Shown one piece after another: positions 1 to 32,000 of a stretch of DNA of 32,000 nucleotides (positions within the stretch are counted from its first letter, which is position 1; the number at the start of each line of letters is the position of its first letter). Position numbers and translations under genes: made by a program. Below the pieces are notes generated by a model, which was not told where the DNA came from, did not search any database, and was given only the letters and a program-made list of their open reading frames with translations. The DNA is from Geobacter metallireducens GS-15 (GTDB lineage Bacteria > Desulfobacterota > Desulfuromonadia > Geobacterales > Geobacteraceae), in assembly GCF_000012925.1 (NCBI RefSeq), contig NC_007517.1:2700001-2732000 (forward strand), written 5' to 3'.

Positions 1-1248
<1,248 letters not shown>

Positions 1249-1271
1249 GAACATTTATACCAGGAGTAGAG

Positions 1272-2762
1272 CTATTCTCCCCGCTTTCTCCCAAAGAGCG
1301 TCGTCAATTCGTGGAGCCGTTCAGCATGCTTCTCCGCCAATGCCCCAGCAGTGAAGCGCCACGACCAGTTGCCGCGGGGGGTTCCCGGAAGGTTCATCCG
1401 GGCGGATCCATCGAGGCCGAGGATATCCTGAAGGGGGAAAATCGCCAGATCGGCTACCGACGCAAGGCCAAGCCGTACCAGTTCCCAGTGAATCTCCTTG
1501 CCGGAGGTACCCGTGTAGGCAAGGACACCCTTGCGGTTGTGAGGGGAAAGTGTTTTGAACCAGCCGACGGTGGTGTCATTATCGTGGGTACCGGTGTAGG
1601 TTACGCAGCCAGGGATGTAGTTGTGGGGGAGATAAGGATTCCCCGGGCCGGAATCGAAGGCGAACTGGAGGATTTTCATGCCGGGGAAACGATAACGGTC
1701 CCTGAGTTCCTCCACTTCCGGCGTGATCACTCCCAAATCCTCGGCGATGATGGGGAGTTGCCCCAGGGCACCGATGACGGCGTCGAAAAGGGGAGCCCCC
1801 GGCCCCTTGACCCATTGGCCGTTGACGGCGGTTTTTTCCTTGGCCGGCACCTCCCAGCATGCCTCGAAGCCCCGGAAGTGGTCGATTCGGACCATGTCGC
1901 ACAGGGCGAAACAGCTGCGGAACCGCTCGATCCACCAGCGATATCCCTCGGCGGCCATGGCGTCCCAGTTGTAGAGGGGGTTGCCCCACCGCTGACCGGT
2001 CTCACTGAAGTAGTCGGGGGGGACCCCGGCAACGACCGTAGGCTTTCCCTTCTCGTCCAGCTTGAAAAGATGGGGCGCGCTCCAGACGTCAGCCGAGTCA
2101 AAGGCGACAAAGATTGGGATGTCACCGACAATGCCGATCCCCTTGCCGTTGGCATACTCCCTGATATGGCGCCATTGACGGTAAAATTGCCACTGGGCGT
2201 ACTTCTGCTCTCCAATGGCCACACCGAGCCGAACCGAATACTTCTCCAGGGCCGCCGGCTCCCTGCGGGCGATCTCCTTGGGCCAGGAGGTCCAGCTCTT
2301 CCCCCCGAAATGCTCCTTGAGCGCCATGAAGAGGGCGTAGTCGTGGAGCCAAGGGGTTGTGTCGCAGAAATGCCAGTACTCCTCCTTCCGCTCACGGTCG
2401 CCAAAGGCGTAAAAATGGGCGGCCGCCGCCTTCAGCAGGGGAATTCTGTAATTTTCCGCCAGGGCGAAATCGACGTATTCCGCAGGGAACACGGGGACCG
2501 GCGCGCTTTCATCCAGGTCTCCCTCGTCCACAAGGGCAGCAAGATCAATAAGAAGCGGATTCCCCGCAAAGGCCGAATAGCATGAGTAGGGTGAGTTGCC
2601 GTAAGCGGCCGGACCGAGGGGGAGAATCTGCCAGAGGCTCTGGCCGGCGGCTTCAAGGAAATCGATAAAGTGTCTGCACTCTTTGCCGAGAGATCCAATC
2701 CCCCCCGGACCGGGAAGAGATGTGGGATGAAGGAGGATGCCGCTTTTTCGCCGATGATGCAT
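1272..2762 (-). CDS. malQ: 4-alpha-glucanotransferase (amylomaltase, GH77).
   Basis: 496-aa ORF. N-terminus is GILLHPTSLPGPGGIGSLG. GH77 catalytic-region motifs are present: VRIDHFRGF, IIAEDLGVITPEV and YTGTHDNDT. Confidence 0.9.
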   Translation of the reverse strand: MHHRRKSGILLHPTSLPGPGGIGSLGKECRHFIDFLEAAGQSLWQILPLGPAAYGNSPYSCYSAFAGNPLLIDLAALVDEGDLDESAPVPVFPAEYVDFALAENYRIPLLKAAAAHFYAFGDRERKEEYWHFCDTTPWLHDYALFMALKEHFGGKSWTSWPKEIARREPAALEKYSVRLGVAIGEQKYAQWQFYRQWRHIREYANGKGIGIVGDIPIFVAFDSADVWSAPHLFKLDEKGKPTVVAGVPPDYFSETGQRWGNPLYNWDAMAAEGYRWWIERFRSCFALCDMVRIDHFRGFEACWEVPAKEKTAVNGQWVKGPGAPLFDAVIGALGQLPIIAEDLGVITPEVEELRDRYRFPGMKILQFAFDSGPGNPYLPHNYIPGCVTYTGTHDNDTTVGWFKTLSPHNRKGVLAYTGTSGKEIHWELVRLGLASVADLAIFPLQDILGLDGSARMNLPGTPRGNWSWRFTAGALAEKHAERLHELTTLFGRKRGE

Positions 2763-2805
2763 TGGTACCTCTTTTCCGTTAAAAGCGTTGCCAACGGGGC
2801 TCTCA

Positions 2806-2817
2806 ATTATATACAGT
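2806..2817 (-). promoter_or_regulatory. Candidate malQ -10 region.
   Basis: Minus strand reads ACTGTATATAAT. It contains a perfect TATAAT (2811..2806) 44 nt upstream of the malQ ATG. No convincing -35 element. Confidence 0.3.
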
Positions 2818-2903
2818 AAACCTTGACAGAGTCGGGCAGGTAGTCCCGTGAGCCAGTTTCAGTCGGTGCATCGAAAAAATTTCCGTCAAGGAGCACCCCT
2901 ACC

Positions 2904-3068
2904 ATGGAAACCATCAAGACCGCCCTCTTCGAAACCCTGATGGAGAGTGCCGTACCCGACGGCGACAACGGCTATATCTTCACCCTGGAAGGAAAGACCT
3001 ACCGGATCAGGGACACCCTGGAGATATCCAAAATCGCCCAGGACCACGGCTACATCATAATTTACTGA
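2904..3068 (+). CDS. Hypothetical small protein (54 aa), below the ORF-track size cutoff.
   Basis: ATG at 2904 lies 10 nt after AAGGAG (2888..2893). Translation: [54 protein letters not shown], ending at TGA 3066..3068. Codons mostly end in G/C, like the surrounding genes. It fills an otherwise empty 300-bp gap. No family recognised. Confidence 0.35.
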
Positions 3069-4921
3069 CGCTCCGCCAGACCGAGCAACCCATTGATCCG
3101 CTTTCCGTCAAGGGTTTCCTCCTCAATGAGGGCCTCTACGAGGATATCGAGCTTGTCCCGATTCCCAGTGATGATCTCTTCGGCTTTGGCCTCGGCCTCC
3201 TTGATGACGACAGCGATTTCCTGATCAATGAGCCACGCCATCTGCTCGGAAAAGGTCTTCTCCTCCGCCAGCTTGCGCCCGAGAAAGGGATGTTCCTCGC
3301 CGCGCCGGAAGGTCATGGCGCCGATCTTGTCGCTCATTCCCCACTGACAGACCATCTTCTCCGCCAGATCGTTCACCATCTTGAGATCGTTCTGGGCTCC
3401 CGTCGAGAGATCGCCGAAGACGAGCCGCTCTGCTACCCTCCCTCCAAGGGCCACGGAAAGCCGGTTCACGAGATACGTCTTCGAGTAGTGGTAGCGGTCG
3501 TCCTCGGGAAGCTGCTGCGTCACCCCCAGAGCCTGCCCCCGCGGGATGATCGTCACCTTGTGGACCGGATCGGTGCCGGGAAGCAGCTTGGCCACCAGCG
3601 TGTGGCCCGCTTCGTGGTAAGCGGTAATCCGCTTCTCCTGGTCGGTGATGTACATCTTCCGCTCCCCGCCCATGAGAACCTTGTCCTTGGCCCTTTCCAG
3701 GTGTTCCATGGTAACCGTGGAGGAATTCTCCCGCGCCGCCAGTATTGCTGCCTCGTTCACAAGGTTCTCCAGGTCCGCGCCGGTCATCCCCGGCGTCCCC
3801 CGGGCAATCACCGCCAGGGACACATCTTTGTCCATGGGAATCTTACGGGTATGGACCTGGAGTATCTTTTCCCGGTCCCGCCAGTCGGGCCGATCGATCA
3901 CCACGTGCCGGTCGAAGCGGCCTGGACGGAGCAACGCTGCATCGAGGACATCGGGGCGGTTGGTAGCCGCCATGACGATGACCTCATCATGGGGATCGAA
4001 GCCATCCATCTCCGAGAGAAGCTGATTCAGGGTCTGCTCCCGCTCGTCATGGCCTCCACCGAGGCCGGCTCCGCGACTCCGGCCAACGGCATCAATCTCG
4101 TCAATGAATATAATGCTCGGCGCCGACTTCTTGGCCGTGGCAAAGAGGTCCCGCACTCTCCCCGCCCCGACGCCAACAAACATCTCAATGAACTGAGATG
4201 CGGTGATACTGAGAAACGTCACGCCCGCCTCTCCGGCAACAGCCCGGGCAAGAAGCGTCTTCCCTGTTCCGGGAGGGCCGACCAGCAGAACCCCCTTCGG
4301 CACCTTTCCCCCAATCTGCTGAAACTTTTTCGGGTCCCGCAAGTAGTCGACAATCTCTCTCAACTCCAACTTGGCATTTTCCATGCCTGCCACGTCGTCG
4401 AACGTCACCCTGCTCTTTTCACCCGGGGTATACATCTGTGCCCCGGACTTGGCAAATCCCCCCATCATCGCGCCGGGGCTCTGCCCCCGCATCCCCCTCA
4501 TGGCGAGCCACCAGACACCAATGATGAGAATCCAGGGGAGCAGATAGAGAAGTCCGCTCAAGAGGGGTGAGACCTCAGTTGTAACAGCAGTAACATCCAC
4601 CTTCTTGCTTTGTAAATCGGCCATGAGGCTTGGGTCCTCAATGGCTGGCTTTATTGTAGTAAACTGGGTGATGTCCCGAACAACCGGTTTTCCGGAAGCC
4701 GAATCGGTCAGCGGTACCTTGTTCCTGAACTCTCCGCTGATCGAATTGCCCTTAAGGCTAATCTTCTTGATGTTGTCAGCGGCCAATTCATCCTTGAAAC
4801 GACTATACGAAATGGAAACCCCACCCTCGGCAGTCTGCCGGGCGAAGTATCCATAGACAAAGTTGAATACAATAATGAGTACAAATACCAATATCAGTGG
4901 TTTCCAGACAGACTGCCCCAT
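3062..4921 (-). CDS. ftsH: ATP-dependent zinc metalloprotease FtsH.
   Basis: 619-aa ORF with two N-terminal TM segments. Motifs: Walker A GPPGTGKT, Walker B IIFIDEID, second region of homology [19 protein letters not shown], zinc site HEAGH. SD AAGGAG lies 5 nt upstream of the ATG. Confidence 0.95.
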
Positions 4922-4969
4922 GGGTGACTCCTTGACGCCGAAACTCGATTCTCGGTCAAGTTTCAGCAG

Positions 4970-4978
4970 ATCATATCA
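4970..4978 (-). promoter_or_regulatory. Candidate extended -10 promoter for ftsH.
   Basis: Minus strand reads TGaTATGAT (TG-n-TATGAT), about 49 nt upstream of the ftsH ATG. Motif match only. Confidence 0.3.
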
Positions 4979-5026
4979 TTGCAATGTCAGTAAAGTGGTA
5001 ACACACACTCCTTGATTTGCAAGGCA

Positions 5027-5956
5027 TTACGGGCAATTAGCACCAATGGAGAAGCGACCGAGGCCGAACGCTGCGCCTTTACCCACATTAAGGAACTCGC
5101 CTAAGAGCAAAAACGGGATAAATTCCTCGGGCACGCTGCTCAATACCGCCTCTCCGGTCAATCCGGCGAGTTTTCTCCCCTGTTTGCCCCCACCCCATTC
5201 AACCCACTGAATCGAACTGCCCGATACGGTAACCGTCTCACAGAGGGACGCCAACCACCTAAAGTCCACCAAAATCTCGTCGTCGCAGTAATAGGAAGCA
5301 AGGGATGAAATTCGTCGTATGAGGGTGCGCATCAAAAGGGGGAAAGAAAAGGTACGACTCGGCCTGCCATCCTGCATAATCTTCAGTGGCGTGAGCAGTC
5401 GGAGGGTCACGTCGCCCGAAACGTCCACCCAACGCGTGTCACAGAGCCCCTCGGACGTCAGGAGGGTGAGGGATTCTGCAAACCCGGCCGAGTGATCTGC
5501 CGCATAAATAAGGTAAGGCTCCCCACGATAGCCTAGGGATTCGACACGCTCCACGATAGCAGCCAATTCGTCTCTCTGGTCGTGTTTGGAGCAAAGAAGC
5601 TTAAGAGAATCCAGAAACTCAGTAACGAAACGTGTCGCCGTTCCCAGGAGAGCAAGACGGATCTCGAACAGAGTGTCTGATTTCTGCTGACTGGGAATTA
5701 CCGGAAATGAGAATGCAAAGGGAAGAGGGGGTTTCTGATGTCTCTTGACCGTCGCCGGATCTGAACTCAGGGCTTGGGCAAAGACGATTCGATACGGGCA
5801 CTCATTACGGCGGTTGCACAGAACACATTCCTCCTCCGCGCAACCCACCACCCGCCGGAACGATCTCTGAAATCCATCACGAATGCGAAACAAAAGATAC
5901 GGGTCAGATATGTCCTCGGCCAGACGGATCGTTATCCGCAGAACTGCAATGGTCAT
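5027..5956 (-). CDS. Cas6 / RAMP-superfamily-like protein (resembles the COG5551 / DUF2276-type Cas6 group). Orphan: no CRISPR array or other cas genes in the window.
   Basis: 309-aa ORF. The N-terminus looks like a beta-alpha unit (IAVLRITIRL...LLFRIRDGFQRSFRRVV). This is followed by a Cys cluster, GCAEEECVLCNRRNECPYRIVF (C-x4-C-x2-C-x5-C-P-Y). A second-domain segment reads VTLRLLTPLKIMQDGRPSRTFSFPLLMRTLIRRISSL. A RAMP-type glycine-rich loop, VGKGAAFGLGRFSI, lies 8 residues from the C-terminus. SD GGGGAG is 5 nt upstream of ATG 5956. Assignment is by eye only. Confidence 0.55.
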   Translation of the reverse strand: MTIAVLRITIRLAEDISDPYLLFRIRDGFQRSFRRVVGCAEEECVLCNRRNECPYRIVFAQALSSDPATVKRHQKPPLPFAFSFPVIPSQQKSDTLFEIRLALLGTATRFVTEFLDSLKLLCSKHDQRDELAAIVERVESLGYRGEPYLIYAADHSAGFAESLTLLTSEGLCDTRWVDVSGDVTLRLLTPLKIMQDGRPSRTFSFPLLMRTLIRRISSLASYYCDDEILVDFRWLASLCETVTVSGSSIQWVEWGGGKQGRKLAGLTGEAVLSSVPEEFIPFLLLGEFLNVGKGAAFGLGRFSIGANCP

Positions 5957-5971
5957 ACTTACTCCCCTATC

Positions 5972-6007
5972 AAAAAAAAATGGGGCGGATCGTTAAATCC
6001 GCCCCAT
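5972..6007 (-). terminator. Rho-independent terminator of frdCAB.
   Basis: Minus strand: 11-bp perfect stem ATGGGGCGGAT / ATCCGCCCCAT (6007..5997 and 5990..5980), loop TTAACG, then a run of 9 T (5980..5972). A smaller hairpin CCGTGC-aatg-GCACGG (6027..6012) precedes it. Confidence 0.8.
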
Positions 6008-6050
6008 CGCTCCGTGCCATTGCACGGCTTCATAATGAGTCAGGGCATCG

Positions 6051-6806
6051 CTAGAAGAGGGACTTCAGGTATTCCCTATTCAAGGTCGCGATGAATTTGA
6101 CATTGATACCCTTCGGGCAGGCAGCCTGACACTCATAGTGGTTGGTGCAGTTGCCGAAGCCACACTCCTGAAGGGCGCCCGTCATTTCCTGAACACGACG
6201 TTTCGCCTCGGCCTTGCCTTGGGGAAGGACCGCCAGTTGGGAAACCTTGGCAGAGGTAAAGAGCATGGCCGAACCGTTGGGGCAGCCTGCCACGCACGCC
6301 CCGCAACCGATGCACTCGGCAGCGTCCATGGCGTAGTCAGCGATATCCTTGGGAACTAGAAGAGCGTTGCCGTCGGCAACGCCACCGGTATGGGCAGAGG
6401 TGTAGCCACCAGCCTGGATGATCGTATCAAGGGCAGCACGGTCGACGACCAGATCCTTCACAATCGGGAATGCCCGGGCACGCCACGGCTCAATGTAAAT
6501 GGTGTCGCCATCTTTGAACATCCGCATATGGAGTTGGCAGACGGTGGTGCGGTCCTGACCGCCGTGGGGAGCGCCATTGATGACCTGCGAGCACATGCCG
6601 CAAATACCTTCACGGCAGTCGTGGTCAAAGGCGATGGGGTCCTTGCCCGCCTTGATGAGATCTTCGTTCACCTCGTCGAGCATCTCAAGGAACGACTGAT
6701 CAGGGCTGACATTCTTGGCCTCGTAGACCTCGAACTTTCCCGGATCTTTTGGGCCATTCTGGCGCCAAACATGGAGAGTAAGATTCATGGTATTATCGTG
6801 GCTCAT
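6051..6806 (-). CDS. frdB: Fumarate reductase / succinate dehydrogenase iron-sulfur subunit.
   Basis: 251 aa with three Cys clusters: CREGICGMC (2Fe-2S), [12 protein letters not shown] (4Fe-4S) and [15 protein letters not shown] (3Fe-4S). The start overlaps the frdA stop by 1 nt (TAATG). Confidence 0.9.
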
Positions 6807-8719
6807 TATTTGTAGCTCCTTATCGCCAGATGGACGTTTTCAAACTTCAGAGGTTCGATGTGGAGTTCAGGCTCTGCATTAGCCCCTTTGAACTCCCATG
6901 CAGCAGCGTGGCAGAAGTTTTCGTCGTCGCGCTTTGCTTCGCCGTCAGGCATCTGGTGCTCGACCCGGAAGTGACCACCACAGGACTCGTTACGGTAGAG
7001 GGCGTCGCGGGTCAGAAGCTCCCCGAATTCAAGGAAGTCAGCTACGCGACCGGCGTTCTCCAGGTCCTGGTTGAACTGGGCGCCAGAACCGCTGACCTTG
7101 ACGTTCTTCCAGAATTCTTCACGAAGTGCGGGGATCTTCTTGAGGGCTTCCTTGCAGCTCTGCTCGCTGCGGGCCATGCCGACGTTCTCCCACATGATCC
7201 TGCCCAGCTCGCGGTGGAATTCGCTGACAGTCTTCTTCCCGTTGATCGACATGAGCTTCTTCAAGTTGTTATTTACATCGTCAACCGACTTCTTGCACTC
7301 GGGGTTATCGGCCTTGACCTTGCCCGGAGCCGTCTTGGCCAGATAGTTGGCGATGGTGTAGGGAATGACGAAGTAACCGTCGGCAAGACCCTGCATGAGG
7401 GCGCTGGCGCCAAGACGGTTCGCCCCGTGAACCGAGAAGTTTGCCTCGCCCAGAACGAAGAGACCGGGAACGTTGCTCTCGCAGTTGTAGTCAACCCAGA
7501 GACCACCCATTGAATAGTGGGGTGCCGGGTAGATACGCATCGGCACCTTGTAGCCATTCTCGTCGGTGATCTTCTCGTACATCTCGAAGAGGTTGCCGTA
7601 CCGCTCGCGGATCGTGTCTTCACCGAGGCGCTTGATGGAAGCGGCGAAGTCAAGATAAACACCGCGACCACCCGGTCCAACGCCACGATCGTCGTCGCAC
7701 TGCTCCTTAGCGGCGCGGGAGGCGATGTCACGGGGAGCCAGGTTACCGAAGCTCGGGTACTTCCGCTCGAGGTAATAGTCACGCTCTTCCTCGGGAATCT
7801 CCCCCGGCGCGCGCTTGTCGCCCTTCTTCTTGGGAGCCCAGCAACGGCCGTCGTTACGGAGCGACTCTGACATGAGAGTCAGCTTGGACTGCTTGTCACC
7901 ATGCTGCGGAATACAGGTCGGGTGAATCTGTGTGTAGCAGGGGTTGGCAAAGAAGGCGCCTTTCCGGTGGGCCTTCCAGGCGGCGGTAACGCTGCACCCC
8001 ATGGCGTTGGTGGAGAGGTAGAAGACGTTCACGTAGCCGCCGGTGCAGAGCACAACCGCGTCACCCACGTGGCTACGAATCTCGCCGGTAACCAGGTCAC
8101 GGACTGTGATCCCCTTGGCCTCACCGTCAACAACGATCAGGTCAAGCATCTCGGTGCGGGGGAACATCTTGACGGTCCCTGCCTTGATCTGGCGGGCAAG
8201 GGCCGAGTAGGCGCCGAGCAGGAGCTGCTGCCCCGTTTGCCCCCGGGCGTAGAACGTACGGGAAACCTGGGCGCCGCCGAAGGAGCGGTTGTCCAGATAG
8301 CCGGCGTAGTCACGGGCAAAGGGAACACCTTGGGCCACGCACTGGTCGATGATGTTGTTGGAAACCTGGGCCAGACGCCAGACGTCGGCCTCGCGGGCAC
8401 GGAAGTCGCCCCCCTTGATGGTGTCGTAGAAGAGACGGTAGATGCTGTCACCGTCGTTCGGGTAGTTCTTGGCGGCGTTGATCCCCCCTTGGGCAGCGAT
8501 GGAGTGGGCGCGGCGGGGGCTATCCTGGTAGCAGAAAGCCTCGACATTGTAGCCGAGTTCACCGAGGGACGCGGCAGCGGCGCCGCCGGCAAGGCCGGTC
8601 CCAACGACAAGGATCTTGTACTTACGCTTGTTGGAGGGGTTAACCAGCTTCATGTCGAAGCGGTGCTTGTCCCATGTTTTCTCAATTGGTCCAGTCGGAC
8701 ATTTTCCGTCGAGTATCAC
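6806..8719 (-). CDS. frdA: Fumarate reductase / succinate dehydrogenase flavoprotein subunit.
   Basis: 637 aa. N-terminal FAD fold [19 protein letters not shown], the [11 protein letters not shown] region and the HYSMGG motif. GTG start at 8719 lies 5 nt after AGGGGG. Confidence 0.95.
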
Positions 8720-8728
8720 TTGAACCCC

Positions 8729-9391
8729 CTAACCTTTCAGAATGCCGGTAACGATGACAAAAGGAATGGACGCATAGCCGAGGAGAAACACAACCGCAGC
8801 GACCTTACCAATCGTGGAGAAAACCGGGCGAGATTTGTGATTGTTCCATCCCATCGTCTGGAAGAAGCTCTGGATGCCGTGGGAGAGATGAAGGAACAGC
8901 ACCACCATCGCGGCGATATAGAGAACTGCGATGATGCCGTGGGAGAAGCTGTTGGTCACCATGCCAAAGACATCGACACGACCGAGAGCGTCTACTCCAA
9001 CCTTTATATCGGGAGTAGCACGTACAGTGAATTGGAGGAGATGGTAAAGAATGAATGCCAACAGAAGAAGCCCGGTGTAGAGCATACTTGTGCTCGACAG
9101 GGTAGCCTCCTTGAGATTCTTGACCGCGTATGTGTCGGGGTTGGCGGCACGGTTTTCAAGGCTCAACTGGACGCCGAAGAAAATATGGATGATCGCCACA
9201 CAGAGTATAACAAGGCGAAAACCCCAGACCAGGGGGGGAAGTGCGTGGAGGTGCTCGGCATATGCGTTGATGCCGCCCGGAATGAAGATGGAGGAGTTAC
9301 CAAGCAGATGGACGATAATAAACAGCACCAGAAACTGGCCGGTGATCGCCATCAGAACTTTTCTTCCAACAGTACTTGTGAACAGTTGCAT
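8729..9391 (-). CDS. frdC: Fumarate reductase / succinate dehydrogenase dihaem cytochrome b membrane subunit (type B, frdCAB order).
   Basis: Multi-TM protein with conserved His-containing helices (FIIVHLLGN, YAEHLHALP, YHLLQF, FLHLSHGIQ). I prefer ATG 9391 (MQLFTSTVGRKVLMAITG, AGGGA-type SD about 8 nt upstream) over the track's upstream start at 9472. The 5' end is uncertain. Confidence 0.8.
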   Translation of the reverse strand: MQLFTSTVGRKVLMAITGQFLVLFIIVHLLGNSSIFIPGGINAYAEHLHALPPLVWGFRLVILCVAIIHIFFGVQLSLENRAANPDTYAVKNLKEATLSSTSMLYTGLLLLAFILYHLLQFTVRATPDIKVGVDALGRVDVFGMVTNSFSHGIIAVLYIAAMVVLFLHLSHGIQSFFQTMGWNNHKSRPVFSTIGKVAAVVFLLGYASIPFVIVTGILKG

Positions 9392-9571
9392 AATGATTTC
9401 CCTTTGCGCGTATTCGTTGTTTAGAATTCGAAACATCGCCACCTGAAATCTCAACTTTAACGAAAGACTCAAGCGGCCTTACGGAGAAAACCTTTGAACC
9501 GGTTGCGGAGGCGCCCGCCATTCCTTACAATTGTCCATAGTTCCCCCCTGCAAGGATTTATAGTGAATCAC

Positions 9572-9633
9572 AACATTGAGAACCATCAGAACAATGTTAA
9601 TAATTATTAATTTTTTTCTGTATACTGTATACT
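9572..9633. promoter_or_regulatory. Cluster of symmetric and repeated AT-rich elements in the frdC/tgt divergent control region.
   Basis: Read directly from the sequence. Inverted repeat AACATTG (9572..9578) - N13 - CAATGTT (9592..9598). 14-bp perfect palindrome TTAATAATTATTAA (9597..9610). T7 run. Tandem CTGTATA x2 (9618..9631, continuing CT), which contains two TATACT -10-like hexamers (9621..9626 and 9628..9633). Function unknown. Confidence 0.4.
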
Positions 9634-9879
9634 AAACGCTGTTTTAGGAAAAAGCAATAAAAAAGTAGCTCTAAAGGGGACGCGAATGCTTCTCCCGCCT
9701 GAGATTGGAACGGCTTACAGAGATCTGAGCTGCTGGGAAGAAAGCATGATATCTGCATTCAAAGGGCCGGGACGGGATGGTCTATTCGTACGTAACCCAG
9801 CAACGAATCAGAGAATTTCACGGTACAACGCGGCATTGGCCATTTGCCAAAGCGCGGTTGCTTTTTAGTGCCTGTTCTG

Positions 9880-9909
9880 TTAACAATGCTGGCCAACCAT
9901 GCAGATAAA
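9880..9909 (+). promoter_or_regulatory. Candidate tgt promoter.
   Basis: TTAACA (9880..9885), an 18-nt spacer, then GATAAA (9904..9909), about 67 nt upstream of the tgt ATG. Motif match only. Confidence 0.25.
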
Positions 9910-9936
9910 AACAGGTCTCAACTGAGTAACCATTAA

Positions 9937-11082
<1,146 letters not shown>

Positions 11083-11107
11083 AGAAGAGGTTTACATTTC
11101 AGCAATC

Positions 11108-11135
11108 AACGGGGCATCCAGGCGGATGCCCCGTT
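11108..11135 (+). terminator. Hairpin after tgt: a terminator or attenuator with a weak U-tract.
   Basis: 12-bp perfect stem AACGGGGCATCC / GGATGCCCCGTT with loop AGGC, followed by ACGTTT. It lies 26 nt after the tgt stop and 28 nt before the mazG ATG. Confidence 0.5.
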
Positions 11136-11162
11136 ACGTTTCACGGACGGGAGAGAGTCGCC

Positions 11163-11957
11163 ATGAAAAACGAGGGTGCGGGATTTGAAAGGATTATGGA
11201 GATCATGCGCCGGTTGAGGGGACCAGGGGGATGTCCCTGGGATGCGGAACAGACCCATGAGTCCCTCAAACGGTATCTTTTGGAAGAGGCTTATGAGGTG
11301 ATTGAGGCGATTGACGCGGGGTCGGCGGCGATGCTCCGGGAGGAGTTGGGCGATCTGCTCCTCCAACCGGTATTCCACGCGGTGGTCGCTGAAGAGCGTG
11401 GCGCGTTCTCCATGGCGGAGGTGCTTGAAACGCTGGCTGAAAAACTGGTGAACCGCCACCCCCATGTTTTCGGCGATCAGGTCATAAAAACCAGCCAGGA
11501 GCAGTTGGAGAACTGGGAGCGCCTCAAGCAGCAAGAAAAGAAAGAAGAGCGGAAGTCAGCCCTGTCAGGGGTCCCCCCTCACCTCCCGGCCCTCATGAAG
11601 GCTCAGAAGGTAACCGAGAAGGCCGCGCGTGTCGGCTTCGACTGGTCTCACGTGGATGAAGTTTTTGCCAAAGTCATGGAGGAACTGCACGAGTTCGAGG
11701 AAACCATGCTCGCCGGCGACCAGGAACGGATGGAGGCTGAACTGGGGGATCTCCTCTTTGCCATCGTGAATCTGGGGCGGTTTCTTGCCATCGACCCCGA
11801 GGAGGCGCTTCGCAAGACCATCACCCGCTTTACGGGGCGTTTCGGCCACATCGAGGAAACCCTCCACGGTCGTGGCGTCTCGCTGAAAGATGCCTCCCTG
11901 GCCGAGATGGAAGCTCTCTGGAAAGAAGCGAAACGGATGGAACACGGGGGAGAATGA
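11163..11957 (+). CDS. mazG: Nucleoside triphosphate pyrophosphohydrolase MazG (two tandem MazG domains).
   Basis: 264 aa. N-terminus is LRGPGGCPWDAEQTHESLKRYLLEEAYEVIEAI. The second domain has AKVMEELHEFEE...ELGDLLFAIVNL. SD GGGAGAGAG lies upstream. Confidence 0.9.
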   Translation: MKNEGAGFERIMEIMRRLRGPGGCPWDAEQTHESLKRYLLEEAYEVIEAIDAGSAAMLREELGDLLLQPVFHAVVAEERGAFSMAEVLETLAEKLVNRHPHVFGDQVIKTSQEQLENWERLKQQEKKEERKSALSGVPPHLPALMKAQKVTEKAARVGFDWSHVDEVFAKVMEELHEFEETMLAGDQERMEAELGDLLFAIVNLGRFLAIDPEEALRKTITRFTGRFGHIEETLHGRGVSLKDASLAEMEALWKEAKRMEHGGE

Positions 11958-12287
11958 GAAGGTTGCTGCAACTCTTTGTTACGTTTTTTCAACGCTGTAA
12001 CCGATTTTCCACACTTTCTGTGGATAACCTGTGAACAACGGTGTTGACAATTGTATAAACGGATACAGTATCGAATGGTTTTCGCTTCTTGCCCACTTTT
12101 TAATCACACTATAACCATTTGATTTATATATACTTTATCCTTTATGGCCACAATTCGACACGTTAGTAAACCGAAGCACTCCGCCAAGTCCTTTTCAGCT
12201 GTGCGGCAACACTATCCCTGTTCATAATTGCGTGTAATCCCGCCTTTGCGACACGCCCCCCGGAGAGCGTCCCCGCACACGGAACGA

Positions 12288-13853
12288 TCACCGTCCCAAC
12301 CTCCTCCGGACCTGGCTCACCACCTCACGGGCCTCGTCGCACCGGAGCACGTGTGCAACCGTCATAAAAATCGCCACCCCCACGCCAATCGACCCCAGAA
12401 GCACACAAGCCTTGACGATCTTCCCTCCCGGTGCCGCCCAATCGGTCAGCCTCATCCCCCAGAAGACGACAAGCGCCATGGGAATGGCGGCCAGGAAGGC
12501 CTTGAGACCGGAGATGACGATCCTCCGCCCGCCGAAGGGACCGATCTTCCGCCGCAGGAACCAGAGGAGAAGTCCCATGTTGCCCAGGGCGGAGAAGGAT
12601 GAGGCGAGGGCGAGCCCTCCGTGCTTCAACGGCCCCATGAGGAGAAGGCTGAAGGCCACATTGAGCACAAAAGCGACAAAGGCAATGGCTACCGGCGTCT
12701 TCGTGTCCTTCATGGCATAGAAGGCGGGAACCAGTACCCGCACCAGAGCCACCAGAGACAGCCCCAGGGAGTAGTAGCAAAGGGCCTCGGCCGAACTTGA
12801 CGCCTTGGCGTAATCGAACTCCCCCCCCATGAAAAGGAGGCTGAAGATGGGGGTCGCACAGACCATGAGCCCGGCGGTGGCCGGAATGGTGACGAAGAGG
12901 GTGAGCCGTACTCCAAAAGAGAGGGACTCCTTGAGCTGGTCAATCTCCCCCGCGGCTGCCTGGCGGCTCATGGAAGGAAGGACTGCCTGGGCCACGGACA
13001 CGGTAAAAATCCCTTGAGGGAACTCGAAGAGACGCTGGGCATAGTAGAGATAGGAAACGCTCCCCTGGGGAAGGAGGGAGGCAAGGATGTTGCCGACGGT
13101 GATATTCAGGTAGTAGACGCCGACGCCGAAGACCGAGGGCCCCATGAGAAGAGCGATCTTGCGCACCGCCGGGTGCCCCGGGTTGAAGCGGGGGCGGATG
13201 GGGAACCCCTTGCGCCAGAGGGTCGGGAGCTGCAGCGCCAACTGGAGAAAACCCCCGATGATGACGCCGATTGCCAGGGCCGTGATGGGGACCTGGAAGC
13301 GGTCGTGGAGAAGCCACGCGCAGAGAATCATGGAGATATTGAGGAAGACCGTGGATATGGCCGGGGTGAAAAAGTGCCGGACGGTATTGAGTATCCCCAT
13401 GCAGAGGGCCACGAGGCTCACGAAGAAGATATAGGGGAACATGAGCCGGTTCAGGAACACGGTCAGCTCGAACTTGGCGGGTTCCACCCTGAAGCCGGGG
13501 AACATGAGGGAGACAATGGCCGGCGAAAGGATAATCCCGGCCAGGGTCACCGCCGCCATGACAATGGTGAGGAGAGTGAAACAGGCGTTGGCCAGTTCCC
13601 GCGCCTCCTCCTCACCCTTCTGGGTGAGCCATTCGGAGAACGTGGGGACAAAGGCGGAGGTGAGGGCTCCCTCGGCGAAGAAACGGCGGAGCATGTTCGG
13701 TATCTGGAACGCGGCAAAGAAGGCGTCGGTGGCAAGGCCGGCCCCGAAGAGGCGCGAAACCACCATATCGCGCACCATTCCCATGATGCGCGACAGGATC
13801 GTGGCAAGGCCCAACACACCGGCGGCCCGGGCGATCTGCTTTTTTTCGGACAT
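12288..13853 (-). CDS. murJ: Lipid II flippase MurJ (MviN).
   Basis: 521-aa polytopic membrane protein. The N-terminus SRIMGMVRDMVVSRLFGAGLATDAFFAAFQIPNMLRRFFAEGALTSAFVPTF is typical of MurJ. Confidence 0.9.
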   Translation of the reverse strand: MSEKKQIARAAGVLGLATILSRIMGMVRDMVVSRLFGAGLATDAFFAAFQIPNMLRRFFAEGALTSAFVPTFSEWLTQKGEEEARELANACFTLLTIVMAAVTLAGIILSPAIVSLMFPGFRVEPAKFELTVFLNRLMFPYIFFVSLVALCMGILNTVRHFFTPAISTVFLNISMILCAWLLHDRFQVPITALAIGVIIGGFLQLALQLPTLWRKGFPIRPRFNPGHPAVRKIALLMGPSVFGVGVYYLNITVGNILASLLPQGSVSYLYYAQRLFEFPQGIFTVSVAQAVLPSMSRQAAAGEIDQLKESLSFGVRLTLFVTIPATAGLMVCATPIFSLLFMGGEFDYAKASSSAEALCYYSLGLSLVALVRVLVPAFYAMKDTKTPVAIAFVAFVLNVAFSLLLMGPLKHGGLALASSFSALGNMGLLLWFLRRKIGPFGGRRIVISGLKAFLAAIPMALVVFWGMRLTDWAAPGGKIVKACVLLGSIGVGVAIFMTVAHVLRCDEAREVVSQVRRRLGR

Positions 13854-13912
13854 TGGTTCACCTGGATGTATGACGTCGAGGGGAGGTTATTATCACAAAC
13901 AGAGCGGAGGAG

Positions 13913-16033
13913 TCACGGTTTTTGCTGAGGTGGAGGATAGCCCTCGTCCAGGACCCGATCGAGAATCCCCCCCAGTGCGGCAGGGGATTCGACGGGGATG
14001 TGGCAGGCGCCGGCAGCGCAGACCTGGGCTGTCGCCCGCCGACCCTGGTCCGGCTCCCCTCTCAGGACAAAGCCCGGAATGAATCTTTTTCCGATCTCAG
14101 CGAGCATACCCTGAACCTTGCCACGAGATCCGCCGCTTATGGCAACCTCCACCTGCGGCCCCCGGAGGAGGTCAAGGGCCATGAGGGTCTGGAGATGGGC
14201 GACAGGCTGACGCCCGGCTCCGGCCATGAAGGCACGGATGATTTCCTCTCCCGCCTCGACGAAGCGCTCCTCGTCGGCCATTCTGCCGAGCCGGACGAGC
14301 CCGGTTGCCGCCAGGCCGTTCCCCGACGGCATGACGCCGTCATAGTCCACCCGGCTCCGCATGAGGACCGTCTCGGCATCGTTTCCCGTGTCGTAGAGCC
14401 CCCTGTCTTCGCCGGAAAAGAGCCGGAGCATGTCACGGGCCAGGGAGCAGGCCTCTTCCCGGTACCGTGGATCCAGGGTCGCGTCATGGAGGGCCAGGAG
14501 CCCGTGAAGAAGGGCAGCGTAGTCTTCAAGGAAGGCCGGCACCTCCCCTTCCCCCCGGTGGATGCTCCTGAGGAGCCGTCCGTCGGCCCGGCGCAGATCC
14601 CGAAGGATACGAACAAGCGCGGCCTCCGCCGCCACGAGGAACCGCTCCCCGCCCCCGGCAAGGAAGAGCCGCGCCAGGGCCGCGATCATGAGCCCGTTCC
14701 AGGCGGTCACGATCTTTTCGTCCCTGAAGGGGCGCTCCCTTTTCGCCCGCTCCGCCAGCAGCAGTAACCGCCACCCTTCAACCTTCTCCTCGAGATTTTC
14801 GGGAGACATTCCCTCCCGCTGCGCGAACTCATGGAGCAGGACCGGCAGATTGAGAATGTTCGCCCCCTCGAAATTCCCCTTCCCGGTCACGTCGAACAGG
14901 CGGCAGAAGAGCTCCCCCTCCGTTTCGCCAAGGACAGACCGTACCTGGGCGGGGGTCCAGAGGTAGTACCGCCCCTCCTCTCCCTCGGTGTCCGCATCGA
15001 GGGCCGAATAGAAACCCCCTTCCGGCGCAGCCAACTCGCGAAGAACAAAATCGCAGAGTTGCTCCGCCATCTCCCGCAAGGATTCCTGCCCCGTGGCCTG
15101 AAACGCCTCCACTGCCGCCATGGCTACCAGGGCCTGGTCGTAGAGCATCTTCTCGAAGTGGGGGACGAGCCAGCGGCTGTCGACACTGTAGCGGTGAAGG
15201 CCGAAGCCGAGCTGATCAAAGATCCCGCCCCGGCGCAACGCCTCCAGGGTTGCCACGACCATGACGGTGGCCCCGGGATCGCCGAATCGCCGACCATAGC
15301 GGAGGAGAAACGAGAGGTTGAGGGGCATGGGGAATTTAGGCGCCTGGCCGAAACCGGCATTGACCGGGTCGAACATGCCGGCCAACTGGCTCCGGGCAGC
15401 CCGGAGCGGCTCAGCGCCGGGTATCTCTCCGGGCTTCGCAACGGACAGGTTCCGGAGGCTGTCGAGGATGGCGGTGCAGTTCTGGTGCACCAGTTCCCGG
15501 CGCGTTTTCCAGACCTCGGCGATGCGACCGAGGATTTCCACGAGCCCCGGCATCCCTCCCCGTGAATGTTTGGGGATGTACGTGGCGACAAAAAAGGGTT
15601 CCCGGTCGGGGGTCATGCAGACGGTGAGGGGCCAGCCGCCGCTGCCGTTCATGAGCTGGGCCACCCGCATGTAGGTGTCGTCGATGTCGGGCCGTTCCTC
15701 CCGGTCCACCTTGATGGCCACGAAGTCCCGGTTCAGCACCGCTGCCACCTCATGGTCCCCGAAGGACTCGTGGGCCATCACATGGCACCAGTGGCAGGTG
15801 GCGTAGCCGATGGAGAGAAAGACCGGTTTGTCCTCTGCCCGGGCGCGGGCAAAGGCCTCGTCCCCCCACTCGTACCACGCCACGGGATTGTCGGCATGCT
15901 GGAGAAGATAGGGGCTCGAGGCGAACACGAGCCTGTTGAACCCGGGCCCGCCGTCAGGGGGAAGGGCGTCGCGATCCGCCGAAACTATCCGTTTGAGCCG
16001 TGCCTCCCCTCCGTTGGATGTGTGCTCCTTCAT
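13913..16033 (-). CDS. Thioredoxin-domain protein of the DUF255 / YyaL type (N-terminal thioredoxin-like domain plus an alpha/alpha-toroid domain).
   Basis: Contains [20 protein letters not shown] and a long C-terminal helical-repeat region. I use ATG 16033 (GGAGGG 5 nt upstream) rather than the track's GTG at 16051. Confidence 0.85.
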
Positions 16034-16067
16034 GGCACCCTCCGCAATCACCTCGTCAGAGCGTCAC

Positions 16068-16102
16068 AAAAAACGAAAGGCGGAGTGAGCACCCCGCCTT
16101 TC
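16068..16102 (-). terminator. Rho-independent terminator after the YtxH gene.
   Basis: Minus strand: stem GAAAGGCGG / CCGCCTTTC (16102..16094 and 16083..16075) with a 10-nt loop, then GTTTTTTG (T run 16073..16068). Confidence 0.7.
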
Positions 16103-16125
16103 CCGTCAGACCTGTCGCGGCAACT

Positions 16126-16476
16126 CTACCCCAGCATCCTGGCAAGCCGCGACTTTTCCTTCTCCAGTCGATCCTTCCCTTCCTCGAAGGCCTTGATCAG
16201 GTCCTTTTTCACGTCTTGGGAAATCTCTTTGCCCCGGGCCAGGATATCCTGGGTCTTGTCGTTCAGGTTATCCACCACGTCGGTGACCTTGTCGGTGAAG
16301 TCCTCCACCATCTCCTCGGCTTCGCTCCGCGCCCGGCGCGCGATCTTCTTGATATCGCGGCGGGTCTTCTTTCCTGACTGGGGAGCAAAGAGCAGCGCGG
16401 CCCCGGCCCCGAGAATTCCACCGGCAATGAGCATCAGCGAGCCAACCATCAGCGTGTTGTTCTTGTCTTCGGACAT
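16126..16476 (-). CDS. YtxH-domain protein: an N-terminal membrane anchor plus a charged coiled-coil region.
   Basis: 116 aa. The segment GILGAGAALLFAPQSGKKTRRDIKK matches the YtxH signature. Strong SD GGAAGGAGGG upstream. Confidence 0.75.
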   Translation of the reverse strand: MSEDKNNTLMVGSLMLIAGGILGAGAALLFAPQSGKKTRRDIKKIARRARSEAEEMVEDFTDKVTDVVDNLNDKTQDILARGKEISQDVKKDLIKAFEEGKDRLEKEKSRLARMLG

Positions 16477-16530
16477 GGATCATCCCTCCTTCCGGGAAAT
16501 AATCTTCGTTAGAGACAATGGTACCGCACT

Positions 16531-17334
16531 TCAGCCATTAGTCGAGTCCACTTCCGCCCTGAGTCCTTCGAGCACTGCCTGCACCTCGGCAACGGTTTCC
16601 TTGGCCTGGGGAGACTTCTCGTGCCTGAGATAGAGTTCCAGGTACCTGATGGCGTCCTTGACCCGCTCGTTATCCATATAGAGGCTGCCAAGGGTGAGAT
16701 ACGACATGCTGAAGGCGGGGTCGAGCCGCACGGCCTCCAGGCACTCATGCTCGGCCTCATCGTGCTCGCCAAGGTCATAGTAAAGCTCACCCAGGTTGAA
16801 GTGGGCCGCGGCGTCGTCCGGGTCCAGTTCGATCCCCTTCTGGAAGGCGGCGATGGCTTTCTCGTGCTCGTCGAGGCCATACCAGGCATCGCCAAGGCCG
16901 TTGTAGGCAAAGACGTTGGCCGGGTCTATCTCAAGGGCCTTCTCGAAGGCCTTGATCGCCTTCTGGGTCCGCTCCAGGCTATTGTAAACAAGGCCGATGT
17001 TCACATGGGCATCGGAGTTGTCAGGGTCGAGCGCCACCACCCGCTGGTAGGCCGCCAGGGCCTCCTTGTACTGCCCCAGCTCGAACTTGATGTCTCCCAC
17101 AGCGGTGAGGGCGTCGAGGTCATCGGGAGCAAGCTTCAGCCCCTTCTCGTATTCCTTGAGGGCGTCCTGGAGCTTCCCCTCCTCGCTCAATGCTTCTCCA
17201 AGGTAAAAGTACCCTTCGGCATTATCGGGTTCGCGCTCCACGCACTCCCTGAACTGCGCGGCGGCACCCGTGTAGTCGCCCGCCTCAGCGAGACTGATCC
17301 CCTTTGCCAGAAGTTCGTCGAACGTATCCGCCAT
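16531..17334 (-). CDS. Tetratricopeptide-repeat (TPR) protein.
   Basis: 267 aa made of about 34-aa repeats: A..Y..GEA....G....A...YEKAL.L.PD, recurring about seven times. SD AAAGGAGAGGG upstream. Confidence 0.85.
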   Translation of the reverse strand: MADTFDELLAKGISLAEAGDYTGAAAQFRECVEREPDNAEGYFYLGEALSEEGKLQDALKEYEKGLKLAPDDLDALTAVGDIKFELGQYKEALAAYQRVVALDPDNSDAHVNIGLVYNSLERTQKAIKAFEKALEIDPANVFAYNGLGDAWYGLDEHEKAIAAFQKGIELDPDDAAAHFNLGELYYDLGEHDEAEHECLEAVRLDPAFSMSYLTLGSLYMDNERVKDAIRYLELYLRHEKSPQAKETVAEVQAVLEGLRAEVDSTNG

Positions 17335-17438
17335 GGTCCCTCTCCTTTTTCCCGGTATTCTTGGGGCACACTATACCAGAGGAATACGGGCGGCGCCACC
17401 GCCGCAGTCACAGAAGGATGATTTTCCCAACTCCGGAC

Positions 17439-17467
17439 TTTCCATTGACCGATTCATGGCTTATAAT
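17439..17467 (+). promoter_or_regulatory. Candidate ptsP promoter.
   Basis: TTTCCA (17439..17444), a 17-nt spacer, then a perfect TATAAT (17462..17467), 30 nt upstream of the ptsP ATG. Motif match only. Confidence 0.3.
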
Positions 17468-17496
17468 TAAGTCACTTTATCGTCAAGGGCATCTAC

Positions 17497-19851
17497 ATGG
17501 CCGAAGAACAACTGGAGACGACCGGTCTGCGGACACTGGAGGATATCAGCACCCTCATCCTCAAATCCCACGACCTCCCCGACACCCTCGACAACATCGT
17601 CCATCTGGTTGCAAAACGGATCGGCACCGATGTCTGCTCCATCTACCTGCTGGAAGATGACGGCAAGACCCTCCGTCTCGCGGCCAGCAAGGGGCTTTCG
17701 AAAAGCTCCGTCGGCAAGATCACCATGCAGACCTCCGAAGGTCTCGCCGGTCTGGTAATCGAGACCAAAGGCTTGGTCACCGCCGACAACGCGCCGCTCC
17801 ACCCCCGCTACAAGTATTTCCCCGAAACCCGCGAAGAACGGTTCAACTCCTTCCTCGGCATCCCCCTCATGCTGCGGGAGTCCCCCATGGGGGTCATCGT
17901 CATCCAGACCAGGGAATCGCGCACCTTCCAGCAGGAGGAGGTGAGCACCCTCACCACCATCGCCTACCAGATCTCCAGCATCGTCATCAACGCCAAGCTT
18001 CTGGATTCCATCCGCCTGAAGGAGGCGGAACGGGAGCGGCTCGAACGGGAACTGGAAAAATTCAAGGCCATCGGGGCGCCGGCGGGAGCGGAACCATCCG
18101 GTGACAAGCGCAAGCGGGAAAAACGTTCGCTCCTGCTGATGGGGACGCCGGTTTCAGCGGGTTTCTCCCGGGGCAGGGCCGTCATCATCGACCGCCGGGA
18201 CGAACATGACGGGATGGGAGTGGCGACGGTGCGGTCGCGCCCCGAGGAGCGAAGCCGATTCCAGACCGCCCTCGAAAAGGCGAAGATAGAAACCATCTGC
18301 ATGGAAAAAAGGGTAGCCGAACTCCTTTCCAAGGAGGATGCCGCCATCTTCCACACCCACCTGATGATCCTGGAAGATCGTGGGTTCATCGCCAAGGTCC
18401 ACGACCTGATTGAGGAGGATTACGGTGCGGTACGGGCCGTGAATGAGGTGGTGGCCCATTACGTGAGCGCTTTCTCCCGGATGGAGGACCCTTATCTCAA
18501 GGAGCGCTCTGCCGACATGGAGGATATCCGGCGCAGGATCATCGCCTTCCTGGACGGTTCGGGCCATGCGCGGCTCAGGCTGCGGGAGAAGCGGATCCTC
18601 GTGGCCCACGAGATACTTCCCTCGGACATGGCCACCCTCGACCACGAGAAGCTCCTGGGGATCGTCACCGAAAAGGGGGATCTCAACTCCCACGCCGCCA
18701 TCATGGCCAAGTCCCTCGGCATACCGGCCGTGGTGGGGGTGGAGGGAATACTCCAGAAACTGGGGCTGCGGGATGAAGTGATCGTCGACGGCAACTCGGG
18801 ACGCATCTACATCAACCCGAGCGAAAAGATAAAGGGTGAGTACGAGCGGCTGGAAATCGACTTCGGGGTCAGGAGGCGGGAGCTTGAGGGGTTGCGGGAC
18901 CTGCCGGCGGTGACCCGGGACGGCGTGGACGTGGCGCTCAAGGCCAATATCGGCCTCTTGAGCGACATCCGGGTGGCCCTCGCCAATGGTGCCGAGGGGG
19001 TGGGGCTCTACCGGACCGAGTTTCCGTACATGACCCGCTCCGCCTTTCCGACCCGCAGCGAGCTCGTCGGACTCTACCGCAAGGTGCTGGAAGGCTTCGC
19101 TCCCCATCCGGTCACCATCCGCACCCTCGACATCGGGGGGGACAAGACGCTTCCCTACTTCCCCATGGCAGCGGAGGACAACCCCTTCATGGGATGGCGC
19201 TCCATCCGGGTGTCTTTGGAGCGGGAGGACATCTTCCGGGTCCAGTTGGCGGGGATCCTCCTGGCCTCGCTCCACGGCAAGGCCAGGATAATGTTCCCCA
19301 TGGTGTCGAGCATCGCCGAGATCTGGCAGATCAAAAAGATCCTCGGGGAGGTGCGCGAGGAACTGGCCCACGAAGGGCAGACCTTCGACCCCGATATCAG
19401 CTTCGGGATCATGGTGGAACTGCCAGCTGCCGTGCAGACCGCCCACATCCTCGTGAACGAGGTCGACTTCTTCAGCATCGGCACCAACGATCTGATCCAG
19501 TACACCATGGCGGCCGACCGGAACAACCCGAAGGTGCGCCGATACTATGACTCCTGCCAGCCGGCGGTCCTCCACTCCATCAAACGGGTGGTGGACGTGG
19601 CCCTGGCGACCGGAAAGCCGGTGTCGGTATGCGGCGAGATGGCCGCCGACCCGGTCATGGCCATCCTCCTGGTGGGAATGGGCATCCGCGAACTGAGCCT
19701 GTCGGCCCCCTCCATCCCGGTGGTCAAGCAGGCCATCCGCTCCGTGGATCTCCGCACGGCGCGGGAGATGGCGGACCGAGTGCTTTCCCTCGTCAGTTCC
19801 GGCGCCGTGCGTACCTACCTGGCAGAGACCCAGAACGCCCTGGGGCTCTGA
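17497..19851 (+). CDS. ptsP: Phosphoenolpyruvate-protein phosphotransferase with an N-terminal GAF domain (EI-Ntr type).
   Basis: 784 aa. GAF-like N-terminus (VAKRIGTDVCSIYLLEDDGKTLRLAASKGL). Phospho-His region GDLNSHAAIMAKSLGIPAVVG. C-terminal PEP-utilizer TIM-barrel motifs GLYRTEF and FFSIGTNDLIQY. Confidence 0.9.
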   Translation: MAEEQLETTGLRTLEDISTLILKSHDLPDTLDNIVHLVAKRIGTDVCSIYLLEDDGKTLRLAASKGLSKSSVGKITMQTSEGLAGLVIETKGLVTADNAPLHPRYKYFPETREERFNSFLGIPLMLRESPMGVIVIQTRESRTFQQEEVSTLTTIAYQISSIVINAKLLDSIRLKEAERERLERELEKFKAIGAPAGAEPSGDKRKREKRSLLLMGTPVSAGFSRGRAVIIDRRDEHDGMGVATVRSRPEERSRFQTALEKAKIETICMEKRVAELLSKEDAAIFHTHLMILEDRGFIAKVHDLIEEDYGAVRAVNEVVAHYVSAFSRMEDPYLKERSADMEDIRRRIIAFLDGSGHARLRLREKRILVAHEILPSDMATLDHEKLLGIVTEKGDLNSHAAIMAKSLGIPAVVGVEGILQKLGLRDEVIVDGNSGRIYINPSEKIKGEYERLEIDFGVRRRELEGLRDLPAVTRDGVDVALKANIGLLSDIRVALANGAEGVGLYRTEFPYMTRSAFPTRSELVGLYRKVLEGFAPHPVTIRTLDIGGDKTLPYFPMAAEDNPFMGWRSIRVSLEREDIFRVQLAGILLASLHGKARIMFPMVSSIAEIWQIKKILGEVREELAHEGQTFDPDISFGIMVELPAAVQTAHILVNEVDFFSIGTNDLIQYTMAADRNNPKVRRYYDSCQPAVLHSIKRVVDVALATGKPVSVCGEMAADPVMAILLVGMGIRELSLSAPSIPVVKQAIRSVDLRTAREMADRVLSLVSSGAVRTYLAETQNALGL

Positions 19852-19887
19852 CCCCCCCAAAACCACTCTCCGAACAGCAGAAAAACG

Positions 19888-21051
19888 CTACGTCGCCCGC
19901 AGCGCATCCACGATATTCATCCGCGCCGCCCGGAAGGCCGGCAGCAATCCCCCCACAAACCCCATGACGAGGGAAAAGATAAGCGACTTGCCGATGATGC
20001 CGGGGGTGAGGGAGAAGGTGAAAGCCAGCTCCGAAAAGGTCTGCCAGTTCATGGTGGAGATGGTGACCAGTTGCATGAACGAAGCGAAGAAAAGCCCCAC
20101 CACCCCGCCCAGGAGCCCCAGGAAGAGCGACTCCAGGATGAAGGCGGCCAGAATGCTCCCCCGCTGGAAGCCCAGGGCCCGCAGGGTGCCTATCTCGGTG
20201 ACCCGGTTGGCCACGGCGGCGTACATGGTGATCATGGCGCCGATGACCGCCCCGAGGGAGAAGATGATGGTGAGGGTTATCCCGAGAATCCGGAGAAACT
20301 TGGCCATGGCCTGGGACTGATCGGCGTAGAAGGTGATCTCCCGCTTCGCTTCCAGGGTCAGGCGCGGGTCGCCCTCGATCCGCTCCTTCACCCTGACGAA
20401 CTCCGACGGGTCCCGCAACTTGAAGATGATGGAGGAGTAGACGGGCCGGCGGAAGGCCTGCATGAGCTGGTCCACGTCGCCCCATATCTCCGATGAGAAG
20501 CCGGTATTGCCGGCCTCGAAGATTCCCACCACGGTCCAGTCCCGCATGCCGAAGCGCAGGGTCTCGCCGATACCTCCCCCCTTGAAGCGCTTGGCAATGC
20601 TGGCTCCTGCCATGATCTCGGCCGAGCCGGGGCGCGGCATCCGTCCCTCAATGACTTTCACCTGGGGGCGCATGAGGAGCGATGTGGCACTTACCCCCCG
20701 GATAATGACGTTGGAGGGCTTACCACTCCCCCGCTTAGGAAGGCTGATGAGGACCACGATTTCCTTCGCGACAAGACGCTCTCCCCCCTCCACCGCGATC
20801 TCGGGCTGAGTTTCCACCACCGCGGCCTGGGAACGGTCGATGCCGCTCTGCACCTCGGTCTGGGCCGACTTGCGGATCACCACCACGTTGTCGTAGGAAC
20901 CGGTATCCACCAGGGTCTTCCGAAGCCCCTCGGCCAGCATGAGGGTTGCCGCAAAGACAAAGACGACCAGCGCCATGCCTGAGGCGGTAAGGACCGTGGT
21001 CAGACGCCGGGTCCAGAGGTTGCGGAAGCTGTAGGAGTAAGGGATGCCCAT
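19888..21051 (-). CDS. ABC transporter permease, FtsX/MacB-type (permease 2).
   Basis: 387 aa. One N-terminal TM, a periplasmic domain of about 220 aa, and a C-terminal FtsX 3-TM domain (TEIGTLRALGFQRGSIL...). The ATG directly abuts the upstream stop (TAGATG). Confidence 0.85.
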   Translation of the reverse strand: MGIPYSYSFRNLWTRRLTTVLTASGMALVVFVFAATLMLAEGLRKTLVDTGSYDNVVVIRKSAQTEVQSGIDRSQAAVVETQPEIAVEGGERLVAKEIVVLISLPKRGSGKPSNVIIRGVSATSLLMRPQVKVIEGRMPRPGSAEIMAGASIAKRFKGGGIGETLRFGMRDWTVVGIFEAGNTGFSSEIWGDVDQLMQAFRRPVYSSIIFKLRDPSEFVRVKERIEGDPRLTLEAKREITFYADQSQAMAKFLRILGITLTIIFSLGAVIGAMITMYAAVANRVTEIGTLRALGFQRGSILAAFILESLFLGLLGGVVGLFFASFMQLVTISTMNWQTFSELAFTFSLTPGIIGKSLIFSLVMGFVGGLLPAFRAARMNIVDALRAT

Positions 21052-22209
21052 CTACCCTATCCTCCGCAGGCCATCCGCTATTCCAATGGTCGCCCCTCGC
21101 CAGGTGGGGAAGATTCCCGCCACGACCCCCACCACGAGGGCGGCGGCCAGGTCCATCACGATGGTTTGCGGGGCAATGGAGAAGACCGGGAAGAACTGGG
21201 AGAGTTCCGTCTCGATCCAGTGGGCCGCCGGAAAGGTGCAGGCAACCCCGGCAATCCCGCCGATCATGGCGATGACAATGGATTCGCCAAAGACCACCCC
21301 CGCGATGTGGATCGCCCCGAAGCCGAGGGTTTTCAGGGTGGCGTACTCGGCGATCCGCTCCCGGGCGGTCATGGCCATGGTGTTGGCCGCCACTACCATG
21401 ATGATGACGATCACCACGTAGGAGACGATCTGGATGGCAACTAGGATCGCCTCGGTCATGGAGACAAAACCCATCTGGAACGCCTTCTCGGTCTCGGTCA
21501 GGGTCTCGGCCAGGGAGTTCTTGAAGATGGCATCGATCGCCAGGGAGACCTCCGCCGCCTGTTCCGGCTTGGTGAGGGAGATCATGTAAAACCCCACCTG
21601 GTCGGCCCGACGGGCAATGGTCTTCTTGACGGTTTCGTTCAGGTAGTCCCAGTGGAAGAAGAGCTGGGTCTCGTCGGTGTTCTTCTGGGCACCCCGGTAG
21701 ATCCCCCGGATCACGAAGTCCCACTGGCCGGGAAAGATGGTCCCACGCAGCGTCACCTGATCCCCCACCTTCCAGCCGAAGCGCTCGGCGGTCTTCCGCC
21801 CCACGATGCACCCCTTGCGGTCAAGGGCAAAGGCCTTTACCTGAGAGGGGTCGATGACGTACTCGGGGTACATGGCCAGGTAGCTCTTGGGTTCGACGGC
21901 GAAGTTGGGGAAAAAGTTCTTCTCGTCCTTGTAGATACCGCCGAACCAGTTCCCCCAGGAGACGTCCTTCACCCCCGGCACCTGGCGGATCCGATCCTTG
22001 TAGGATATGGGGAGGGGAAAGACGAGAGAGATGGCATTGCGGGTGATGAGGCGGGAGGCCGACGACGCCTCCACTCCGGCGTACCAGAGATCCACCAGGG
22101 TCCGCAGCAGGCCGAAGGCCACGATGGCAATGGCCACCCCCACGATGGTGAGAGTGGTCCGGAGCTTGTGGCGGAAGGCGTTGCGTATAAGGAGCTTGAG
22201 GATGAACAC
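21052..22209 (-). CDS. ABC transporter permease, FtsX/MacB-type (permease 1).
   Basis: 385 aa with the same architecture ([18 protein letters not shown]...). GTG start 3 nt after the ATPase stop. Confidence 0.85.
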
Positions 22210-22212
22210 GGT

Positions 22213-22908
22213 CTACCCCGCCCCGTCGGTCAGCTCCCCCTTCTCCAGGTGGAGGAGCCGGTGGGCCTGCTCGGCAGCCCGGGGGTCGTGGGTGACCATG
22301 ATGATGGTTTTGCCGAAACCGCTGACGAGGCGCTCCATGAGCGCGAGGATCTCCCCGGCCGAGACCCGGTCCAGGTCGCCGGTGGGCTCGTCGGCCACGA
22401 GGATCTCCGGGTCGGTGACCATGGCCCGGGCAATGGCGACCCGCTGCTGCTGTCCCCCCGAGAGCTGGGAGGGATAGTGGTCAATCCGGTCGGCGAGCCC
22501 CACCAAAGAGAGGACCGTCTCCACATGCTCCCGCCGCTCCCGGCGGGTGAGCCCCGTGAGGAGGAGCGGCAACTCCACGTTCTCGAAGGCGGTCAGCACC
22601 GGGATCAGGTTGTAGAACTGGAAGATGAACCCCACGTTGCCGGCCCGCCACGCGGCCAGCTCCGCCTCGGGGAGGGTGCTGATCTCCACCCCGCCAATGG
22701 TGATGGTACCGCTGTCGGCCTTGTCGATGCCGGCGATGAGGTTCAGGAGCGTGCTCTTCCCTGACCCCGACGGTCCCATGAGGGCCAGGAACTCCCCCGG
22801 CGCGATGTCGAAGGAGATATCCTGAAGCACCGGCACGATCTGCTGGCCCCGCCGGTACGACTTGGAGAGGTTGCGCACGGCAACGATGGGAGGGGTGGTT
22901 TCTGCCAT
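22213..22908 (-). CDS. ABC transporter ATP-binding protein (MacB/LolD-like).
   Basis: 231 aa. Walker [11 protein letters not shown]-loop, signature [14 protein letters not shown], Walker [14 protein letters not shown]-loop VTHD. Confidence 0.9.
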
Positions 22909-24123
22909 CTACTTCTCCGCCGTCTTGATCTTCGTCCCGTCCTTGAGCTTATCCAGGGGCTTGAGGGCGATCTTGTCGCCCGGCTTGGCGCCGGCGGTTA
23001 TCTCCAGCATCTCGCCGATCTTCGCGCCCACGGTGACTGGCGTTTCCGCCACCCGGCCACCCTTCACGAGAAAGAGCACCTTCCGCCCTCCCCGCTCCAC
23101 TACCGCAGCGGGGTTCACCGCCGTCTTGGGCTTTTCCTCGCCCGGCGCCACGAGATGCTCCAGAAAAGCCACCTTGGCGCTCATCTCCGGCAGTATCCGC
23201 GGGTCGAGCTTCTCGAAGCGGACCTTCACGAGCACTGTCGCCTTGGAGCGGTCGGCGGTGGGGACCACCATGTGGACCCTCCCCTTAAAGCGCACTTCGG
23301 GAAGGGCATCCAGCTGTATCTCGCACGGTTGCCCGACCTTTACCGTCTCCAGGTTCGATTCGGAGACATCGGCCTCCACCTGGAGGGAGCCGAGGTCGGC
23401 AATGGTGACCACCGCGGCCTTGGCGTTGGCCGCGGCGCCGATGGGGGTGACGATATCGCCGATATCGGCGTTCTTGGTAAGGACCACGGCGTCGAAGGGG
23501 GCACGGATGAAGGAGTATTCCAGATTCACCTGGGCACCCCTGAGGGCCGCCTCGGAAGCGACGATGGAGGCACTGGCCCCGGTCACTGCCGCCTTTGCCC
23601 GGCGGTAGCGGGCCTCGGCGGAATCGTACTCGGCCTTGGCGACAATCCCCTCCTTCAGGAGTTGTTTCTCCCGCTCAAAGGCCAGGGTAGCATCGGTGAG
23701 CTCGGCCTTGGCCTGGTCGAGGCTCGCCCGGGAAGTTTTCACGGTGGCGGCGGCCTGATCCCTGGCTGCCGCGGCATCGAGGTTTTCCAGGCGGGCGAGG
23801 ATTTCGCCCTGTTTCACGCGGCTCCCCTCCTCCACTCCCAGCCAGTCAAGCCGACCGGTCACCTTGGCGGCCACGGCGGCCTTGCGCTGGGCCACCACAT
23901 AACCGCTGGCGTTCAGGAGTGTGTAGGCCTGGGAAGGGTAGACCTGGGTCACGGTGCCCGTTTCCACGGTTACCGCCGGCGAAAGGACGCCGCTCACGAA
24001 GAGGATCAGGAGCACAACCACCGCCACAGCTGCCACAATCCAGAAGCGCGGCCGGCGCCGGCCTCCCGAACGGGCAAGGGCGCCCTTGTCGATCTTCAGC
24101 TTTCCCAGGTCTTCGTTGGCCAT
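22909..24123 (-). CDS. Efflux periplasmic adaptor protein (HlyD/MacA membrane-fusion family).
   Basis: N-terminal TM (FWIVAAVAVVVLLILFV), a coiled-coil hairpin (AARDQAAATVKTSRASLDQAKAEL...) and lipoyl/beta-barrel segments. I use ATG 24123 (GGAG 7 nt upstream) rather than the track's TTG at 24168. Confidence 0.85.
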   Translation of the reverse strand: MANEDLGKLKIDKGALARSGGRRRPRFWIVAAVAVVVLLILFVSGVLSPAVTVETGTVTQVYPSQAYTLLNASGYVVAQRKAAVAAKVTGRLDWLGVEEGSRVKQGEILARLENLDAAAARDQAAATVKTSRASLDQAKAELTDATLAFEREKQLLKEGIVAKAEYDSAEARYRRAKAAVTGASASIVASEAALRGAQVNLEYSFIRAPFDAVVLTKNADIGDIVTPIGAAANAKAAVVTIADLGSLQVEADVSESNLETVKVGQPCEIQLDALPEVRFKGRVHMVVPTADRSKATVLVKVRFEKLDPRILPEMSAKVAFLEHLVAPGEEKPKTAVNPAAVVERGGRKVLFLVKGGRVAETPVTVGAKIGEMLEITAGAKPGDKIALKPLDKLKDGTKIKTAEK

Positions 24124-24221
24124 AGAGTTCTCCGGGGAGGATTCATGTGAAAGTTTGCTACGCGGCAATGACGTAAGAGCATAGCATTAGTAACCCATGG
24201 TGTGAAGAGGGGAAGAGGCCA

Positions 24222-24258
24222 CAAAAAAGCCGGTCGGGACGGACTCCCTTCCGGCTTT
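24222..24258 (-). terminator. Rho-independent terminator after the DJ-1/PfpI gene.
   Basis: Minus strand: AAAGCCGG (24258..24251), an internal GGGA/TCCC stem, CCGGCTTT (24233..24226), then a T-run continuing to 24223. Confidence 0.65.
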
Positions 24259-24288
24259 CCTGTAAAGTGTCGGCCCGAACAGAACATC

Positions 24289-24792
24289 CTATCCCTTGAG
24301 CTTCTTCATGAGCTCGCGCATGAAGGCGGGGATGTCCGACGGCTGCCGTGAGGTGATCAGGTTGCCATCCACCACCACCTCGCTGTCCTCGTAGAGGGCA
24401 CCGGCCCCCCGCATTTCGTCGGCCACGGACTGGTAGCAGGTGGCCCGCCGTCCCGACAGGAGACCGGCACTGATAAGGATCTGGGGGCCATGGCAGATGG
24501 CGGCAACGGGCTTGTTATGGGCAAAGAAGCTGCGGCAGATCTCCAGGGCGGCGGGTTCCTTTCGGACGGCAGCCGGCGCCTTCCCGCCCGGAAGGACAAG
24601 GAGGGCATACCCCTCGGGATTCACCTCCGCGAGAGACTTGTCCGCCTGCACCTCGTAGCCGTGCTTCCCCGTGATGGTTCCGCGGTGGATTGATGCAATG
24701 TCCACCGGGATCCCCTCCTCCAGCAGGCGGTAGTAGGGGGCGAGAAGTTCGGAGTCCTCAAACTGGTCGACGCTGATGATGAGTGCTTTCAT
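24289..24792 (-). CDS. DJ-1/PfpI family protein (class I glutamine amidotransferase-like).
   Basis: 167 aa from ATG 24792 (GGGAGGA SD upstream): MKALIISVDQFEDSELLAPYYRL...VAAICHGPQILISAG (nucleophile-elbow Cys-His). The track's 236-aa version adds an Arg/Cys-rich leader that overlaps the sod terminator and the sod 3' end. Confidence 0.85.
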   Translation of the reverse strand: MKALIISVDQFEDSELLAPYYRLLEEGIPVDIASIHRGTITGKHGYEVQADKSLAEVNPEGYALLVLPGGKAPAAVRKEPAALEICRSFFAHNKPVAAICHGPQILISAGLLSGRRATCYQSVADEMRGAGALYEDSEVVVDGNLITSRQPSDIPAFMRELMKKLKG

Positions 24793-24814
24793 GGCTTTTC
24801 CTCCCTGAAAACGG

Positions 24815-24844
24815 CGTAGGGGCAATTCACGAATTGCCCCTACG
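24815..24844 (-). terminator. Rho-independent terminator after the superoxide dismutase gene.
   Basis: 13-bp perfect stem CGTAGGGGCAATT / AATTGCCCCTACG with a 4-nt loop, followed on the minus strand by CCGTTTTC. Confidence 0.65.
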
Positions 24845-24866
24845 TTACATCCCGTATTGTGCCTGG

Positions 24867-25445
24867 TTACTTCAGCCGCGCCTCGGCAGCCTTCCAGTCG
24901 ATGTTCCTGAAGAAGGCCTCGATATAGTCGGCCCGCTTGAGCCCGTAGTCGAGCATGAAGGCATGCTCGAACACATCCATGATCAGGATCGGCGCGCACC
25001 CGGCCGGATGGGCCACGTCATGCTCGTTGATCCAGAAGTTCATCAGGCGGCCTGAGGCCGAATCCTGGTAGAGAACCGCCCAGCCGATGCCGCGCATGGC
25101 GCCGGTGGCCCGGAAGTCCTTCTCCCACGCCTCGACGCTCCCGAAATCGGCGGCCATTTTGGCGGCCAGCTTCCCGGCCTGGTCGATGCCCCCCTTACCC
25201 CCCAGGTTCTCGAAGTAGAACTCGTGGAGCCGCATGCCGTTGAACTCCCACCCCAGGCGGCGCTTGAGCTCCGCATACTCGGGGGCTGCGGTGTTGCCCG
25301 CCTTGAGCATCCCGTCGAGAATGTCGAGCACCTTGTTGGTGTTGGTGACATAACCCTGGTACAGGGTGAAATGGTTTTTCAGGAGCGCTTCGCTGAAGCC
25401 CTCCATGCCGAGCAGTTTCGCGTAATCCTTAGCTTCATAGGCCAT
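24867..25445 (-). CDS. Fe/Mn-family superoxide dismutase.
   Basis: 192 aa. C-terminal metal-ligand motif DVFEHAFMLDY, plus GWAVLY and FNGMRLHEFYF. N-terminal His in KNHFTLYQGYVTN. SD AAGGAGGA upstream. Confidence 0.9.
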   Translation of the reverse strand: MAYEAKDYAKLLGMEGFSEALLKNHFTLYQGYVTNTNKVLDILDGMLKAGNTAAPEYAELKRRLGWEFNGMRLHEFYFENLGGKGGIDQAGKLAAKMAADFGSVEAWEKDFRATGAMRGIGWAVLYQDSASGRLMNFWINEHDVAHPAGCAPILIMDVFEHAFMLDYGLKRADYIEAFFRNIDWKAAEARLK

Positions 25446-25531
25446 GACTCTTCCTCCTTGGGGATCGTGAAATATCTTCCGGTGCCGTGGGGCACGGACA
25501 TAAACTTATCACGTATCCGGCAAAGGTCAAG

Positions 25532-25560
25532 ACAAAAAGGATAAATATAGTCCTTTTTGT
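25532..25560 (-). terminator. Weak AT-rich hairpin after the DUF503 gene; possible terminator.
   Basis: 10-bp perfect stem ACAAAAAGGA / TCCTTTTTGT with a 9-nt loop. It has only 3 G:C pairs and the T-run lies inside the stem. Confidence 0.3.
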
Positions 25561-25566
25561 CCCGTT

Positions 25567-25848
25567 TCAGCATTCCTCGATGAGAGATGCGACGACCTCC
25601 ACATCGGGCCGCTCCTCGGCGATCCACTCTTCGACCCGGTCCAGGAGATGCCGGACCCGGGCGCGGTCTCCGCCCACGGTCACGAAAGCAATGACCGTCT
25701 CGCCGTGGACATCCTGGAGATCCACCTCGGCGGCGGCGACATTGAAGTTCTGCCGCGCCCGGGCGATAAGGCTCTTCACGATCCCCCGCTTTCCCTTGAG
25801 GGAATCGGTCGGCAGAAAGATGTGGAAGCGGGCGGAGAAGACGAACAT
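25567..25848 (-). CDS. DUF503 (YlxP-like) protein.
   Basis: MFVFSARFHIFLPTDSLKGKRGIVKSLIARARQNFNVAAAEVDLQDVHGETVIAFVTVGGD matches the DUF503 pattern. I use the second ATG at 25848, 7 nt after GGAG. The track start at 25854 is only 1 nt from the SD. Confidence 0.7.
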   Translation of the reverse strand: MFVFSARFHIFLPTDSLKGKRGIVKSLIARARQNFNVAAAEVDLQDVHGETVIAFVTVGGDRARVRHLLDRVEEWIAEERPDVEVVASLIEEC

Positions 25849-25888
25849 GTGCATGCTCCAAAAACAAACAACGAGGATTTCTTCGTTT

Positions 25889-27274
25889 TCAAAATTCCGC
25901 GTGGCGAGGGGTGCGGGGGAACGGAATCACGTCGCGGATGTTCTCCATGCCGGTGAGGTACATGATGAGCCGCTCGAAGCCGAGACCGAAACCGGCGTGG
26001 GGGGTGGAGCCCCAGCGGCGGGAGTCGAGATACCACCAGAGCCCCTCGGGATTGACCCCCACCTCGGCCATGCGCCCTTCGAGGACAGGGAGCCGTTCCT
26101 CCCGCTGGCTCCCGCCGATGATCTCACCCACCTTGGGGACGAGAAGATCCATGGCGGCCACGGTCTTGTTGTCGTCGTTCACCCGCATGTAGAACGCCTT
26201 GATGTGCTTGGGGTAGTTGATAACAAAGACCGGTCCCCCCACCACCTGCTCGGTGAGATAGCGCTCATGCTCGGTCTGGAGGTCGAGCCCCCACTCCACG
26301 GGGTACTCGAATGTCACGGTCGCCTTCTTGAGGCGCTCGATGGCCTCGCCGTACTCCATGATGGCGAAGGAGGAGTTCGCCACCTGCTCCACCCGGGCAA
26401 TGAGTCCCTTGTCGATGTGGTCGTTGAAGAACGCCATATCCTCCCCGCAGGCGTCAAGGACATGGCGGCAGAGGTAGCGGAAGAACTCCTCGGCCAGGGC
26501 TGCGTCAGCCATGAGATCGGCAAAGGCCATCTCGGGCTCGATCATCCAGAACTCGGCGGCGTGGCGGGGGGTGTTGGAGTTCTCGGCCCGGAAGGTGGGG
26601 CCAAAGGTATAAATATCGCTGAAGGCCTGGGCGAAAAGCTCCCCCTCAAGCTGGCCGCTCACGGTGAGCCCCGCCTGGGCGGCGAAGAAGTCGCGGCTGA
26701 AGTCAACCTCCCCCTCCAGAAGCGGTGGAGCGGCCGGATCAAGGGTGGTGACCCGAAACATCTCCCCTGCCCCCTCGCAGTCACTGGTGGTGATGATGGG
26801 GGTGTGGACATAGAGGAATCCCCGCTCGGCAAAGAAGCGGTGCACCGCCTGGGCCACGGAGGAGCGGACCCGGAAAACCGCCCCGAAGGTGTTGGAACGG
26901 GGGCGGAGGTGGGCGATACTCCGCAGGTACTCGAAGGAGTGACGCTTTTTCTGGAGGGGATAGCTCTCGTCGGCGAGGCCGATCACCGCCACCTCATCGG
27001 CGTGGAGCTCATAGCACTGGCCGCTGGCCGGCGAATCCACGAGACGCCCCCGGACCGCCACGGCGGCGCCGGTGCCAATGGCGCAGACATCGGCAAAAGT
27101 GGCAAGCCCTGGCTCGGCCACCACCTGGAGATTGGCGAAGCAGGAGCCGTCGTTCAGGGCCAGGAAGGCGACCTCTTTCCCTGTCCGGATGGTCCTCACC
27201 CACCCTTTTACCATTATCTCATTCCCCAGCCCTTCGCCGGCCAGGGCGTTCCGGATACGTATGCGTGCGCTCAT
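25889..27274 (-). CDS. asnS: Asparagine--tRNA ligase.
   Basis: 461 aa from ATG 27274 (GGGGAG 8 nt upstream). Class IIb motifs [29 protein letters not shown] and [12 protein letters not shown]. The C-terminal [12 protein letters not shown] is typical of AsnRS. The track's 27-aa N-terminal extension is rejected. Confidence 0.9.
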
Positions 27275-27295
27275 GGTGCTGCTCCCCGTGGATAT

Positions 27296-27323
27296 TTGAC
27301 TTGGCGCGCCTCTCCGGTATAGT
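27296..27323 (+). promoter_or_regulatory. Candidate sigma70 promoter for the glutaredoxin-like gene.
   Basis: TTGACT (27296..27301), a 16-nt spacer, then TATAGT (27318..27323), 46 nt upstream of the ATG. Both hexamers match 5 of 6 positions. Confidence 0.45.
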
Positions 27324-27369
27324 TCAGAAAAGGCGACAGCCCAATTGTACAGCAAAGGAGAACCGAGTC

Positions 27370-27750
27370 ATGAAGAAAATATCCGCCCTCATCCCCCTTC
27401 TCATGCTCTCCCTGGCTGCAGTGTCAGGCCAGGCGGCGGAAGCCCCGGCTGCCGGCCAGAGCAAAATCGACGCCGTGGCAACGAAACAGCAGGCCTATCC
27501 GAAGGTCGTCCTCTACTCGGTTGCCTGGTGCCCCCACTGCAAGGAGGCGAAGGAATACTTCACGCGGAACAACATCCCCTTCATCAACAAGGACGTGGAG
27601 TTGGACGAGAAGGCCATGGACGAGCTGACCAAGACGTACAAGAGCCAGGGGGTTCCTGTCATCGTCATCGGCGACGACAAGAAGGTGCTGAAGGGGTTCA
27701 ACCCCGAGCTATTCGAGAAGGCGGTCAAGGACATTCAGTCGAAGAAATAG
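27370..27750 (+). CDS. Secreted glutaredoxin-fold thiol-disulfide oxidoreductase (CPHC active site).
   Basis: 126 aa from ATG 27370 (AAGGAG 9 nt upstream). Signal peptide MKKISALIPLLMLSLAAVSGQAAEA. Grx-like core VVLYSVAWCPHCKEAKEYF...GVPVIVIGD..VLKGFN. Confidence 0.8.
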   Translation: MKKISALIPLLMLSLAAVSGQAAEAPAAGQSKIDAVATKQQAYPKVVLYSVAWCPHCKEAKEYFTRNNIPFINKDVELDEKAMDELTKTYKSQGVPVIVIGDDKKVLKGFNPELFEKAVKDIQSKK

Positions 27751-27770
27751 GCGTCGCACCTTGCCAAATG

Positions 27771-27803
27771 AAAAAAGGGAGCCAATCACGGCTCCCTTTT
27801 TTT
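27771..27803. terminator. Bidirectional rho-independent terminator between the convergent grx-like and DMT genes.
   Basis: AAAAAA-GGGAGCC (27777..27783), loop AATCAC, GGCTCCC (27790..27796), then TTTTTTT. The A-run and T-run flank a G:C stem, so it is usable on both strands. Confidence 0.75.
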
Positions 27804-27842
27804 CTTTCCGGTCCCTGGACACGGTTTCCTGATTCCCGTCTG

Positions 27843-28223
27843 TCACTGGGCTCCGCTCTTGGTGATGAGCATGACGCCGACGCAGACCAGGATGGTGCCG
27901 GTCCAGCGAAGGGGCGAGACGGTCTCGCCAAGGAACCATTGGGAGAGGAACGCCACGAGGACGTAGTTGAGGGCCTGCATGGGGAGGGCCACGGAGAGGT
28001 CTTCCCAGGAGAGGACCGCCAGCCAGAGGAAGAAGAAGATCGCCAGCATGGCGGTGCCGATGATCAGCTTCGGCGTAGTGAGGGCCTGGATGGCCACGTT
28101 GAGGATCCCGCGCAGGTTCATGGCCGAGATATCCCCCATCTCCTTCATCCCCTTGGCGAGGAGGATGTCGCCGATGGTGCCGGCCGAGACGGCCATAAGC
28201 ATGATGATAAACGTTTTAAGCAT
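27843..28223 (-). CDS. Small 4-TM membrane protein of the EamA/DMT superfamily (single EamA-like domain).
   Basis: 126 aa from ATG 28223 (GAGG about 9 nt upstream): MLKTFIIMLMAVSAGTIGDILLAKGM..., with four hydrophobic helices. The start overlaps the hpnK stop by 8 nt (ATGCTTAA). Confidence 0.7.
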   Translation of the reverse strand: MLKTFIIMLMAVSAGTIGDILLAKGMKEMGDISAMNLRGILNVAIQALTTPKLIIGTAMLAIFFFLWLAVLSWEDLSVALPMQALNYVLVAFLSQWFLGETVSPLRWTGTILVCVGVMLITKSGAQ

Positions 28224-29082
28224 ACGTCTTGACCTCGCCCCGGTAGTTTTTGAGCCCAATGCCCAGCTCTTTCAGGCGCCCCTTCACCCGGCTGCTCGTG
28301 AGGGCCGCCAGTTCCTCCTCATGCCGGTAGTCGGGCATGCGCCGGGTGATTTCGGTGCAGGGGAGGCAACCGGGGTGGAAGTAGATCTCCGTGGTCCCCT
28401 CCTCCAGCGTCTCAAGGGCCTTGAGGAGGTACGACTCGGTCATCCGCCCCGAGCTGAGGAGCCCCTTCACTTCCCCCGTATAGCCGATGCCAAACCGATC
28501 CAGGACGGGACGGCAGCGATTGGCCAGCTTCGAGAAGATGAAGGCGTCCGTTGCCTTGCCGAAGAGGCGCGAGCGGTCGATGGCCAGGTTGGAACGGAGA
28601 TTTTCCCGGCTGAGGCGGAAGGTGGTGATGCCGTACTTGGGCATGAGCTCGCAGAGGATGTCGAAGACCACCGGGTGCATGTGGATGTTCAGGTGGCCGT
28701 CGATGTGAGACAGGGGAATGCCGGTCTGGAGGAAGCCCTCGATCTGGGCCTCGATCTCCCGGTGGAGCTGCTTGCGGAATGGCTTGATGAAATAGTAGCG
28801 CATCCCCGCATGGACCGGATCGTCAGTGAAAAGCCCCTTGGCGTCACAGATCCGGGGAAATTTGGGATGCTCCCCCACGGCCCGACCCTGGACGAGGGTG
28901 AGATGGAGTCCCACCTGGAGCCCCGGGTTGGCCTTGGCCAGGTGCACCGCCTCGTGGAAAGCATCCGCCCCGACCATGAGGGAGGCGGAGGTGAGGATAC
29001 CCTCCTGCCAGGCCTTGATGACCGCTTTGTTGACGCCGTCGGAGAGGCCGAAGTCGTCGGCATTGATGATGAGTTCTTTCAT
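28216..29082 (-). CDS. hpnK: YdjC/ChbG-family carbohydrate deacetylase; hopanoid-associated HpnK-like.
   Basis: 288 aa. The N-terminus MKELIINADDFGLSDGVNKAVIKAWQEGILTSASLMV is the YdjC signature, and there is an H-rich metal site (IDGHLNIHMHP). It lies 13 nt downstream of the HpnJ-like radical SAM gene. Confidence 0.7.
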   Translation of the reverse strand: MKELIINADDFGLSDGVNKAVIKAWQEGILTSASLMVGADAFHEAVHLAKANPGLQVGLHLTLVQGRAVGEHPKFPRICDAKGLFTDDPVHAGMRYYFIKPFRKQLHREIEAQIEGFLQTGIPLSHIDGHLNIHMHPVVFDILCELMPKYGITTFRLSRENLRSNLAIDRSRLFGKATDAFIFSKLANRCRPVLDRFGIGYTGEVKGLLSSGRMTESYLLKALETLEEGTTEIYFHPGCLPCTEITRRMPDYRHEEELAALTSSRVKGRLKELGIGLKNYRGEVKTYA

Positions 29083-29095
29083 GGGATGGCAGCCG

Positions 29096-30523
29096 TCAGC
29101 AGGATGATCCGGCAGCTTTCCGCTTCCGCATGTACTCCAGGTACTGCTTCCCTTCCTTCAGGAGCTTCTTCCGCTCCTCGCCGTCCACGATCATCTTCAT
29201 GATGCTGCGGCCGATGTACTTGGGACGGAAGTAGAACTTGTTGTAGAAGAGCTCCACCGCGTCGAAGATCTCCTTGTTGGAGAGGTGAGGATAGTTGATG
29301 ACGCACATCTGGTGGCCGGTGTCGTCGATATAGGCCTCGGAGGCGATCCACCCTTCCTGCCGGCAGAGATCCCAGAACTCGGTGCCGGGGTACGGCGAGG
29401 CCAGTGACGCCTGGATGGAGTTGAGGTCCAGGGCCTTGGCGTACTCGATGGTCTCGCGGATGGTGTCGCGGGTCTCGCCAGGGAGCCCCATGATGAAGGC
29501 GCCGTGGACGGAAAGGCCGAGCTTCTTGCAATTTCTCGTGAACTCGATGGCCTGCTCCTTGGTGACCCCCTTCTTGATGTTCTTCAGGATCTGCTCGTTG
29601 CCGGTCTCGTACCCCACCACCACGTGGCGGAGACCTGCCTCGCGCATGATCTTGAGGGTTTCGTAGTCGCAGTTTGCCCGGGCATTGATGGTCCAGGAAA
29701 TCCCCAGGGGCTTCAGCTTGGCCGCCACTTCGCGGGCGTGTTTGCGGTCGGCGGTGAAGGTGTCGTCGTCAAAGGAGAGCTCCCGCATCTCGGGGATGTT
29801 GTCGACGATCCACTTCACCTCTTCGTAGACGTTCTGGGGCGAGCGGGTCCGCATGGCCCGGCCCGAGAAGGTCTGGGGCCAGAGGCAGTAGATGCACTTG
29901 GAGGGGCAGCCACGGCTGGAGTAGATGGAGACGTAGGGGTTCTTGAAGTGGGGTATGACGTATTCCGCAATGGGAAGATCCCGCTTGTAAACCGGAGCCA
30001 CGAAGGGGAGCGCGTCCAGGTCTTGGATCGGCGGGCGGTCCGGGGTGTGGTGGATCTTCCCGTCCTTCCAGAAGCTGATCCCGTCCACTTTTGCCCACTC
30101 GCGGCCCTCGCAGAGTTCCTTGGTGGTGTAATCGAATTCGCCGCGGCAGACGATGTCGATGACCCCTTCGCCCTGGCGCAGCGTCTCCTCGGGGAGAACG
30201 GAAACGTGGGGGCCCGTGAGGACCGTAACCGTGGCCGGCTTCTGCTCCTTGACGCGGCGGGCGGTGGCGATGTCGAGGGCCAGGGTCGGCGTGGAGGTGT
30301 ACATCACCACCATGTCGAAATCACGGGCAATGGCCAGGCAGTCGTCGATGGTGAAACGTTGCACCGGCGCGTCCACCACCCGGGAGCCGTCGATCATCCC
30401 GGCGGGGAAGCAGAGCCACGTGGGGTACCAGAAGGAGGTCACCTCCCGGGATGCCTGGTAGCGGGCGCCGGCTCCGCCGTCGAAATCTTCGTAGGTGGGT
30501 GGATTGAGAAACAGAGGCTTCAT
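29096..30523 (-). CDS. hpnJ: B12-binding radical SAM protein; hopanoid biosynthesis-associated HpnJ-like.
   Basis: 475 aa. The N-terminus MKPLFLNPPTYEDFDGGAGARYQASREVTSFWYPTWL resembles HpnJ as I remember it. Cobalamin-binding-like N-domain and radical SAM cluster SSRGCPSKCIYCLWP (CxxxCxxC). SD GGGAGA 7 nt upstream. Confidence 0.75.
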   Translation of the reverse strand: MKPLFLNPPTYEDFDGGAGARYQASREVTSFWYPTWLCFPAGMIDGSRVVDAPVQRFTIDDCLAIARDFDMVVMYTSTPTLALDIATARRVKEQKPATVTVLTGPHVSVLPEETLRQGEGVIDIVCRGEFDYTTKELCEGREWAKVDGISFWKDGKIHHTPDRPPIQDLDALPFVAPVYKRDLPIAEYVIPHFKNPYVSIYSSRGCPSKCIYCLWPQTFSGRAMRTRSPQNVYEEVKWIVDNIPEMRELSFDDDTFTADRKHAREVAAKLKPLGISWTINARANCDYETLKIMREAGLRHVVVGYETGNEQILKNIKKGVTKEQAIEFTRNCKKLGLSVHGAFIMGLPGETRDTIRETIEYAKALDLNSIQASLASPYPGTEFWDLCRQEGWIASEAYIDDTGHQMCVINYPHLSNKEIFDAVELFYNKFYFRPKYIGRSIMKMIVDGEERKKLLKEGKQYLEYMRKRKAAGSSC

Positions 30524-30582
30524 GGCAAATCTCCCGAAAAAACGGATACCTTCACGGGGGCTTGCCCCATGAACAAACCGGC

Positions 30583-30611
30583 AGTATGAAGGGATGCCGA
30601 CGGAAAGTCAA
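30583..30611 (-). promoter_or_regulatory. Candidate promoter for hpnJ-hpnK-DMT.
   Basis: Minus strand: TTGACT (30611..30606), a 17-nt spacer, then CATACT (30588..30583), about 60 nt upstream of the hpnJ ATG. Motif match only. Confidence 0.3.
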
Positions 30612-30633
30612 GGATGGAGGGGTAATGACCCAA

Positions 30634-31869
30634 TCAGACGGCGTCGTCCATGCCGTTGACCCAGTTGCAGGCTGCCAGCTGGACAGGGGCAAGGTTCGCC
30701 ATGGAAAGGCTGAAGCGTTCGATGAGGGGCGAAATCGCGCTGAAATCATCCCTCTCGATTTTTTCCACCAGCTGGAGGAGGATGCCCAACTCCCCCTCGC
30801 GGGCCAGGAGCGCCTGCCGGACATCCTCGTTCAGATTGAGGGGGGACACCACCTCTTCGATGGGCATTTTGAGCAGCGCATCGGCAAGGGAAAGGATGCC
30901 GGTCATGAAGGCCCGGTCGGGATATTCGCGGTCATAGAGCACGGTGGGCTGCTCCGAGATGATGAGCTCCATGAGGCGGGCCCTGGTTGCGGCCATAACG
31001 AGGAGCGGGTTATCGCCCACCGCCTGGGCGGTGTTGGCGAAAAGCGCCATCATGGCCCAGCGGCGCAGCTGGTGGTAGCCGAGCACCATGATCGCATGGC
31101 GCATGCTGGTGATCCTGCTTTTGAGCCCCACGGAGACGGAGTTCACCAGCCGGAGGAGGTTGATGATCAGGTTCGGGTGCTGCTTGAAGGTACTTTCCAG
31201 CTCGTCGATATCCACCTCGGCCACGAGCTGGTTGAAGAGCTTGATGATGGCGAGACGCCCCACGTCGACGCGGGTACGGGTCAGCACCACGGGACGGGCG
31301 AAGTAGTACCCCTGGAAGTAGGTGAAACCGAGGGCCTCGCACTGCTCGTACTGCTCGTAGGTCTCCACCTTCTCGGCCAGAAGCTTCGGCTTCCAGTGCC
31401 TGAACGTCTCTAGTTCGGACTGCAACCGCTCCATGCCGGTACGCATCAGATCAACCTTGATGACATCGACAATCTCGTAGAGGGGTTCGTAGACCGGCGC
31501 GTAGACATGGTCGTCAAGGGCGATCGAAAACCCCTTCTCCTTCAGCTCGCGGCAGCGGTTTATGACCGTTTCGGTTATGGGAACGTGCTCCAGAAGCTCG
31601 ATGACCACTTTTTCCGGGGGAAGGAGTTCGAGGGCCTCGCTCATGAGGACATCGGCATTGACGTTGATGAACCCCTTGTGCTTGCCGAGGATTTCGCGGA
31701 GGCCGAAACTGGAGAGGGCATCGAAGATGACGCTGGCGCTGGCCTGGAGATAATCGGTGACATTGGCGTGAAGGGTATCGGCCGAACGGAAGAGGAGTTC
31801 GAAACCGTAAAGCTTCTGCTCGCGATCAAGAATCGGCTGGCGGCCGAGGAAAAACTTTTCTTCTGCCAT
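30634..31869 (-). CDS. EAL-domain (c-di-GMP phosphodiesterase-type) plus HDOD-domain protein.
   Basis: 411 aa. EAL-domain landmarks appear intact: GRQPILD..YGFELLFR, FINVN, VVIELLEH, IALDDHV, IKVDL, LLAEKVET, FQGYYFARP. The C-terminal half is HDOD-like (LVNSVSVGLKSRITSMRHAIMVLG). GGAG lies 8 nt upstream of the ATG. Confidence 0.85.
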   Translation of the reverse strand: MAEEKFFLGRQPILDREQKLYGFELLFRSADTLHANVTDYLQASASVIFDALSSFGLREILGKHKGFINVNADVLMSEALELLPPEKVVIELLEHVPITETVINRCRELKEKGFSIALDDHVYAPVYEPLYEIVDVIKVDLMRTGMERLQSELETFRHWKPKLLAEKVETYEQYEQCEALGFTYFQGYYFARPVVLTRTRVDVGRLAIIKLFNQLVAEVDIDELESTFKQHPNLIINLLRLVNSVSVGLKSRITSMRHAIMVLGYHQLRRWAMMALFANTAQAVGDNPLLVMAATRARLMELIISEQPTVLYDREYPDRAFMTGILSLADALLKMPIEEVVSPLNLNEDVRQALLAREGELGILLQLVEKIERDDFSAISPLIERFSLSMANLAPVQLAACNWVNGMDDAV

Positions 31870-31931
31870 AAAAAAAACTCCGTGCGGAGAGAATGCAACG
31901 ACAACTCACGAACCAGCATACTACCGGGCGG

Positions 31932-31961
31932 CAGCAAGTGGCAAGATAGCAAGTAGCGAGA
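31932..31961. repeat. 15-bp tandem direct repeat (2 units, 13/15 identical) upstream of the EAL-HDOD gene.
   Basis: AGCAAGTGGCAAGAT (31932..31946) and AGCAAGTAGCGAGAT (31947..31961). GC(A/G)A(G/A) cores recur every 7-8 nt through 31967. The repeat is close to the window edge. Confidence 0.5.
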
Positions 31962-32000
31962 TGGCGAAATAGTTTATTTCTCCCTCGCTCCCTAACTATC

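Follow-up and report, generated by a model that had tools for sequence, protein, structure and literature searches.

A vertically inherited, stand-alone Cas6-family gene of Geobacteraceae, probably repurposed outside CRISPR-Cas systems

Cas6 proteins of the AF1859 type (COG5551; PF27225 plus PF10040, formerly DUF2276) belong to type III CRISPR-Cas systems, and their genes adjoin csx16 and RAMP genes (PMC3936711). In this study we analysed a window of 32,000 nucleotides (the whole stretch of DNA examined) from Geobacter metallireducens GS-15, which carries a gene for a protein of the same two-domain architecture and length class. This protein and its closest relatives form a clade that shares with the AF1859-type proteins the glycine-rich loop (G-loop), an Arg-Arg pair and the position of a Cys cluster. 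The type III relatives, however, head Csm or Cmr operons, which the clade members never do (0 of 87 loci); moreover, the clade lacks their near-invariant R-G (helix alpha1), PHPF His, YFH His and R-Y-S residues, and has a Q-K-P motif.

A Cas6 protein that is likewise encoded outside any CRISPR locus is TtCas6A of Thermus thermophilus (TTHA0078; structures 4C8Y, 4C8Z and 4C97). It has been proven to act in trans as a crRNA nuclease, with Arg22 and His37 as its catalytic residues, and its genome is full of matching arrays (PMC3902920). The Cas6 fold is common to TtCas6A and the Geobacter protein (Foldseek probability 1.00, target-normalised TM 0.62-0.65). In contrast to TtCas6A, the positions in the clade that match its catalytic residues are not conserved, the sole reported array of GS-15 is of the I-C class, and the gene is a syntenic fixture of the family. 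The best structural match (query-normalised TM 0.57-0.59) is the Cas6 domain of the Marinomonas mediterranea MMB-1 Cas6-RT-Cas1 protein (6DD5, 7KFT/7KFU), a type III-B fusion with a reverse transcriptase and Cas1 that acts in crRNA biogenesis and spacer acquisition, whereas the Geobacter protein stands on its own and lacks CRISPR partners.

The recruitment of Cas proteins to new tasks currently attracts interest, with type IV systems, CRISPR-associated transposons, HRAMP and the I-E module that is paired with STAND NTPases as known cases, all of which are multi-gene assemblies serving defence or mobility. The haloarchaeal HRAMP and the minimal I-E module of Streptomyces, with its STAND NTPase, are Cas-derived and lack arrays and adaptation genes (PMC8730458). 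Both are Cascade-like modules of several genes, thought to be defensive, while here a single Cas6 gene lies among core genes. Another kind of departure is seen in the non-catalytic Cas6 homologues of archaea carrying CRISPR-Cas, which keep the Cas6 fold with catalytic residues altered or missing and bind RNA without cutting it; this might be one mode of action of the Geobacter protein. One of them (3QJJ, 'One RAMP protein binding different RNA substrates') has 8% sequence identity to the Geobacter protein in the Foldseek comparison, and non-catalytic Cas6 is listed among the folds of the family in the TtCas6 paper (PMC3902920).

Family membership and architecture of the Geobacter protein

The gene and the parts of its product are located as follows.

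5027..5956, minus strand: cas6-like gene, ATG start, 309 aa (ABB32619.1 / WP_011366046.1; PF10040, PADLOC Cas6)
5405..5956, minus strand: N-terminal RRM-like half, residues 1-184 (PF27225 AF_1859_N, precomputed Pfam; AF2 secondary structure)
5798..5842, minus strand: Cys cluster C39-x4-C44-x2-C47-x5-C53, between alpha1 and beta2 (sequence)
5717..5743, minus strand: clade signature R72-H73-Q74-K75-P76-P77-L78-P79-F80, in the alpha1-beta2 loop
5054..5404, minus strand: C-terminal RRM half, residues 185-301 (PF10040 CRISPR_Cas6)
5057..5083, minus strand: glycine-rich loop G292-K293-G-A-A-F-G298-L-G300 (RAMP/Cas6 G-loop)

The product is 100% identical to the GS-15 protein ABB32619.1 / WP_011366046.1, and the flanking locus tags suggest that the gene is Gmet_2394. 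An earlier note on this DNA, made from the sequence alone, had given the coordinates and translation of the open reading frame exactly, and every string that it quoted was found. The reading frame is not a chance one, given its matches to PF10040 (59.1 bits against a gathering cut-off of 25 bits, E=7e-16, residues 185-301, profile positions 1-88 of 89) and to the PADLOC Cas6 model PDLC01477, which covers the full length (residues 1-304, E=1e-66). The NCBIfam equivalog model TIGR01877 gave 15.5 bits, below its cut-off of 58.65. Alignment of the clade with Cas6 relatives embedded in type III operons (hhalign) ran from end to end over 318 columns, with a probability of 100% and E=2e-59; the N-terminal half, too, aligns column for column with the type III-linked members. 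This half was assigned to PF27225 by the precomputed Pfam annotation of the exact protein, a family that our separate Pfam profile search did not report.

Against solved structures, phmmer found no match, and sequence profiles reached only the C-terminal half or the G-loop of 6DD5, 7KFT and 6FJW; 6DD5 was the sole solved Cas6 found by sequence, through its G-loop segment (E=1.4e-4). The AF2 model (pLDDT 87.1, pTM 0.88) has two beta-alpha-beta halves and predicts a tandem ferredoxin/RRM-like fold. When it was compared with the PDB by Foldseek, the top 36 matches were all Cas6 proteins, the best being 6DD5 (E=1e-13), and the target-normalised TM to TtCas6A/B reached 0.66. The protein is therefore a true Cas6-fold member of the AF1859/PF10040 group, and its proposed assignment to the Cas6/RAMP proteins of the DUF2276/COG5551 (AF1859) type is borne out by profile searches, fold and homology to type III-embedded Cas6.

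The N-terminal half contains helix alpha1, the Cys cluster and also the motif specific to the clade, whose Q74, K75 and P76 occur in all 116 clade representatives (100%) and in no member of the type III-linked group. The Cys-x4-Cys-x2-Cys-x5-Cys-Pro-Tyr pattern had been read correctly (C39, C44, C47, C53, P54 and Y55), and it is indeed a hallmark of the wider family: all four Cys residues are conserved at 100% in the type III-linked group, while the clade has kept them in part (C47 in 84%, C53 in 90%) and some of its members have lost the cluster altogether. The cluster, which contains the lowest-confidence stretch of the AF2 model (residues 41-50, pLDDT 67), probably forms a metal-binding knuckle.

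The C-terminal half contains the invariant residues P190, R214, R215, D231, G265 and G268, and ends in the G-loop, whose G292, K293, G298 and G300 are invariant both in the clade and in the type III-linked group. The loop agrees with the published definition, GhGxxxxxGhG with Lys or Arg (PMC3936711). Its presence had been recognised in the earlier note, but at the wrong distance from the end: the quoted segment VGKGAAFGLGRFSI spans residues 291-304 and thus stops 5, not 8, residues from the C-terminus.

RefSeq already annotates the protein as Cas6 ("precrRNA processing endoribonuclease"), a name that is probably wrong in function. We found no paper on GSU1179, the counterpart in G. sulfurreducens, or on Gmet_2391-2394 and no reports of expression or phenotype, and the literature on orphan, stand-alone or solo Cas6, on Cas6 outside cas loci and on DUF2276 yielded only CRISPR-linked descriptions. 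To have called such a protein uncharacterised was fair, in that a database name exists and the gene is absent from the literature found.

A fixed chromosomal position outside CRISPR-Cas loci

As originally reported, the neighbours are frdCAB and ftsH, all on the minus strand.

3062..4921, minus strand: ftsH (Pfam), downstream neighbour, context outside the element
4995..5022, minus strand: putative ftsH promoter (TTGCAA, 16 nt, TACCAC), just after the stop codon of the cas6-like gene
5970..6008, minus strand: intrinsic terminator of sdhCAB (13-bp GC-rich stem, 4-nt loop, T9)
6051..9472, minus strand: upstream neighbour operon (Pfam; context), sdh/frdB at 6051-6806, A at 6806-8719 and C at 8729-9472

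The upstream operon is Gmet_2397-2395, corresponding to GSU1176-1178 (sdh/frdCAB), and its terminator ends about 20 nt before the ATG of the cas6-like gene. A hairpin with a T-run occupies the same spot in nearly all sdhB-linked orthologous loci, with stems that differ in sequence. At the position of the putative ftsH promoter, TTGnAA-N16/17-TAnnnT boxes recur in the orthologous loci (e.g. CTTGTAATGCGCCCTTTCTTGGTTAGAATTCC); this promoter is defined by comparison, the consensus scanner having made no call in the window.

The gene order proved to be conserved across Geobacteraceae: among evaluable clade loci, 40 of 60 have FtsH as the next gene downstream and 23 of 59 have SdhB as the next gene upstream, and the slot is kept down to about 33% identity. 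In the tree the clade forms one split, with all 116 motif-bearing sequences on one side, and those of its members that carry a taxon name belong to the Geobacteraceae genera Geobacter and Trichlorobacter. Several lineages have kept the gene and lost the link to ftsH, namely subclades in which it lies beside GT9-thrS or beside fdhD/ABC transporter genes, and T. thiogenes. The remaining, unclassified neighbours in clade loci are ordinary genes. The gene has thus been inherited vertically.

Its base composition had been taken in the earlier note as a hint of separate ancestry. The low G+C content holds for the full gene (54.0%, GC3 58.7%, against means of 60.8%, sd 3.6, and 76.4%, sd 9.1, for the other open reading frames of the window), a shortfall of some 1.9 sd in G+C and in GC3 alike; the value of 62% given for a small sample of ftsH, however, falls to 58.0% over the full length of that gene. 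GC3 is below that of the neighbours in 53 of 57 orthologous loci and the slot is the same across Geobacteraceae, so that low GC3 is a property of the gene and not a sign of recent transfer. Separate ancestry is not supported, and we reject recent horizontal transfer into GS-15.

Such a composition, together with isolation from all other cas genes and the loss of residues that are conserved in CRISPR-linked relatives, could also mark a decaying remnant of a lost CRISPR-Cas system that is now without function. This explanation comes close to being refuted by the state of the gene, since the open reading frame is intact and full-length, with the signature motif, in 87 of 87 loci, occupies the same slot throughout the family, and shows 26 invariant columns at 33-64% pairwise identity as well as newly gained residues conserved at 100%.

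No linkage to CRISPR-Cas is seen at this position. In agreement with the initial reading, tandem repeat (TRF), direct-repeat and k-mer searches detected no array in the 32 kb window, and none of its 20 other genes scanned was cas-related. No cas gene lay within 10 kb on either side in eight long-contig contexts or in T. thiogenes; seeds for Cas1, Cas4, Cas5c, Cas7c and Cas8c had zero matches in 86 clade loci (864 kb), and the k-mer detector, which flags 98 of 120 true array loci (among the matches listed), found zero array-like repeats there. Taken over 87 related loci (about 885 kb, with contexts of up to 10 kb on either side of the gene), there was no array and no other cas gene. By contrast, the closest relatives outside the clade lay inside type III CRISPR-Cas operons in 3 of 3 contexts examined. 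We therefore rejected the idea of a dedicated Cas6 serving a nearby array, since both the window and the 10-kb flanks of the gene in relatives lack arrays and cas genes.

A substrate encoded in cis was sought as well. In the intergenic regions that flank the gene, taken from 27 and 50 orthologous loci, the sole elements were the sdhB terminator and the ftsH promoter-like element, and there was no repeat-like hairpin; no Rfam family was found in the window at gathering or permissive thresholds, and no family of repeated hairpins in its 32 kb. These searches gave no RNA target, and a substrate in cis was set aside.

The GS-15 array and remodelling of the active site

A further possibility is that the protein works as a pre-crRNA endoribonuclease, the function that RefSeq assigns to it, and acts in trans on distant Geobacter arrays as TtCas6A does. 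According to the 2009 GS-15 genome paper, GS-15 has one array of 13 repeats (CRISPR3), with cas genes at approximately Gmet_1067-1070, while G. sulfurreducens has CRISPR1/2. The cas locus of GS-15 has been damaged by IS elements, so a back-up nuclease is conceivable, and the CRISPR3 repeat, GTAGCGCCCGCCTACATAGGCGGGCGAGGATTGAAAC, forms a hairpin that ends in ATTGAAAC; repeats of this kind can be cleaved by Cas6 enzymes. We scanned genomes for this hairpin and tail; among the matches listed, GS-15 not being one of them, this repeat class is flanked by Cas5c-Cas8c-Cas7c-Cas4-Cas1c, i.e. type I-C, and no relative of the cas6-like protein was present in the 120 array loci among them. The RNA-processing enzyme of type I-C systems is Cas5c, and the GS-15 array would therefore need no Cas6. 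On these grounds (the I-C repeat class and the absence of relatives alongside arrays among the matches listed) we consider the protein an unlikely partner of CRISPR3. The fixed housekeeping slot of the gene in the sampled Geobacteraceae loci also contrasts with CRISPR-Cas content that varies between Geobacter species.

The active-site region itself likewise speaks against service to an array, since the clade has lost residues which its CRISPR-linked sister group keeps almost without exception. R26-G27, found in 100% of the type III-linked group, is variable in the clade (the GS-15 protein retains Arg26); H78 (80%) has become Leu in 89% of the clade, and H223 (90%) Tyr in 95%; R256-Y257-S258 (100, 92 and 98%) is variable. 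His73, which had been named as a candidate catalytic residue, is weakened in that role because position 73 varies across the 87 syntenic loci (His in 57, Tyr in 23, Phe in 7). The changed residues fall in alpha1, in the alpha1-beta2 loop and in a C-terminal loop. The same elements form the active sites of TtCas6A and TtCas6B, with Arg22/His37 and His23/His42/Tyr256, respectively (PMC3902920), a correspondence of positions in secondary-structure elements rather than a residue-level structural superposition. Kept in both groups are the G-loop and the Arg214-Arg215 pair. Cas6 active sites are notoriously variable, and the loss of these residues hence does not prove that cleavage has been lost. 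Overall, we consider a trans-acting crRNA nuclease unlikely, and the suggestion of trans service to a distant array has thus lost ground, while the non-CRISPR role raised beside it has gained support.

The loss of the canonical active-site positions would also suit a protein in which the Cas6 fold is reused for a task unrelated to RNA, such as a partner or adaptor of FtsH, or a DNA- or metal-binding protein acting through the Cys cluster. In 40 of 60 loci ftsH does lie directly downstream on the same strand, with no terminator between the two genes. However, ftsH has conserved promoter-like boxes of its own just past the stop codon, several subclades retain the gene without this link, and the Cys cluster is dispensable in some members. 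The elements that are invariant, K293 of the G-loop and Arg214-Arg215, are those through which Cas6 contacts RNA. A role unrelated to RNA is accordingly rather improbable.

Proposed role and its implications

The fixed housekeeping slot, the absence of CRISPR machinery nearby and the altered active site indicate that the protein has probably been repurposed for an RNA-related job. In our favoured explanation, which we regard as probable, it is a vertically inherited, exapted Cas6 that serves as a stand-alone RNA-binding or RNA-processing protein on host RNA. A single copy would have been fixed in the chromosome of the Geobacteraceae ancestor, between sdhCAB and ftsH, and inherited vertically since, its intactness presumably being maintained by selection. 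The protein would have retained the scaffold by which Cas6 binds RNA, made up of two RRM-like halves, the Lys-containing G-rich loop and Arg214-Arg215, while residues were replaced at three positions that form the active site in CRISPR-linked relatives and the new, invariant Q-K-P motif was gained in the active-site loop. Such a protein would most likely act alone, as a structure-specific binder of host RNA; it might cleave its target through other residues, with Lys75 and Tyr223 as candidates, or might bind it without cutting, as the known non-catalytic Cas6 homologues do.

More specifically, and more tentatively, we suggest that Geobacteraceae may have domesticated a type III Cas6 as a single-copy housekeeping gene whose remodelled site recognises, and perhaps cleaves, a host RNA. 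A possible target would be a transcript of its own neighbourhood, e.g. the sdhCAB terminator hairpin that abuts the start codon, or the ftsH leader.

RefSeq and UniProt are spreading the name "CRISPR system precrRNA processing endoribonuclease Cas6" to the proteins of this clade, and tools that count cas genes will list an orphan cas6, spuriously, for each genome of the Geobacteraceae. Cas6 proteins serve as programmable binders of RNA hairpins, and there could be practical use for a variant whose specificity is new. As an exaptation, a solitary Cas6 that has become fixed among core genes throughout a family would differ in kind from those described so far. If our proposal is true, the protein would be the first cellular factor of RNA processing or regulation to have arisen from a Cas6, and Q74-K75-P76 and Tyr223 would form a constellation for catalysis or binding that is new. 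In Geobacter, which serves as a model group for the study of extracellular electron transfer, it would mean that a step of RNA processing or RNA binding has so far gone unrecognised.

The Cas6-like gene and its neighbourhood

The gene lies on the minus strand, between the following transcription signals.

5970-6008 (-): intrinsic terminator of sdhCAB (stem-loop 6008-5979 + T9), strong, with a 13-bp stem
5027-5956 (-): cas6-like gene, an ORF of 309 aa
4995-5022 (-): putative ftsH promoter boxes, sigma-70-like by comparison (TTGCAA...TACCAC in GS-15)

The ORF quoted in the earlier note is real, and its translation equals the quoted 309-aa protein, which is identical to GS-15 protein ABB32619.1 / WP_011366046.1, already named Cas6 in RefSeq. 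Since the GS-15 genome paper places sdh/frdCAB at Gmet_2397-2395 and a sulfhydrylase gene (Gmet_2390) beyond malQ, we infer that the gene is Gmet_2394, and that GSU1179 occupies the same slot in G. sulfurreducens.

The assignment to Cas6-type RAMPs was borne out by a match to PF10040 CRISPR_Cas6 (Pfam; 59 bits, cut-off 25), by the PADLOC Cas6 model, which matched residues 1-304 (E=1e-66), and by a confident AlphaFold2 model built with 24 homologues (pLDDT 87.1, pTM 0.88), whose 36 best PDB matches were all Cas6 endoribonucleases. The best was 6DD5, the Cas6 domain of a Marinomonas Cas6-RT-Cas1 fusion (E=1e-13), and the leading matches also include T. thermophilus Cas6A/B. The N-terminal half corresponds to PF27225 AF_1859_N (precomputed Pfam); the NCBIfam equivalog TIGR01877 scored 15.5 bits, below its cut-off of 58.65. 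The Cas6 fold of the protein is beyond doubt. The cysteine pattern was described exactly (C39-x4-C44-x2-C47-x5-C53-P-Y), while the glycine-rich segment, said to lie 8 residues from the C-terminus, covers residues 291-304 and stops 5 short of it.

The sdhCAB terminator ends ~20 nt short of the cas6-like ATG, and nearly all orthologous loci linked to sdhB have a hairpin with a T-run, of differing stem sequence, in the corresponding position. Immediately behind the cas6-like stop codon, TTGnAA-N16/17-TAnnnT boxes recur ahead of ftsH at many of the orthologous loci; a consensus scanner run over the window did not call the ftsH promoter-like boxes. The gene thus sits between a terminator and the predicted promoter of the next gene, without its own terminator and with no space for its own promoter downstream of the sdhB terminator. 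Its transcription would therefore have to run through the terminator region or start inside it. A conserved repeat-like hairpin that could serve as a cis substrate was not found.

The neighbours named in the earlier note, sdh/frdCAB and ftsH, are retained in relatives: the order tgt / mazG / sdhCAB / cas6-like / ftsH / malQ is common to G. pickeringii (49% identity), Geobacter sp. AOG1 (39%) and a 1-Mb metagenome contig (36%). In members that have diverged further, one flank or the wider neighbourhood is still the same, as in these contexts:

cas6-like/ftsH/rnc/era
fdhD-mobA/cas6-like/ABC transporter/malQ/metY
sdhCAB/cas6-like/GT9/thrS

The most divergent subclade resides in Trichlorobacter (also Geobacteraceae); the T. 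thiogenes copy, too, comes after sdhCAB and has no cas genes near it. Metagenome contigs contributed a further 80 loci through a profile-guided scan, and across 86 loci (864 kb) SdhB was the gene immediately upstream in 23 of 59 evaluable cases and FtsH the gene immediately downstream in 40 of 60. A non-RNA role linked to FtsH seems rather improbable to us, more so than action in trans on distant CRISPR arrays.

Several other features of the window were recorded.

2904-3068 (+): 54-aa ORF ending ...HGYIIIY, convergent on ftsH and overlapping its 3' end by 7 nt
9473-9975: sdhC/tgt divergent intergenic region, where the G+C of the window is lowest (45.9% over 9001-10000), with an AT-rich near-palindrome, CAGAACAATGTTAATAATTATTAATTTTTTTCTG, at 9587-9620
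24815-24844: inverted repeat CGTAGGGGCAATTC/GAATTGCCCCTACG, two perfectly matching 14-nt arms 2 nt apart, within the 5' part of the DJ-1/PfpI ORF
18-587 and 630-1034 (+): ORFs without Pfam matches, first-codon-position G+C 82%
1-1154 (-): by synteny, the expected 3' part of the O-acetylhomoserine sulfhydrylase gene (metY, Gmet_2390)

The 54-aa ORF is probably a real small protein, because G. pickeringii has a nearly identical one and because it is called as a gene, without a Pfam match, in several orthologous loci. The near-palindrome may be an operator. The Pfam match of the DJ-1/PfpI ORF begins only at residue 70, and the true start may therefore lie downstream, with the inverted repeat in its leader. 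The plus-strand ORFs 18-587 and 630-1034 are probably spurious.

CRISPR-Cas context in the window, the clade and GS-15

The earlier claim that the window holds neither an array nor other cas genes agrees with array searches, which found no repeat-spacer array in the 32 kb, and with a scan of 20 other genes, among them malQ, ftsH, sdhBAC, tgt, mazG, murJ and genes for a DsbH-like and a TPR protein, the remainder including ptsP, a MacB-type transporter, pfpI, a class II aminoacyl-tRNA synthetase and a radical SAM enzyme. No Rfam family matched in the window. Over the 86 loci of the Geobacter clade (864 kb), seeds for Cas1, Cas4, Cas5c, Cas7c and Cas8c gave zero matches, and no array-like repeats were seen with a detector that flagged 98 of 120 true array loci; the unclassified neighbours sampled were ordinary genes.

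The main rival explanation is action in trans on distant arrays, for which TtCas6A (TTHA0078 of T. thermophilus), likewise encoded outside CRISPR loci and shown to act on distant arrays, provides a precedent. According to the GS-15 genome paper, the genome has one small array, CRISPR3 (13 repeats of GTAGCGCCCGCCTACATAGGCGGGCGAGGATTGAAAC), with cas genes near Gmet_1067-1070 encoding a TM1801-family Cas7, an IS-interrupted Cas1 and Cas4. The element in Cas1 is ISGme16, and because IS elements interrupt the cas locus, the system may be defective. The repeat class of CRISPR3 (hairpin + GGATTGAAAC) is widespread in Burkholderiales and Competibacteraceae (loci L007-L126 of our scans). Searching one genome per species with the hairpin and tail of this repeat, we found among the matches listed at least 120 array-bearing stretches, mostly from these two groups, and two Geobacter MAGs whose repeat is almost identical. 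Genes beside the listed arrays (Cas5c, Cas8c, Cas7c, Cas4, Cas1c) are those of subtype I-C, and none of 120 array stretches listed carried a relative of the window protein. In subtype I-C, pre-crRNA is processed by Cas5c. With CRISPR3 classed as I-C from same-class arrays in other genomes, the one reported GS-15 array would therefore need no Cas6. This, the fixed synteny across the family and the loss by the clade of residues conserved in CRISPR-linked relatives make trans action unlikely.

Origin of the clade and fate of the putative active-site residues

At E<=1e-3 an exhaustive profile search gave 6,834 cluster representatives, with smoothly falling scores; the signature [KR][RK][HYF]-Q-K-P-P-L-P-F occurs in the first ~98, and the next group down lacks it. 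In a neighbour-joining tree a single split set all 116 signature sequences, and with them 1 of 62 others, apart from the rest. The two groups align as homologues over their full length (hhalign probability 100%, E=2e-59), and the three second-group members that were placed all stand at the head of type III operons:

Cas_NE0113 / Cas6 / Cas10 / Csm2 / RAMPs / Card1
Cas6 / Cas_NE0113 / Cmr1-6
RT / Cas6 / ... / RAMP

This makes the Geobacter clade a single lineage that departed from a CRISPR-linked family. In one locus with a type III-linked relative (L213, 8320-9615 and 10001-10957), a free-standing reverse transcriptase gene (RVT_1) precedes the Cas6 gene, and unannotated genes and a RAMP gene follow it; this may therefore be an RT-associated type III variant.

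Both groups share the G-loop G292-K293-x3-G298-x-G300, R214-R215, D231, P190, G105, G265, G268, C47, C53, F59 and P79-F80. The clade has gained Q74-K75-P76 (100%), R72, D66 and Q61, and differs further as follows.

Residues near-invariant in the type III-linked group and their loss or replacement in the Geobacter clade
R26-G27 (helix alpha1): type III-linked 100%; clade variable
H78 (PHPF, just before beta2): type III-linked 80%; clade L, 89%
H223: type III-linked 90%; clade Y, 95%
R256-Y257-S258: type III-linked 100 / 92 / 98%; clade variable

The active site of T. thermophilus Cas6 lies between helix alpha1, the alpha1-beta2 loop and the beta10-beta11 loop, with Arg22/His37 in TtCas6A and His23/His42/Tyr256 in TtCas6B (PMC3902920). 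The residues lost by the clade fall in these elements, as mapped by secondary-structure position, not superposition. Across the 87 syntenic loci, the position of H73, an implicit candidate for a catalytic histidine in the earlier note, holds H (57 loci), Y (23) or F (7), and judging from this alignment the position is a conserved aromatic, not an obligatory acid or base. The cysteine cluster was rightly tied to a wider Cas6 group: it characterises the wider family, with 100% conservation in the type III-linked group, and is partial in the clade and missing from some of its members.

Selection and possible function

An intact ORF with the signature was present at 87 of 87 loci, and 26 columns are invariant among 24 sequences at 33-64% identity, which speaks strongly against a decaying relic; that the gene is dead is extremely improbable. 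Its G+C content (54.0%; GC3 58.7%) is ~1.9 sd under that of its neighbours, which had been taken as a hint of separate ancestry. Of 57 orthologous loci, 53 share the GC3 deficit (median -0.08; Wilcoxon p=8e-10), which is therefore a feature of the gene, so low G+C is ruled out as evidence of recent transfer. The likely cause is weak codon bias beside the highly expressed sdh and ftsH genes.

A literature search found no paper on the clade, GSU1179 or Gmet_2394, and reviews of Cas exaptation cover multi-gene modules, with solo Cas6 absent. We consider it fairly probable that the protein is a vertically inherited, exapted Cas6, which would act as a stand-alone RNA-binding protein on a host RNA and may still be a nuclease, through a rebuilt site.
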